Assembly (NCBI GenBank): GCA_041667145.1
Contig: JBAYFP010000002.1
Span: forward strand, 14,436-78,435
DNA length: 64,000 bases
Origin: Minisyncoccota bacterium
Lineage (GTDB): Bacteria > Patescibacteriota > Minisyncoccia > Phycocordibacterales > UBA9973
Direction: 5' to 3'
In this document: in pieces, positions 1 to 64,000 of the stretch
How positions within the stretch are numbered: position 1 is the stretch's first letter
Layout of the letters: each line of letters begins with the position of its first letter
Notes under the pieces: model-generated
What the model was told of the DNA's origin: nothing
Seen by the model: only the letters and a program-made list of their open reading frames with translations
Database searches by the model: none
Position numbers and translations under genes: made by a program

Positions 1-516
1 AAAAATAATATCAGCACCTAAGTTGTGTTGTATCTCGATAGATTTCTCAGGAGTAATATAGTGTATAGACCCATCTAGGTGAGACTTGAAAGAAACCCCA
101 TCTTGTCCTATCTTGGCGAGTCTAGGAGCGTCGCTATCATCAAACCTTTCAGGAATCATCAGCGATGGATCAATTATTTTAGTAATTTTAGAAATATCTT
201 TTCCATAAGCAGCACCCAGAGAAAAAACTTGAAAACCACCAGAATCTGTCATCGTAGGTCCATTCCAATTCATAAATTTACCAATACCCCCTGCATCACG
301 CACTATTTCATCTCCCGGCTGTAAATACAGATGATAAGTATTACCGAGTACTACTTGCACGCCAGCATCTTCGACCTGTTCTGGATTTAAAGATTTCACA
401 GTGGCCTTCGTACCGACAGCCACAAAAGCTGGAGTTTTAATTTCTCCGTGAGGTGTAGTGATTACTCCCACTCTCCCTAAACTATTTTCCAACTTTTTTT
501 CAATTTTAAATTGCAT
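1..516 (-). CDS. tgt: queuine tRNA-ribosyltransferase, N-terminal part (gene continues past the window start)
   Basis: Manual minus-strand translation from ATG (plus 'cat' 514-516) gives MQFKIEKKLENSLGRVGVITTPHGEIKTPAFVAVGTKATVKSL...VVLGNTYHLYLQPG, a classic Tgt N-terminus. There is no stop before position 1, so the ORF track did not list it. Confidence 0.8.
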   Translation of the reverse strand, partial: MQFKIEKKLENSLGRVGVITTPHGEIKTPAFVAVGTKATVKSLNPEQVEDAGVQVVLGNTYHLYLQPGDEIVRDAGGIGKFMNWNGPTMTDSGGFQVFSLGAAYGKDISKITKIIDPSLMIPERFDDSDAPRLAKIGQDGVSFKSHLDGSIHYITPEKSIEIQHNLGADIIF

Positions 517-520
517 TAAA

Positions 521-2296
521 TTAATATACTTCCTGCTGATAACATTTTTCACAATAAATAATTTCTTGCCTGTCTGGAGAATAAGAAGTCTCAAATTCAT
601 TGGGACAAGATTGTATATCATGAAAATGTTTTGTAGTATTTTTATATATCTTATTAGAAGAAATAATGCCATTACAATTACACTTTTGATGATAAAAATT
701 AATAGGATTTAGTTGTTTTATTCTTTCACTAAAACGACAATTTGGACAAAGACGTGGAATGGGTAAATTGAATTTTTTATAAAATTGGAATTCTCCCTCA
801 ATTATTTTAAAGGCAGAAGAACAATTACATTCACATAAACCATCATGAGCACAAGCAATCGTTTTATTTATGATTTCTTCATTAATATTTTTAATATCAT
901 CAGGTAATTCATTTAACATAATTTCAATCTTATAGTCTCTTTTAAAAGGATCTCTCCATATATAACCTTGATTTAATACTTCTTCTTTAGAAGTTGGAAA
1001 ATATTCTAATGCCAGTGTTTCATTATAAGCGAAAGATGAAAATTCTAATGGAAAAAATTCACCATATTTATAAATTCTATTTTCCTCGTCAATATACGGC
1101 ATATGGTACATATGTTTAATTATCTTCTCTCGCAATGTTATATATTCTTCTTTTGAATATTGTTTGTTAAAAATACTATATTGTTTTTTCTTTAACCCAA
1201 CACAACCAAAACAATCAGAACACGAATGACATTCTATACAATACTCTAAGTTATTAGAATTAGGCCAACATTCTAAACAAAATTTTAAATTAGAACAATT
1301 TTTACCACATGAAGTACATTCATATATGAGTTCTGAATTCCATCCTGAAATAGTATAATCATATGAATCTTTTGCTTTATATAGACTCTGGGAAAATTTC
1401 AAGTTTTCGGATTTAAATATATGGAAAGATTTTTTAATATTTTTTGAACCATAAATATAATCCCCAGAACAATTTGGACTTTGCATAGTATGCATGAATT
1501 TAATAGGGAACTTTTTTCTGAATTCTTTAACTTTTTCTTTTATATCAAGTAAAAAAGAGTAAGACCCTAAATTAAATTCACTTATTCTATCTCTATACTC
1601 TTCTTTTGTATATTGTTCGTTGAAAATACAATATTTTTTATGATTTAAATTTACACATCCAAAACAATCAGAGCAATCACGACAATTCAAAGAAAACCAA
1701 ACATTTCTACATCCTCCACATTCTATACTAAAAAAAACTTCATAAGAATCAATCACAGAAAAAGTCTCATAACATGAAATAGAATCTTTTGTATAATAAA
1801 AGTCCATTGAATCTTTTAAACTATTTGCCCCTACTCCATAAAATAAATTCTCACCAATACCTCCAGAAAAAGTCATGTAACAATTTTTAAAATCTAAAAC
1901 ATTATTACAGTAATCACTATTCACACTATTTTCAATCAATCTAGAACATGATGGTACTGATATACGTAATTCATTAAATTGTTCAAAAAATGATCGAGAA
2001 AAATCATAAGAACGTCCATATTCCATAGCGTCCCAATTATCACTCCACCAAAAATTATGATCATATATTTTTAAAACTGAATCTCTTGGATATGCTGAAA
2101 AAATTTCTTTACCAGTTTTAAAATCGGTTTTTTTAAAAAGAAAACGTTCATTTCTAAAAATAACTCTGCGAATAGCTCGACAACGAGAACACCAGGTCGG
2201 TGCTGGTACTTTTAGTTTTTCATAAAAATTAAAATCTTCGGGTTCTATTATGAAGTCCTTTTTGCAATTTTGACAATTTCTTGTTTCAGATTCCAT
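521..2296 (-). CDS. large cysteine-rich protein (~50 Cys) with an internal ~140-aa tandem duplication and two zinc-ribbon-like CxxC...CxxCR modules; function unknown
   Basis: 591-aa ORF. The N-terminal module NCQNCKKDFIIEPEDFNFYEKLKVPAPTWCSRCR recurs near the C-terminus as CECNCSSAFKIIEGEFQFYKKFNLPIPRLCPNCR. The middle holds two copies of C(R/H)xCSDCFGCVxLxxKxY(C/S)IFNxQYxKEEY. I cannot assign it to a named family. Confidence 0.6.
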   Translation of the reverse strand: MESETRNCQNCKKDFIIEPEDFNFYEKLKVPAPTWCSRCRAIRRVIFRNERFLFKKTDFKTGKEIFSAYPRDSVLKIYDHNFWWSDNWDAMEYGRSYDFSRSFFEQFNELRISVPSCSRLIENSVNSDYCNNVLDFKNCYMTFSGGIGENLFYGVGANSLKDSMDFYYTKDSISCYETFSVIDSYEVFFSIECGGCRNVWFSLNCRDCSDCFGCVNLNHKKYCIFNEQYTKEEYRDRISEFNLGSYSFLLDIKEKVKEFRKKFPIKFMHTMQSPNCSGDYIYGSKNIKKSFHIFKSENLKFSQSLYKAKDSYDYTISGWNSELIYECTSCGKNCSNLKFCLECWPNSNNLEYCIECHSCSDCFGCVGLKKKQYSIFNKQYSKEEYITLREKIIKHMYHMPYIDEENRIYKYGEFFPLEFSSFAYNETLALEYFPTSKEEVLNQGYIWRDPFKRDYKIEIMLNELPDDIKNINEEIINKTIACAHDGLCECNCSSAFKIIEGEFQFYKKFNLPIPRLCPNCRFSERIKQLNPINFYHQKCNCNGIISSNKIYKNTTKHFHDIQSCPNEFETSYSPDRQEIIYCEKCYQQEVY

Positions 2297-2353
2297 ATTT
2301 TTAAATTCCTTAACTTATTATATATAAACATACTAAAGTTTTTTAGAAATATC

Positions 2354-3157
2354 TTACTTTTCTATCTCTACAAATTTAAGTTCCTGGATATTTACCGGAC
2401 TGGACAGAAGAGCTTTTTGGAAAGAATCACGTGGATCGGAGATAATTGTTTGAACAATGCCAACGACATAAGGAGTGATTCCAGGTAAAACTACTTCCGT
2501 CCCCTTTTCTAAAACAAAATCCCTAGGCAAGGTCATTTCAAAATTTCCTCCACCCCGACCAACTATTTGCATAAAAGTATCTTTGCCAGAAACAACGACT
2601 TCCGTTTTTTCTCCCGGATTTGAAAATAAAATAATTTTGGCAGTATTTGTATAAACTTCTGCTATACGTCCGATAGGGACATTGCCTAGAGCAAAAACTC
2701 TCTGTCCTACAAATATACCGTTTTTAGTACCAGAATCAACAATAAGTGTGTCATAAAGAGATTGATTGGGTTTTGATAAGATACCAGCCAAGATCATATC
2801 CACTTTCCCATTTTTTCTTCCCAAAATTTCTTTAATTTTTAAATTTTCGTCTAAAACAGAGTTATAATTAGAAATTCTGGCTTCTTGCTCATTTAGTTTT
2901 GTTTTTAAATTTTCATTTTCTGAGAGAAGAGAACTTTTAGAATAAAAATATGAACCAACGTTTGATAAACCTCCACCAATATTATTTCCAAAAATTAAGA
3001 CCGGACGGAAAACAAAAGATGAAACATAGGAAAATCCACTAAAAATACCATTCCTAAAATAAATCAAAAAAAGAAAAAACATAACAAGAATAATATATCT
3101 TATATATTTATTTTTTTTTATTTTTTTATCTAGGAGGTAACTCATCTTGATTCCCAA
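2354..3157 (-). CDS. mreC: rod shape-determining protein MreC
   Basis: N-terminal TM segment, coiled coil, then a beta-rich domain (NGKVDMILAGILSKPNQSLYDTLIVDSGTKNGIFVGQRVF). It lies immediately downstream of mreB, overlapping it by 32 nt. Confidence 0.8.
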   Translation of the reverse strand: MGIKMSYLLDKKIKKNKYIRYIILVMFFLFLIYFRNGIFSGFSYVSSFVFRPVLIFGNNIGGGLSNVGSYFYSKSSLLSENENLKTKLNEQEARISNYNSVLDENLKIKEILGRKNGKVDMILAGILSKPNQSLYDTLIVDSGTKNGIFVGQRVFALGNVPIGRIAEVYTNTAKIILFSNPGEKTEVVVSGKDTFMQIVGRGGGNFEMTLPRDFVLEKGTEVVLPGITPYVVGIVQTIISDPRDSFQKALLSSPVNIQELKFVEIEK

Positions 3158-4172
3158 TTAAAACTTCTTTGTAAGCTGAAAGATCATCTAAAATAACCCC
3201 CGTTCCACGAGCAACAGCTGTAAGTGGATCATCCACTACATATACAGGTATTTTCAAAACACTTTGTAAAAGCTCTCCGAGGCCCATTAATAAAGCTCCC
3301 CCACCAGAGAGTGTGATCCCCTTATGCATTATGTCTGATAAGATTTCCGGAGGTGTTGTCTCTAGCACATCTTTCACTCCTTCTATGAGTTCTTTTATTG
3401 AAAGTGAGAAAGCCTCACGAATATCTGAATCAGTCACTACCACTTCACGAGGTAGCCCCGTCAACAAATCACGTCCACGCACCTCTGTCTCCATATATTC
3501 TCCTGGAATAACAGAACCAATCACAATTTTTACCATCTCAGCTGTAGTCTCGCCAATCAGAATCTTAAATTCATCACGCATGTAAGTAATGATGTCAGTA
3601 TTAAATCTATCACCTGCCACTTTTAAATTTTTTGATTTTACGATTCCTCCTAAAGAAATCACAGCGACATCTGTCGTGCCACCTCCGATATCTATAATCA
3701 TAGAACCGACAGGATCTTTAATGGGAAGTCGTATACCAATAGCAGCCGCCATAGGTTCTTCTACTAAAAATACTTCTCTCGCTCCTGCCGAACGTGCGGC
3801 ATCATAGACGGCCCGTGTCTCAACATTTGTCGTACCAGAAGGAACACCTACAAGTACTCTCGGACGAACAAACTTTTTAGACATTTTGTCTGCTTTATTT
3901 ATCAAATATGAAAGCATTTCTTCTGTCACTTCAAAATCTGATATCACACCATCCACCAGCGGACGAACCGCTTTGATGTGTCCTGGAGTACGTCCGAGCA
4001 TCTCTTTCGCTTTTTCTCCCACAGCGAGAATTTGATTTGTTTTGATATTTACTGCCACGACAGATGGCTCGTTAATTACAATACCGCGTCCTTTTAAATA
4101 CACTAAAGTATTCGAGGTACCTAGGTCTATACCGATGTCATTCGAAATTAATTTGTAAAATTTATCAAACAT
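3126..4172 (-). CDS. mreB: rod shape-determining protein MreB (actin homolog)
   Basis: IGIDLGTSNTLVY... and DIGGGTTDVAVIS actin/MreB phosphate motifs; 348 aa. Confidence 0.92.
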   Translation of the reverse strand: MFDKFYKLISNDIGIDLGTSNTLVYLKGRGIVINEPSVVAVNIKTNQILAVGEKAKEMLGRTPGHIKAVRPLVDGVISDFEVTEEMLSYLINKADKMSKKFVRPRVLVGVPSGTTNVETRAVYDAARSAGAREVFLVEEPMAAAIGIRLPIKDPVGSMIIDIGGGTTDVAVISLGGIVKSKNLKVAGDRFNTDIITYMRDEFKILIGETTAEMVKIVIGSVIPGEYMETEVRGRDLLTGLPREVVVTDSDIREAFSLSIKELIEGVKDVLETTPPEILSDIMHKGITLSGGGALLMGLGELLQSVLKIPVYVVDDPLTAVARGTGVILDDLSAYKEVLIGNQDELPPR

Positions 4173-5421
4173 TTTTTATCAAATTTAACAATTCTTCTAA
4201 AGAAATAACTTTCCCTTTCTCTTCGTTCCTCTTTTTTACCTCTACACCATTCTCTTTCATGCTTCTTGTAGAAACAACTATACGAAAAGGCATACCTAAT
4301 AAATCAGCATCAGCAAATTTCTCTCCTGGAGAAACTTCACTTCTATCATCAAATAAAACTTCAATATTATTTTTTCTTAAAGTGTCATAAACTTTATCTG
4401 CTTCTTTTTTTACATCTTCACTTTCACCTAAAGAAAGAAGGTGCACTTGAAATGGAGCAACAGATTCTGGCCAGATTATGCCTTTATCGTCTGCTAAAGC
4501 TTCCACAATAGTCCCCATGACTCTTGTCGGCCCCATACCATAAGAACCCATAAATACTGGTTTTTTGTCTCCATTTTCTGTTTGGTAATTTAAATCAAGA
4601 GCGTCAGAAAAACGAGTACCTAAAGTAAAGATATTGCCTACTTCCACTGCTCTTTTTTCTACTAAGTCTTCCCTCTTTAAATCTAGTTTTCCTAGGGTCT
4701 CATCATCGAGAACTTCTTTATTAACTGCAATATTTTTATTTTCATCTACATATATTGTATCTTCTCCTGTGGAAGTGACTGTTTGAAACTCATGAGAAAA
4801 CTTTGAAAAAGATCCACCTGAAGCAAAAGTTAAATACGTCAAATGTCCTATTCCCAATCTTTGGAAAATATTTTTATAAGCTCCTTTCGCTTTTTCATAA
4901 AATTCATTATGTTCAACCTCGTCTTTTGAAAAAGAGTATAAATCCTTCATACTGAATTCTCGAGTACGCATTATTCCGCTCTTTGCTCGCGCTTCATTGC
5001 GAAACTTTGTTTGAAATTGATAAACAGAACATGGCAAATCTCGATAAGAATTAATATAACTTTTCATTATATTAGTCAAAGGTTCTTCATGAGTAAATCC
5101 TAAACCAACTTCTGTATCATTTTTTAATTTTGTTTTAAACCAAATATCTACTTTCTCATCTTCCCAACGATCAGTTTTTTTCCAGAGTTCAGGATTTTGA
5201 AGTGCTGTCATCGTGATTTCTTGCCCACCAATAGCATTCATTTCCTCTCGAATAATCTTTTCAATGTTTTTTAAAACACGCAAACCAAGTGGTAAATAAG
5301 AATATACCCCAGCCATTTCTTTATGAATAAAACCTCCTCGAATAAGAAGTTCCGCATTTTTTGACACTTCATCCGTAGGAACCTCTTTTTTCGTTTTAGT
5401 AAAAAGTTTAGATTGTCTCAT
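4165..5421 (-). CDS. proS: prolyl-tRNA synthetase (short form lacking the insertion/editing domain)
   Basis: N-terminus FTKTKKEVPTDEVSKNAELLIRGGFIHKEMAGVYSYLPLGLRVLKNIEKIIREEM matches the ProRS class II signature. It has a C-terminal anticodon-binding domain and is 418 aa. Confidence 0.8.
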   Translation of the reverse strand: MRQSKLFTKTKKEVPTDEVSKNAELLIRGGFIHKEMAGVYSYLPLGLRVLKNIEKIIREEMNAIGGQEITMTALQNPELWKKTDRWEDEKVDIWFKTKLKNDTEVGLGFTHEEPLTNIMKSYINSYRDLPCSVYQFQTKFRNEARAKSGIMRTREFSMKDLYSFSKDEVEHNEFYEKAKGAYKNIFQRLGIGHLTYLTFASGGSFSKFSHEFQTVTSTGEDTIYVDENKNIAVNKEVLDDETLGKLDLKREDLVEKRAVEVGNIFTLGTRFSDALDLNYQTENGDKKPVFMGSYGMGPTRVMGTIVEALADDKGIIWPESVAPFQVHLLSLGESEDVKKEADKVYDTLRKNNIEVLFDDRSEVSPGEKFADADLLGMPFRIVVSTRSMKENGVEVKKRNEEKGKVISLEELLNLIKNV

Positions 5422-5539
5422 TTCACCATCTTACCCGAAAAAAGTCCTTTTGGCAAAGTTGCAAAAGGGTAAAGATTCTGCTAGAATAACCCTTATGCAA
5501 ACTACGAACTTGAAGTCACAGAAGGTGGAAAATAAAAAT

Positions 5540-6247
5540 ATGAGTGTTGCCACAAGCGTTGAAAAAATGTTTGAAGCAGGAGCACATTATGGTTATGGAA
5601 AGAGCCGAAGACACCCTTCCGTCTCTTCATATATATATGCCACCAAAAATAACGGGGATATTATTGACCTTGAGAAAACAAGCGTCATGTTAGAAAAGGC
5701 TACAGAATTTATTAAAAATCTAGGTGCTCAAAATAAAACTATCCTTTTTGTTGGGACTAAGCCAGAAGCCAGAGAAATAATCAAAAATACAGCATTAAGT
5801 TTAAATATGCCTTACGTAAATATCCGCTGGATAGGAGGTACTTTGAGTAATTTTGTAGAAATTAAAAAAAGAATAGCTGAACTTGAAAAATACAACAAAG
5901 AAAGTGTAGAAGGTGGACTTGAAAAATACACAAAGAAAGAAAGAGTCGTTATGGCCAAAAAGATGGAAAAACTATCTAAATACTACAGCGGTTTGATTGG
6001 TCTCAAGAAAGCCCCTGACGTATTGTTTGTCATTGACTCAAAAGCAGAGCACATAGCAGCTACTGAGGCTAGAAAATCAGGCGTAATAGTCATCGCATTG
6101 GCCAATTCTGATTCAAATATTAAAGGTATAGATTATCCTATCGTTGCTAATGATTCCGGAATACCATCCATTAAACTTTTCACTAATTCTATTGCAACTG
6201 CTTATAAAGAAGGTACAATGTCTGTACCTAATAAGATTGAGAAATAA
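5540..6247 (+). CDS. rpsB: 30S ribosomal protein S2
   Basis: FEAGAHYGYGKSRRHPSVSSYIYATKNNGDIIDLEKT... is the S2 signature. The ORF track starts it at 5450. I prefer the ATG at 5540, which is in frame and preceded by the SD-like 'gaaggtgga'. Confidence 0.85.
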   Translation: MSVATSVEKMFEAGAHYGYGKSRRHPSVSSYIYATKNNGDIIDLEKTSVMLEKATEFIKNLGAQNKTILFVGTKPEAREIIKNTALSLNMPYVNIRWIGGTLSNFVEIKKRIAELEKYNKESVEGGLEKYTKKERVVMAKKMEKLSKYYSGLIGLKKAPDVLFVIDSKAEHIAATEARKSGVIVIALANSDSNIKGIDYPIVANDSGIPSIKLFTNSIATAYKEGTMSVPNKIEK

Positions 6248-6252
6248 AAACT

Positions 6253-7032
6253 ATGTCTAATATTATAACCACTGAACTAATAAAAGAACTTAGAGATGCT
6301 ACTGGCATTTCTGTAATGCAATGCAGAAACGCATTAAAAGAAGCAGATGGAAATATGGAAAAAGCGATAGCTATCTTGAAAAAGACAAGCTCTGATATCG
6401 CCTTAAAAAAAGCCGGACGTGACGCAAAAGACGGAAGGGTTTGTATAAAATCTGGAGATAAGAGATCTCTACTAGTCGCATTACACTGTGAAACTGATTT
6501 CGTATCTAAAAATGAAGATTTTGTAAATTTACTTTCTAAACTAGGAGACATCGCACTCAATGAAGGTATAGACAAAATGAAAGAAAAAGCAAAAGATATG
6601 ATCGACCCTATTATCCAAAAAACTGGAGAAAAAATAGAGCTCGGAGAAGTATCTGAAATAAAAGGAGACATCTTAGGAAATTACGTACACAATAATAAAG
6701 TCGCTGTGATAGTGTCACTCGAAGGTGGTAATGAAGAACTCGCAAAAGATATAGCTATGCATATCACTGCTATGAAACCTGAATATATCTCTCAAGCTGA
6801 TATCACAGATGAAATTAAAAATACAATGAATGAAATCTTCCAGAAAGAAGTAGCATCTATAAATAAACCAGAAGACATAAAGAAAAAGATGTTAGATGGT
6901 AAAATGGCTACTTATTTCAAAGAGAAAACTTTGCTTGATCAAATATTTATAAAAGATCCAAATGAAACGATCAACAGTCTTTTAAATAAAAATAAAGCAA
7001 AGATCAAGGAAGTAAAACGTTATTCCATTTAA
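6253..7032 (+). CDS. tsf: elongation factor Ts
   Basis: N-terminal UBA-like ELRDATGISVMQCRNALKEADGNMEKAIAIL, plus the conserved rpsB-tsf gene order. Confidence 0.9.
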   Translation: MSNIITTELIKELRDATGISVMQCRNALKEADGNMEKAIAILKKTSSDIALKKAGRDAKDGRVCIKSGDKRSLLVALHCETDFVSKNEDFVNLLSKLGDIALNEGIDKMKEKAKDMIDPIIQKTGEKIELGEVSEIKGDILGNYVHNNKVAVIVSLEGGNEELAKDIAMHITAMKPEYISQADITDEIKNTMNEIFQKEVASINKPEDIKKKMLDGKMATYFKEKTLLDQIFIKDPNETINSLLNKNKAKIKEVKRYSI

Positions 7033-7038
7033 AATAAC

Positions 7039-7452
7039 ATGTCTATACCACTAATTTCATTTTTTTTGTCACTTTTGGGCATCATTGTGATGGTGTGGCG
7101 TGAACTCATCCTTGTTAGAAATGGGCAAGTAGCAGTAGCGCAACATTCTCACCCATTTGTCCCTGATTTACACAAATTAAAACATATAACATTAAAGGGA
7201 ACCAAAAAATTTGGATACATAGTACTTTTTGTAATTCTTAGATTTTTTATAAGATCTTCTAATTTTATAAAAACTATAAGCAAAATACTCATAAAAGAAT
7301 TAAAGAACAAGTTTAAAAAAATTGTTCATGATTCTAAAGAAGAGATTACAGAAAAAAAAGAAGCATCAAAATATCTAAAAATAATTTCAGAATATCAGCA
7401 CAAAATCAGACAAATGAAACACAGGATAAAAGAGGAAGAAGGAATAGAATAA
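7039..7452 (+). CDS. hypothetical small membrane protein (Lys-rich C-terminus)
   Basis: 137-aa ORF with an N-terminal hydrophobic segment and no recognisable domain. Confidence 0.4.
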   Translation: MSIPLISFFLSLLGIIVMVWRELILVRNGQVAVAQHSHPFVPDLHKLKHITLKGTKKFGYIVLFVILRFFIRSSNFIKTISKILIKELKNKFKKIVHDSKEEITEKKEASKYLKIISEYQHKIRQMKHRIKEEEGIE

Positions 7453-7483
7453 GTATGATAGTATAAAGACAGTTAAATACAAT

Positions 7484-7556
7484 GCCGCTTTAGCTCAGTT
7501 GGTAGAGCAACGCTTTTGTAAAGCGAAGGTCCTCAGTTCGAATCTGAGAAGCGGCT
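7484..7556 (+). tRNA. tRNA-Thr (anticodon TGT)
   Basis: 73-nt cloverleaf: acceptor GCCGCTT/AAGCGGC, D-arm GCTCAGTTGGTAGAGC, anticodon loop TTTGTAA (U33, A37), T-arm CTCAGTTCGAATCTGAG. CCA is not encoded. Confidence 0.8.
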
Positions 7557-7565
7557 CACGGATAA

Positions 7566-8285
7566 TTAGAGACTCTTTTGAGTCGTTGCCTTAATAATAG
7601 ACTTTGTGTTTATGGGTTTTGTTTCTAGAAATTTAAATAATTCTTTCACTCGAGATTCAAGACTTTCTATACTCTGGAAACCCGTCAATACATTATCGTC
7701 AACAACTAATGCGGGGAGTTTAGTGTCCTCAATCTTATATATTTGAAGCATCGCTTTTACAGCAGAAAGATCAATACTATAGTCAAAAGAATAAACACGA
7801 AGTTCTGGGTATTTTTCTCGTAGGACAGAAAGTGCTAACCCTTGTCTTTGACATTCACTACAATTTTCTGCCGTCGTATAGAAATACAAAATAAATGCTG
7901 ATTTTGTACCACAACGTGCATAAATTTTTTTTGTTAATAAATAATCTTTTATCTCCAAAAGAGAATAATATTTTTTTAAATACAAAACCTCATCGGTCAT
8001 ACCTAAGTTTTGTTGTCCCCACTCTAATTTACTTGCTAACTCTCCAAGCTCACCAGAGATAACAGAATCAGAAATATTTTTACATGAAAGCTCTGAAAGC
8101 AAAGAAAACTGAGTCTCTGAAGATAAAATATCTATCGATATTTTATCTTGAATCGCTTTTAATTGATCAATCTTCTTATTACCAAAATAATTGCTAATAT
8201 AAGTGGCACTTAAAAAAAGTCCTATGGTAAACAAAAAAACAATCAAATATTTTTTCCAATCTATATTGTTGTTATTATTATACAT
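7566..8285 (-). CDS. membrane-anchored protein with a possible thioredoxin-like fold (CSEC motif)
   Basis: N-terminal TM helix, then YFYTTAENCSECQ and ...LPALVVDDNVLTG, which resemble a thioredoxin fold. Weak assignment. Confidence 0.4.
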   Translation of the reverse strand: MYNNNNNIDWKKYLIVFLFTIGLFLSATYISNYFGNKKIDQLKAIQDKISIDILSSETQFSLLSELSCKNISDSVISGELGELASKLEWGQQNLGMTDEVLYLKKYYSLLEIKDYLLTKKIYARCGTKSAFILYFYTTAENCSECQRQGLALSVLREKYPELRVYSFDYSIDLSAVKAMLQIYKIEDTKLPALVVDDNVLTGFQSIESLESRVKELFKFLETKPINTKSIIKATTQKSL

Positions 8286-8292
8286 ATATTTT

Positions 8293-9534
8293 TTATCTCC
8301 AAGCTGGTTTCCTGGATATAATCGTATTATAAACCGCTTTTAGAAACCAAAAAGGTCCAACAATGCCAAATATAAAAAGAAAAAAGAATATATCGAAAGA
8401 AAAACCCCATTTACCTTCAGACATTTTTCTTCCTATAATTATCGACAAAATCGTTAACAAAATTAAAACCAAAGCCATAAGTGAAACTGCTTGTGTATTA
8501 ATAAAAAAAGAATCAAAATTTACCTTTGAAAAAAAACTAAAACCCATCGTTTCTATTTCAAGCACTTTTTGAAACACCGAATTTACAAAAGTATAAATAG
8601 TCTTTCCAAAAAGAAAACCAACACCTAATATGGAAAGAATGTTAAAAGGTACTGTAAAAAGTGAAAAATTACCATATCTTCTCTTAAAAATTATTTTTCT
8701 GTAATCAATAGTATTATTTATAAAACCGTAAACCCAACGTGATCTCTGTCTATACAATTTCTTAATAGTTTTAGGGGTATTGGTATAAACATAAGCGTCA
8801 TTACATTGCTCTATTTTATAATGATTCTTTTGCATCCTATAAGCAATCTCTAAATCCTCCGTGTTATGAGCATGGTGATAAGGACCTAAATCATCAAAGA
8901 CTTTCTTACGAAAAATAGTCAACGGACCAGGAGTCACATGTATTGCCCCTAAAAAACCAAGCATTTTTTTAATATAAACTGACATATCATAATCAGCTTT
9001 TTGGGCGGATTGAACAAAGCTATTATTGTTAATAGTAAGGACAGAAGGAGACACAGCCATAGTATCTTGATCCTTTTCAAAATAACTCATAATTCGCACC
9101 AAGGACTCTCTGTCTGCCATAGAATCAGCATCGAGACAACCAATAAACTCAGTATCTAGGTGTTCCAAACCTAAATTAAGTGCAGTATACTTACCACCAT
9201 TTTCTTTATGAAAAACTTTCACATTTGAAAACTTAGAAAACCTTGATATAACATCCAATGTTTTATCCGTGGATCCATCATCAATTAAAAAAATGTTCAC
9301 CTTATCTTTAGGATAATTTAAATCAAGAAGTGAACGTACGGTCTTATACACTGTCTTTTCTTCATTCCAACATGGAACAATAATGGTTACTTTTGGATAC
9401 TTTGAAAGTTCAATATGTCCTTCTCTAACCATTATTCTTTTTCTATTTTCTAGAAAAGTGATAAGGAAAAAAACCTGCACATAGACAGAAAGAAAGGTCA
9501 AGATATAGAAGACTATATTTGAAACTGAAGCCAT
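8293..9534 (-). CDS. family-2 glycosyltransferase, processive type (QxxRW motif) with C-terminal TM helices
   Basis: TIIVPCWNEEKTVYKTVRSLLDLNYPKDKVNIFLIDDGST (GT-A DxD region), the QRSRW motif, and multiple TM segments. This resembles NodC/cellulose-synthase-like enzymes. Confidence 0.8.
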   Translation of the reverse strand: MASVSNIVFYILTFLSVYVQVFFLITFLENRKRIMVREGHIELSKYPKVTIIVPCWNEEKTVYKTVRSLLDLNYPKDKVNIFLIDDGSTDKTLDVISRFSKFSNVKVFHKENGGKYTALNLGLEHLDTEFIGCLDADSMADRESLVRIMSYFEKDQDTMAVSPSVLTINNNSFVQSAQKADYDMSVYIKKMLGFLGAIHVTPGPLTIFRKKVFDDLGPYHHAHNTEDLEIAYRMQKNHYKIEQCNDAYVYTNTPKTIKKLYRQRSRWVYGFINNTIDYRKIIFKRRYGNFSLFTVPFNILSILGVGFLFGKTIYTFVNSVFQKVLEIETMGFSFFSKVNFDSFFINTQAVSLMALVLILLTILSIIIGRKMSEGKWGFSFDIFFFLFIFGIVGPFWFLKAVYNTIISRKPAWR

Positions 9535-9576
9535 ATTATATGCTTACAATATACCATTTTGCCCTTAAAAAGCAAG

Positions 9577-9604
9577 CCCCACGCCGACATAAGTCGACGT
9601 GGGG
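9577..9604 (-). terminator. intrinsic terminator hairpin downstream of the DUF378 gene
   Basis: GC-rich near-perfect palindrome ccccacgccgac-ataa-gtcgacgtgggg, followed on the minus strand by cttgcttttta. Confidence 0.55.
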
Positions 9605-9627
9605 AAAGCTCGAAAATAACTACAAAA

Positions 9628-9918
9628 TTACATATTACCTCCTACTTTTTCTGCCCCTGATGGAGTACATGCGCCATCCATACACTTTCCACACTTACAA
9701 CCAAAAATCATCATCACTGCAGCAATACCTACGAGTACATAAACAACAGCTTCAAGCACCGGTATAGAGCCCAAGATCATATTAACAACATTCCATCCTC
9801 CTACTGTACCTAAAAGCATCCCTAAACCTACTAACCCCCAATTTATACCTCCTATGATTACAAGAATTTTGGCAATCATAGCCATAGTGCAACCACCCTT
9901 ACAACAATTTTTACACAT
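9628..9918 (-). CDS. DUF378-family small membrane protein with Cys-rich N- and C-terminal tails
   Basis: Core IGGINWGLVGLGMLLG...GSIPVLEAVVYVLVGIAAV is typical of DUF378. The tails are CKNCCKGGC and CKCGKCMDGAC. Confidence 0.6.
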   Translation of the reverse strand: MCKNCCKGGCTMAMIAKILVIIGGINWGLVGLGMLLGTVGGWNVVNMILGSIPVLEAVVYVLVGIAAVMMIFGCKCGKCMDGACTPSGAEKVGGNM

Positions 9919-10012
9919 AATATTAATAAAGCTAACTTATAATATTTCCGCCCGAACGACTATTCAGCCGGATAGTTAAAATAATACTAGATAATTATAG
10001 CATAAACACAAA

Positions 10013-11248
10013 TTAGTCAAAGTAGTTTTTCAACCTGGCTATTTTTTCGTGTTGACGAAGTTTTTCGTGCACTTTCGCCTCTATTTGACGAATACGTTCA
10101 CGAGTAACGCCAAACTCTTCCCCTACTCTTTCAAGGGTGTGTTGGATGCCATCTACAAGTCCATAACGCATTTCTAAAATTTTACATTCCTTGGGATTCA
10201 ACTCGTTCAAAACTTCACGAATCTGATCAGACAAAATACGTCTTGAAGATTCCTGGTCTGGACGTAATATCTTATCATCAGGAATAAAGTTTTCAAGAGT
10301 TGATTTATCATCATCATCCCCTACTGGTTGCTCTAAAGAAATAGTTTCTTGACTAATATTTTCAATAACATGTATCTTCTCAACAGGGATACCCATTTCT
10401 GTAGCTATCTCTTCTGCTAATGGTTCTCGGCCTAGATCCTGACTTAACTTTCTATATGTCTGCTTATATTTTGAAATGGTTTCCACCATATGCACTGGTA
10501 TACGTATAGTTCTACTTTGATCAGCGAGCGCACGAGTAATGGATTGACGTATCCACCAAGTAGCATAAGTAGAGAATTTATATCCTTTAGTCCAATCAAA
10601 TTTCTCAACTGCTTTAAACAAACCTAAATTCCCTTCTTGAATCAAATCCAAAAGACTTAAGTTCGCACTTCTTCCCACATATTTTTTCGCAATAGAAACA
10701 ACCAAACGTAAATTTGCTCTAGCCAATAAATTCTTTGCTTCCATATCTCCTAATTCAATGCGTTTCGCAAGGTCTTTTTCATCAATAGCATGGATTAAAG
10801 CATATTGTCCTATCTCCTTTAGATACATCTGGATAGAATCATGTATTGTAGATTTATTCAAATCCTTGTCGGTAGCATCATTGTCTAAATTAAGTAAGTT
10901 ACCTCCTTCTAATACATCTATGCCTATAACTGCAAATTTCTCATAAAGCTCATCTAAAAGAAAAATATTGTTCTCAATATCAGGAAAAGTCTTCAATATC
11001 TCGTCATAAGTAATAAATCCTCTTTTGCGTCCTTTTTCTATAAGTTCATTAGAAAGTTTATTAAAACCCTCTGCTTTTTTCTCTGACACTGTCAGTTTTT
11101 TATTGATTTTTATTTTTTCTGATTTATGCAGTTTTTTAACAGTCTTTTTTTTCTGAACTTTTTTCTTAGCTGTTATCTTTTTTACTTTTTTTACCTTAGC
11201 TTTTGCATTTTTTTTATTTATTTTTTTCATTTTTTTATTTTTTTTCAT
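10013..11248 (-). CDS. rpoD: RNA polymerase sigma-70 factor RpoD with a Lys-rich N-terminal extension
   Basis: Regions 1.2-4 are present ([32 protein letters not shown]; C-terminal region 4). The N-terminal ~55 aa are poly-Lys. It sits immediately downstream of dnaG. Confidence 0.9.
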
Positions 11249-11266
11249 ATAATTTTTAATCTATAA

Positions 11267-13009
11267 CTAAGGTTTGCGACTACGACTATTTTTAATTTCT
11301 TCCTTTCTTTTATCTATCTCATTTATTTTCTTTAAAATTTCTATCTCTCCCTTTTTTTCTTTTAAATTTTGAAGCTCCATTGTCTTTTTAAAACGTTCTT
11401 CATTCAAATATTCTTCCTCTATATTCAACAACATTTCATCTACATCTTTTTGTAAATTTTCTCTATTTGAATAAAACTCTTCTGCTTCATAGATTAAATC
11501 TTCTTTTATATTTTCAAAATCTTTTTTTATGTTTCCAAGCTTTTTAAAAATTATTTCTGGATCTATTGTTTTATCTTTTATTCCCTCCTGCCAAAAAGCT
11601 ATACCCATGAGTCTACGTTCTATAGGGTCTTTCCTTACTCTATTTTCAACATTTTCTTTAGCAATTTTTGTTTCTTCTGTTTCAGATTTCAACTCGATTT
11701 CTACCTTTTTTAAATCTTCCAGAAGTGCATTCTCTGGTATACCTGACTTATTGCTAATAAGCGTAATAAAGTGTGATTTTTCTATTGAACTTTCTAAAGA
11801 ACCTAAATATGGCAATACTTTTTCTCTTATTTCTCTTCCAGCTTTTCGTGCATCTTCCTTACAATTGATTAAAACTTTTTCTAAAAGAAATTCTATTATA
11901 TGCTTCGAATTACGTACAGCCCCTCGCCATGCATCTGCCCCACTCTTTGAAATCAAATCAGCTGGATCTATCCCCTCTGGCATAGAAACTACTTTTACAT
12001 CCATACCAAAAGAAAGAGCAATCTTCCCAGCACGCGAAGAGGCATTGAAACCCGCCTTGTCTGCATCAAAAGCAAGAACAATATTTGAAGACAAACGACG
12101 TAATAATCCTAGGTTTGAAACAACATTTTCTTTTGAAACTGTAGAATCTGAAAGAGCAGTACCTGAAGTCGCGACTGTATTTCTAAACCCTGCTTGATGA
12201 GACAAAACTAAATCTATTTGCCCTTCAACTAAAATAGAAAAATTATTTTTCCTTATTGAATCTTTCGCTTTATCTATACCATAAAGCACAGAAGACTTAT
12301 TAAATATTGGAGTTTCTGGACTGTTTAGATATTTAGCTGATTTTCCATCATCTTTAAAAATCCTCCCGGAAAAAGCTATCACCCTCCCACTCGAATCAGA
12401 AATTGGAAACATAATCCTACCTCGAAATCTATCATACATACCCTTGTCTGTCCCGCCTAGACTCGGCGAGGCTGGCTTTTTTGCAAGACCAGCTTTTTCT
12501 ATCTCTACATCATTAAAACCTATCTTTTGAAGATGCGAATATAACAAACGCCAATCATCTTTTATAAATCCAATCCTGAAATCTTTTATCGTCTTATCTT
12601 CTAACCCCCTAGATTTTAGATACTTTAATGCCTCCACATCATCTGCTAAACTTCTCTCAAAAAACTTAGCCGACTCTTCCATAGCTCTATACAACCTTTC
12701 TTTTTCTCCTTCTTTTTCTTTATTGAATGTAGTTAAGGAAACTCCTGCTCTCTCTGCTAAAATTTTTAATGCTCCTTTAAAATCAAGCCCCTCAAATTCT
12801 TCAACAAAAGTAAATATATCTCCCTTAGCTGCACAACCAAAACAATAATAGGTACCACGGTCGACCGACACAAAAAAGGACGGCGTTTTTTCGTTGTGAA
12901 ATGGGCATTTGGCTTTAAAATTTGCACCTGCCCTATCTAACTTTATGTAAGAAGAGAGTACTTCTTCGATTGAAAGTCTCTCCTTAATCTGTTCTACGGG
13001 AGAGTTCAT
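11267..13009 (-). CDS. dnaG: DNA primase DnaG
   Basis: Zinc-binding CPFHNEKTPSFFVSVDRGTYYCFGC, followed by a TOPRIM domain. The stop codon is TAG. Confidence 0.9.
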   Translation of the reverse strand: MNSPVEQIKERLSIEEVLSSYIKLDRAGANFKAKCPFHNEKTPSFFVSVDRGTYYCFGCAAKGDIFTFVEEFEGLDFKGALKILAERAGVSLTTFNKEKEGEKERLYRAMEESAKFFERSLADDVEALKYLKSRGLEDKTIKDFRIGFIKDDWRLLYSHLQKIGFNDVEIEKAGLAKKPASPSLGGTDKGMYDRFRGRIMFPISDSSGRVIAFSGRIFKDDGKSAKYLNSPETPIFNKSSVLYGIDKAKDSIRKNNFSILVEGQIDLVLSHQAGFRNTVATSGTALSDSTVSKENVVSNLGLLRRLSSNIVLAFDADKAGFNASSRAGKIALSFGMDVKVVSMPEGIDPADLISKSGADAWRGAVRNSKHIIEFLLEKVLINCKEDARKAGREIREKVLPYLGSLESSIEKSHFITLISNKSGIPENALLEDLKKVEIELKSETEETKIAKENVENRVRKDPIERRLMGIAFWQEGIKDKTIDPEIIFKKLGNIKKDFENIKEDLIYEAEEFYSNRENLQKDVDEMLLNIEEEYLNEERFKKTMELQNLKEKKGEIEILKKINEIDKRKEEIKNSRSRKP

Positions 13010-13015
13010 ACCTTT

Positions 13016-16000
13016 TTATTCTTCTTCAGGCACTTTTACCCTACTTTTAAATCCAGTTCCTGCTGGAATTAATCGCCCAATAATAACATTTTCTTTTAAT
13101 CCTCTCAACGAATCTATCCCACCCTTAACTGCATTTTCAATAAGGACACGATTTGTATTCTGAAATGATGCCGCAGAAAGCCAACTTTTTGTACGTAGAG
13201 ATACTTCAGTAATACCGAGTACTATTGTTTCAGCTTTTGCTTCTGTCTGATTAATTTTTTCTACTCTATTATTTTCTTCAATAAATGCAGTGTTCTCAAC
13301 TATATCTCCAACAGAGAAATTAGTCTCACCAGCATCTTTTATTTTTCTTCGTGAAAACATTTGACGAATAATTATTTCAGTATGTTTTCTAGAAATAGAA
13401 GCACTCTGAAGTTCATAAACTTTGTTTATTTCTCGAATAATATATTCCTCAACCATTTCTTTAGTTCCAAACTTAAATATCTCAGCGATATCTGCTGATC
13501 CATCAGTAAGAAGTTCACCTTTTTTCACTTTTTGACCAACTTTTACTATTGGTAATCTGCGGAATGGTACAAGATATTCTATTTCGTTTGGCTTACCATC
13601 AATTTTACTATCAGAAAGAATCTTAATTATTTTTTCTCCGCCTTGGCTAGACGAAGCAGGTTTCCCATCTTTATCTTTTATCTCAAAAACCTCTCCATCA
13701 GTTTCAGAAATTATTGCTGGATTTTTAGGGATACGTCTTTCAAAAATTTCTTCAATACGAGGCAACCCCGTAGTAATATCTGTTCCAGCGACACCTCCAG
13801 CATGAAAAGTTCGAAGTGTAAGCTGTGTACCTGGCTCCCCGATAGCTTGTGCGGCAATAATACCTACTGCCTCCCCTAGATCGACAAGATGATTTCGTCC
13901 TAAGTCTAATCCATAACACATCTGACAAAGACCATGGGTAGTGTGACATGTCAAAGGAGAACGAACATAAACCTCTTCGAAACCCATACCTTCAATATTG
14001 TACGCTTCTTCTTTTGTGACTAAAAATCCCTTTTTATAAATAATCTTTCCATCTCTATCTTTAAGATCAGCAGCGAGAACTCTTCCACGAATATTTTTTG
14101 AAAGTGGGATTTCAATACCAGAAATATTTTCTTTCCTTACCATTTTCCCATCTTTTGTGCCACAATCCTCCTCGGTAACAACAACATCCTGTGCAACGTC
14201 GACTAATCTACGAGTCAAATATCCCGCTTTAGCAGTATTGAGTGCAGTATCTGAAGCACCTTTACGAGCACCATGAGTAGTAACGAAATATTCGATAGGA
14301 GAAAGCCCCTCATGGTAAGAAGGTATAATAGGAAATTCCAACGTCTTACCTTGGTTATTTTGGATAAGTCCTTTCATCCCCATCATTTGAATTAAAGAAG
14401 TCACTGTACCTCTTGCTCCTGAAGTAACCAGGTCATAAGTAGGGCCGTTTTTATCAAGTGCCTTAAGAAGAACTTTTTCTAATTCTTTTTTAGCATGTGT
14501 CCAGATTTCAATAATCTTTTGATACCTTTCTTCTTCCGAGAGAAGACCTTCATTCCATTCTAATATTACTTTCTCTTCCAATTTTCTACCTTCTGATATA
14601 ATTTTTTCTTTTTCAATTGGAACTTTTATATTATCAAAACCCCAGGTCGTACCAGAAACTGTTGAATATTGAAAACCAAAACTTTTTATTTTATCCAAGA
14701 TAGGTGGAGTCTCGTCTACACCATAGTGCATAATAAGTTCATCTACAAGAGAAGATATTCTCTTTTGAGTCATCTCATCACTTATGTATGAAAAATCACT
14801 TGGCAAGATACTGTTAAAAAGAAGTTTCCCAACAGAGGTATCAAAAAAACCTCCATCAAATTTTCTATATTTATGTTTATCTGTCGCTAAAACTTTTATT
14901 TTTGCACGAAGAGATACGATACCATATTCGTAAGCAGTTATGGCGACATTCGGACTCGAAAAATATTTACCTTCTCCTATTTCACCGTCAACAAGTTTCG
15001 TCATCCAATAAGATCCAAGCACAATGTCTTTACTGGGATGCACGATAGGATCACCGTTTTGAGGTTTCAATAAATTTTTATTTGCAGCCATCAATTCTTT
15101 TGCTTCAGCTTGAGCCTCTTCAAGAAGAGGAACATAAACAGCCATTTGGTCTCCATCGAAGTCAGCATTAAAAGCCTGACAAACTAATGGATGTACTTGA
15201 ATAGCATTTCCCTCAATAAGAATAGGATTGAAAGCTTGAATACCTAAACGGTGAAGAGTAGGTGCGCGGTTCAAAAGAACATATTTACCTTGAATCACTT
15301 CTTCAAGCATTGCCCAAACTTCTGGGGTACGTTCTTCTATGAGTTTATTTGCTCCACGAATATTAAATGCTAGCTCTGCTTGTAAAATTTTAGAAATAAC
15401 AAATGGTCTAAAAAGTTCGAGAGCCATGTGTTTTGGCAAACCACATTGATTGAGTTTAAGTTCTGGACCAACCACAATAACACTACGGCCCGAGTAGTCA
15501 ACACGTTTACCAAGTAAATTTTGACGGAACAACCCTTGCTTTGATTTTAAGTTGTCAGATAAAGATTTAAGAGGACGCTTTTGGGATTGACTCATTGCTG
15601 CACTATCATTTTGTTTTGCAATAGAGTTATCAATAAGAGCATCCACTGCCTCCTGAATAATTCTTTTTTCATTTCGCAAAATTACATCTGGAGCATTTAT
15701 CTCTTTTAACTTTTTTAAACGATTATTTCTGTTTATAACTCGACGATAAAGATCATTCAAATCACTCGTTGCATGACGACCTCCATCTAGGGCTACCATT
15801 GGGCGCAAAACTGGAGGAATAACTGGAATAACTGTCAAAAACATCCACTAAGGCCTTATTCCTGCATAAGTCATAGCTCTGATAAGTGAAAGTCTTTTTT
15901 GTAATTTCTCTTTTTCAATCACACTTGCTTTTTCAATCATTTTCTCAGTGTGAATTTTTAATTTATTTAAATCAAGATTCTTAAAAATAGAATATATAGC

Positions 16001-16648
16001 CTCAGCTCCTATATTGGCCTCAAAACAAGTACCGTATTTCAAAGAATAATGATGAAAAGAAATTTCATTTAATACTTTTCCTTCATAGATTTCTAAGATT
16101 TCTTTTTTAGTACTAGAAAATAAATTCTTTAATTTTTCACGAGTCTCATCATCAGCTGAATTCTTCAATTTAGCTTTATATTCTTTTTCCAAATTCTGAA
16201 CTATTATCTCTTTTTCATTTTCATGAACCTTTGTGATTATGTATCCAGCAAAATATATTACCTTTTCAAGGTCAGATACAGAAATATTAAGAAGAATACT
16301 CATTCTAGATGGCACTCCACGTAAAAACCAAATATGAGCGACGGGTGTAGAGAGCTCAATGTGCCCCATTCTTTCTCGTCTCACGATAGAACGTGTCACT
16401 TCTACTCCACATTTTTCACAGATAATATCTTTATAACGAATACGACGATATTTTCCACAATAACATTCATAATCTTTTTCTGGCCCGAATATTTTCTCAT
16501 CAAAAAGGCCACCACGTTCAGATCTACCAGTACGGTAATTTATCGTTTCGGGTTTAGTCACTTCTCCATAAGACCAATCTTTTATTTGCTCGGGAGATGC
16601 GAGCTTGAGTGAAATATAATCAAAATCAGTTTTATTTAATGTTTTCAT
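13016..16648 (-). CDS. rpoC: RNA polymerase beta' subunit, interrupted by a single in-frame TAG (plus 15848-15850); predicted as two ORFs (16648-15848 and 15844-13016)
   Basis: Minus-strand translation across the junction reads ...[25 protein letters not shown]. coli has ...[21 protein letters not shown] at this point, so the stop replaces a conserved Glu (GAG to TAG) and both halves stay in the same frame. The total is ~1210 aa. Confidence 0.85.
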
Positions 16649-19600
16649 ATTTTTTCAAGTTAACATCAAGCGCAAGTCCTCGTAAATAATTTAACAAAAC
16701 ATTGAATGAGGCAGGAGAATTTGGTGGTCTGATACTTTCATTTTTAATAATAGAATCAAAAGTCTGAGAACGACCTAAAATGTCATCAGACTTAATAGTG
16801 AGCATCTCTCGTAATGTATACGCTGCACCATACCCCTCGAGTGCCCAGACTTCCATTTCTCCAAATCTTTGTCCTCCACCCTGAGCTTTTCCTCCCAATG
16901 GTTGCTGAGTAATAAGAGAATAAGGTCCAATAGAACGCATGTGTATTTTGTCTTCTACCATATGGTGAAGTTTCAACATATACATATATCCTACTGCGAT
17001 ATCTTTATCAAAAGCTTCTCCAGTACGTCCATCAAAAAGCTTCATTTTACCATTCTCTGGAAATCCTGCTTTTTTTAATTCTCCTTGTATCTCCTCATGA
17101 CTTGCTCCCAAAAATGGAGGAACGATGGCTTGGTATCCGAGAGTATTAGCTGCCATACCAAGATGCATTTCTAAAATTTGTCCCAAGTTCATACGAGAAG
17201 GAACACCGAGTGGAGAAAGTATAATATCAACTGGCGTACCATCTGCCGTATAAGGCATATCTTCTTCTGGAAGAATTTTTGAAATAACTCCTTTATTCCC
17301 ATGTCTTCCCGAAAGCTTATCTCCCACTGATATATTTCTAATTTGAGCAACTTCTATTACAATCTTCTTTATTATTCCTGCTTCAAGAGTATGGCCTAAA
17401 TCACGAGAGAAAATCTTGACACCGATGATACGTCCACGTTTACCATGTTCCATGCGAAGTGACGTATCTTTTACATCACGTGCTTTTTCAGCAAAGATCG
17501 AACGCAAAAGTCTTTCTTCTGGAGTAAGTTCAGTCTCTCCTTTAGGTGTAATTTTACCAATCAAAATATCATTCTCTCTTACCTCAGCTCCAATACGAAT
17601 AATGCCATCTTCATCTAGATCTTTAAGTTTTAATTCTCCAACATTTGGAATATCGCGAGTAGTGATTTCGGGTCCAAGTTTTGTATCACGGACAGTACAA
17701 ACGAATTCTTCTACATAAACACTTGTAAATTTACTCTTTTTTATAAGACGTTCAGAAATAATTATCGCATCTTCATAGTTTGACCCAGACCAAGACAAAA
17801 ATGCTATAAAAACATTTTGCCCAATTGAGATTTGTCCATCTACAGTACTCGTCGTGTCAGCTAATATATCCCCTTTCTTTATCTTTTGTCCGACATCTAC
17901 CGATGGACGTTGATGAAATGCAGAAAAATTATTATTTCTCAAAAAATTAACAAGGGAATAAGTTTTTTCATTTTTACCTTTAACTACTATTTTTCTTGCA
18001 TCTAAATATGAAACAATGCCATCTTCTTCTGCTATAACCATTCTCCCAGAATAACGAGAAGCCAAAGCTTCTATCCCTGTCGCTACAAGGGGTGCTTCAG
18101 GAACGATACAAGGAACAGCTTGTTTCTGCATGTTACTTCCCATGAGCGCACGGTTAGCATCGTTGTGTTCTAAGAATGGGATCATAGAAGTTGCAATAGA
18201 AAAACCTTGATTTGCAGCAACATCAATAAAATCAACCTCTTCGCGACTAATCATGCCCGGATTGGTTTTTACTCTAGCCGCTACTTTTTCATCTGCTATT
18301 TTTCCATCTTCATTGTAAGAAATACCAGCGTGTGCGATATTATATTTTTCTTCTTCAAGTGCATTTAAATACTGCATCTCTCCAGTTATTTTTCCATTTT
18401 TTACTTTTATGTATGGGGTTTCAATAATTCCAAAGTCATTTATCTTTGCATAGGTAGAAAGTTGTAAAATAAGTCCAATGTTCGGACCTTCAGGAGTATG
18501 TATAGGACAAACTCTCCCATAGTGAGAAGGATGCACATCTCGAACTTCGAGTCCTGCACGCTCACGAGTGAGACCTCCAGGTCCAAGAGCAGAAAGTAAA
18601 CGAATGTGTTCTATTTCTGCCAACACATTTTCTTGCGACATAAACTGTGAAAGCTGGTTGGTTGTAAAAAATTCTTTTATACGGGCTTGAAGTGGACGTT
18701 GATTAATGATATGTATCGGCATGGCAGTGTCAACATCAATAATAGACATTCTATCTTGAATGTTCCTCTTTATTTGCATCATACCTGTACGTACTTTTTG
18801 CTGGAGCATCTCTCCGACAAAACGTACACGTCGCTGTCCTAAGTGATCTATATCATCTGATTTAGCATTTGGAGTGTTGTTCAAAACAATGATATTTTCA
18901 ACTACGGTCATCAAATCTTCCTTAGAAATAGTCCTGCGAGCAAGCTCTTCTTCCTCTAAGGATTTCTCAAAGCGTTTATTGAATCTATATCGCCCAACAG
19001 GAGAAAGGTCATATCTTTCAGGGGTAAATAGAGAATTAATAAACTCTTTTGCGTTTTCAGCTGTGGCCATATCTCCATCTCGTAAACGTTTATATATCTC
19101 AATATATGCATCATTTAAAGTTTTAGCTACGTCCTTTGCTAGACATGCCTCTACCGCTTCTTTACAGCCAGGAGTCTTTTCAAATGCTTTCAGCATCTTT
19201 TCATTTGTGTCATAACCCATAACACGAAGCAATGCTGTCGCAGGGAATTTTCTTTTTTTGTCTATTCTTATATAAATCGCTCCATCAGACTCAGATTCTA
19301 TCTCAATCCAAACTCCACGAGCTGGAATAATTTTTGCACCAAAATATCTTTTACCTTTACTTTCAGACTCAGTAAAAAAAACTCCGAAACTCCTTGCAAG
19401 CTGAGGCACAATGATTCGCTCTACTCCATTTATAATAAATGTGCCATGTGGAGTCATCAGAGGAAGCTCAGACATAAAAATCTCCTGCTCTTTGACAGTT
19501 CCTAAAATTTTATTAGTTAATTTTACTCGAGCCTTGAGAAGTCCTTGATATGAGAGTTTGTTTATCTTCGCATCATTCTCTCCACAGTTAGCTTCACTCA

Positions 19601-19823
19601 AAGAAAAAGAAGTAAATTCAAGTTCAAACTTTTTTCCAGAATAATCTATAATCGGAGAAAATTCTTTAAAAACTTCTTTGATTCCCTCTTCAACGAGCCA
19701 CTTGTAAGACTTTGTCTGAGCCTCAATCAAATTTGGAAATTCGATCAAAGGATCTTTATGTCTTGCAAAATATTTCTTCGGACGTTTTTCTGTTAACATA
19801 ATGAGTTTTTCTAAACAAAACAA
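16632..19823 (-). CDS. rpoB: RNA polymerase beta subunit
   Basis: 1063-aa ORF with rpoB hallmark segments (e.g. [20 protein letters not shown]). The TAA stop overlaps the rpoC start by 17 nt. Confidence 0.95.
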
Positions 19824-20076
19824 AAAGAGAACTACTCTTTAAGCTTCTTTTTAAAATTATTTAGATATTTATGATTAAGCTCTATTAATACAAACGAGAG
19901 AGTACATCCGAAACTCAATCAATCTCTTACTACCAGTATACTTATATTAAAACTTTTGTCAAATTCAAAACAATAATCCACAAAATTTTTATTTTTACAC
20001 AAAAACAAAAGGCCTTCTCTCTATAAAAAATTACAGAAAAGGCCAAACAACACAACATTAGAAACATATTATCTTC

Positions 20077-20271
20077 TTATCTTCCCTTTCTATACCCTTC
20101 TTCTCTTTCAATAGACTTGAGTCTATCGAGATGAATTTCGTCGGAAGTTAACTTCCGCGAATCTCCTGAACTGGAAGACCCCGAAGATCTTCTTCCCTCA
20201 TTTTCTGCTGCTCTTTTTGAGAATTCAACAGAAACAACAGGGGAGTTATCATATCCTAATATCCCTGACAT
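20077..20271 (-). CDS. hypothetical small protein (Ser/Arg-rich)
   Basis: 64-aa ORF between rpoB and the transposase, with no recognisable similarity. Confidence 0.25.
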   Translation of the reverse strand: MSGILGYDNSPVVSVEFSKRAAENEGRRSSGSSSSGDSRKLTSDEIHLDRLKSIEREEGYRKGR

Positions 20272-20419
20272 AAAAATGCCCTTTATATTATATTTAAAAA
20301 ATTAATTTTAATTGCGAGAACTATTACAACCTATATTGTATATAATACAATTGACTCTGTCAACTTTTTTCTGTCCTTTTATATCAACAAAATAAAGTCC
20401 ATCTGGGTTTGTTCACCTC

Positions 20420-20435
20420 TAGGCCTTGCCTAGCT
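20420..20435. repeat. REP-like GC-rich hairpin, left copy flanking the transposase (taggccttgcctagct)
   Basis: Exact reverse complement of the right copy at 21123-21138. Its internal stem is ctagg/cctag. It contains the transposase stop codon. Confidence 0.8.
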
Positions 20436-21096
20436 AAATTTCATTCTTATAGTTTAACCATTCAAAAATCTCACTTAAAAAATCTCTCCCTGTTGGGAAA
20501 TATTTCGGAAATGATTTTGTATTTAATATTTTATTTTGTATTCTTTGTATCCCTATATAATCTAAATAACTCGAGTAAAGATAATCATATAAATATCTTT
20601 CAGATTCTTTTCTGTTTTTAATCCCCTTTTCCTTCCAATCCTTTTGTATAAGTTTCATTGGATTCAAATGAATATAAGAAAACATATATTTAAGATATTT
20701 ATCTTTGTCTATATGCTGTGATTTAAATTTGCCTTCAAATAAGCTACCCGTTCTTTTATATTTTTTATTAAAATACATCGAATAAGAAGTACTCAATTTC
20801 TGCATAAAATTACTTATATTATTGTCTCCCGATTGTGTTATTAATAAATGAAAGTGATTAGACATTAAACAATACGCACCAATATAAACAATCGGTTCTT
20901 CTTGTTCAATCTCATATAAAGTTTGACCCTTATTTAAATTACTAACTTTCAAACTACCCGTTTGGTTACAAGCATATAAAAGACTTATAAAACGCAAATA
21001 GTCCTCTTCGTCAAGAAAGATTTTCTGCTTACTATTTCCTCTATTGTAAATGTGATAATACTCACCTGAGACTAAACTTACTTTTCGTATAGACAT
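20434..21096 (-). mobile_element. IS200-like / REP-associated tyrosine transposase (RAYT, COG1943-type HUH Y1 transposase)
   Basis: YHIYNRGNSKQKIF..DYLRF..LL, the AYCLMSNHFHLL HUH motif, and LSTSYSMYFNKKYKRTGSLFEGKFKSQHIDKDKYLKYMFSYIHLNP. The gene is flanked by perfectly inverted 16-nt GC-rich repeats. Confidence 0.8.
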
Positions 21097-21122
21097 AAAT
21101 ATATAATACCAAAATACTATTC

Positions 21123-21140
21123 AGCTAGGCAAGGCCTAGA
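21123..21140. repeat. REP-like GC-rich hairpin, right copy (agctaggcaaggcctaga)
   Basis: Inverted copy of 20420-20435. It overlaps the 3' end of the patatin-like gene. Confidence 0.8.
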
Positions 21141-22009
21141 CGGAGGTTTCACATCTTTTAAAAAAATCTTCGAGCTCTGTATGATTAATCGTATCTTCAT
21201 ATCCTTGATTTATTGTTTTTTTAAGCAAGTTTACTTTTAAACCTATTCTACCAATCGGTAATTCTTTCTTAGGTTGTATAATTACAACATTATTTCGTTT
21301 TTTATATTCAAGTATCTCTTTTCTATCTTTCTCATAATTTTTAGGCATATCCCAAATTGCTTTTTTAACAAGTTCAGACTCATTTCTTATCCATAGAAAT
21401 TCAAGTATCTTCCTTAAAAAGATATATTTAGGAAGCTCTTTTGCTGGTCTCGTTAATATCACTAGTAAATTTTTAGGTTTTAATTCTAATGTTTTTCTGA
21501 CACCAAAATTTTCTGTTACTGTCCCATCAACATACTCAATTATTTAATTTAACTCTTTTACCAAAAAAATACGGCACAGCACAAGCCGCTCTGATAATTT
21601 CATAAGGATCTTCCGATTCGTGGTTTGTAAAATAAATTCCCTTACAATCAGAATACCTTAAAAGAGGTATATAAAGTTCAGTTTTTGAAGATTTTAGAGA
21701 ATTTATATCAAGCGGAAATTTCTTTTTGAGGACTGTGTCAACTAAAAAATCTATGTCCATTATTGGACCTCTTAGAAAAAAATTTCTTATTTTTATAAAT
21801 TCCCCTGATTTTACCAACTCAATCCATATTTTTTCAATATAATCATATTGTTTCGTTATGAAATAGGCAAAAGTACTCCCTGCCCCAGAAGATCCAACAA
21901 TCAAATCTACTTCATCTAAAGAATATTTTTCTCTCAGTCCCTTTATAACTCCCACACTATAAGCTGATTTTAAACCACCGCCTTGGGCAGTTATACAAAT
22001 ATTTTTCAT
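21136..22009 (-). pseudogene. patatin-like phospholipase, disrupted by a frameshift around 21536-21546 (two ORFs: 22009-21536 and 21462-21136)
   Basis: The N-terminal ORF has GGGLKSAYSVGVIKGLREKY (the GGGxK/R oxyanion motif) and IVGSSGAGS (a degenerate GxSxG). The downstream ORF, extended upstream in another frame, begins IEYVDGTVTENFGV, which is the patatin Asp (DG) motif. The combined ~290 aa matches patatin length. Confidence 0.6.
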
Positions 22010-22040
22010 TATTATTTTATAATATTATATTTTTATGCTT

Positions 22041-22760
22041 TTATCTACTAAATAATCTTTCAGCTAGGCAAGGTCTAGATGAATTTTTCCATTCCTCTAT
22101 CTTTTTATGATTCCCAGACAGTAATACTTTTGGAACTTTGTAATTTTTGTTTTTATATTTTAAAATTTCTGGACGAGTATAAACTTCGCTTGAAGATATT
22201 CTTTCTTCTTCTCGTGAATCGAAATTACCAAGTACACCTTCTATTTGACGAGAAATGCAGTCTACTAAAATCATGGCTGGGATTTCTCCACCAGTCAAAA
22301 CATAATCTCCTATTGATAATTTTTTGGTCTTTAATATTTTATCAACTCTTGCATCTATCCCCTCATATCTTCCACAAATCAAAATAATATCAGTATATTT
22401 TTTAGAAATTAATTTGGCATAAGTAGTTGTGAATTTTTCTGCACTAGGAATGAAATTAATTATTAAAATTTTTTTATTCCCCTCTTGAGGGGTGGCTCGC
22501 TTACGAGACGGGGTGGATATTTTTTTTACTACTGTTCTCACTGTTTCAAGCAGTGGCTCGGCTCTCATGACCATCCCCGGACCTCCACCATAGGGCTTAT
22601 CATCTACTGGTTTATAGTTAGTTTTATTTCCCTTAATAAAATCTCTGGGATTATAAAACTTCACAGAAATAAGCTTGTTTTTTATTGCCCGACCAATAAT
22701 AGACTCACTCAAATATGAATCAAATATGTCTGGGAAAATTGTAATTATATGAAAACGCAT
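22041..22760 (-). CDS. trmD: tRNA (guanine37-N1)-methyltransferase TrmD
   Basis: MRFHIITIFPDIF... and the SPOUT-knot region ILICGRYEGIDARV. The ORF track starts at 22781 with TTG; I take the ATG at 22758-22760. It contains a GC-rich insertion at 22474-22520. Confidence 0.85.
   Translation of the reverse strand: MRFHIITIFPDIFDSYLSESIIGRAIKNKLISVKFYNPRDFIKGNKTNYKPVDDKPYGGGPGMVMRAEPLLETVRTVVKKISTPSRKRATPQEGNKKILIINFIPSAEKFTTTYAKLISKKYTDIILICGRYEGIDARVDKILKTKKLSIGDYVLTGGEIPAMILVDCISRQIEGVLGNFDSREEERISSSEVYTRPEILKYKNKNYKVPKVLLSGNHKKIEEWKNSSRPCLAERLFSR
22062..22079. repeat. REP-like hairpin, third copy (agctaggcaaggtctaga, 1 mismatch)
   Basis: Same orientation as the copy at 21123. It lies inside the 3' end of the trmD ORF (encoding ...RPCLAE...). 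Confidence 0.75.
22474..22520. repeat. GC-rich hairpin element inside trmD (ttattcccctcttgaggggtg-N15-ggggtggatat); a paralogous copy lies in pheT
   Basis: Stem cccctc/gagggg plus the inner hairpin ctcg-ctta-cgag. It encodes STPSRKRATPQEGNKK in frame. It shares 22+11 identical nt with 37859-37901. Confidence 0.75.
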
Positions 22761-22784
22761 ATACAAAACATCATAATACAAAAA

Positions 22785-22815
22785 GAGCCCCGACGCACGT
22801 CGGGGCTCTTTTTAA
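22785..22815 (-). terminator. bidirectional intrinsic terminator hairpin (gagccccgacg-ca-cgtcggggctc) flanked by A5/T5 runs
   Basis: Perfect 11-bp GC-rich stem followed by tttttaa. It sits between the KH-protein gene and trmD. Confidence 0.7.
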
Positions 22816-22819
22816 TTCA

Positions 22820-23155
22820 TTAAATTCCTTTTAGATCTTCCATAGCCTGATCAACAGTTTTAGTTGTCATACCCTCATTAGCAGATCTTGGTTCTGGCCT
22901 CATACCACCTTCAGGTTCATTGATCTTCAAGTTCACACGAGCATTATTCTTCATACCTATTATACGTAATAGTGTACGAATAGCTTTTGCTGTGTTTCCC
23001 ATCCTTCCGATAATCTTACCCATATCAGCAGGATTTACCGTAAGAGAAATGAGCACGCCCATTTCATCGACAGTACGATCGAGTTTTACATCGTTCGGAT
23101 TGTCTACCAATGCCTTTACCACATACTCTAGAAATACTTTATCAGCGTCTTGCAT
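22820..23155 (-). CDS. KH-domain RNA-binding protein (KhpA/YlqC-like)
   Basis: GKIIGRMGNTAKAIRTLLRII is the KH GxxG motif. It lies between rpsP and trmD, as in the rpsP-khpA-(rimM)-trmD operon. Confidence 0.75.
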   Translation of the reverse strand: MQDADKVFLEYVVKALVDNPNDVKLDRTVDEMGVLISLTVNPADMGKIIGRMGNTAKAIRTLLRIIGMKNNARVNLKINEPEGGMRPEPRSANEGMTTKTVDQAMEDLKGI

Positions 23156-23267
23156 ATTATCTTAATATTTTAACCTTTTAATCAAAAATCTTTTGCAGCG
23201 TTACGACCTTAAGAAATTATTTATCACTGCTTTCCGTATTATACACAACCATCCAAAGGCGGGCAAG

Positions 23268-23576
23268 TTATTTTTTAGCTTTCAACTCTTTTCTTTTTAT
23301 AGTAGGTTTTTTCTTAGGCAACACATTCCTCTTCTTCCCTTCTATCACTTTCTGATGCACCATAAAATTATGCATCGTATCAGAAAGCTGAGCACCTTTT
23401 GAAACCCAATACTGTATTCTTTCAGTCTTAAAATTTGTCTCACCTGCCTTTGGATTATAAGTACCAACTATTTCTAAAAATCTTCCACTTTTTGTACTAT
23501 TTTTTGAATCAGTCAAAACCGCCCGAAACGATGGGTCGTTCTTTCTGCCTATCCTTTGTAATCTAATTTTTAACAT
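23268..23576 (-). CDS. rpsP: 30S ribosomal protein S16
   Basis: MLKIRLQRIGRKNDPSFRAVLTDSKNSTKSGRFLEIVGTYNP. Confidence 0.9.
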   Translation of the reverse strand: MLKIRLQRIGRKNDPSFRAVLTDSKNSTKSGRFLEIVGTYNPKAGETNFKTERIQYWVSKGAQLSDTMHNFMVHQKVIEGKKRNVLPKKKPTIKRKELKAKK

Positions 23577-23662
23577 AAAGACAGTCTAACATAACTTACA
23601 AAAAAGGCAACACGAAACATAAAAAATGTTTGTTTTTATGCTTTATGTTATATTTAATAATA

Positions 23663-25609
23663 ATGAAGAAAAAAATAACTAACAAAGCAGAGGGCATAAT
23701 ATCCATCTCCTCAAAAGGTACGGGGTATGTTAAAGTCCTTTGTTTTGAAGAAGACCCAGAGATAGACTTTAAACACTTAAATACCGCACTTCATGGCGAT
23801 ACAGTCGAGATAATACTCCATCCAAAAGGTAAAAAACGACTTACCGGAGAAGTATTGAAAGTAATCTCACGAATAAAAGTCGGTTTTTCGGGGGTATTAG
23901 AAAAAGAAAATGGTTTTTATTTCTTAAAGCCAGATGACACAAAAATGTATACCGATATTTTAATACCAGAAAAATTACTAAATAGCGCAAAAGTTGGTCA
24001 AAAAGTTTATGTAAAAATAACATCATGGGAAGATTCAAAGAAAGCACCAGAGGGTGAAGTAATAAAAATTTTAGGACAACCTGGTGATAATAATACAGAA
24101 ATGCATGCTATAGCTATTGAGAAAGGCTTTGATAGCGAACTACCTAAAAAAGTGGAAGAAGAGGCTAAAAAAATAAAAAATCTAGGAATAAAAAACGAAG
24201 ATTTCTTGGGACGACGAGATTTTAGGAAAACTCTTACATTTACTATTGACCCTGAAGATGCAAAAGATTTTGATGATGCTATATCGTTTAGGATTCTTCC
24301 CCCTCTCCTTAATGAGGAGAGGGGGCTAGGGGGTGAGGTGTATGAAATAGGCATCCACATAGCCGACGTCACTCACTATGTAAAAGTAGGAAGTGAAATC
24401 GATCATGAAGCAAAGAATAGAGGAACTTCTGTATATTTAGTGGACAGAACGATACCCATGCTTCCAGAAACACTTTCTAATGATTTATGTTCCCTGCTCC
24501 CTCATAAAGATAGACTCACAATGAGTGCTGTATTTATCATAGACAAGAATGCACATGTAAAAAAAGAATGGCATGGACGCACAGTAATACATTCACAAAA
24601 AAGATTTACTTATGAAGAGGCAGAAGAAACTATAAAAAAAATCGACGCACCACTGCATAAAGAACTTTCTATTTTAAATAATTTAGCAAAAAAATTAACA
24701 AAAGAAAGATTTGCCAATGGTGCTATCTCTCTCGAACAAGAAGAAGTGAAGTTCGTCTTGGATAAAAATGGAGTACCAATAAAAGTAATAAAAAAGGTAC
24801 GTGGTGATTCAAATAAATTAATTGAAGAATTTATGCTTCTCGCAAATAAAAAAGTTGCAGAGACAATCTCAAAAGGCACTAAAAAGGAAGGTGGTGTATT
24901 TGTATATAGAATACACGATAACCCTAGTAAAGAGAAAATGACCGACCTTGCATTCTTTTTGAGAAGTCTAGGACATAAAATATCATTAGTAGACGGAGTA
25001 ATACCAACCAATGAAATAAATGCCCTTTTAAAAAGTTTAGAAGGTAAAAGTGAAGAAAATACAGTGAATAGAGCAGTAGTACGTTCTATGGCAAAAGCCA
25101 TTTATTCTACAAAAAATATCGGACATTATGGACTTGCTTTTCCATATTACGCTCATTTTACTTCCCCCATCAGGCGTTATCCTGACATAGTAGTTCACAG
25201 ACTTTTGAACGATTATTTAAAGGGTATAAAAGTAGGAAAGGAAAAATTGAATATTTACGAAGAAATCTCTTTAAAAGCATCAGAGAGAGAGAAATATGCT
25301 TCCGATGCCGAAAGAGCATCTATAAAATATAAACAAGTTGAATACATGTCTTCTCGTATTGGAAAAACATTCAAAGGAATCATAAGTGGAATAACAGAGT
25401 GGGGTATATATGTGGAAGAAATAGAGACAAAATGTGAAGGCCTCGTACGAGTGAGAGATATGGAAGATGATTTTTATATCTATAATGAAAAGAAGTTAGA
25501 ATTACTTGGACAGAAAAAGAAAAAGAGATATAGGTTAGGAGATAACGTAAAAATAAAAGTAAAAAGTGTTGATTTAAAAAGAAAAACAATTGATTACACA
25601 TTGGTATGA
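23663..25609 (+). CDS. rnr: ribonuclease R / RNase II-family exoribonuclease
   Basis: An RNB catalytic domain (DPEDAKDFDDAIS...HIADVTHYV) and a C-terminal S1 domain. I prefer the ATG at 23663 (the ORF track starts at 23630). It contains a GC-rich hairpin insertion at 24299-24340. Confidence 0.85.
   Translation: MKKKITNKAEGIISISSKGTGYVKVLCFEEDPEIDFKHLNTALHGDTVEIILHPKGKKRLTGEVLKVISRIKVGFSGVLEKENGFYFLKPDDTKMYTDILIPEKLLNSAKVGQKVYVKITSWEDSKKAPEGEVIKILGQPGDNNTEMHAIAIEKGFDSELPKKVEEEAKKIKNLGIKNEDFLGRRDFRKTLTFTIDPEDAKDFDDAISFRILPPLLNEERGLGGEVYEIGIHIADVTHYVKVGSEIDHEAKNRGTSVYLVDRTIPMLPETLSNDLCSLLPHKDRLTMSAVFIIDKNAHVKKEWHGRTVIHSQKRFTYEEAEETIKKIDAPLHKELSILNNLAKKLTKERFANGAISLEQEEVKFVLDKNGVPIKVIKKVRGDSNKLIEEFMLLANKKVAETISKGTKKEGGVFVYRIHDNPSKEKMTDLAFFLRSLGHKISLVDGVIPTNEINALLKSLEGKSEENTVNRAVVRSMAKAIYSTKNIGHYGLAFPYYAHFTSPIRRYPDIVVHRLLNDYLKGIKVGKEKLNIYEEISLKASEREKYASDAERASIKYKQVEYMSSRIGKTFKGIISGITEWGIYVEEIETKCEGLVRVRDMEDDFYIYNEKKLELLGQKKKKRYRLGDNVKIKVKSVDLKRKTIDYTLV
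24299..24340. repeat. GC-rich hairpin element inside rnr (cccctctcc-ttaatga-ggagagggg + gctagggggtgagg)
   Basis: A 9-bp perfect stem. It encodes the extra loop LPPLLNEERGLGGE between the DDA and HIADV motifs, where orthologs have ~10 fewer residues. Confidence 0.7.
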
Positions 25610-27492
25610 GATCTATTTTAAACAAAAAAATTAAAATTGGTTTTTGGGTGATAATTGTTGTTGCCATAGGCATATCTTTTACATCTGTCATTCTAGACAA
25701 TATTAAATTTGAAGGAATAATAAAACCACAGGAAAATACTGCGACAGCGGTAGAATCTCTAACAGCAAAAAAACCTGAATATTTTTATTTCACAAAAGAC
25801 CCAAAACAAATTCCAAAAGTAGGAGCACAGGCATATCTAGTAGGTGATCTAGATACAGGAGAAATAATTATAAGAAAAAATCAGGACCAACAACTTCCCA
25901 TAGCTTCAGTCTCCAAACTCATGACAGCACTTACAGCGAAAGAATTAACAAACACAAATAATGCTACTGGCGTAACAAAAGTTTCGAAAAAAGCTCTAGC
26001 CACTTATGGAGAAAACGGTAACTTTAAATTAGGAGAAAAAGTGAAAGTTGCTGATCTATTTTATCCCCTACTTTTAGAATCAAGTAACGATGCTGCAGAA
26101 ATAATAGCCGAATTTTTCAATCGCGACACATTCTTAAAAAAGATGAATCAGGTAGCACTCAAATTAGATTTAACTAAAACTACATTCGATGACCCTAGTG
26201 GTTTGTCATCTAAAAATCAATCAACAGTTTCTGATTTATTTAAACTAACAGGATATATCAATCAAAAAAATCCAGATTTATTCCAAATCACCACGAAACG
26301 AAGCTACACCAATAAGGTACATACCTGGTTTAGCAATAATCAATTCCTACAAGAAGATGGATATATTGGTGGTAAAAGTGGTTATACTGACCCTGCATTA
26401 CAGACAGTGGTTTCTCTCTTTTCTCTTCCCCTGGGAGAAACGGGGACAAGAAATATAGCTATAACACTACTCCATAGCAAGGATCGCTTTAAAGATGTAG
26501 AAAACATACTGAAATATTTAAATAAAAATATTTATTATGGAGGAGAAGCTGATGCAAATACTGCTTGGGTAAAAGAAAGGACTGACTTGCCTCCTATCTA
26601 TGATCAAGATTTTGTAAATCTCACATTTGGTGGAGATATGATGCTCGATCGCGGAGTTAGAAATTCTATAAATAAAAATTTCCAGGGAGACTACTCAGCA
26701 CTTTTTGATAAATTAGGTATTTTGAAAAAATCAGATATAACTTTCGCAAACCTTGAAGGTCCGGCATCTGACGTTGGTAAAGATATGCGCAACCTATATT
26801 CATTTAGGATGGATCCATCAATTGTACCCGCTTTAAAAGGCGCAGGAATATCTGTGGTTTCGCTTGCAAATAATCACGTCGGAGATTGGGGACGTGATGC
26901 ATATATAGACACATTCGCACATTTAAAAGAAAACGAGATACTCTATACTGGAGGAGGACTAGCTTCATATGAAGCTGAACAACCTGTGATTATCGAAAAA
27001 TACGGAATTAAAATAGGATATCTAGGATTTTCAGACGTAGGGCCCAATTGGATGGTGGCAGGCGAAAACAAAGCTGGCCTACTCCTCGCCAACAATCCAC
27101 GTTTCGATGAAATAGTACAAAACGCCTCAAAACAAGTTGATTATCTTATAGTCACTATGCATTTCGGTGATGAATATAAGATTAAACACAATACTAGACA
27201 ACAATATTTAGCGCATAAAGCAATCGATGCCGGCGCAAAAATAGTCATTGGTACACACCCACATGTGATAGAAGATACAGAAGTGTATAAAAATGGTTTT
27301 ATCGCTTATTCTTTAGGTAACTTTATCTTTGATCAAGGATTTTCAACAAACACTATGGAAGGAATGCTTCTTGAAATTAAATTGAATAGAGATGGAAATA
27401 TGTCCATCAAAAAAGACATTGTTAAATTAAACAAATTTTTCCAACCAGATAAAGTGTTGATAGGAAAAGAAGAGAAATTAAAGTTAAAATAA
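25606..27492 (+). CDS. fusion protein: N-terminal D-alanyl-D-alanine carboxypeptidase (S11 PBP, SVSKLMT = SxxK) and C-terminal CapA/PgsA-like metallophosphatase domain
   Basis: TM anchor, then ASVSKLMTALTA, SSN, KSG-type motifs. The C-terminal half has FANLEGPASDVG...SLANNHVGDWG...GTHPHV, typical of the CapA family. Confidence 0.7.
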   Translation: MRSILNKKIKIGFWVIIVVAIGISFTSVILDNIKFEGIIKPQENTATAVESLTAKKPEYFYFTKDPKQIPKVGAQAYLVGDLDTGEIIIRKNQDQQLPIASVSKLMTALTAKELTNTNNATGVTKVSKKALATYGENGNFKLGEKVKVADLFYPLLLESSNDAAEIIAEFFNRDTFLKKMNQVALKLDLTKTTFDDPSGLSSKNQSTVSDLFKLTGYINQKNPDLFQITTKRSYTNKVHTWFSNNQFLQEDGYIGGKSGYTDPALQTVVSLFSLPLGETGTRNIAITLLHSKDRFKDVENILKYLNKNIYYGGEADANTAWVKERTDLPPIYDQDFVNLTFGGDMMLDRGVRNSINKNFQGDYSALFDKLGILKKSDITFANLEGPASDVGKDMRNLYSFRMDPSIVPALKGAGISVVSLANNHVGDWGRDAYIDTFAHLKENEILYTGGGLASYEAEQPVIIEKYGIKIGYLGFSDVGPNWMVAGENKAGLLLANNPRFDEIVQNASKQVDYLIVTMHFGDEYKIKHNTRQQYLAHKAIDAGAKIVIGTHPHVIEDTEVYKNGFIAYSLGNFIFDQGFSTNTMEGMLLEIKLNRDGNMSIKKDIVKLNKFFQPDKVLIGKEEKLKLK

Positions 27493-27588
27493 AAGTAGCT
27501 TCTGAAAAAATTCAAAAGCTACAAGATGAAAAATGACAAATTTCAAAAATAAACACCAGCCTAAGAAGTGAACATCTTATCTTTACTA

Positions 27589-28182
27589 TTAAAATTTGGG
27601 AAGATAAATTTTGTGTAGGCCACAAGAATAATATCCTACCTGCGAAACGAACGTTGACAAAGAAACACTCTCATCTAAAGAGGGAGTCTTCTTTGTCCCT
27701 GAAAATCCCAAATCATTATGCCAGGGATACTCAGTCTGCTCAGTCCCATCCAGCGTAAAGTAACGCCCGCTTATTTCATGCTTTTTTTCATACATTGCAT
27801 GAAAAGCCAATATAAGCCCTTCTTTTGGAAGAAGAAACTTAATCCCTTTTTTTTCAGCTCCTTCATACGTCTCCTCAGATAAATCAGGGCTAGGGTATCC
27901 CTCACCTTTAATGAAAAAAGCATAATTACCAACTGGACGTGGTTGTTCTAACTTAAATTTTTGAGACTCACAGAAATCTGTAAAAACACGATCTTCACAA
28001 AAAAAGTGATAATAAGCATCAATTATCCTTTTTTCTGAAATGGCCGGAATTACTACTTCAAAATAATTCATGCCTCCTATCTCAGAAGGCATAGAAATCG
28101 AATCCCAGTCAATGGGATAATTAAAGATATTTAAGTAAAACAACTCGATTTCCTTTTTAAGCAATTCTAAACTCTTTCCCAT
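27589..28182 (-). CDS. hypothetical protein
   Basis: 197-aa ORF with no recognisable domain. Convergent with the PBP-CapA gene. Confidence 0.45.
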   Translation of the reverse strand: MGKSLELLKKEIELFYLNIFNYPIDWDSISMPSEIGGMNYFEVVIPAISEKRIIDAYYHFFCEDRVFTDFCESQKFKLEQPRPVGNYAFFIKGEGYPSPDLSEETYEGAEKKGIKFLLPKEGLILAFHAMYEKKHEISGRYFTLDGTEQTEYPWHNDLGFSGTKKTPSLDESVSLSTFVSQVGYYSCGLHKIYLPKF

Positions 28183-28303
28183 ATTTCGCTCCTTTTATGT
28201 GATGAACAAGGTTCTGAATTTCCGTTTTGTATATTATATCATAACATCAGAAAAAAGCAACCACCAGTTTACACATATACGCCATGACTGATACGTGTAT
28301 ACG

Positions 28304-28720
28304 TTAAAATTTTTCTATATAGGATTTTGCTAGCTTAAATGTTTTAAATTTATCCCCCATCTTAATTTCTTTTAAATAATCCAAAAAATCCCTCGGCAAT
28401 GGGGATGGCCCAACCCAGACACTTTTTTGAATCATTATATAATCAAACTTTATTAATTGTCGTCTAAACCAGTCACGTTCTTTTTTCATTGAATGTGGAA
28501 TATCATACATCACCATCAAATTTTTAGAAGAATCTTTTTTAAAAGGTGAAGAAAAAGTAATATGATAAAAAGTCCTTTTTCTGTTTTCTTTTTTTACACG
28601 ACTTTTTCTTCCTTGTGAAAAAATAGGAATCCCAAAAGAATTTACTTCCACTCCTTTATAAAATAATTTCTTTTTGGGATTCATATACAAACTATACCAC
28701 CCCATCCCCATATACGCCAT
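28304..28720 (-). CDS. hypothetical protein with a Cas2/VapD-like C-terminal motif (LMVMYDIP...RRQLIKFDYIMIQKSVWVG)
   Basis: The pattern (hydrophobic)-YDI ... R..L...(G/D)...Q.SVW resembles the Cas2/VapD ferredoxin-like fold. There is no CRISPR array nearby. The start is uncertain because the first codons lie inside a perfect 28-nt palindrome. Confidence 0.35.
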   Translation of the reverse strand: MAYMGMGWYSLYMNPKKKLFYKGVEVNSFGIPIFSQGRKSRVKKENRKRTFYHITFSSPFKKDSSKNLMVMYDIPHSMKKERDWFRRQLIKFDYIMIQKSVWVGPSPLPRDFLDYLKEIKMGDKFKTFKLAKSYIEKF

Positions 28721-28734
28721 GGCGTATATGGGGA
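28707..28734. repeat. perfect 28-nt GC-rich palindrome ccccatatacgccatggcgtatatgggg; its half-site 'catatacgccatg' recurs at 28274-28286
   Basis: Read directly from the sequence. The two copies bracket the Cas2/VapD-like ORF. Confidence 0.7.
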
Positions 28735-28763
28735 TTAGTTAAAATTCTTTTATAATCTATTAG

Positions 28764-31043
28764 CTATTTCGCAATTGCGACTGCGTCGTCGAGTTTTACG
28801 GATAGAAGTTTAGAAGCACCGTCATTACCTATCGTGACACCATACAAAATGCCCGCTCGAGACATTGTTTCTCTATTGTGAGTAACGACAATAAGTTGAG
28901 AATGATGGGATAACTTTTCCAACATATCCCCATATTTACGAGAATTCGCTTCGTCGAGTGCAGCATCCGTCTCATCTAAAACCAAAAATGGAGGTGGGTT
29001 TACTTGCGACATTGCAAAAAGAAGAGCAATAGATGTAAGGGACCTTTCTCCCCCTGAAAGTGCATTAAGTTCTTTTACCTTTTTATGTGGTAGAGAAACA
29101 TTAATATCGATACCTTGTTCAAAGACTATCTCTGATTCAGTAGAATCATCCCGAGCATCTTCGAGGGATTCATCTGCTTTTTTCTTTTTATTCTCAACAA
29201 CTACAGAAAGATGTGCTTCCCCGCCTCCAAACATTAATGAAAAGAAATTATTAAATTCAACATTTATTTTTTTAACACCTTCTTTAAATTCAACATCGAT
29301 CTTCTCTTTTAAATCTGCCATAAGCGTACGAAGTGACTCTATACTTTTTGCTAAATCTTCCATTTCTTTAGCAAGAAAATTATCCCTTTGTGTTACCTCT
29401 TCGAATTCTTTTATGACTTCAGACCCTCCACCCGATCCAATGTCTTCTAATTTTATTTTAATACGTTCTATTTTTCTTCTTAATTCTTCCTGTAAATTCT
29501 TATCAATTTGTTCATTCACTTCAAAATTCCTATAAGAAAATATATCACTACCAATCAAAGCTCCACCTTCTTTTATTTCATTTTCAAAGGCCTCTGTCTC
29601 TTTTGACAAACTTTCTTCTTTTATTGAAATAAGCTCTAAAGCAGAAGATAGTTCTTGATGCTTTACTCTGAAATTAAATTTTTCCTTTTCTTTTATATGT
29701 AGAGCTTCATTTTCTTGTGTGATTTCATTTTTTAATTCCGTTATTTTTTCTATAATCTTACTTTCTTCATTTTCTACATTCTGCATCTCAGCCATAATTT
29801 CTTGTTGGTTTTTCTTCAACATCAAATTTTCAGAAGATATAGTTTCTGAATGGTCTGGCTGGGAGAGGGACCCGGGGAACCGAGGACCTGAAGAAACTAT
29901 GCCTTCTGAAAATTCTTTTAAAATATCTTTAATCCTCAAAAGGATATATTTTATTTCTGCTATGTTTTCTTCAGAAATAGCCAAATCTATTTCTGAATTA
30001 ATTTCATTAAATACTTCTTTTATTTCTCCAGGATTTTTTACCACGATTTCAACTTCGGATGTTTTTTGACTTCTCCTTTCCTCCATTTCTATCATTCCCT
30101 CGATTCTTCCCAATTTACGTCCTATTTCATTTTTGACTGAACGAATTTCGCTAACTTTTTTTTCAAAGTTTTTTAATTCCTTTTCTTTTTCACTTTCTTC
30201 TTTTCTATCTGTTTCCTCAACATCAAAAATCTTTGTTTTGATACTTTCTAATTCTACTAAAATCTTATTTCTTTCTACTTGCAGATTAGATTTTTCTTTT
30301 TCCAAATACACACTTTCTTTCTTTAGATACTCTTTATAAATGGATAAAAGTGTTACCTGCATTTCTTTGGCTTTTTCAAATTTATCTACTTGTTTTTTAA
30401 GAAAATTGAGATGTGGAGCGTTCTCTCGACGCAAAAGTGACACTTCTTTCATATTGTTAGTGGTCCTCTCCAATTTTCGTTGAGATTCTTTTATTTTATA
30501 TTGATATATTTTAAGTCCAAGAGCATCTTCTACCATTTCTCTTTTATCTTTAGAATTTGCATTTAAAATCCTGTCTGCTTCACCCTGAGAAATGATATGA
30601 TGACCCGAAGAACCTATATTTACCGAAGCTAAAAGATTATTAATGTCTTTTAGTCTTACTTCAGCGCCATTTAAGATATACTTATTCAACCCATCAGAAT
30701 AGACCTCACGAGAAATCGAAATAACATCATAATTTAAATTAATATTTTCTCCCGTTTCATTTGAAAGTTTAAAAACTTTATCAGAGTTGTCAAAATAAAT
30801 CGTAACTGTCGCACGAGAGCTTTTAGGTAAATTCTTAGATCCTTTAAAAATCAAATCAGAACCAGAAGACCCTCGCATCGATTTGATAGACTGTTCACCC
30901 AACACGAAACGAAGTGCTTCTACTACGTTTGATTTACCAGACCCATTAGGTCCTACGATAGAAACAATAGGATTTTGAAATTCTAAAACAGTTTTTTTAG
31001 AAAATGATTTAAAGCCATTTATCTCAAGATTCTTCAATCGCAT
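28764..31043 (-). CDS. smc: SMC-family chromosome segregation ATPase (short form)
   Basis: N-terminal Walker A VGPNGSGKSNVVEALRFVLGEQS, a long coiled coil, and the C-terminal signature LSGGERSLTSIALLFA...LVLDETDAALD. It is 759 aa. It contains a GC-rich insertion at 29855-29893. Confidence 0.8.
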   Translation of the reverse strand: MRLKNLEINGFKSFSKKTVLEFQNPIVSIVGPNGSGKSNVVEALRFVLGEQSIKSMRGSSGSDLIFKGSKNLPKSSRATVTIYFDNSDKVFKLSNETGENINLNYDVISISREVYSDGLNKYILNGAEVRLKDINNLLASVNIGSSGHHIISQGEADRILNANSKDKREMVEDALGLKIYQYKIKESQRKLERTTNNMKEVSLLRRENAPHLNFLKKQVDKFEKAKEMQVTLLSIYKEYLKKESVYLEKEKSNLQVERNKILVELESIKTKIFDVEETDRKEESEKEKELKNFEKKVSEIRSVKNEIGRKLGRIEGMIEMEERRSQKTSEVEIVVKNPGEIKEVFNEINSEIDLAISEENIAEIKYILLRIKDILKEFSEGIVSSGPRFPGSLSQPDHSETISSENLMLKKNQQEIMAEMQNVENEESKIIEKITELKNEITQENEALHIKEKEKFNFRVKHQELSSALELISIKEESLSKETEAFENEIKEGGALIGSDIFSYRNFEVNEQIDKNLQEELRRKIERIKIKLEDIGSGGGSEVIKEFEEVTQRDNFLAKEMEDLAKSIESLRTLMADLKEKIDVEFKEGVKKINVEFNNFFSLMFGGGEAHLSVVVENKKKKADESLEDARDDSTESEIVFEQGIDINVSLPHKKVKELNALSGGERSLTSIALLFAMSQVNPPPFLVLDETDAALDEANSRKYGDMLEKLSHHSQLIVVTHNRETMSRAGILYGVTIGNDGASKLLSVKLDDAVAIAK
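29855..29893. repeat. GC-rich element inside smc; shares the 13-mer ccgaggacctgaa with a pheT element (39171-39204)
   Basis: ctggctgggagagggacccggggaaccgaggacctgaag encodes SSGPRFPGSLSQPD. The shared 13-mer is read as SGPR in smc but as QVLG in pheT. Confidence 0.65.
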
Positions 31044-31044
31044 A

Positions 31045-31740
31045 TTATTCCATCCAATTCTTTATTTTTAATGCCATTTCAGCTGCTTTTTGTTCTGCTT
31101 CTTGTTTTGATTTTCCCTTTCCCTCTGCTATCAAATCGGCACCAAAAAAAATACCCACTGTAAAATGTCTATCATGGTCAGGGCCTGATTCATGTAAAAC
31201 CTTATAAGAAGGAGTAACGCCAACAAATTCCTGGACTTTTTCTTGTATTAAACTTTTCGCATCACGCCAAAGTTTCTTTGAAACAATTTCTTCAGTATGT
31301 GGCAAAAGAGTCATTGCAATAAACTTATTTGCAACATTATATCCTTGATCCAAAAAAACAGCCCCGACATATGCTTCATAAGTGTTTGCCAAAATATACT
31401 GTCTCGCTTTCCCGTTATCTTTAGCTTCACCTTTTGATAAAAGCAAAAAATTATTCATCCCTATTTTAGAAGCAACTTCAGAAATTATGATGGCATTTAC
31501 TAAAGCTGAACGAATCGCTGTCAATTCTCCTTCTGTATAATTTGGATATTTTTTATAAAGAAAATCAGTGACAATAAGCTCTAGTACAGCATCTCCTAAA
31601 AATTCTAAGCGCTCATTATGGGAAAGTATAGAACCGGTGTTCTCGTTAATATAAGAACGGTGAATAAAAGCCTGTTTTAATAAGTCTTTATTTTTAAAAG
31701 TCACTTTTGTATTTTTTTCAAAATCTGAAAATTGAATCAT
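31045..31740 (-). CDS. rnc: ribonuclease III
   Basis: ERLEFLGDAVLELIVTDFLY is the RNase III signature. There is a C-terminal dsRBD. Confidence 0.9.
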   Translation of the reverse strand: MIQFSDFEKNTKVTFKNKDLLKQAFIHRSYINENTGSILSHNERLEFLGDAVLELIVTDFLYKKYPNYTEGELTAIRSALVNAIIISEVASKIGMNNFLLLSKGEAKDNGKARQYILANTYEAYVGAVFLDQGYNVANKFIAMTLLPHTEEIVSKKLWRDAKSLIQEKVQEFVGVTPSYKVLHESGPDHDRHFTVGIFFGADLIAEGKGKSKQEAEQKAAEMALKIKNWME

Positions 31741-31762
31741 ATTTATGCCGCCATGGCGGTGA

Positions 31763-32683
31763 CTACTTTTTGCTAATTATTTCTATTGCTTTTGTAATAA
31801 GTGGAATAATATCATTATAGATGCGAAGTTCTGGAATCTCTGAGAGTTGGAACCACCTAGCATTATCTAACCCACCAGAAGCTCCAAGCACTAATTCATG
31901 ATATTCACTCTCTGCTAAAAAATATACTACTTTCTTTAAGGTTTTGCCATTCTCCGGGTGAGTAGCCACATATTCATTTTCTCCGATTTTTTCTTTAATA
32001 GAAATATCTAGCCCAATTTCTTCTTTTATTTTTTTAATCGTTCCACTTTCTACATTTTCTCCTTCTTCTATTCTACCTTTAGATAAGGTCCAATAACCAA
32101 AAACATCATGCACAAGAGCAAATAACGTATTTCCATCTTTTTTTGAATATATGAGTGCTCCACCTAATTTCTCAACTGGCAGTTTTGTAATGTCTAATGG
32201 TTCTTCTGCTTTTTTCTTTTTACTTATCTGTTCTTTACCCGGCTCACCTATTTCTTTATAGACTGCCCCTAAAACTCCATTCACAAATTTGCTAGAATTT
32301 TCTCCACCAAAAGTCTTTGCTAATTCTATGGCTTCATTGATGGCTACTTTAGGGGGCACTTCTTTTCTATCACCAAAAAGGAGCTCTGTTAAACCAATTC
32401 TTAAAATATTCCTATCCACAACAGATATTTTATCAAGTGGCCAATCTGGTGCTGCTTTTCTAATTATTTCATCGATTACTCCACAGTTTTTCAAAACTTC
32501 TTTTACAAGCATAAATACAAAAACATCATCCTCTAGTCCAGGAGCAAATTCTTTTAAATTTCTATTGAGAGCTTCTTTTGTTTTTTCTTCAGTCCAAGAA
32601 CTGACTCCTTCATTTGAAGTCATAAAATCCCACTCAAAAAGCGTTTGGAGTACTATTGATCTTGAAAGGTGCCTATTTGCCAT
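31763..32683 (-). CDS. nusB: fusion of NusB-like antitermination domain (N-terminal) and NUDIX hydrolase domain (C-terminal)
   Basis: [13 protein letters not shown]...[22 protein letters not shown] is NusB. After it comes [18 protein letters not shown]...[22 protein letters not shown], a Nudix box (GX5EX7REUXEEXGU). Confidence 0.75.
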
Positions 32684-32754
32684 AAATTAATGAACGAAGC
32701 GAATATAATTTATGAGCAATCCCATAGACGCTTGCGTCCTTTGGAATGCCATGA

Positions 32755-32979
32755 TTATTTTTCTGCTTTTTTAGCTTTTTCTTTCTTTTGCTTCTTTTCC
32801 ATCTTTTTTACTAAATCCAACACTTTTATACCACGGTAAAAACCGCAAGATGAACAAACTGTATGCTTTTTCTTAAAATTTGAACAATTCTCGCATTTAG
32901 TAAGACCTGTACTCATCAATGCATGATGGGAACGTCGATTTGCTGTATGCGATTTTGTATGTCTCATTCGTACTACCAT
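32755..32979 (-). CDS. rpmF: 50S ribosomal protein L32 (zinc-ribbon type)
   Basis: MVVRMRHTKSHTANRRSHHAL..., followed by CENCSNF...CSSCG. Confidence 0.8.
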   Translation of the reverse strand: MVVRMRHTKSHTANRRSHHALMSTGLTKCENCSNFKKKHTVCSSCGFYRGIKVLDLVKKMEKKQKKEKAKKAEK

Positions 32980-33114
32980 AATGGGTTTATGTTAGCATGA
33001 AAATTAAGCAAAGGCAATTTTTCCTCGGGTCCTCGAGGCAGAGCCCCAGACCAGCTCGAAAAAACTCCTTTGTTTAATTTTCATCAAATAAAAAAATATG
33101 ATACTATAAGATAT

Positions 33115-34860
33115 ATGTCAGAAACTGATAAATTACACAATCTAAGACACTCACTGGCACACCTTTTAGCAGCTGCTGTTTTGGAAATGTACCCAGATAC
33201 AAAAAACACTATCGGTCCTTCTATAGAAGATGGTTTTTATTACGACTTTGAATTTAAAGAACCTATTTCTGATAAAGATTTACCAAAAATTGAAAAGAAA
33301 ATGAAAGAGATTTTAAAATCCTGGAAACAATTTGAAGGTATTGAAAAGACAGAAAAGGAAGCAAAAGAATATTTCTCAAAAAACGAATACAAATTAGAAC
33401 TTATAGATGAAATTACTGGCAAAGGTGAAAAAATAACCTTTTACACATGTGGAGCTTTTACGGACCTTTGTCGAGGTGGACATCTAGAAAATCCAAGCAA
33501 AGAAATATCATCCGACTGTTTTAAGCTCGATCGCGTAGCCGGAGCATATTGGCGTGGAAATGAAAAAAACAAAATGCTTACCCGCATCTATGGACTAGCT
33601 TTTGAAAATAAAGAGGAATTAGAGAAATATATAAACCAAAGAGAAGAAGCTAAAAAAAGAGACCATAAGAAAATCGGCAAAGACTTAGATCTCTTCACAT
33701 TCTCTGAATTAGTTGGTTCTGGCCTTCCTCTCTGGACGCCAAAAGGCACACTAATAAGAAATCTTTTAGACGATTACGTTTGGGAACTTCGTAAACAATA
33801 TGGATACATGAAAGTAGAAATTCCACATATTACTAAAAAGGATTTATATATAACAAGTGGACATTGGGATAAATTTAAAGATGAACTTTTTCGCATAACA
33901 ACACGTGAGGGTCATGAATTTGCAATGAAACCAATGAATTGTCCTCATCATACACAAATCTACGCCAGAAAAGCATGGAGTTATCAAGAACTTCCACAAA
34001 GATATGCTAATACAACTACATGTTATCGTGATGAACAGTCAGGGGAATTAGCAGGGCTATCAAGAGTTCGTTCTTTTGCACAAGATGACGCTCATGTTTT
34101 CTGCAGAATGGAACAAACAAAAAATGAATTTCTAAAGATATGGGATATAGTATATGATTTCTATAAAGTTTTTGGTTTTAAACTACAAGTAAGACTTTCA
34201 ACCCATGATCCAAAATATATGGAGAAATATTTAGGAGAAGAAGAAAAATGGCAAGAGGCTGAAAATATACTTAGAGATATAATAAAAGAAAAAAAAGTAG
34301 AAGCAATAGACGGATTAGGGGAAGCAGCATTTTATGGACCAAAATTAGATTTTATGGCAAAAGATTCTTTGGGACGAGAATGGCAAGTCGCCACAATTCA
34401 ACTTGATATGAATATGCCTGAGCGTTTTGATCTAAGTTGCACAAGTGAAAAAGGAACAAAAGAAAGAATAGTAATGCTCCACGCTGCTATCATGGGTTCT
34501 ATTGAAAGATTTATGTCTATCCTAATAGAACATACAGCTGGCAATTTCCCTCTTTGGCTTTCTCCTGTACAAGTAAAAGTGATTCCTGTCAGAGAAAATC
34601 ATAATGAATATGCGAAAAAGATTTTTAATTTATTAAAAGAAAATAATATTCGTGCAGAGCTTGATGATAAAGGAGCAAATCTCGGTGGAAAAGTTCGCGA
34701 TGCTAAGAATAACAAAATCCCTTATTGGATCGTCATTGGAGATAAAGAAATAGAAGCAAATAAAATTACCTTAGAATCTCGCGATGCTGGTCAACTTGGT
34801 CAAATTTTGCAAGAAGAACTCCTAGAAAAATTCAATAAGGAAATTAGAGAGAAAAAGTAA
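33115..34860 (+). CDS. thrS: threonyl-tRNA synthetase
   Basis: HSLAHLLAAAVLEMYP (second additional domain), class II motifs and a C-terminal anticodon-binding domain. The ORF track starts at TTG 33070; I prefer the ATG at 33115. Confidence 0.88.
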   Translation: MSETDKLHNLRHSLAHLLAAAVLEMYPDTKNTIGPSIEDGFYYDFEFKEPISDKDLPKIEKKMKEILKSWKQFEGIEKTEKEAKEYFSKNEYKLELIDEITGKGEKITFYTCGAFTDLCRGGHLENPSKEISSDCFKLDRVAGAYWRGNEKNKMLTRIYGLAFENKEELEKYINQREEAKKRDHKKIGKDLDLFTFSELVGSGLPLWTPKGTLIRNLLDDYVWELRKQYGYMKVEIPHITKKDLYITSGHWDKFKDELFRITTREGHEFAMKPMNCPHHTQIYARKAWSYQELPQRYANTTTCYRDEQSGELAGLSRVRSFAQDDAHVFCRMEQTKNEFLKIWDIVYDFYKVFGFKLQVRLSTHDPKYMEKYLGEEEKWQEAENILRDIIKEKKVEAIDGLGEAAFYGPKLDFMAKDSLGREWQVATIQLDMNMPERFDLSCTSEKGTKERIVMLHAAIMGSIERFMSILIEHTAGNFPLWLSPVQVKVIPVRENHNEYAKKIFNLLKENNIRAELDDKGANLGGKVRDAKNNKIPYWIVIGDKEIEANKITLESRDAGQLGQILQEELLEKFNKEIREKK

Positions 34861-34881
34861 AATAATACAACTATTATTTTT

Positions 34882-35460
34882 ATGGAAGAAAAAAGTGAAG
34901 AGTTAAAGAAAATTCATGAAAAATGGTTCGTGAATTGCAAATGTGAGCTTAAAAAAACAGCTATTCAGCCCGTTCCTGGAGATGGTAGCCCTGTTTCAGA
35001 AATAGTATTTATAGGTGAAGCTCCAGGCAAAGAAGAAGACAAACAGGGTAGACCGTTTGTCGGAGCTGCTGGAAAATTTTTAGCAGAAATGCTAGAGAAT
35101 ATTAAATTAAAAAGAGAGGAAATTTATATAACAAACATCGTAAAATATCGTCCACCAAATAATCGCGATCCCCTTCCAGAAGAAAAAGATGCTTGTCGAG
35201 AATGGCTCATAGAAGAATTAAATTTAATCAATCCTAAGCTTATAGTATTTCTAGGTAGACATTCTATGAACGATTTCTTCCCTCTTGAAAAGATTTCAAG
35301 CGTTCATGGGAAATTATTGATAAAGAAATTTAATCATATAAATACAAGACATTTTCTTCCTCTTTATCATCCAGCCGCCGCACTTTACAATGGTGGTATG
35401 CGAGAAACCTTGATGGAAGATTTTAACAAAATCCCAAAAATTTTAGAGAAAATAAAATAA
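34882..35460 (+). CDS. uracil-DNA glycosylase, family 4 (Fe-S type)
   Basis: [23 protein letters not shown] is the family-4 motif. Cys residues are at C19/C21 and C105. Confidence 0.75.
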
Positions 35461-35465
35461 ATATT

Positions 35466-37547
35466 TTAGATATCAATCTCTGCTAATTTGGCATTGGATT
35501 GAATGAATGATTTTCTTGGAGGAACTTCCGAGCCCATAAGAATTTCAAAAACTTTATTAGCTTCTTCAGCATCTTCTATATTTACTTTTTTGAGAATACG
35601 ATTGGCTGGATCCATTGTCGTCTCCCAAAGCTCTTCTGGATTCATTTCTCCGAGACCTTTATAACGTTGAATATGTATCTTATTTGATTTTGCTTTTTCT
35701 TCGACAGGTTCAGAACCTTCAGCTTCTTCTCCTTCGACAAGTTCGGTTCCTTCAACTTCTTGTATTTCGCTCACATCTTTTTCTTTTCCAATAATTTTTA
35801 CTTTTTCTTCATCCGAATAAGCATAATTAATTTCTTTGCCTTTTTTTATTTTATAAAGAGGGGGTTGAGCAATATAGATGTACCCTGCATCCACAACTTG
35901 TCTAAAGTATCTGTAAAAAAGAGTAAGAAGAAGCGTACGAATATGCGCACCGTCGACATCAGCATCTGTCGCGATAATTATTTTATGATAACGCATTTTG
36001 GAAAGATCAAAAGTATCTCCAATAGATGTACCCATAGCTATGACAAGAGCTCGCACTTCTTTTGAAGCAAGCATCTTATCTATGCGAGCACGTTCAACAT
36101 TTAAAATCTTTCCACGAAGAGGAAGAATAGCTTGAGTACGTCTATCTCTTCCCTGCTTTGCTGAACCACCTGCTGAATCTCCCTCTACTAAAAACAATTC
36201 AGATTCTTCTGCACTTTTACTTTGACAATCTGCCAATTTACCAGGAAGCGTCATTCCCTCAAGGGCGCCTTTGCGAAGTACAGAATCTTTTGCTGCTTTA
36301 GCTGCCTTACGAGCCTTCAGGGCAAGAATGGATTTATTGATTATCGCTTTTGCTTCATCTGGATTTTCCTCTAAAAAGCTTGCAAAAGCTTCTCCAAACA
36401 CAGTACCGACAGCACCTTGAGCCTCCATAGAACCCAATTTCGCTTTTGTCTGACCTTCAAATTGTATTTCTCGAAGCTTTACAGAAATGACGCATGTCAA
36501 ACCTTCCAATACGTCATCACCTGTGAATCCCCCTTCTGACTCTTTCATCATCTCATTCTTTTTACAGTAAGTATTGAGTGTACGAGTGAGAGCAGTTTTA
36601 AAACCAGTCACATGTGTACCACCTTCTCCAGTATAAATATTGTTTGCAAAAGGAATTATTCTGTCTACAATGTCATCTACATATTGCAAAGCTATTTCCA
36701 CTCCAACGTTGTCTAATTCTTTCTCAACATAAAAAATACTGCTGTGTAATGGCTTTTGAAATTTGTTGTAATATTTTACTAGAGAAATTAATCCACCTTC
36801 AAAATAAAAAGAAGTAGACGGCAATTCTAAACCAAGATCTCTAAAATAAAAGACATCTGAATCATCAAGCCCTTTTTTGTTATCCCATCCTCTAGCATCT
36901 ATTATTGAAACTTTTAATTTCTTGACTAAATAAGCTTGCTGGCGAATATGGTTCACCACAGTATTTAAATCAAATTTAATATCTTTAAAGATTTCTTGAT
37001 CTGGCTCAAAAGTGATGATAGTACCTTGCAATTTTGAAGAGCCAATTTTCTTTACAGACGCTTTTTTCTTCCCCTGAGAATATTCTTGCACATATCTGCC
37101 ACCATCTTTGTGTACTTCTGCTTTACAATAAATAGAAAGTGCATTTACAACAGACGCACCTACCCCATGAAGACCTCCAGAAACTTTATACCCTTCTCCA
37201 CCAAATTTTCCTCCAGCGTGAAGAGTCGTCATCACAGTTTCTAGTGCAGAGACTTTTGTTTTCTTGTGAATATCAATAGGGATACCTCGGCCATTGTCGG
37301 CGACACGTATGCGATTGTTTGGTAAAAGAACAACTTCAATGTCATCACAAAAACCACCCATGGCTTCATCGCGTGAGTTATCAAAAATTTCCCAAATTAA
37401 ATGATGCAATCCTTCAGGGCCAGTAGTCCCTATATACATTCCTGGACGACGTCTGACAGGATCAAGTCCTTCCAAGACCGAAATATCACTGGCATCATAA
37501 TGATGCCCATTTCCAGCATCTTTTTTAGCTTCTTTTTCTTTAGCCAT
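35466..37547 (-). CDS. gyrB: DNA gyrase subunit B
   Basis: GHKL ATPase motifs (HHLIWEIFDNSRDEAMGG; GLHGVGASVVNALS), a TOPRIM domain (EGDSAGGSAKQGRDR), and the GyrB-type C-terminus ...RKSFIQSNAKLAEIDI. Confidence 0.88.
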   Translation of the reverse strand: MAKEKEAKKDAGNGHHYDASDISVLEGLDPVRRRPGMYIGTTGPEGLHHLIWEIFDNSRDEAMGGFCDDIEVVLLPNNRIRVADNGRGIPIDIHKKTKVSALETVMTTLHAGGKFGGEGYKVSGGLHGVGASVVNALSIYCKAEVHKDGGRYVQEYSQGKKKASVKKIGSSKLQGTIITFEPDQEIFKDIKFDLNTVVNHIRQQAYLVKKLKVSIIDARGWDNKKGLDDSDVFYFRDLGLELPSTSFYFEGGLISLVKYYNKFQKPLHSSIFYVEKELDNVGVEIALQYVDDIVDRIIPFANNIYTGEGGTHVTGFKTALTRTLNTYCKKNEMMKESEGGFTGDDVLEGLTCVISVKLREIQFEGQTKAKLGSMEAQGAVGTVFGEAFASFLEENPDEAKAIINKSILALKARKAAKAAKDSVLRKGALEGMTLPGKLADCQSKSAEESELFLVEGDSAGGSAKQGRDRRTQAILPLRGKILNVERARIDKMLASKEVRALVIAMGTSIGDTFDLSKMRYHKIIIATDADVDGAHIRTLLLTLFYRYFRQVVDAGYIYIAQPPLYKIKKGKEINYAYSDEEKVKIIGKEKDVSEIQEVEGTELVEGEEAEGSEPVEEKAKSNKIHIQRYKGLGEMNPEELWETTMDPANRILKKVNIEDAEEANKVFEILMGSEVPPRKSFIQSNAKLAEIDI

Positions 37548-37569
37548 TATTAGTTAATTATATCAGAAA

Positions 37570-39441
37570 CTATCTTACTTGCCAATCATTTTTCTCCTTG
37601 ATTTTATTGGTTATTTTAGTCATAATTTCGTTTATTTCATCGTCAGTAAGAGTCCTTTCATAAGATTGGAAAACTAGCCTAAAAGCATACGAAGTCTTAC
37701 TATCTTTAGTGAAAGAATCAAAAAGATATGGCTCCTTAATTAAAAGTTCTGTACCATTTTCTATAAGTATCTTCTTCAATTCTTTCACATTCCCTCCTTC
37801 CGGCATCCAGACAGCAATATCACGAGAAATAAAAGGATAAATTGACCAAGGAAGAAATTTATTCCCCTCTTGAGGGGTGACGCCTGCGCCGGGGTGGATA
37901 TATTTTCCACCTCCCCCTAAAGGGTACTCCTCAAGAAGAGAATCTTTACAAAATTCGTTGAGTGTCATTTCTTTTATTTCTTTTTTATCTCCATAAGCGA
38001 CATGCATTTCTTCCCCACTTTTCTTGAACACAGTACCTATTTCAAAAATCTTTATTTCTTTCATTTCAAGAAGTGGTAAATTGATCTGATTTAATTTCAA
38101 GCTTTCTTTTAATCCATCAGTCAGATTTGTTCTTAAAAACTTTTTATCCGACGCAGAAGCCAATACTTCCACTTCCCCTTTATCTTTAAACGAGTAAGTC
38201 ATAACTTCACTATACCCGCTATTTAAAAGCTTACTACGTGTAAAAATAATTTCTGAAAATATTTCATTCATTTTTGTTTTAGTTTTTATTTCAGGCATTT
38301 TTTCTTTAAGCTTGTCATACCCTAAAATTCGAATCACTTCTTCAGTCAAATCATGAGGACCTGTTATATCAATTCTAAAAAAAGGAACTTCAATCTCAAA
38401 TTCGTCTCCTTTCTTTAAATATTTAAAATTTAATTTTTTCCATACATCTTCTATCTCTTTTTGAGAAAAATCAGAACCCAAATGTTTATTTATATAATTT
38501 ACAGAAACAAAAACCTTTTTTTGTTCAACTTTTTTTGGATAAATATCTATGATAGATTCTGCTTCCCCTCCAGCTAATTCAAAAACCAAATCAGTAATGG
38601 CATTCATAGCCATGGTGCAAAGTTCTGGGGTAATTTCATTTTCATATCTCTTCACAGCATCAGTTAAAATATTTATTTTCTTGGAAGTTTTTCTTGTAGA
38701 AGTTTTATCAAAATTTGCCACTTCTATAACTAGATTTTTTGTCTTATCGTCAACCTCAGCCTTTATTCCTCCTTTTATCCCCGCAATGGCTAAAGGAGTT
38801 TTTTCATCCGCAATTACCAAAATCGATTCATCTAAAATGATCTCTTTTTTATCAAGGGTAGTGAGTTTTTCTCCAACTTTTCCATTTCTTACAATTATTT
38901 TTGCACTTTCTAATTTATCTAAATCAAAACAATGAATCGGTTGACCCAAATCAAACATTACAAAATTGGCAGCATCTACAATATTATTTATTGATTTTTG
39001 TCCTATCGCTTCTAATTTTTCCCTTAGCCAATCTGGGCTTTTACTAATTTTTATATTTCTAACAATTCGGCCCATATAACGAAGACACTTATCTGACTGA
39101 ATTTCAATTTTTAAATCTGGGCCAAAATGGCTTTTTGAACGGTCTGGTTGAGCCTGTTCTTTTAAAGAATCCTGCACAGGCGACCCGAGGACCTGAAAAA
39201 AGCCATTTGGCGAGGATATCTTTAAATTAAAAATAGCAGAAATTTCTTTAGCTATCCCGAAATGAGAAAGGCAATCGTGTGCTCTATCTGGAAGAATTTT
39301 AATATCAAAAATAACGTCATCCCCAATCTTTACAATTTCTTCTACTTCAAAAGAGTGAAAAATAATACCCTCAGATAATTTCTCTGGTTCAGGTAATTTT
39401 TCTTTGAAATAATTTTGTAACCAATTATAACTAACTTTCAT
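37570..39441 (-). CDS. pheT: phenylalanyl-tRNA synthetase beta subunit (short form)
   Basis: B3/B4 and B5 domain similarity, adjacent to pheS. It is 623 aa. It contains GC-rich insertions at 37859-37901 and 39171-39204. Confidence 0.8.
   Translation of the reverse strand: MKVSYNWLQNYFKEKLPEPEKLSEGIIFHSFEVEEIVKIGDDVIFDIKILPDRAHDCLSHFGIAKEISAIFNLKISSPNGFFQVLGSPVQDSLKEQAQPDRSKSHFGPDLKIEIQSDKCLRYMGRIVRNIKISKSPDWLREKLEAIGQKSINNIVDAANFVMFDLGQPIHCFDLDKLESAKIIVRNGKVGEKLTTLDKKEIILDESILVIADEKTPLAIAGIKGGIKAEVDDKTKNLVIEVANFDKTSTRKTSKKINILTDAVKRYENEITPELCTMAMNAITDLVFELAGGEAESIIDIYPKKVEQKKVFVSVNYINKHLGSDFSQKEIEDVWKKLNFKYLKKGDEFEIEVPFFRIDITGPHDLTEEVIRILGYDKLKEKMPEIKTKTKMNEIFSEIIFTRSKLLNSGYSEVMTYSFKDKGEVEVLASASDKKFLRTNLTDGLKESLKLNQINLPLLEMKEIKIFEIGTVFKKSGEEMHVAYGDKKEIKEMTLNEFCKDSLLEEYPLGGGGKYIHPGAGVTPQEGNKFLPWSIYPFISRDIAVWMPEGGNVKELKKILIENGTELLIKEPYLFDSFTKDSKTSYAFRLVFQSYERTLTDDEINEIMTKITNKIKEKNDWQVR
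37859..37901. repeat. GC-rich hairpin element inside pheT (tttattcccctcttgaggggtg-N11-ggggtggatat)
   Basis: Same flanks as the trmD copy with a different-length core. It encodes YIHPGAGVTPQEGNK; part of it is read in a different frame than in trmD. Confidence 0.75.
39171..39204. repeat. GC-rich element inside pheT sharing ccgaggacctgaa with the smc element
   Basis: cctgcacaggcgacccgaggacctgaaaaaagcc; an island of ~65% GC inside an AT-rich gene. Confidence 0.6.
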
Positions 39442-39445
39442 TTTT

Positions 39446-40156
39446 TTAAAACTGATTAAATCTTAGATCACCCTGATAAGCTTGTCGTATGTCTGGCATT
39501 ATATATTTTATAACCATTAGTCTTTCAAGACCTGGACCAAAAGCAAAACCTTGGTACTTTGAAGAATCAATCCCACAGTTTTCCAAAACTTTAGGATGTA
39601 CCATTCCCGCTCCACCCATTTCAATCCAACGACCTTTGTACTTTAAATCAAATTCGATCGCCGGTTCAACAAAAGGGAAAAAACTAGGACGGAAACGAAG
39701 GTTTGTGTCTTGGCCGAGAACCTTTTTATAAAAATGAGATAAAACCCCTTTTAAATTTGCCATAGAAATATCTTCCCCAATCATCAACCCCTCAATTTGA
39801 TAAAATTGCATCTCATGGGTTGCGTCAGTCGCTTCATTACGAAAACATTTACCAATTGAAATGACAGCAAAAGGAGGCTTCCTATCTGATTTAGCAAATT
39901 CCTCCATATATCTAATCTGAACATTCGAGGTATGTGTTCTTAAAACTTTTCCCTCTTGATCCTTAATCCAAAAAGTGTCCTGCATATCACGTGCAGGATG
40001 ATCTTTCGGCATATTTAACGCATCAAAATTATGCCAGACATCTTCAAGTTCAGGGCCAGTTGCAACTTCAAAACCTAAATCTGTAAAAATTTTTACAGCT
40101 TCATTTATAACCATAGAGAGTGGATGCTCTCTGCCCCTTTTTATTTCTTCACTCAT
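39446..40156 (-). CDS. pheS: phenylalanyl-tRNA synthetase alpha subunit (short form)
   Basis: Class II core motifs (FRPSFFPFVEPAIEFDL; GAGMVHPKVLE). The ORF track starts at 40192; I prefer the ATG at 40154-40156. Confidence 0.85.
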   Translation of the reverse strand: MSEEIKRGREHPLSMVINEAVKIFTDLGFEVATGPELEDVWHNFDALNMPKDHPARDMQDTFWIKDQEGKVLRTHTSNVQIRYMEEFAKSDRKPPFAVISIGKCFRNEATDATHEMQFYQIEGLMIGEDISMANLKGVLSHFYKKVLGQDTNLRFRPSFFPFVEPAIEFDLKYKGRWIEMGGAGMVHPKVLENCGIDSSKYQGFAFGPGLERLMVIKYIMPDIRQAYQGDLRFNQF

Positions 40157-40307
40157 TATTAAAAATATATCACAAAAAGAGCTTTTTCCCAATATTTGGT
40201 ATAATAAAAATATGAAAAAGACTTACTGGATTTTAGTCAGTTTAACTATATTTTTTATCGCCTTGGGGCTTCTTTTAGGCTGGCTAGACAACGGTCCTAG
40301 ATTTTAA

Positions 40308-43238
40308 CTACTTATAAATTTCTGCCATTTTACAATATTCACATTCAGTATTTTTACCATATGAATTATAATTGCAGGGTCTATTTATCCATTCTCCTTT
40401 CTTCACATAATCATCGTAATCTTTAATGTCTTTAATTAAAAGCTCAATCTGTCCTTCATTTATCACAGTATTGTAAAAACTTTCTTTATCATTTTTTGCT
40501 TCCAAAAATTCTAGCAAGGATTCTTGCACATTTACTTTTTTTCTACTTTCTCCTAGAAGGAAAGAATACATAGCAAGCTGACGCATATAATCACTCATTC
40601 TCCCCTCTTCATCTATTTTTTCTATATCTGTCTTTTTACGAGCATGACCTGTTTTAAAATCTGTTACTCGCACATTTTCTTTATCGATTTCTTCTATTAG
40701 ATCTATCTTCCCATAAATATTCAAATGCGGAAATTCTTTAGAATGAATAGAGATGATTTTTTCGTTCTCTCTTTTTTTACTTATTTCTCCCAACCTATCT
40801 TTTACCCATTTTAGAACAATACTGAAAGCTGTTTTATTCCCCTCAGTTATCTTTCCTATTTCTTTTTCAGTGGGACTCTTATCTAATTTTAATATTTTAT
40901 CAATAGCACTATGTACAAGATTGCCAAATTCTAAACTTTCGCTTTTAGGTTCTGGTAATTTTAATAAATTTCTAAAATACCATTTACGTGGGCATTCGAA
41001 AAAATTATTAAGCATAGATACAGAAACATTAACATCCACATATTCTTTAGAAACCATTTCAATTAATTTTTCCAAAACATTAGAAGAATCTTTTTCTTTA
41101 TTAGATATAACATAGGTTTTTAGATCATGAGATAGAATCTTATCTTCTGTATCTTTAAAAGAAGATTTTTCAAAAACATTCCCCTGGGCTTCTAAATCAG
41201 AAACTATTTTTGCTATCTCTTGATTTTGTCCCCCGTAGGAAAATCTTGAATAAGATAATGCACAAAATCTTTTTGCTCGGGTTATCGCCACATAAAGCTC
41301 TCTTTTAGCAGCCAGTTCATCTTTTTCCTCCACTTTTGAGGCAACAGATTCCGGTAATTTAAAATTTCTACGTTTGCCTCTCATTAACCCATTTTCATCG
41401 AGGTGCGCTATCCACACAAAATCAAATTCGAGACCCTTAGAACCATGTAAGGTCATCACCTTCACGCCTTCATCACTCTGAAATACAGCTAATGGAACAT
41501 CTTCTCCGTATTCTTCTAATCTTTCAATAAAAGCAATATATTCTCCGATTGAATTTTTATTCTTTTCAGAAAAAGAAAGCGCTAAATGAAGTAGACTTCG
41601 GATTACTTCTATTCTACGGACAAGTTCTTCATGGCCTTTAGCAGTCTTTAATAAAACTTCTTCTCCGACAATTTGTATCAAGCCATAGATATCTACAGAA
41701 GAAGAATCCAAAACTATTCTCTCTAAATTTTCTGCCCAGACTTTTATTTCTTTATTTTTATTAAAAAGATCACCTTGCAGAGAAAGCATATCTTGTAAAC
41801 TAATATCCTTTCCGTGTTTTTTATACAAATATTCATGAGCAGAAAGAACAGGTATACCTATAATAGGGTCCAAAATACTTTCTGAAATTGAAATTGCATC
41901 ACTGCTATTTGCACAAATTTTTAAAACTCGCAATATGGTTTCAAACTCTTTTGTTTCAAAAAGAGATAAATTCTGCATTGAAGCAACCCTTATCCCCATA
42001 TCTTTTAACACTCTGATAGTAGAGATAACTTGCCTATTTTTGGGGACGAGAATGGCACAATTGTTTATATCGATTTTTTTGTCCTTTATCTTTTCTTTTA
42101 TTTCAAGACCACAAGCTATTATTTCATCACGTGGATAATCACATTCTATTAATTTCAAATTGTGGTTCTCTTTTAAAGTAGCTATCAACTTTTCTTTTGA
42201 AAAAGAACTAGAAAGTAAAGCATCGGCTGTATTTAAAATATTTTGAGTAGATCGATAATTATCAGTCAGAAATATAACTTTCGTCTTACCAAACATAGTT
42301 TTAAATTCTTCAAAATGCGATATTTTCGCTCCACCGAAAGCATAAATAAGCTGACGATCATCTCCTACGGCAAAAATATTTGGCATATCTATCTTTTGCC
42401 AAATCGCTTTTAATAAATTATTCTGTGCCCCACTTGAATCTTGATGTTCATCAATTAAAACATATAAATATTTTTCACAAACTCCTGCTCGAGCCTCTTC
42501 TGAATTTTCAATTATTTCTAATGCATATTTTATAGTGTCATCATAATCCATCAGATCTTCTTCTCTCTTTTTCTGTTCATATAATTTATAAAAATCAACA
42601 ATTTCTTTCGTTCTTTCTAAGCTTTCTATTTTACTGATAAACTCTTTTTTCATTTTTCCCTTACTTTCCCCACGAGTAGAAATATTTTCCGGATCTTTTT
42701 TAATTTCTGATATTTCACCCTCAATTTCTATCATAAATTCTTCTGGAGTTAATCTTTCTCGTTTTAACAGAGAAATGAGAGATTTCAATTCTTTAAAATG
42801 TCTACCTATGTCTCCTCTCGGACGGATATGTTTCCATTCATTTTCTCTCAAAATTTGATCACAAATAGAAACGCTTTCTGCATCTTCTAAAATTCTTGGT
42901 GCCGTATCAAAATCAAGTACAGAATAAAATTCATCTATTATTGAAGCTGAGAATTTATGAAAAGTGACAACCTGCACGCGAGAAGCTTCATTGCCTATAT
43001 ATTTATACAATCTATCCCTCATCGCGTGTACAGCCGAATTGGTAAAAGTGAGACACAAAACACCATCTGCTCCCACATCAGTTTTCTTTAGGATATTCCC
43101 TATCCTGAGCGCTAAAATCTGAGTTTTCCCTGTCCCGGGACCTGCCACCACCATCACTGGGCCATCTATGGTATCCACTGCTTCTTTTTGAGCCTTATTT
43201 AGTTTTTTATATTCTTCTTCAAAAATTTCACCTGACAT
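40308..43238 (-). CDS. UvrD/PcrA-family DNA helicase fused to a C-terminal PD-(D/E)xK (Cas4/RecB-like) nuclease domain with a 4-Cys cluster
   Basis: N-terminal AQKEAVDTIDGPVMVVAGPGTGKTQILALRI (Walker A). The C-terminus has GKIDLIEEIDKENVRVTDFKTG (nuclease motifs II/III), CPRKWYF, and CNYNSYGKNTECEYCK. Confidence 0.75.
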   Translation of the reverse strand: MSGEIFEEEYKKLNKAQKEAVDTIDGPVMVVAGPGTGKTQILALRIGNILKKTDVGADGVLCLTFTNSAVHAMRDRLYKYIGNEASRVQVVTFHKFSASIIDEFYSVLDFDTAPRILEDAESVSICDQILRENEWKHIRPRGDIGRHFKELKSLISLLKRERLTPEEFMIEIEGEISEIKKDPENISTRGESKGKMKKEFISKIESLERTKEIVDFYKLYEQKKREEDLMDYDDTIKYALEIIENSEEARAGVCEKYLYVLIDEHQDSSGAQNNLLKAIWQKIDMPNIFAVGDDRQLIYAFGGAKISHFEEFKTMFGKTKVIFLTDNYRSTQNILNTADALLSSSFSKEKLIATLKENHNLKLIECDYPRDEIIACGLEIKEKIKDKKIDINNCAILVPKNRQVISTIRVLKDMGIRVASMQNLSLFETKEFETILRVLKICANSSDAISISESILDPIIGIPVLSAHEYLYKKHGKDISLQDMLSLQGDLFNKNKEIKVWAENLERIVLDSSSVDIYGLIQIVGEEVLLKTAKGHEELVRRIEVIRSLLHLALSFSEKNKNSIGEYIAFIERLEEYGEDVPLAVFQSDEGVKVMTLHGSKGLEFDFVWIAHLDENGLMRGKRRNFKLPESVASKVEEKDELAAKRELYVAITRAKRFCALSYSRFSYGGQNQEIAKIVSDLEAQGNVFEKSSFKDTEDKILSHDLKTYVISNKEKDSSNVLEKLIEMVSKEYVDVNVSVSMLNNFFECPRKWYFRNLLKLPEPKSESLEFGNLVHSAIDKILKLDKSPTEKEIGKITEGNKTAFSIVLKWVKDRLGEISKKRENEKIISIHSKEFPHLNIYGKIDLIEEIDKENVRVTDFKTGHARKKTDIEKIDEEGRMSDYMRQLAMYSFLLGESRKKVNVQESLLEFLEAKNDKESFYNTVINEGQIELLIKDIKDYDDYVKKGEWINRPCNYNSYGKNTECEYCKMAEIYK

Positions 43239-43431
43239 ACATATATATTATACTCTATAAAAAAACAAAAAATAAACCCCCACAAAGAATAATTTTTAGA
43301 AAGCCTTGCGCAGGAGTTTAGAAAATAAAAATGGTACTCCATTTATTATTTTCTTGAACAACGAGCAGTTCGCTGGTGAAGCTTCGCCAGATAGATTGCT
43401 TTATAAAAATTGATTCTTTGTGGGGATTTCT

Positions 43432-43827
43432 CTATTCAGTAGTTACCCCATCAAATTCTGGGCCATTTTCTGCCTCTGCTTTTGTAGCTTTTACTATTCC
43501 ATCCTTATGATGAGCTGGAGAATAAATGGTGTAAAGTTTCAAATCTTCTGCACTCGAAACATTTATAATATTATGCTGCGCTCCAGATGGAACGATAATC
43601 ACAGAACCATCTGTAAGATCATAAGAATTGCCATCAATAATGCATTTCCCTTGCCCTTTTTCAAAACGAAAAAATTGGTCGTTATCAGGATGAACTTCCA
43701 TCCCAATTTCTTCGTTTGGCTTTAAACTCATTAAAACCAATTGACTGTGCTTCCCAGTGTACAAAACTTTACGAAAATTTGTATTTGCTAAAGTTTCTTT
43801 TTCTATATTCGCATTAAATCCTTTCAT
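43432..43827 (-). CDS. cupin-domain protein
   Basis: GMEVHPDNDQFFRFEKGQGKCIIDG...VIIVPSGAQHNIIN shows the two-His cupin motifs. Confidence 0.65.
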   Translation of the reverse strand: MKGFNANIEKETLANTNFRKVLYTGKHSQLVLMSLKPNEEIGMEVHPDNDQFFRFEKGQGKCIIDGNSYDLTDGSVIIVPSGAQHNIINVSSAEDLKLYTIYSPAHHKDGIVKATKAEAENGPEFDGVTTE

Positions 43828-43896
43828 AATATTTTATCCTAAATTATAATAATCTTTCGACTTACTTATAATTTTAACACAAAATAAAAATTCTTG

Positions 43897-43981
43897 CGGA
43901 GGCGGAGAGATTCGAACTCTCGGTGGGTTTCCCCACACAGACTTTCCAGGTCTGCGCACTAGACCGCTATGCGACGCCTCC
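43897..43981 (-). tRNA. tRNA-Ser (anticodon GGA), with a long variable arm
   Basis: The reverse complement folds as GGAGGCG/CGCCTCC acceptor, a 3-bp D-stem with GG loop, the anticodon loop CUGGAAA, a 17-nt variable arm, the T-loop TTCGAAT, and discriminator G. Confidence 0.8.
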
Positions 43982-43995
43982 AAGTTCCTACTATA

Positions 43996-44520
43996 TTAAA
44001 CTTTTAATCCCAAAGAGCAAGAATTAGTTTTTAATGCAAAAAAATCTTCAGACATCACCCATTTATTTATAAGCGGACTCAAGGTGAGAGCAAAACCTAT
44101 ATTCCCTGCTAGGTGAAGCACGGTGAAAGGAATTTGCATCACTAAAGCATTTAAAATATTTTGCCCAAACATCGGAGCAGATAAGACTCCAGTCACTAGG
44201 TCAAAAAAAATCGTAGCAAAAAATGCAAACAATGCAAAATTAAAAATTGAAGAATTAAACCTTTTAAAATAGAAAAAGGAAGCTACTCCCACAAGCCCGT
44301 AAGTAACACCTGCCGTCCATGTCCAAGAGCCAAAATGAGTAAAAAGGTCATATATGGCAATACTAAGGAACCCAAACAAAAACCCCCATATAGCCCCATA
44401 TTTGCGTCCTAGAGGCATTATAGAGGCCATTATAGGCTCCACGTTTGGTGCTCTTAGGGGAAGCAAACGAAAAAGCAGACAGCCAGTAAAAACGACAAAA
44501 ATTTTTAATTTACTTCTCAT
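43996..44520 (-). CDS. polytopic membrane protein (possibly ECF-transporter S-component-like)
   Basis: 174 aa with ~5 hydrophobic helices. The functional guess is weak. Confidence 0.45.
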   Translation of the reverse strand: MRSKLKIFVVFTGCLLFRLLPLRAPNVEPIMASIMPLGRKYGAIWGFLFGFLSIAIYDLFTHFGSWTWTAGVTYGLVGVASFFYFKRFNSSIFNFALFAFFATIFFDLVTGVLSAPMFGQNILNALVMQIPFTVLHLAGNIGFALTLSPLINKWVMSEDFFALKTNSCSLGLKV

Positions 44521-44526
44521 GAATTT

Positions 44527-47290
<2,764 letters not shown>

Positions 47291-47303
<13 letters not shown>

Positions 47304-47710
47304 TTAAATAAATTTTCTGAAAGAACAACTTTGTATTTTGCGGTATCACAATTTGCCGGTTGCCAACAAACAGTAGAAGAAACTTTTATTTCATTTGCAT
47401 TAGTCAGAGATACATTCGTGGATACTATTCGCTGAAAATTTGAATCAAAAGAAGGAGGTATCATATCTATCTGAAGATTACCCCATGTAGATCCATTTAA
47501 GGTATCATTATCTCTAAAATTTCTTGCATACTCTATTCCCTCTTGTGCCAAATATGAAGCGATTAATTTATTTTTCGCATAATTTGTATCTGAAATTCCA
47601 CTACCTAATACAGACATTACAGCAACAATTGATATAGAAAAAATTGAAATAGCCACAAGTGTTTCAACTAAAGTAAAACCTTTATTTTTATTTGTTAAAA
47701 ATTTTATCAT
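47291..47710 (-). CDS. type IV minor pilin (prepilin-type N-terminal motif)
   Basis: KGFTLVETLVAISIF is the class III signal peptide G|FTLxE. Confidence 0.7.
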
Positions 47711-48306
47711 TGTGTTCTATCTAATTGTCTTTGTGACACTGAAGTTTGCAATGAAAATGGTGTGTCCGTACCTTTGTAAGTTATTTTACCAACTAACTTA
47801 ATCGTCACAAATGGTTGTAAATTATCTTCTGCACCTACCTTTGCTCCAGTCACAAAGAATTGAGAAGTCCCATCTAAATTTATTTCTTCTGGAGTTAATC
47901 GTACAAAACTATCTAAAATTCCACCTGCAGTGGATTTTTCAATATAACCAAACCCATTATCATCTACCAACATCATATATACCCATTGTTCACCCTGAGG
48001 AGTTTTAAAAGAAATTCCCCTTCCTGTCCCAACACAATTATGAGGACCAGTTTCAGTCGGAACACCATTATCTATACAATGATAATCATACCCAATTCTT
48101 AAATTTCTAGACATATCCTCCATAATAAAACTCAAGTTGTCCATAATTGAACGCATATTTTGAGATTTGTTATGAATTAAACTAGCATTCAAGAGAGCCC
48201 CCATTCCAATCATCACAACAATTAAAAAAACTGCAATTGCAATCATTGTTTCTATAATTGTAAATCCACTTTCTTTATTATTTTTTTTAAATATATTTTT
48301 CTTCAT
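47707..48306 (-). CDS. type IV minor pilin (prepilin-type N-terminal motif)
   Basis: SGFTIIETMIAIAVFLIVV. Confidence 0.7.
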   Translation of the reverse strand: MKKNIFKKNNKESGFTIIETMIAIAVFLIVVMIGMGALLNASLIHNKSQNMRSIMDNLSFIMEDMSRNLRIGYDYHCIDNGVPTETGPHNCVGTGRGISFKTPQGEQWVYMMLVDDNGFGYIEKSTAGGILDSFVRLTPEEINLDGTSQFFVTGAKVGAEDNLQPFVTIKLVGKITYKGTDTPFSLQTSVSQRQLDRTQ

Positions 48307-48307
48307 T

Positions 48308-48928
48308 TTAATTTATTTGAATCCTTCCTGAAGGATAAACTTTTATATATGCCTTAACTGACCTATCAGAAGAAGAGACAGTGATTTGCATATAATCAAA
48401 ACTAGCAAGTGGTAAACCATCATCATATCTAAAAATGGCACTTGAGCTTGGTCTCGTAAAAGAAATAGAAAAAGATTCTGTAATTGAAGTAGCTGTAGAA
48501 CCTATATAACTTTCTATTTTAAATATAGAATTCCCTTTAGTTATTTTAAAAGAATCTAGTGTTTCTCCTACATCTGGAATATAATTTAAGGGACTACTCA
48601 AATCATTAAAATAAACTATCGTCGTATAATCGGACTTATCAAGATATACACCATAGGTTGGTTTCCAATCAGAATTTATAACAACAGGGTTCCACTTCCC
48701 AGAAACCGCTGCCTTTTGAGCCTCAACTATTTTTAAAGCAATATCATTTGCTAGATTTTTTATATCTACTTTCGCTTGGAATGTATTGTAATTGAAAAGA
48801 ACGATAGAAGTCATCGTGGCAAAAATACTTAAAACCACAATGAGCTCTACATAAGTCATGCCCATATTTAGCTTATAGCTTTTAGCTTTTAGCTTATAGG
48901 ATTCTAAATTTTTAAAAAAATAAATCAT
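48308..48928 (-). CDS. type IV minor pilin-like protein
   Basis: NMGMTYVELIVVLSIFATM is a prepilin-like motif. The leader-coding region holds a short tandem repeat at 48858-48892. Confidence 0.6.
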   Translation of the reverse strand: MIYFFKNLESYKLKAKSYKLNMGMTYVELIVVLSIFATMTSIVLFNYNTFQAKVDIKNLANDIALKIVEAQKAAVSGKWNPVVINSDWKPTYGVYLDKSDYTTIVYFNDLSSPLNYIPDVGETLDSFKITKGNSIFKIESYIGSTATSITESFSISFTRPSSSAIFRYDDGLPLASFDYMQITVSSSDRSVKAYIKVYPSGRIQIN

Positions 48929-48939
48929 TTTTTACTAGA

Positions 48940-49731
48940 TTAAAACCCCAACGGAAAAAGGTGTAACTCAAAAAGAAATGCAATCAATATGCCAAAGACG
49001 AGGAATGGAGCAAAAGGAATCTCACTTTTAATTCCGTGATTTTTTGAAAAAGCCATAAGAATGAGCCCTACTATCGCTCCTGACCAGAAGGCCACTACTG
49101 CACCAGAAAGCAACCTAGAAAGCCCTAAAAGCCATCCTAACCCCAATGCAAGCTTTGCATCCCCAAGACCCATCCAAGTGCCTTTAGAAACAAGCCATAA
49201 AAGAGCAAAAGGCAAAGCTAGAAATATCCCTGAAAGAAATTCTAGAACAGTTGGAAAATGAGGATAAAATTCAAAATTAGAAAAGAAAAATAAACCAACG
49301 AAAGCTATAAAACCAAAAATAATAGAAAGCATATCTGGAATTATTTTGTGTTTATAATCATAAACTGCAATAACTAAGAGAACTGAAAACATCGTCACAT
49401 AATAAGCATAAGAGATCGAAAAAGCCAAAGTATTTATAAGAAACACATCTTGAAATTTCAAAAAGACTCCAGCAAAAACTAAACCTGATATAAGTTCCAC
49501 TATCGGGTATTGCATTGAGATCTTCGTCTTACAATGCTTACATCTTCCCTTTAATGCAAAAAAGCTGACAAGAGGAATAAGCTCGTACCAACAGAGAGTG
49601 TTTTGACAGGTCATGCATCCACTTCTGCCACCAAAAGAACGAGAAGTATTGAATCTAAAAATAACAACATTCAAAAAGCTCCCGATAATGAGACCCAAGA
49701 TGAAAAAAATAATTGTAGGGATTAGGATCAT
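48940..49731 (-). CDS. pilD: prepilin peptidase (A24 family)
   Basis: The Zn-binding CMTCQNT...CKHCKT pairs, polytopic topology, and catalytic Asp regions (AVYDYKHKIIPD). Confidence 0.85.
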   Translation of the reverse strand: MILIPTIIFFILGLIIGSFLNVVIFRFNTSRSFGGRSGCMTCQNTLCWYELIPLVSFFALKGRCKHCKTKISMQYPIVELISGLVFAGVFLKFQDVFLINTLAFSISYAYYVTMFSVLLVIAVYDYKHKIIPDMLSIIFGFIAFVGLFFFSNFEFYPHFPTVLEFLSGIFLALPFALLWLVSKGTWMGLGDAKLALGLGWLLGLSRLLSGAVVAFWSGAIVGLILMAFSKNHGIKSEIPFAPFLVFGILIAFLFELHLFPLGF

Positions 49732-49753
49732 AAAATTTAATTAAAAATATTGA

Positions 49754-50236
49754 CTAAAGACAATCATAATCAGTGCCACCAGAAAGTTTTGAAGCTGTCG
49801 TTTGTAAAGATCTTCCTGTGCTATCCACGCACCACATTTTGGGAGACGCAACCGTACTCCCACTCAAGGGTGCCTCCACCGCAAAAGCCGTAGCACTTTG
49901 GTTACAAGTTGCAGTTAATGCCGTACCAGTAGCATCAGTAGAGAAACCCACTAACCCTGAAGCCTTAGCAGCAGCTTGGACTTGTAAACCAATCCCCGAA
50001 ACACCAAGAGTACCACTAGTACAAACACTGGTATAAGTATTTGGAATAGAAGTATTCATATTATAAAAAATTTCTGCCTGCTTCATGGCGTTATTTAAAT
50101 TTGATTTCACTGCTGCATCAACACCCTTCTTCCTAGCATCACTTAAGGACGCCAAGACGACTGAAGCTAAGATACCAATAATAGCGACAACAACTAACAA
50201 TTCGATTAATGTAAAACCTTTTTTAAAATTCTTCAT
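49754..50236 (-). CDS. pilA: type IV major pilin (PilA-like), paralog 1
   Basis: MKNFKKG|FTLIELLVVVAIIGILASVVLASL. The C-terminal Cys residues are consistent with a disulfide loop. Confidence 0.85.
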   Translation of the reverse strand: MKNFKKGFTLIELLVVVAIIGILASVVLASLSDARKKGVDAAVKSNLNNAMKQAEIFYNMNTSIPNTYTSVCTSGTLGVSGIGLQVQAAAKASGLVGFSTDATGTALTATCNQSATAFAVEAPLSGSTVASPKMWCVDSTGRSLQTTASKLSGGTDYDCL

Positions 50237-50289
50237 AATTTTATTTAAATTAATACTTAATAACTTCTTTTATTATATCATATCCACAC

Positions 50290-50335
50290 AAAACAAAAAC
50301 CACCCTGAGGATACTCGACGGGTGGTTTTTGTTTT
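50290..50335 (-). terminator. strong intrinsic terminator between the two pilin genes
   Basis: A 16-bp stem aaaacaaaaaccaccc / gggtggtttttgtttt with a 14-nt loop. On the minus strand it is followed by a T-rich tract. It lies just 3' of pilin paralog 2. Confidence 0.65.
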
Positions 50336-50349
50336 GTTATCACTTAAGT

Positions 50350-50910
50350 CTATGAAGTTGGTGTACCTGAACAAGTTAATCCCACAGTTGTAGAAGGTGC
50401 TGCTGGATTTGCTGTACAGCCATGAGACGTACATGCCGTAATTTGTGCTGCCGTGGTAGAACTTCCTCCTGTAGAATATGAAGTACATGCTGCTAAACTA
50501 GAAGCCGTACAACCTGTAGCAGTACTTAGTGCTACTGTAGTAGTCATTGCAATTCCAGTACTATCTACACAATAGTAATTTGCAGAATTCGTTTTTAATT
50601 GTCCTGACATCGCCCATGCACCTGCAATGGAATTACAATCAACAACTGCAGAACCAGCATTGGTTGCTGCTGATTTCATATTTGCTATACCCCCTGTAGC
50701 CGTACAAACATTAAGATATGATTGACTATTACCATCATAGAAAAGTTCTGCTTGTGCACGAGCACTTGTTATATTTGCCTTAATAGCTGCATCTGCGCCC
50801 TTCATTCTAGCAGAGTTCAACGATGCCAAAACGACTGAAGCCAAAATACCAATAATAGCGACAACAACTAATAATTCAATCAATGTAAAACCTTTTTTAA
50901 AATTCTTCAT
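50350..50910 (-). CDS. pilA: type IV major pilin (PilA-like), paralog 2
   Basis: The first ~31 aa are identical to paralog 1 (~95 nt of near-identical DNA). The C-terminal region is Thr/Ser/Cys-rich and variable. Confidence 0.85.
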   Translation of the reverse strand: MKNFKKGFTLIELLVVVAIIGILASVVLASLNSARMKGADAAIKANITSARAQAELFYDGNSQSYLNVCTATGGIANMKSAATNAGSAVVDCNSIAGAWAMSGQLKTNSANYYCVDSTGIAMTTTVALSTATGCTASSLAACTSYSTGGSSTTAAQITACTSHGCTANPAAPSTTVGLTCSGTPTS

Positions 50911-51135
50911 AATTTTTCGTTTCGTTTATAACGAAACAACTAATAAATATTACCTAATAATTTTTACCGCTCTTTGGCGGAAATTTCGACTATTTTTTAA
51001 TACATATATTATAACTTTTACAACTATAAAAAGACAACAAGGTTATCCACATTCTAAAATACAACCCCCTTTGTCCCCCTTATCAGGGGGAATTTTTTCC
51101 TCCCCTGACAAGGGGAGGTCAGAAGGGGTTTTTCT

Positions 51136-52344
51136 TTACGATATCCCTCCGGCAAGATTGTAAATAGGCATCAAGATAGATACTAGAAGCAACCCGACAC
51201 CAAGACCTAAAACCACTATCATGATAGGCTCAATAAGGCCAACGAGAGTGTCCACAGCATCATCTACCTCTCTTTTAAAGAAATCAGCTAAAGTTTTTAA
51301 AATTGTCCCCAATGAACCCGTCTCCTCTCCTATCTTTATCATTTGCACCATAATACCTGGCACTTCTTTTTGATGTTTTTCAAAAGCGAGTGAAAAAGAA
51401 AGCCCGGACTTTACTCCATCTGCCACATCCTTTAAGACATCTCTATAAACTCTACTACCGACGACATCTGCAGTGATATCTATCGCTCGGACAATAGGGA
51501 CGCCAGAAGTAAGCATCGTATCCATATTGTCGGCAATTCTCGAAAGATAAAGCTTAGTGTAAAGAGTACCTACTGCAGGAATAGAAAGACGTAATTTATC
51601 AAGATATACTTTCCCTGCCTCTGTTCTTGTAAGTCTCCATGTCCATATACCTAAAAGTATTAAAAATATAATCACAAGAAAACCATAATTAACAAAAAAG
51701 TTCGAAAGTCCAATGACTATCTTAGTATAGATAGGTGGCTCTTGTCCTGATTCAAGAATAATAGCTGATAGCTTCGGAATGACAACGACGAACATAAGTC
51801 CCATCACGACAAAAAATGTACAAATAACGAATATCGGATAAATAAGAGCATTTCTCGTCTTGGAAGTAAGAGAATATTGGCGATTTAAATAATCTGCCAA
51901 ATGATTAAAAATCTCATTCAATTTACCCGTCTCTTCTCCGACTCGCACCATGTTTACGTAAAAATCAGAAAAAACATCTGGGTGTTTGGATAACGCTTCT
52001 GAAATAGAAAGCCCGGCCTGAAGATCGTCACTTATCTCTGTAAGTTTAAATGATAAAATTTTATTCTCTGTATTAGCCGCCAACATAGAAAAAGCTTTAA
52101 GGGCAGAAACTTGCGCTTCAAATAAAGTAGAAATCTGACGAGATAGGACAACCACGTCTTTAGTCTTCACTCTATCAAAAAAAGACAAAGAGAAAATAGA
52201 TTTGCTTTTGCCTTCTTCTTTTATAGAAACAATAATAAACCCTCTTCGTTGAAGACCAGTAATAGCCGCGTCACGGTTTTGTGCATCGATTTCTCCTTCC
52301 TTGCTTATTCCTTTGTCATCTACTACTTTATATTTGAATAACAT
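51136..52344 (-). CDS. pilC: type IV pilus platform protein PilC (GspF family)
   Basis: Two GspF repeats and three TM segments; 402 aa. Confidence 0.85.
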   Translation of the reverse strand: MLFKYKVVDDKGISKEGEIDAQNRDAAITGLQRRGFIIVSIKEEGKSKSIFSLSFFDRVKTKDVVVLSRQISTLFEAQVSALKAFSMLAANTENKILSFKLTEISDDLQAGLSISEALSKHPDVFSDFYVNMVRVGEETGKLNEIFNHLADYLNRQYSLTSKTRNALIYPIFVICTFFVVMGLMFVVVIPKLSAIILESGQEPPIYTKIVIGLSNFFVNYGFLVIIFLILLGIWTWRLTRTEAGKVYLDKLRLSIPAVGTLYTKLYLSRIADNMDTMLTSGVPIVRAIDITADVVGSRVYRDVLKDVADGVKSGLSFSLAFEKHQKEVPGIMVQMIKIGEETGSLGTILKTLADFFKREVDDAVDTLVGLIEPIMIVVLGLGVGLLLVSILMPIYNLAGGIS

Positions 52345-52426
52345 ATTTAAGTTCTTAAAGTTTATAATGTTATAAAGTTAAAAGTATTTTCTTGATAACT
52401 TTATGAACTTGATAACTTTCAACTAC

Positions 52427-53485
52427 TCATATCATCCTCTCAAGACCTTTTGGATTGAGTGAATATTGATAAGCACTCTCTATAGTGATCTCTCCTGCAC
52501 GAACAAGCTCCATAAGAGAATGGTTTAAATCTATCATACCTCCCTCTGAACCTGTCTCTATTATCACATCTATCTCTTGAGTGCGTTTTTCTCGAATCAA
52601 ATTCGAAACTGCACTATTATTTAAAAGAAGCTCACAAGCTGGAATGAGCCCGCCGGTGATTCTAGGAATAAGTCTCTGAGAAAAAATACCAAGCAAACTT
52701 GAAGCGAGCTGAAGACGAATCTGATCTTGCTGACTACCGGGGAAAGAATCGATGATTCTATCTATCGTCTGTGAAGCATTGTTCGTATGAAGCGTCGAAA
52801 ATACTAAATGTCCTGTCTCTGCAGCTGTGACAGCTGTCGCAATGGTTTCTGGAGTACGCATCTCACCTATCATTATCACATTCACATCTTCACGAAAAAC
52901 TGATCTTAAGGCCGTAGAAAAATCTTTAGTATCAATACCGACTTCACGTTGGTCAATCATGGATTTATTTGGTGTATAAACATACTCGATAGGGTCTTCA
53001 ATGGTAATGATATGGCGAGCTTGTTCATTGTTTATAAGATTTATCATTGATGACAGAGTGGTAGATTTACCTTGCCCAACAGGACCAACCACTAAGAAAA
53101 AACCTTGTTTCTTGCGAGCCAGGTCAGCAATAATAGGAGGCAAATGTAAATCTTCGAGGGTCTTTACTTTAGGTACCAACCTGAAAGCAACACTAATCAA
53201 ACCTTTTTGGAAAAAAGCATTTCCACGTAGACGAGCTTCTCCTCGAAAATCATAAGAGAAATCTACTTCTTGATCTTCCATAAATTTATCTAATTTCTTT
53301 TTACCTAAAATCTCACCTAAAATACCAAGAACATCTTCTTGTGTCAAAACAGCATGCTTTAAAAGAAAAGTGAGCTCCCCTGCCACACGAATAGCCGGGA
53401 CCTTCCCGACACCTAAATGTAAATCTGACCCACTCGCATGGATAACAGTTAAAATAAGTTCTTCAAGTTCTTTTTTATAGTCCAT
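52427..53485 (-). CDS. pilT: twitching-motility retraction ATPase PilT
   Basis: GFFLVVGPVGQGKSTTLSSMI (Walker A), Asp box, and His box. It is 352 aa, typical of PilT. Confidence 0.85.
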   Translation of the reverse strand: MDYKKELEELILTVIHASGSDLHLGVGKVPAIRVAGELTFLLKHAVLTQEDVLGILGEILGKKKLDKFMEDQEVDFSYDFRGEARLRGNAFFQKGLISVAFRLVPKVKTLEDLHLPPIIADLARKKQGFFLVVGPVGQGKSTTLSSMINLINNEQARHIITIEDPIEYVYTPNKSMIDQREVGIDTKDFSTALRSVFREDVNVIMIGEMRTPETIATAVTAAETGHLVFSTLHTNNASQTIDRIIDSFPGSQQDQIRLQLASSLLGIFSQRLIPRITGGLIPACELLLNNSAVSNLIREKRTQEIDVIIETGSEGGMIDLNHSLMELVRAGEITIESAYQYSLNPKGLERMI

Positions 53486-53496
53486 ATTTATAATTT

Positions 53497-53898
53497 TTAT
53501 TTTTTATCAATACCCTTTTTTGATAAAATCTCTATTACTTGGTTTACTACCTCTGTAGGAGTGGAATTCGCTTTTACTATATATCCAGACACTCCTAGAC
53601 TATTCCCTTTATCGATATCTTCCTGCTGGCTTTTGTTAGACAAAATTATCTTTATGGAATCAGGAGATAGATTCTCTTTATTTATTTTACTCAACATTTC
53701 AAAACCATCCATAAGAGGCATAATAACATCCAATAAAATGATCTCAGGTTTTAATCCATCTTGAAGCTTTTCGATAGATTGCAATCCACTTAAAGCAGTA
53801 TAAACTTCAAAATTGTTCTGACTAAACTTAAATGCATACATATCTAAGAGAAATGTATCGTCATCAACTATTAAAATTTTTCTTTTTTCACCTTCCAT
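53497..53898 (-). CDS. single-domain response regulator (CheY/PilH-like receiver)
   Basis: KILIVDDDTFLLDMY...ILLDVIMPLMDGFEM shows a receiver domain with the phospho-acceptor Asp. Confidence 0.8.
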   Translation of the reverse strand: MEGEKRKILIVDDDTFLLDMYAFKFSQNNFEVYTALSGLQSIEKLQDGLKPEIILLDVIMPLMDGFEMLSKINKENLSPDSIKIILSNKSQQEDIDKGNSLGVSGYIVKANSTPTEVVNQVIEILSKKGIDKK

Positions 53899-53970
53899 AT
53901 ATTATATAGGACTAATTATATTATAAAATGACCTTTAATAAAAGAGCTCTCTATCTCCTCTGTGGACAAC

Positions 53971-55725
53971 TTAATCATTTTCACTTATAAAATTAAAGGC
54001 TTCTTTGAGAGGAATGACGCCCTCGATAGCTTTGAGTAATGCATCTTCTTTCATCATAAGCATACCATTACTACGAGCCGACTTATAAATCTCAGAACCG
54101 ACTGGGTGTTTCAAAATTACTTCTTGCATTTCTTTATTTATCTTAAACATTTCAAATACAGCGATACGACCACGTGTGCCAGAAGGACATTCTGGAGATG
54201 GAACAGTATCATACATCTCATCTTTAATAATTATTTCTTTTCTAAATTCTTCTGGTAAATCTTTTAATTCATCTTCAATTTGCAACTTAATACTTGGATC
54301 TAATTTGATAAGTTTACGGGAAGCAGGATAAGTCATCCTAGCTAGACGTTGAGCAACAGATAAAATAAGTGTCGGTGCTATAAGATACGGATCGACACCC
54401 ATATCTACAAGTCTAGGGATAGCTCCTATCGCATTGTTTGTATGAAGCGTCGAAAGCACGAGGTGCCCTGTCAAAGCTGCCTGAATAGCAAGCTGTGCCG
54501 TCTCTTTATCTCGTATTTCTCCGACCATGATCACATCAGGATCTTGACGAAGGATGGAACGAAGTCCAGAGGCAAATGTATACCCTATCTCTGGCATCAT
54601 TTGGGACTGGTTTATATCAGGCATATGATACTCGACTGGATCTTCTAGAGATACGATATTACTTTTCTCTTTATTGAGTTCATTCATCATTGAATACAAT
54701 GTCGTAGACTTACCAGACCCTGTAGGACCGGTAATCAAAATAAGTCCGTATGGTTTAGTCAAAGCTTCCCTCAACATTTCGAGATTTCTTTTTGATAACC
54801 CTAATTGGTCAAGAGGCTTGACCCCCTTCTCTGCATCCAAGATACGAATAACTACTTTTTCACCATAATATGCAGGCATCGTAGAAACACGGAAATCGAT
54901 CTTATGTCCGTCGAGAGTAGTACTAAAAGCTCCGTCTTGAGGTTTTCTCTTTTCATCCAAACGTAATTTAGCTAATATTTTTATACGAGCCACTATCCCA
55001 TTGTAAACATTTGGTGGTAAAACTATACTCGTATAAAGAGAGCCGTCTAAACGAAAACGTACTTTCACTTTTTCTCCCGTATTTTCTATGTGTATATCAG
55101 AAGCATTACCTTCTATCGCATTACGCAAAATAACTGCTACGATCTTTATCACTGGAGCATCTTCTACTATCTTTGTTTCATCCTTTAATTTTGGATTTCT
55201 AATTTCTTTATCTAAAGTATTGAGTTCACTAGAACTTTTCTCTTCAGTCGTCTCATCTTTATTGAGCTCTTGAAGCGCTTCTTCCACTTGGACAGATACA
55301 CCCCTATAACTCTCCATTATATTTTTATAATCTTTATTGGAAATAAGAAAAATCTTAAAAGGAATTCCGAGCTTGGCTGAAATAAATTGCAATGCATCAA
55401 AAGCTTGCGTATTTTCTCCATCAGTAATACCAACTTCGAGCACTCCCTCTTTTAATTCAATCGGTACAAAACGATAATGTATCGCCGCATCTTCGGGAAT
55501 ATATTTCAAGGCGTTAAAAAAAGATCCATCTTTAGCATCTACTTTTTTTATTGGCATGTGTAAATACTCACCCTTAGATTCAAGTATTTTCTCTTCTGTA
55601 ATACCAATCTCAATCAAAGCATCATCTAAATTACCCGCATACTTTTCTTTAGCAAGATTTTTAATCTCATTTATTTGGCTACTATTGATTATGCCTTTTT
55701 TTACTAATTCTTCTAATAGACTCAT
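53971..55725 (-). CDS. pilB: type IV pilus assembly ATPase PilB (GspE family)
   Basis: N1/N2 domains, LITGPTGSGKSTTLYSM (Walker A), and a tetra-Cys zinc motif region. It is 584 aa. Confidence 0.88.
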   Translation of the reverse strand: MSLLEELVKKGIINSSQINEIKNLAKEKYAGNLDDALIEIGITEEKILESKGEYLHMPIKKVDAKDGSFFNALKYIPEDAAIHYRFVPIELKEGVLEVGITDGENTQAFDALQFISAKLGIPFKIFLISNKDYKNIMESYRGVSVQVEEALQELNKDETTEEKSSSELNTLDKEIRNPKLKDETKIVEDAPVIKIVAVILRNAIEGNASDIHIENTGEKVKVRFRLDGSLYTSIVLPPNVYNGIVARIKILAKLRLDEKRKPQDGAFSTTLDGHKIDFRVSTMPAYYGEKVVIRILDAEKGVKPLDQLGLSKRNLEMLREALTKPYGLILITGPTGSGKSTTLYSMMNELNKEKSNIVSLEDPVEYHMPDINQSQMMPEIGYTFASGLRSILRQDPDVIMVGEIRDKETAQLAIQAALTGHLVLSTLHTNNAIGAIPRLVDMGVDPYLIAPTLILSVAQRLARMTYPASRKLIKLDPSIKLQIEDELKDLPEEFRKEIIIKDEMYDTVPSPECPSGTRGRIAVFEMFKINKEMQEVILKHPVGSEIYKSARSNGMLMMKEDALLKAIEGVIPLKEAFNFISEND

Positions 55726-55732
55726 AATTAAT

Positions 55733-56353
55733 TTATGGCTGTGCTGGAGGTGGCGTGATACAGGTATTGGTTTCTACGTCTAAAATCTTTGGTGACTTGC
55801 AGACTAGTGGGGTAACACATTTATTTGTAGAAGGATTTAAAACCTTCGGTGATTTACAGACTGGAGCCGGAGCAACACAAGTATTTGTGACAAGATCTAA
55901 AACTTCAGGGAGAACACAAGTAAGTACTGCTGGAGTAGCACAGGTATTGGTAGAAGTATCCAACACTTGAGGTGGTGTACAAGTAATAACTGCTGGCGCT
56001 ACAGGTACAACAACAGGATCAGAACCAATCGGGGCAAAAGGATTTGGCCTCCCTTCGTCCCCAGAGGCAACGAGCAAAATGCTAGAATCACGAAGATTAT
56101 TAAAAGAAGCATCTGAAAAAATAGCATCATCTAATTTTATATTTTTAACATTTAACAAAACAGAAAGAAAATCTCTAGTGAGGGCAGAATTCTGATCAAT
56201 GGTACTTGTATCTCCAGATGTACTAGTAGTAGTAATCGGGGAGGAAGTTAAATTAGCCTCTTCGGGGGCTTTCTTAATAAAGAAAATATAAATCAAAATC
56301 AAAACAGCTGCTATCACCGTAAATAATATTATGTTTTTTATTTTTGAAGCCAT
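55733..56353 (-). CDS. membrane-anchored protein with C-terminal tandem Cys repeats (CxxPxVLDxxTNxC), inside the pilus operon
   Basis: N-terminal TM helix, then about 5 tandem ~13-aa repeats (CTPPQVLDTSTNTC / CVLPEVLDLVTNTC / CKSPKVLNPSTNKC / CKSPKILDVETNTC). There is a matching ~39-nt DNA periodicity at 55755-55990. Confidence 0.6.
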   Translation of the reverse strand: MASKIKNIILFTVIAAVLILIYIFFIKKAPEEANLTSSPITTTSTSGDTSTIDQNSALTRDFLSVLLNVKNIKLDDAIFSDASFNNLRDSSILLVASGDEGRPNPFAPIGSDPVVVPVAPAVITCTPPQVLDTSTNTCATPAVLTCVLPEVLDLVTNTCVAPAPVCKSPKVLNPSTNKCVTPLVCKSPKILDVETNTCITPPPAQP

Positions 56354-56354
56354 T

Positions 56355-56945
56355 TTAATTTTTTAACCAATAAGTTTTAATTTTAAAACTATACTTATAA
56401 GCCTCAGACTGTAGAGACGACTTCGTATCTGTCCCTGTGCTTGAAGAAAATTGAATAGAAAATATATCTACAATTCTTAAATTACTCTCTAAATCTTTTA
56501 TAAAATTAATAAAATTGTTATAAGTCCCTTGAGTAGAGAATTCTAGATCCCAGGTACCATAATCTTTATTGGAAGAATTTGCCACCGTAGTCTGGGTAGT
56601 AGTGCCCGCAGTATCTTTCGTAGTAAACGTACTATATTTGACATCCTTAAGAACCATACCATAAGGTGATGCTATCTTTTCTATCTCTAAAATCAAACGA
56701 ATGTTGTCGACACTATCTGGCAAAAACTTCTGAAGCTTAGACAAATTTTCTAAATCAAATGAATTATATTTTTGTGTTAATTTATCTCTTTCAGCTTCAA
56801 GGGCTTTCGAATTATCAAGTGCCTCATTGTAAGATGCTACCTGGTCTCTTTCTAAAGTAATATTTTTATAATAAGGACTGGCAATAGTAAAAAACCCTAC
56901 TACTGCGACTCCTATTAAAATGGTTGGCAATATATATCTAAACAT
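56355..56945 (-). CDS. pilO: PilO-like pilus assembly protein
   Basis: N-terminal TM helix, a coiled coil, and its position downstream of pilN. Confidence 0.6.
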   Translation of the reverse strand: MFRYILPTILIGVAVVGFFTIASPYYKNITLERDQVASYNEALDNSKALEAERDKLTQKYNSFDLENLSKLQKFLPDSVDNIRLILEIEKIASPYGMVLKDVKYSTFTTKDTAGTTTQTTVANSSNKDYGTWDLEFSTQGTYNNFINFIKDLESNLRIVDIFSIQFSSSTGTDTKSSLQSEAYKYSFKIKTYWLKN

Positions 56946-56948
56946 AAA

Positions 56949-57617
56949 TTAATTTAATATCCCCTCTGTGTTTAAGGGTGCATCTATAGGATTGTCTGTC
57001 GTGACTTTTTGTGTCTGTTTGTAATTAACAAAATCTGGATCGACCGAAAAATCTAAATCAAAATTGACATTACCTTTGTCATCGAGAGAAAGATTGGAAA
57101 ATACTGGATCGATAAAAGATTTAGCTTTCGCTGTAAAAAGATCTGATTGAAGTGCTACAGAACGATAGCCATCTGAGGTACCACTCATCTTTATAACAAT
57201 TTTCGAATTTTTACTACCGTCAAAATCATAACTAAACTTCGTATAGCTAATGGTCTTCATTGTGATCAATTGAAGTTCTTTGAAAATAGGAGAAATAGCA
57301 ATGTGTTTAGATAAAATCTCATTTGAAGCATTCAAACGTTTGTCTAGGACTTGGAGTTGAACTATTTTTGATGGTTCAAAACGTGTTTTGGCTAGGTTCA
57401 AATCATTCTCCATTTGAACAATGTTCTTTTTTAAAATACCATCATAGAAATAAAGACCACCTGATGCGATAAGCATTGTAAAAAAAACAAAAATGGAAAA
57501 AATAGTCAGAAGACCAATCGGTCGCGAAGATACTGCCCGTTCCTCAATCATCGGTTTTTTAGGTATAAAAGATGTTTGAAAATTTTGCTCCATTTTATTT
57601 ATTATATTCTCCCTCAA
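56949..57617 (-). CDS. pilN: PilN-like pilus assembly protein
   Basis: N-terminal TM helix plus a periplasmic-type domain; immediately after pilM. Confidence 0.6.
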   Translation of the reverse strand: MRENIINKMEQNFQTSFIPKKPMIEERAVSSRPIGLLTIFSIFVFFTMLIASGGLYFYDGILKKNIVQMENDLNLAKTRFEPSKIVQLQVLDKRLNASNEILSKHIAISPIFKELQLITMKTISYTKFSYDFDGSKNSKIVIKMSGTSDGYRSVALQSDLFTAKAKSFIDPVFSNLSLDDKGNVNFDLDFSVDPDFVNYKQTQKVTTDNPIDAPLNTEGILN

Positions 57618-57626
57618 TTATCGCAT

Positions 57627-58763
57627 TTATTGCAATTTACGCAAGGCTAATCCTAATGCAACTGCAAATTCTGGACCCGTAGTCTCCAAAACCTTCCCCA
57701 AAAACTCAGGTGCACCAACTTTTGAAAAAGGATGTCCTATTTCTACCTCTGCCCTGAAGTTATTTGCTGCTACTTCTTTTAATCCTTTTAAGAGTGACCC
57801 ACCACCTGTAAATATTACTTTGCTGATAGTTCTGTTGTACTTCTTCTCGTACCCTAATAATACATTATTTGTCTCTGAAAAGATATAATCGATATGCACT
57901 TTTATGATATCTGCCAAGGTTTTATCATCTGGATTTTCAAAAAGACCAAATTCTTTCTTCATTTCTTCAGCTTTCGCAAATGTTACATCTAAAGATTTAG
58001 AAATAGACGAAGAAATGTCAGCTCCACCACGATTTATCGTGTGATAACTTTTTACCATACCAAACTCTACGAGAGAAAGCTTCGTACTCAATGCACCAAA
58101 ATCCATCAAAAGTACTAGAGAGAGCTCATGTTCAAAATTTGCCCGAACTGAAGAAAAAATCTCGATTTCGAAAAATCCAGCTTCTAGGTTTGACTGAGAA
58201 ACAATAGAGCGATATTTTGAAATTGCATCATTTTGAATAGCAACAACGAAAACTTCCGTCTTCTCGGGTAATAGTGCGGAAGGATCAGGATTGTTGGCCT
58301 CTTCAAAAGAGGATTGTTTTTTAGGAATTATAAAGTAATCTAACGAAACTTCTGTGATGGGTACTGGAATATATTTACGAGCTTCTGTGGGTATGATAGA
58401 GGCTATCTCACTCTCTTTCACTTGAGGAGGAAGCTCTATAGAAAAAATCAAACTTGATTGCACTGGGATAGAAAAAGCAGAAGAAGTAGTCGTCACTCCA
58501 GATTGTTTTAAAACTTCTTTCAAGGCTTCGGCTATCTTTTCGACAGGGAGATTTGTGACACGCCCTACATCAAGCTCTCCGTACGAACCTAAAGAAATTG
58601 ATCCATAGGTCTCAAGGACAGCTTTACCTCCTTTCTTTTTTATCTCCACCACTTTAATGGCAGAAGAACCGATGTCTATACCGACAGCGCTATCTCCTCC
58701 ACCACCTTTGAAAAGGTTTAAATTCGAAATAAAATTTTTGACTTGATTAACTGGATTATCCAT
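57627..58763 (-). CDS. pilM: type IV pilus assembly ATPase-fold protein PilM
   Basis: An actin-like fold (VGIDIGSSAIKVVEI...; DFGALSTKLSLVE). The ORF track extends to 58892; I prefer the ATG at 58761-58763. Confidence 0.8.
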   Translation of the reverse strand: MDNPVNQVKNFISNLNLFKGGGGDSAVGIDIGSSAIKVVEIKKKGGKAVLETYGSISLGSYGELDVGRVTNLPVEKIAEALKEVLKQSGVTTTSSAFSIPVQSSLIFSIELPPQVKESEIASIIPTEARKYIPVPITEVSLDYFIIPKKQSSFEEANNPDPSALLPEKTEVFVVAIQNDAISKYRSIVSQSNLEAGFFEIEIFSSVRANFEHELSLVLLMDFGALSTKLSLVEFGMVKSYHTINRGGADISSSISKSLDVTFAKAEEMKKEFGLFENPDDKTLADIIKVHIDYIFSETNNVLLGYEKKYNRTISKVIFTGGGSLLKGLKEVAANNFRAEVEIGHPFSKVGAPEFLGKVLETTGPEFAVALGLALRKLQ

Positions 58764-58767
58764 TTTC

Positions 58768-59469
58768 TTGAAAGAATTTATGTTAAAATACTCCTTAATT
58801 ATAACATATATGCATTTTTTAAACACCATACTTAATGTCGTTTTCCCTGTGAATTGCATTTCTTGCGGGAAGAATGGCTCAGATTTATGCAAAAAATGTC
58901 TCGTAGATTCTCCTTATGCTGAAAGAGAAAGTGCCAACTGGATATTCCCACTTTTTGATTATCGTCATATACCTATCAAAAAATCAATTTGGCTTTTAAA
59001 GTACAAGGGTAAAAAGAAATTAGCTGGCATCTTCGCAGAAATCATTTATGAAAAAATAATTGAAGAGCTTTCGGAGTTAAGTGTAATGAAAAACTTTCGT
59101 GAACCAATATTGATTCCTATTCCCCTATCTCCTAAAAGACATAGAGAGCGTGGATATAATCAAGCAGAACTAATTTGTAAAGAATTAATGAAAGTAAACG
59201 ATCTACGCCATGGCGTAAATATGCAATTAGAGAAAAATATTTTAATAAAAATAAAAGAAACAGAACATCAAGCAAATATAAAAGAAAGAAAAGATAGACT
59301 AAAAAATCTTTCAGGCTCTTTCGCTGTAAAAAATGGAGAAACTATAAAAGGGAGAAATATAATACTGATAGATGATGTGCTGACTACTGGGGCAACATTG
59401 AGTGAAGCTAAAAAAACATTGAAACAATACGGCGCTAAAAAAGTAATTGCCTTTACTGTGGCACATTAA
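58768..59469 (+). CDS. comFC: ComF family competence protein (ComFC-like phosphoribosyltransferase)
   Basis: N-terminal zinc ribbon (CISCGKN...CKKC) and the PRTase motif IILIDDVLTTGATL. The start is uncertain; in-frame ATGs lie at 58780 and 58810. It is divergent from the pilus operon. Confidence 0.8.
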   Translation: MKEFMLKYSLIITYMHFLNTILNVVFPVNCISCGKNGSDLCKKCLVDSPYAERESANWIFPLFDYRHIPIKKSIWLLKYKGKKKLAGIFAEIIYEKIIEELSELSVMKNFREPILIPIPLSPKRHRERGYNQAELICKELMKVNDLRHGVNMQLEKNILIKIKETEHQANIKERKDRLKNLSGSFAVKNGETIKGRNIILIDDVLTTGATLSEAKKTLKQYGAKKVIAFTVAH

Positions 59470-59537
59470 TAAATTAAATAAATCAAAATGTCTCTCCAAA
59501 TCATTTAACTTGGAGAGACATTGGGAAAACTAATTAC

Positions 59538-59864
59538 TTACACAGTCACATTTTCTTCATTCTCGATTGTGATTCCGAAAAATTTGAGATGTTCCCGTAC
59601 CACATCCGAATGAATAAATGTACTCGGCATTGATACCCCTGCAATATTAGCATGGTGGACAAAATAATCATCTCCACCATGAGTATCAAACAGAGTTATT
59701 GACTCTCTTGCAAAGTGAACCGCCTCTGATCGATCGCCTCTTTTGGCATACAGTATCGAAAGGGCATATGCAAGCTCTGCAGCTTCACGTGGATTGACAT
59801 TCTTTGAAGATTCGAATTTATTTTTCAGAATGTCGCGTGAAAATTCTTCTACTTTTTCAATCAT
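59538..59864 (-). CDS. hypothetical protein
   Basis: 108-aa ORF with no recognisable domain. Confidence 0.4.
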   Translation of the reverse strand: MIEKVEEFSRDILKNKFESSKNVNPREAAELAYALSILYAKRGDRSEAVHFARESITLFDTHGGDDYFVHHANIAGVSMPSTFIHSDVVREHLKFFGITIENEENVTV

Positions 59865-60288
59865 AGTAATTTTCCTTCTTTGGATAATTTATGAAAAATG
59901 TGGACTTCAAGGTACCAAACTTCTTAGAATTAGAAGATTTTTATGGTTTGCTTAATTATACACTCTTAAATAGAAAAGTAAAGGGTTCTTATGGTTCGCT
60001 ATCCTTGAAATTAAACAAATTTTAGATAATAAATTGCATAAAAAATTGAATATGCTATCATAAACTTATGTTATTGAAGCGAAAAATTAACCTTTGCCCC
60101 GTCCTCCATCCTACAATTGGGTGGTTGGTTTTTGCGCTTAAAAATTCTCTCTAAAAATATCTTGATTGCAAACACGGACCACTCAAATGGTCCTTTTTTG
60201 TTCTTCAAATATTTTTGTTCTTATCTGTTCTTTCAAAAAATTTATTTCTAAATAAAATAATATATAACTAAATATAAAGGGTTACGCT

Positions 60289-60435
60289 ATGAAAAAAAGA
60301 TTATCTATACTAATCGTGTTCACCTCTTGTTTAATCTATGTTTCAATTTTTGAGGAATGCATAATAAAATTATGTGCCCCGAAGATGTATTCACAAATTA
60401 AGAGAAAAAGAGATGTTGGATGCGGGTGGACGTGA
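60289..60435 (+). CDS. candidate small secreted Cys-containing peptide (48 aa)
   Basis: ATG at 60289 translates to MKKRLSILIVFTSCLIYVSIFEECIIKLCAPKMYSQIKRKRDVGCGWT*. It is not in the ORF track (under the length cut-off). It has a signal-peptide-like N-terminus and a strong terminator 10 nt downstream. Confidence 0.3.
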   Translation: MKKRLSILIVFTSCLIYVSIFEECIIKLCAPKMYSQIKRKRDVGCGWT

Positions 60436-60445
60436 GGTTAATCAC

Positions 60446-60488
60446 AATTGCCTCGGCTGGTTTCCAGCCGAGGCAATTTATTTTTTAA
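60446..60488 (+). terminator. strong intrinsic terminator
   Basis: Perfect 15-bp stem aattgcctcggctgg-ttt-ccagccgaggcaatt, followed by tattttttaa. Confidence 0.8.
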
Positions 60489-60541
60489 AGATCAAAAAAA
60501 TATAACTTTGTAAAAATTTTACTACGAGGTATACTTAGTAT

Positions 60542-61294
60542 ATGGAAAATGAAACAAAAGTGGAAAGTAAAAAATTATCAATCCCCATGGCTATTATCAT
60601 AGCTGGTTTTTTAATTGCAGGAGCAGTATATTTTTCTTCAGACAAAACACTAAATATTCCTACGAATAACAATGGATTAGCCATCACAACCTTAGCCCCA
60701 GTCAGTAAAGAAGACAGAGTGCTCGGTAACAAAAACGCAAAAATTACTTTGATAGTGTATGCCGACTTTCAATGTCCATATTGTGGAGCAGTCTCTGGGC
60801 TTTTAAAACCAAATTCCCCAGCAATTCAATATTTAAAAAAAATAGACCCTACATGGATTCCTTTTATGTCTGAAGTAAATAATTATATAAAGAATGGAGA
60901 TGTAAAGTTTGTTTATCGTGATTGGGCATTTCTAGGGGCAGAATCCGTAAAGTCTGCTGAAGCAGCAAGATGTGCAGGAGATCAAAATAAATTTTGGGAA
61001 TATCATGATTACCTTTACTCACACCAAAATGGAGAAAATGAAGGAGGTTTTTCTGATTCTAATTTAAAATCTTTTGCAAAAAACCTCAGTTTGGATACAA
61101 CAACCTTCGATCAATGTCTCGATAGTAATAAATATCAACAAGCAGTTACAAATTCCAAAAATGAAGGTATGACTGCTGGTGTAACAGGAACACCAAAAGG
61201 ATTTATACTAAAAAATGACAAAATTGTCGGCACCATCGATGGGGCAGAATCAGGAACTACCGTAAAACAAAAAATAGACACTGCCCTTAAATAA
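60542..61294 (+). CDS. DsbA/BdbD-family thiol:disulfide oxidoreductase, membrane-anchored
   Basis: N-terminal TM helix; the thioredoxin-fold active site is FQCPYCGAV (CPYC). Confidence 0.8.
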   Translation: MENETKVESKKLSIPMAIIIAGFLIAGAVYFSSDKTLNIPTNNNGLAITTLAPVSKEDRVLGNKNAKITLIVYADFQCPYCGAVSGLLKPNSPAIQYLKKIDPTWIPFMSEVNNYIKNGDVKFVYRDWAFLGAESVKSAEAARCAGDQNKFWEYHDYLYSHQNGENEGGFSDSNLKSFAKNLSLDTTTFDQCLDSNKYQQAVTNSKNEGMTAGVTGTPKGFILKNDKIVGTIDGAESGTTVKQKIDTALK

Positions 61295-61298
61295 TAAA

Positions 61299-61904
61299 AT
61301 GTTAGATTCTATATTAAACTTAGATTTGGCGATGTTGATAAAGACTATCGGTTATCTTGGAATATTCTTTGTAATATTTGCTGAGTCAGGATTATTTTTT
61401 GGATTCTTTTTCCCTGGAGATTCACTTCTATTCACCGCTGGGCTGCTCGCATCCCAAGGATATTTCGACATTTCTATTTTAGCTTTACTCACTACTTTTG
61501 GTGCAATCTTAGGAGATCAAGTCGGATATTTTTTTGGCAAAAAAGTAGGACCTAAGATTTTCACTCGTGATGATTCATTTTATTTCAAAAAAAGATATAT
61601 CACTGATGCAGAAAATTTCTACCAAAAATACGGAAAGAAAACTATCATTTTAGCTCGTTTTGTTCCTGTCATTCGTACCTTTGTACCGATACTTGCTGGT
61701 GTAGGGAAAATGCATTACAAAACTTTCGTCACCTATAACATCATCGGAGGGCTGATATGGGGACTAGGTATTCCCCTACTGGGATATTTCTTAGGAGAGG
61801 CTATCCCAAACGTTGATAAGTATTTATTACCAATAATTTTATTGATAATTTTTACTTCTTTCTTGCCTACAATTTTCTCATTTATCCACAAAACTCAAAA
61901 ATAA
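61299..61904 (+). CDS. DedA-family (SNARE-associated) membrane protein
   Basis: GDSLLFTAGLLASQGYF...GDQVGYFFGKKVGPKIF are the DedA motifs. Confidence 0.8.
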   Translation: MLDSILNLDLAMLIKTIGYLGIFFVIFAESGLFFGFFFPGDSLLFTAGLLASQGYFDISILALLTTFGAILGDQVGYFFGKKVGPKIFTRDDSFYFKKRYITDAENFYQKYGKKTIILARFVPVIRTFVPILAGVGKMHYKTFVTYNIIGGLIWGLGIPLLGYFLGEAIPNVDKYLLPIILLIIFTSFLPTIFSFIHKTQK

Positions 61905-61979
61905 ATATCCCCGATGAACATTTCTATTCATCGGGGATGATTATTAAAAAAAATAAACAATTCACAATCTAATAGTGAA

Positions 61980-63980
61980 TTATTTTAGAAGAATCATTTT
62001 TCTAACTAACAAATAATCCTCCCCTATACTCATATGATAAAAATAAATTCCGGATGGAAATTTACTCCCATCAAATGTTATCATCTTATATCCTGCGTCT
62101 TCCATTCCATCGACTAATGTCGTCACTTTCTGACCGAGCATATTATAAACTTCTAGAGTCACATGTCTCGCTTCAGGGAGTTCATAATTAATCATGGTTG
62201 TGGGATTGAACGGATTAGGGTGGTTCTGTGAAAGAGAAAACTCTTTTGGAATTATTTTCTCTTCATCCACAAAATCACCCGGAGGCAGAGGAGGCAGCTC
62301 GTTTATTGGAACGACATGAATGGTTTTTTGTTGGGGCTCACTACCATCGCTAAGAGCCATTATTATGGCCCCTTCACTGCTCGCATGAACCCAGTAAGCA
62401 CAACCAGGTGCAATAGTGTCGGATTTTACATACTCTCCATCAATAAAAACGTAAAAATCCGATAGTTGCATATCTGTCGGTATGCTTTTAATATTACCCA
62501 ATGTCACCGAATCAACTAAAGATCCGATGAAATTCCATCCTGTCTTCACAAAAAACGTGTCCAACATTTTTGGTTGATAACCACCATACCAACCAAAAAA
62601 ACTTTTCTTCGTTTTTATCCAATATCCCTTTCTAGGGTAAAGGGTATCTGTTGTTTGATACCCCATTGTGTACATAAAAAACGGTTTTAGAAAAACAGAC
62701 GAATCCGAATCAAAACCGTCCGTATACAACTTAATGGGATAAAACGGGAAAGAAAACGATGTCCAACCAGGGGCTGTAAATATATTTTGGTATCTTACAC
62801 CACTTACCTTCGTCTTAAATTTCCATTCTTCGGACCACAACCCTGTATCTGCACCAAAAATAACGCGAACTTTCCAAGTATGCCATAATCCAGACGGATA
62901 TTGACTGGATGGAACACAACTTGTGTCGGTACCAGATACTATTCCGTCGTAATAAGTAACCGTGTCCGAAGTCGAAATATAATCTATTTGTGAAGGAATT
63001 ATGGTTATTTTTATCTGATATGCGGTAGCTCCTTCTACCGCATTCCACATGAATTTCAAATAGGAATACGGGTATGGGGGGGTTGGCTCAACTAGTCTCC
63101 TGCCGTTTTGTGGCGATACAAGTGCCACAATTCTTGAAACTAAATTCACCCTAATTGGTGAATCGTCTCCATTATAGTAAATATATAACGACCCCGAAAC
63201 ACCACCAGGATTACCAGTCGGCTGGAACTTTACTAAGACGTTTTTTGTCATACCCGGCAACAAACTTACACGCTCTGCGTAAGGTCCACCTATTATAACA
63301 AAATTACTATTATTAATTCTTATAGCCCCCGGATAGTAAATGGTATCGGAACTTATATTTTCCAACACCAGTGTATCGATCTCTCCGACAACATTGTAAT
63401 TCAATTCTTTTTTGGACACATTTAATTGTGCCCGAGAAACATGAAAATCCGCTCTCTGATAAAAAAGAGCCAACTTACCTGACGAAACTTTCGCAGGTTT
63501 CATCATATGAATTGAATTATCTGATACTCCCAATTGAATTCCATAATGGAATTCATAACCGGAGCTGGATCCAACGCCATTCATTGCTGAGAACTTACGC
63601 CAATCTAAAGAATTAAATGTATAACTAACAACATCGGCAACTTCATCTTGGATTAGTGACACAGCGTGAATATTGTTGGTATTGCCAGCGTAAAACCAGT
63701 AAATAGCCATACCATTACAATCATACGGCCCATTCTCTAGAAGCCAACTTACGCCAGCATCTGGAGAAATTCTGACGCTTGGACTATAATTCCCCAGCCC
63801 GTCACTTTGTTGCCAAGTAACCATCAAGTTGTTGCCAACACCAGTGATAAATGGATTAAGCCCAGGACGGTTATCAAGATTCGAGAGTATGATCGACTCA
63901 CTCCAACCACCATTAGCATAGTTTTTATAATAGATCTCCTCTGTATTGCCATTCAAAGGAGGATATCCAGTAAAAACCAT
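61980..63980 (-). CDS. large secreted beta-rich protein with a T9SS-type (Por secretion) C-terminal sorting domain; the N-terminus may continue beyond the window end
   Basis: The C-terminal ~85 aa, SQNHPNPFNPTTMINYELPEARHVTLEVYNMLGQKVTTLVDGMEDAGYKMITFDGSKFPSGIYFYHMSIGEDYLLVRKMILLK, match the type-A CTD consensus (NPFNP...V.L.VYN.LGQ.V.TLV......G.Y...FD.S...SGIYFY......V.KM.LLK). Confidence 0.7.
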   Translation of the reverse strand: MVFTGYPPLNGNTEEIYYKNYANGGWSESIILSNLDNRPGLNPFITGVGNNLMVTWQQSDGLGNYSPSVRISPDAGVSWLLENGPYDCNGMAIYWFYAGNTNNIHAVSLIQDEVADVVSYTFNSLDWRKFSAMNGVGSSSGYEFHYGIQLGVSDNSIHMMKPAKVSSGKLALFYQRADFHVSRAQLNVSKKELNYNVVGEIDTLVLENISSDTIYYPGAIRINNSNFVIIGGPYAERVSLLPGMTKNVLVKFQPTGNPGGVSGSLYIYYNGDDSPIRVNLVSRIVALVSPQNGRRLVEPTPPYPYSYLKFMWNAVEGATAYQIKITIIPSQIDYISTSDTVTYYDGIVSGTDTSCVPSSQYPSGLWHTWKVRVIFGADTGLWSEEWKFKTKVSGVRYQNIFTAPGWTSFSFPFYPIKLYTDGFDSDSSVFLKPFFMYTMGYQTTDTLYPRKGYWIKTKKSFFGWYGGYQPKMLDTFFVKTGWNFIGSLVDSVTLGNIKSIPTDMQLSDFYVFIDGEYVKSDTIAPGCAYWVHASSEGAIIMALSDGSEPQQKTIHVVPINELPPLPPGDFVDEEKIIPKEFSLSQNHPNPFNPTTMINYELPEARHVTLEVYNMLGQKVTTLVDGMEDAGYKMITFDGSKFPSGIYFYHMSIGEDYLLVRKMILLK

Positions 63981-64000
63981 GTGAACTTTTCCTCCCGGGG

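What the first reader, a model, noticed from the sequence alone, without database searches (positions are those of the whole stretch)
29855..29893. A second shared GC-rich element (ccgaggacctgaa) inside smc and pheT, read in different frames
smc 29871-29893 and pheT 39178-39196 share the 13-mer ccgaggacctgaa within larger GC-rich islands. On the coding strand it reads SSGPR in SMC but FQVLG in PheT. This again points to a nucleotide-level element family colonising coding sequence.
Basis: seen in the sequence. Interest (0 to 1): 0.6.

Follow-up and report, generated by a model that had tools for sequence, protein, structure and literature searches.

The report
Mobile hairpin inserts inside essential genes
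The shared 13-mer belongs to a real family of small GC-rich DNA hairpins that have spread through ultra-small CPR (Paceibacteria) bacteria, sitting inside essential genes where they appear to be translated as extra protein loops, and each copy has stem arms that seem to be made from the host gene's own sequence.

Summary
CCGAGGACCTGAA lies at 29880-29892 (SMC-family gene) and 39185-39197 (pheT). It is part of a conserved core, mRNA sense TTTTyyTCA-GGTCCTCGG-[8-45 nt]-CCAGACC-ATTCrAAAA. The window holds exactly four copies: SMC, PheT, the LigA zinc finger and the rpmF/thrS spacer. The source is a Candidatus Paceibacterota MAG.

A pattern scan of species genomes hit its 120-locus limit, and 108 loci were AT-rich Patescibacteria. 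Of 126 copies, 94 lie inside long open frames, in both orientations and all frames. None breaks a gene. Most PheT, SMC and LigA orthologs lack the insert.

Every copy is a long hairpin, and the arm pairs covary strongly. The arms (positions 10-27 from the core) are locus-specific: 69 pairs of copies with near-identical core interiors have arm identity at background level. DNA comparison of filled and core-less orthologs (IscS, UvrC, UvrD, SMC) shows one arm is the host's own flank and the other is its inverted copy. No target-site duplication is seen.

The most likely mechanism is insertion of the core followed by fold-back (template-switch) copying of a flank. This is inferred, not shown.

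The closest analogues are Rickettsia palindromic elements and REP/RAYT hairpins. No description in CPR bacteria was found. Verdict: new variant of a known kind.

The parts
29820..29920 (-). Copy 1: the whole hairpin element inside the SMC-family ATPase ORF (28764..31043, minus strand). It encodes ...EFSEGIVSSGPRFPGSLSQPDHSETISSENL...
   Evidence: Covariance-model hit of 90.2 bits, E=1.6e-20. RNA fold -37.3 kcal/mol, z=-6.1. Twelve close SMC orthologs carry it at this site and about 100 do not.
29852..29888 (-). Core of copy 1. On the + strand it reads GGTCTGG...CGAGGACC; on the mRNA strand, GGTCCTCGG-TTCCCCGGGTCCCTCTCCCAG-CCAGACC.
29825..29847 (-). Copy 1, arm downstream in gene sense. It appears to derive from native SMC sequence.
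   Evidence: The inverted repeat 29825-29847 / 29892-29914 is 91% complementary. The core-less ortholog L124 carries the homologous stretch AATTCAGGAATTACATTTTCAGAAAATTC but has no partner arm.
29892..29914 (-). Copy 1, arm upstream in gene sense. It is an inverted copy of the other arm and sits where core-less orthologs encode native F(N/D)(E/Q)HK...
39109..39224 (-). Copy 2: the whole hairpin element inside PheT (37570..39441, minus strand). It encodes residues S76-D109, SSPNGFFQVLGSPVQDSLKEQAQPDRSKSHFGPD. The core is at 39141-39193, with a 38-nt interior between GGTCCTCG and CCAGACC.
   Evidence: Covariance-model hit of 50 bits, E=3.7e-10. Fold z=-3.6. Most of 120 orthologs have a short KEKEYKIFEPK loop here. 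AlphaFold pLDDT is below 50 for residues 79-106.
32996..33084 (+). Copy 3: an intergenic copy between the divergent genes rpmF (32755..32979, minus) and thrS (plus strand, likely ATG near 33116). The core is at 33028-33052 (25 nt), in sense orientation relative to thrS.
   Evidence: Covariance-model hit of 40.7 bits, E=9e-8. Sequence. Inverted repeat I2.
45333..45419 (-). Copy 4: a copy inside the zinc-finger loop of NAD-dependent DNA ligase LigA (44527..46803, minus strand). It encodes [26 protein letters not shown]. The core at 45364-45387 has a shortened interior.
   Evidence: Covariance-model hit of 40.6 bits. Fold -41.5 kcal/mol, z=-8.7. The alignment to E. coli LigA 2owo breaks exactly here. 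Orthologs show filled, flipped, remnant and empty states at this site.

Best explanation
This is a family of short, non-coding, selfish DNA hairpins that live in Paceibacteria (CPR/Patescibacteria) genomes.

The conserved unit is about 45-75 nt. In mRNA sense it reads TTTTyyTCA, then a 4-bp helix GGTC/GACC bracketed by conserved mismatched loops (CTC opposite A; TCA opposite ATTC), then a variable and usually hairpinned interior, then ATTCrAAAA.

Shown:
- The unit recurs with near-identical sequence at unrelated sites in many species.
- It sits inside genes, mostly essential housekeeping genes, and in short intergenic spacers.
- Copies inside genes always keep the reading frame. The frame they occupy varies, which points to translation. 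In PheT the insert forms a low-confidence loop in the predicted structure.
- Every copy is flanked by a further ~18 nt of perfect or near-perfect inverted repeat, and that repeat differs from copy to copy.
- In clean comparisons of filled and core-less orthologs, one arm is the host's own flanking sequence. The other arm is its inverted copy, either added or overwriting host sequence. No direct target duplication is seen.

Inferred:
- The core enters as single-stranded DNA or by copy-choice at a replication fork, aided by microhomology with T-runs or A-runs.
- The newly copied hairpin snaps back, and its 3' end primes on its own strand and copies about 13-20 nt of the flank.
- Synthesis then returns to the template at a microhomology. 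This accounts for the locus-specific arms, the sharp arm end about 27 nt from the core, the absence of a target-site duplication and the variable loss of host residues.
- Later, the arms stay paired through the same template switching, the core can flip between the arms, and internal deletions leave palindromic footprints.
- A Y1 HUH (RAYT/IS200-like) enzyme, which these genomes encode, is a plausible helper but has not been linked to this family.
- Selection keeps only in-frame, stop-free copies in tolerant loops.
For: Family and enrichment.

Organism and distribution: the PheT, SMC and LigA proteins match a 114,819-nt Candidatus Paceibacterota contig at 100%. The genome scan hit its 120-locus limit, with 108 AT-rich Patescibacteria loci and 12 GC-rich chance hits.

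Census: 94 of 126 copies lie in open frames of at least 150 codons. There are 72 sense and 22 antisense copies, and all frames are used. The rarest frame is the only one with a stop in the constant part. All 10 checked 'non-coding' copies with open frames on both sides sit exactly between two co-directional genes, and no copy breaks an ORF.

Inserts relative to orthologs.

Hairpin structure: fold z-scores range from -2.2 to -8.7. On 68 copies, 81% of cells pair against 62% in shuffles. The covariation score is 0.447 against 0.138 (0 of 500 shuffles reach it), and 24 of 30 outer pairs change on both sides.

Arm anatomy: a copy's own arms are 0.6-0.93 complementary out to about 27 nt, then drop to 0.3. 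Between copies, only the first ~9 nt are conserved.

Arms are not inherited with the core: 69 non-orthologous pairs with at most 1 mismatch in the 18-31 nt interior have arm identity of 0.39, against a background of 0.38.

One arm is native:
- IscS, L015 versus L071: the insert is CTCA + core + ATTCC + a 17-nt inverted copy of the left flank.
- UvrC, L080 versus L045: a 60-nt insert, and the left arm is 17/21 identical to the ortholog's native codons.
- UvrD, L074 versus L092 and L047.
- SMC, L124 versus L125 and the window: the native FNEHK is overwritten.
- Alignment gap lengths point the same way, with core plus 20-44 nt in most clean pairs.

Other points:
- Core flipping with similar arms is seen in UvrA, L013 sense versus L029 antisense, and in the LigA loop.
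- A footprint is seen in L121.
- Protein tolerance is shown by PheT pLDDT below 50 only in the two inserted segments and two short loops.
- A Y1_Tnp gene is present in the window.
Against: - Eight pairs of copies at non-orthologous sites do share arms. Examples are PheS and PheT in L112, and UvrB in L096 against PolA in L098. The 'ASPDAF...QKHTGSA' arms recur in five or more genes. So whole palindromes are sometimes copied.
- In LigA (window copy 4) and in UvrA, both arms look extra relative to short-loop orthologs.
- Some 'core-less' orthologs may be deletion remnants rather than virgin sites. L121 clearly is one.
- Polarity was inferred from loop lengths and from shared native residues, not from a rooted phylogeny.
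- No polymorphic empty and filled alleles within one population were examined.
- No enzyme is linked to the family. None of 80 RAYT-like loci carries this core.
- The census is biased towards copies with intact cores, because the search pattern required them.
Confidence: 0.7

Rival explanations
1. This is classical RPE/MITE-style transposition: the whole ~80-115 nt palindrome, arms included, is the mobile unit. Under this view the arms diverge quickly but stay complementary through concerted evolution (quasi-palindrome correction or arm-to-arm conversion). The cores stay alike through gene conversion among copies, or through selection for mobility. The 'native-looking' arms in core-less orthologs would be remnants of asymmetric deletions.
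For: Arms are shared between different genes in 8 pairs, and the ASPDAF-type arms are widespread. Orthologous copies show concerted changes on both arms, as in PolA (L051, L084, L098, L119) and SMC (window versus L010). Remnants and footprints exist. At one orthologous site with the same arms, the core interiors can differ: L089 versus L112, 38 versus 53 nt.
Against: Sixty-nine pairs with near-identical interiors have arms at background similarity, often across species. L124 keeps the native FNEHK that filled alleles lack, so it cannot be a simple deletion product. The loops of L080 and L074 have native length, not native length plus an arm. The uniform arm end at about 27 nt is not expected from slow decay.
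Confidence: 0.2
2. This is a host-selected structured nucleic-acid signal. It could be an mRNA hairpin bound by a protein, an RNase III or decay signal, a pause or attenuation site, or a terminator-like element between genes. It would be kept because it regulates expression rather than because it is selfish.
For: Pair covariation is strong and the internal loops are conserved. Orientation is biased towards the sense strand, 72 to 22. Intergenic copies fill the spacers between co-directional genes exactly. All four window copies are in sense orientation relative to the neighbouring gene.
Against: Presence at any one site is patchy among close orthologs, with remnants and losses. Both orientations occur at the same site. 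The host genes are unrelated. No Rfam family matches. The orientation bias can be explained by a stop codon in one antisense frame and by peptide tolerance.
Confidence: 0.07
3. This is a protein-level motif: a shared linker or low-complexity peptide (SGPR / PDHS) that evolved by convergence or by domain shuffling.
For: Peptides such as SSGPR...PDHSE recur in many proteins.
Against: The same DNA is read in three sense frames and in antisense frames, giving unrelated peptides: SSGPR, QVLGSP, RSS, EWSG..RGPE, NGLAG. Copies also exist outside genes. Conservation is at the nucleotide level and includes base pairing.
Confidence: 0.01
4. The match is a chance similarity of GC-rich words, or an assembly or adapter artefact.
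For: A single shared 13-mer in 64 kb is weak evidence on its own.
Against: Shuffles expect none. The window has four full copies. More than 100 independent MAGs from many studies carry the element.
Confidence: 0.01

Closest known systems
Rickettsia palindromic elements (RPE; Ogata et al. 2000 Science 290:347; Ogata et al. 2002 Genome Res 12:808; Claverie & Ogata 2003 TIBS 28:75, as cited in PMC6649704)
   Same: Both are short palindromic repeats in a reduced, AT-rich genome. Both insert in frame into housekeeping genes, are translated as extra surface peptides, also occur outside genes, and have no known transposase.
   Different: The phyla differ (Patescibacteria versus Alphaproteobacteria). 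An RPE is conserved along its whole ~100-150 bp, and its arms lose identity with time (PMC6649704). Here only the central ~45-75 nt is conserved, while the outer arms are locus-specific, highly complementary and at least partly built from host flank. I did not compare sequences against RPE consensus sequences.
REP / REPIN hairpins with RAYT (Y1 HUH, IS200-like) transposases, including GTAG- and CGTC-tagged palindromes (PMC3733652)
   Same: Both are short GC-rich imperfect hairpins with a conserved stem, present in many copies, with no target-site duplication. These genomes encode RAYT-like Y1 transposases flanked by their own hairpins, one of them in the window at 20434..21096.
   Different: REPs are extragenic by definition, whereas 75% of these copies are intragenic. 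The core has no GTAG or CGTC head. None of 85 RAYT-like genes examined is flanked by this core. In a REPIN the conserved parts are the arms; here the conserved part is the centre.
Bacterial MITEs that land in genes (for example Coxiella QMITEs, PMC5896051; review PMC10969869)
   Same: Both are non-autonomous, hairpin-forming, multi-copy elements that sometimes extend or modify ORFs.
   Different: MITEs have conserved terminal inverted repeats, direct target-site duplications and a parent IS. Here the termini are not conserved between copies, no target-site duplication is visible at two clean junctions and no parent IS was found.
Mobile GC clusters, double-hairpin elements and 'byp' elements of fungal mitochondria (from my own knowledge: Weiller 1989; Paquin 2000; Lang et al. 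2014 PNAS)
   Same: Both are GC-rich hairpins spreading in a very AT-rich genome, including into coding regions.
   Different: Byp elements break the frame and are skipped by ribosomes. Here every intragenic copy keeps the frame and is stop-free, and none breaks an ORF. I did not test for sequence relatedness.
Coding palindromes of Nematomorpha mitochondria, and quasi-palindrome template switching (PMC6649704)
   Same: In both, the two arms of an inverted repeat are translated, and arm identity appears to be actively maintained. Template switching is the proposed mechanism.
   Different: The Nematomorpha repeats have no shared mobile core and can be much longer (up to 284 bp). Here a conserved mobile core lies at the centre of every palindrome, and that core is what recurs between sites.

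Membership tests
Rickettsia palindromic elements (RPE) | A palindromic repeat inserted in frame in protein-coding genes and compatible with translation | tested here: met
   94 of 126 copies lie in open frames of at least 150 codons and no copy breaks an ORF. The hairpin is supported.
Rickettsia palindromic elements (RPE) | A full-length consensus (arms included) shared by the copies of a family | tested here: not met
   Only the core plus about 9-10 nt on each side is shared. Arm identity between copies is at background level.
Rickettsia palindromic elements (RPE) | Sequence homology to RPE-1 to RPE-8; host in the Rickettsiales | not tested
   No RPE consensus was available in the tools. The host here is Candidatus Paceibacterota, so homology is unlikely.
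MITE | Conserved terminal inverted repeats at the element ends | tested here: not met
   The ends of the palindrome (10-27 nt from the core) are not conserved between copies.
MITE | Direct target-site duplication | tested here: not met
   The clean junctions in IscS (L015 versus L071) and UvrC (L080 versus L045) show none. A T(T/C/A)C triplet repeated in both arms in about 18% of copies is unexplained.
MITE | A related autonomous IS with the same ends | tested here: inconclusive
   No long-interior version was found in about 0.9 Mb of loci. Whole genomes were not searched.
REP / REPIN-RAYT | A short imperfect GC-rich palindrome of 20-40 nt in many copies | tested here: met
   The core is 24-61 nt with a conserved GGTC/GACC helix. 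More than 120 loci carry it.
REP / REPIN-RAYT | Extragenic location | tested here: not met
   75% of copies are intragenic.
REP / REPIN-RAYT | A conserved GTAG or CGTC tetranucleotide at the foot of the hairpin | tested here: not met
   The core is flanked by TCA...ATTC. By contrast, the hairpin flanking the window's RAYT-like gene does carry CGTC.
REP / REPIN-RAYT | A cognate RAYT gene flanked by the family's hairpins | tested here: not met
   Five RAYT-like genes in the loci and 80 in metagenome contigs are flanked by other hairpins. This core does not occur in 184 kb around them. The sample is limited.
Translational-bypass ('byp') elements | The element interrupts the frame or carries stops and is skipped by the ribosome | tested here: not met
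   All intragenic copies are in frame and stop-free. Ten of ten checked 'non-coding' copies flanked by open frames on both sides are truly intergenic. Bypassing itself cannot be tested here.
Any Rfam RNA family | A score at or above the family's gathering threshold | tested here: not met
   The window has only two tRNA hits. The element region gives only far sub-threshold hits to generic miRNA-like hairpins.

The most novel reading that the evidence does not exclude
The core is a 'self-palindromising' mobile hairpin. It would spread without classical cut-and-paste chemistry, by copy-choice at replication forks, possibly helped by a Y1 HUH enzyme. At each landing it would write an inverted copy of the host's own coding flank. 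On this reading it is a general engine that keeps adding, flipping and deleting peptide loops in essential proteins across Paceibacteria, and it produces the recurrent insertion hot spots seen in the LigA zinc finger, PheT, LeuRS, UvrA and IscS.
Probability: 0.35. Interest if true: 0.85.

Novelty: new variant of a known kind. Interest (0 to 1): 0.68.

Why it matters
CPR/Patescibacteria have tiny genomes and are assumed to be under strong streamlining. Yet their essential genes (ligase, aminoacyl-tRNA synthetases, UvrABCD, PolA, SMC, IscS) are peppered with selfish hairpins that are translated.

- **Annotation and homology searches.** Gene and domain models fail at these sites. For example, the LigA zinc-finger Pfam match is lost or weakened in insert-bearing orthologs.
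- **Protein evolution.** The inserts are a steady source of new loops, read in several frames.
- **Repeat biology.** An element whose stem is built from the target, rather than carried with it, would be a distinct way of making palindromes. It would also give an experimentally approachable case of fold-back template switching.
- **Practical use.** The core is a sharp nucleotide marker for this clade in metagenomes.

Tried and rejected
- **Chance match.** Rejected by shuffles and by the 13-mer census.
- **Alternative genetic code or split genes around the sites.** The neighbouring ORFs are separate genes: RNase III, NusB-Nudix, L32, ThrRS, UDG, GyrB and PheS.
- **Bulge-helix-bulge intron or K-turn reading of the conserved loops.** I considered this from the sequence. 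The loop geometry does not fit, and the maintained frame argues against excision. No tool test was possible.
- **Direct target-site duplication.** An automated boundary scan gave only a TTC/TCC/TAC triplet in about 18% of copies, with pairing resuming beyond it. The clean junctions show no duplication.
- **Autonomous long version of the element.** There are ten orphan GGTCCTCG words. Four of them are the T-arm region of a tRNA-Lys(TTT), and none bounds a gene.
- **Gene-breaking copies (bypass or splicing).** None found.
- **Rfam.** Nothing.
- **Plasmid collection.** No match.
- **Viral contigs.** One GC-rich chance hit.
- **RAYT-like genes as the cognate enzyme.** Their flanking hairpins belong to other families.
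- **Literature.** Four full-text searches found no paper describing such elements in CPR/Patescibacteria.
- **Automated single-gap alignment of filled versus empty sites.** It was noisy wherever the 'empty' ortholog holds a remnant or another insert. I relied on the clean pairs, read codon by codon.
Full report
**1. The observation**

The window is 34% GC. The 13-mer CCGAGGACCTGAA occurs at 29880-29892 and 39185-39197. Shuffles expect 0.03 matches. Both sites lie in minus-strand ORFs. One is an SMC-family ATPase (28764..31043), where the coding strand reads IVSSGPRFPG. The other is PheT (37570..39441), where it reads GFFQVLGSPV.

Because the word was chosen after the fact, I counted every repeated GC-rich 13-mer in the window. 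There are 7 events, against a mean of 0.45 in Markov simulations. The window is thus generally enriched for shared GC-rich words, and this is one of them.

**2. The match is larger than reported**

Upstream of each 13-mer lies GGTCTGG. The pattern GGTCTGG-N(9-39)-CGAGGACC occurs four times, and all four CGAGGACC words in the window are so paired. Shuffles expect none. The two extra copies are:
- inside the zinc-finger loop of NAD-dependent DNA ligase (45364-45387; ORF 44527..46803);
- in the rpmF/thrS spacer, on the opposite strand (33028-33052).

All four fold into long hairpins, with z-scores of -2.2 to -8.7, and they top the window's inverted-repeat list. All four are in the same orientation relative to the adjacent transcription unit.

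**3. Source organism and relatives**

The window's PheT, SMC and LigA proteins are 100% identical to proteins on a 114,819-nt contig of a Candidatus Paceibacterota MAG.

I scanned one genome per species (GTDB) with TCAGGTCCTCG-N(8-38)-CCAGACCRTTC. I calculated that about 4 chance hits were expected. The scan stopped at its 120-locus limit. Of those loci, 108 are AT-rich Patescibacteria (labelled Paceibacterota, Nomurabacteria, or 'Saccharibacteria' in third-party annotation). The other 12 are GC-rich chance hits. IMG/VR gave only one GC-rich chance hit. The plasmid collection gave none.

**4. Anatomy**

From 126 copies, the conserved unit in mRNA sense is:
- TTTTyyTCA;
- GGTCCTCGG;
- an interior of 8-45 nt, which falls into recurrent types (for example TTCTCCGGGTCCCTATCCCGG, AAAAAATC, and GTCGCCyGCACAG...GAGCrGGCTCAA) and is usually itself a small hairpin;
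- CCAGACC;
- ATTCrAAAA.

Beyond that, each copy has about 18 more nucleotides of inverted repeat. A copy's own arms are 0.6-0.93 complementary out to about 27 nt from the core, then drop abruptly to the 0.3 background. The arms of different copies resemble each other only in the first ~9 nt.

On an ungapped alignment of 68 copies, the proposed structure pairs 81% of cells, against 62% in shuffles. The covariation score is 0.447 against 0.138, and none of 500 shuffles reach it. Sliding the partners gives at most 0.22. Twenty-four of the 30 outer pairs change on both sides.

A covariance model built from this alignment finds exactly the four window copies at E <= 1e-7. The next hits are core-less hairpins. 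Rfam has no such family.

**5. It is a nucleotide-level mobile element**

- *Same DNA, different places and frames.* The window's PheT site-1 peptide recurs at PheT site 2 in other species (P0045, P0003). The window's SMC peptide recurs in PheT of P0021. The reverse-complement reading (SEWSG..DPGNRGPEE) recurs in PheT of P0006 and P0023, and at site 1 of P0022.
- *Census.* 94 of 126 copies lie in open frames of at least 150 codons. There are 72 sense and 22 antisense copies, and all frames are used. The rarest frame is the one with TGA in CCTGA.
- *Filled against core-less orthologs.* There are 114 such pairs in UvrA, UvrB, UvrC, UvrD/PcrA, PheS, PheT, LeuRS, IscS, KsgA, PolA, LigA, SMC, MnmA and the CCA-adding enzyme.
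- *The two genes in the finding.* Most of 120 PheT orthologs (about 70% identity) have a short loop at site 1. Twelve SMC orthologs carry the element and about 100 do not. The filled ones are scattered in a neighbour-joining tree, alongside decayed remnants (P0136, P0146/7, P0134).
- *No broken genes.* All ten 'non-coding' copies flanked by open frames on both sides, which were the candidates for a broken gene, sit exactly between two co-directional genes. The upstream stop lies 6-33 nt before the core (20-33 nt in nine of the ten). The next start lies 29-51 nt after it in nine; in the tenth the first start codon is 8 nt after. None splits a gene.
- *Protein tolerance.* In an AlphaFold model of the window's PheT (mean pLDDT 80), the long low-confidence stretches are residues 79-106 (this element) and 504-531 (a second, unrelated GC-rich insert); three short ones (79-82, 385-390, 428-430) complete the list. 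The LigA alignment to E. coli 2owo breaks at the insert.

**6. The unusual part: the arms**

Cores travel without their arms. Sixty-nine pairs of copies at non-orthologous sites, mostly in different species, differ by at most 1 nt in the 18-31 nt interior. That interior was not part of the search pattern. Their arms are 0.39 identical, against a background of 0.38. Only two of these pairs share arms.

Reading codon by codon shows where the arms come from.
- *IscS.* Core-less L015 reads ...AAAAGGAAAAGCAGAAAGGTTTT^CCTTTTTTTCAC. Filled L071 reads ...AAAAGGAAAAGAAGAAAGGTTTT[CTCA-core-ATTCC-AAAACCTTTCTTCTTTT]CCTTTTTTTCAT. The left arm is the host's lysine-rich codons. The last 17 inserted bases are their reverse complement.
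- *UvrC.* L080 against L045 shows a 60-nt insert: TTTTCTCA + core + ATTCAAAAAA + a 13-nt inverted copy. The left arm is 17/21 identical to L080's native codons, and L080's loop has native length.
- *UvrD.* L074 against L092 and L047 shows the same pattern.
- *SMC, the gene in the finding.* Core-less L124 keeps the native FNEHK and also the stretch AAT TCA GGA ATT ACA TTT TCA GAA AAT TCT. That stretch is 33/39 identical to the right constant part plus right arm of filled L125. In L125 and in the window, FNEHK is replaced by the inverted copy of that flank plus the core. L124 therefore cannot be a deletion product of a filled allele.

No direct target duplication is seen at these junctions. The junctions show T-run or A-run microhomology.

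In most clean pairs, the automated gap length is the core plus 20-44 nt, which corresponds to the constant parts plus one arm. In a minority it is the core plus about 53 nt (UvrA, LigA), where both arms look extra.

**7. Complications**

- Whole palindromes are sometimes shared between different genes: PheS and PheT of L112, UvrB of L096 against PolA of L098 and L051, and the 'ASPDAF...QKHTGSA' arms in five or more genes.
- Orthologous filled sites show concerted changes on both arms.
- The core can be in either orientation between similar arms, as in UvrA and the LigA loop.
- Interiors can differ between copies with the same arms at the same site.
- Deletions leave short palindromic footprints. 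L121 reads CGGAAGTTT-GG-AAACTTCCG, which corresponds to the outer parts of both arms of L122 and window copy 4.

**8. Mechanism**

The following is inferred. A hairpin core is copied or ligated into a nascent strand. It snaps back, and its 3' end primes on its own strand and copies 13-20 nt of the flank. Synthesis then resumes on the template at a microhomology.

This single scheme accounts for the locus-specific arms, the uniform arm end, the missing target-site duplication, the variable loss of host residues and, through continued template switching, the concerted evolution and flipping. Selection then removes everything except in-frame, stop-free copies in tolerant loops and spacers.

The main rival is whole-palindrome transposition with concerted arm evolution, core conversion and asymmetric deletions. 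It fits the shared-arm cases. It does not fit or the SMC, UvrC and UvrD junctions. Both processes may operate.

A host-selected RNA or DNA signal is not excluded as an added role, but it fits the patchy and reversible distribution poorly.

**9. A candidate helper, not linked**

The window encodes a 220-aa Y1/IS200-like HUH protein at 20434..21096 (PF01797, 38.6 bits; motifs YHIYNRG, NHFH, YIHLNP). It is flanked by inverted TCTAGGCCTTGCCTAGCT hairpins at 20418-20435 and 21123-21140, a REPtron-like layout.

Homologs in four loci and in 80 metagenome contigs are mostly flanked by their own GC-rich hairpins (42 of 65). None is flanked by this family's core.

**10. Comparison and novelty**

The behaviour is that of Rickettsia palindromic elements: in-frame, translated, selfish palindromes in a reduced genome. 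The hairpin core resembles REP sequences. The element fails defining features of the RPE, MITE and REP/RAYT families, as set out in the membership table. It differs from all of them in having a conserved centre with target-derived arms.

Four full-text literature searches found no description in CPR bacteria. PMC6649704 supplied the RPE and template-switching context.

I rate it a new variant of a known kind, with moderate-to-high interest. The arm mechanism is the part that would be surprising if confirmed.

Noticed in passing
window 20418-21140 (ORF 20434..21096, minus strand): This is a RAYT/IS200-like Y1 HUH transposase gene (PF01797, 38.6 bits; NHFH and YIHLNP motifs). It is flanked by inverted copies of the GC-rich hairpin TCTAGGCCTTGCCTAGCT, a REPtron-like unit. 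Homologs in L041, L061, L079, L082 and in 80 metagenome contigs are mostly flanked by their own, different hairpins (42 of 65).
   Followed up: partly
window 44893-44952 (inside LigA); also 22064-22073: The RAYT-flanking hairpin recurs inside the LigA coding sequence as TCTAGGCC[36-nt GC-rich hairpin]TTGCCTAGCT. It is one hairpin nested in the loop of another, and it encodes [17 protein letters not shown] partial copy (CTAGGCAAGG) lies at the 3' end of trmD.
   Followed up: partly
window 37859-37917 (PheT site 2), 22476-22520 (TrmD), 24296-24346 (RNase R), 46191-46295 (LigA), 51061-51131 (intergenic): Further GC-rich palindromic insert families (CCCCTCTTGAGGGG... and relatives) lie inside genes. 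The TrmD site carries the GGTCCTCGG family instead in L117 and L118. LigA has five inserts relative to E. coli LigA.
   Followed up: partly
window 46432-46484 (inside LigA): A perfect 21-bp palindrome with a 4-nt loop and no core (CCCCTAAACCTGGTGTAGGAG / CTCCTACACCAGGTTTAGGGG). It encodes an insert ([15 protein letters not shown]) that is absent from E. coli LigA.
   Followed up: no
LigA zinc-finger loop, orthologs P0241-P0360; loci L121, L122: This is an insertion hot spot. About two thirds of 120 Paceibacteria LigA orthologs carry 20-30 aa inserts from at least five different families between the two cysteine pairs, and the Pfam zinc-finger match is lost or weakened in many of them. L121 shows a palindromic footprint.
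   Followed up: partly
window 15848-15850 (minus strand, rpoC): An in-frame TAG splits rpoC into ORFs of 266 and 942 aa, at the conserved RPEWM glutamate (...[17 protein letters not shown]...). TAG differs from GAG by one base. It could be a sequencing error, a polymorphism or read-through.
   Followed up: no
L051 4218, L069 2353, L096 6599, L098 23: A tRNA-Lys(TTT) shares the 12-mer GGTCCTCGGTTC (variable loop plus T stem) with the element's left core and type-A interior. This may be a coincidence or a hint of tRNA-derived origin.
   Followed up: no
window 28304..28720 and 28704-28735; also 59204: The ORF next to the SMC-family gene has a Cas2-like/PaaX_M domain (PF20803, PF09827), and the same neighbour is seen in L125. 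Its start overlaps a perfect 16+16 nt palindrome, ATCCCCATATACGCCA/TGGCGTATATGGGGAT, and the centre of that palindrome, ACGCCATGGCGTA, recurs at 59204.
   Followed up: no
many loci (for example L005, L016, L079, L092): In about 18% of copies, both arms carry the same T(T/C/A)C triplet in direct orientation, 21-23 nt from the core, with 2-3 paired bases beyond it. This asymmetric internal loop is unexplained.
   Followed up: partly
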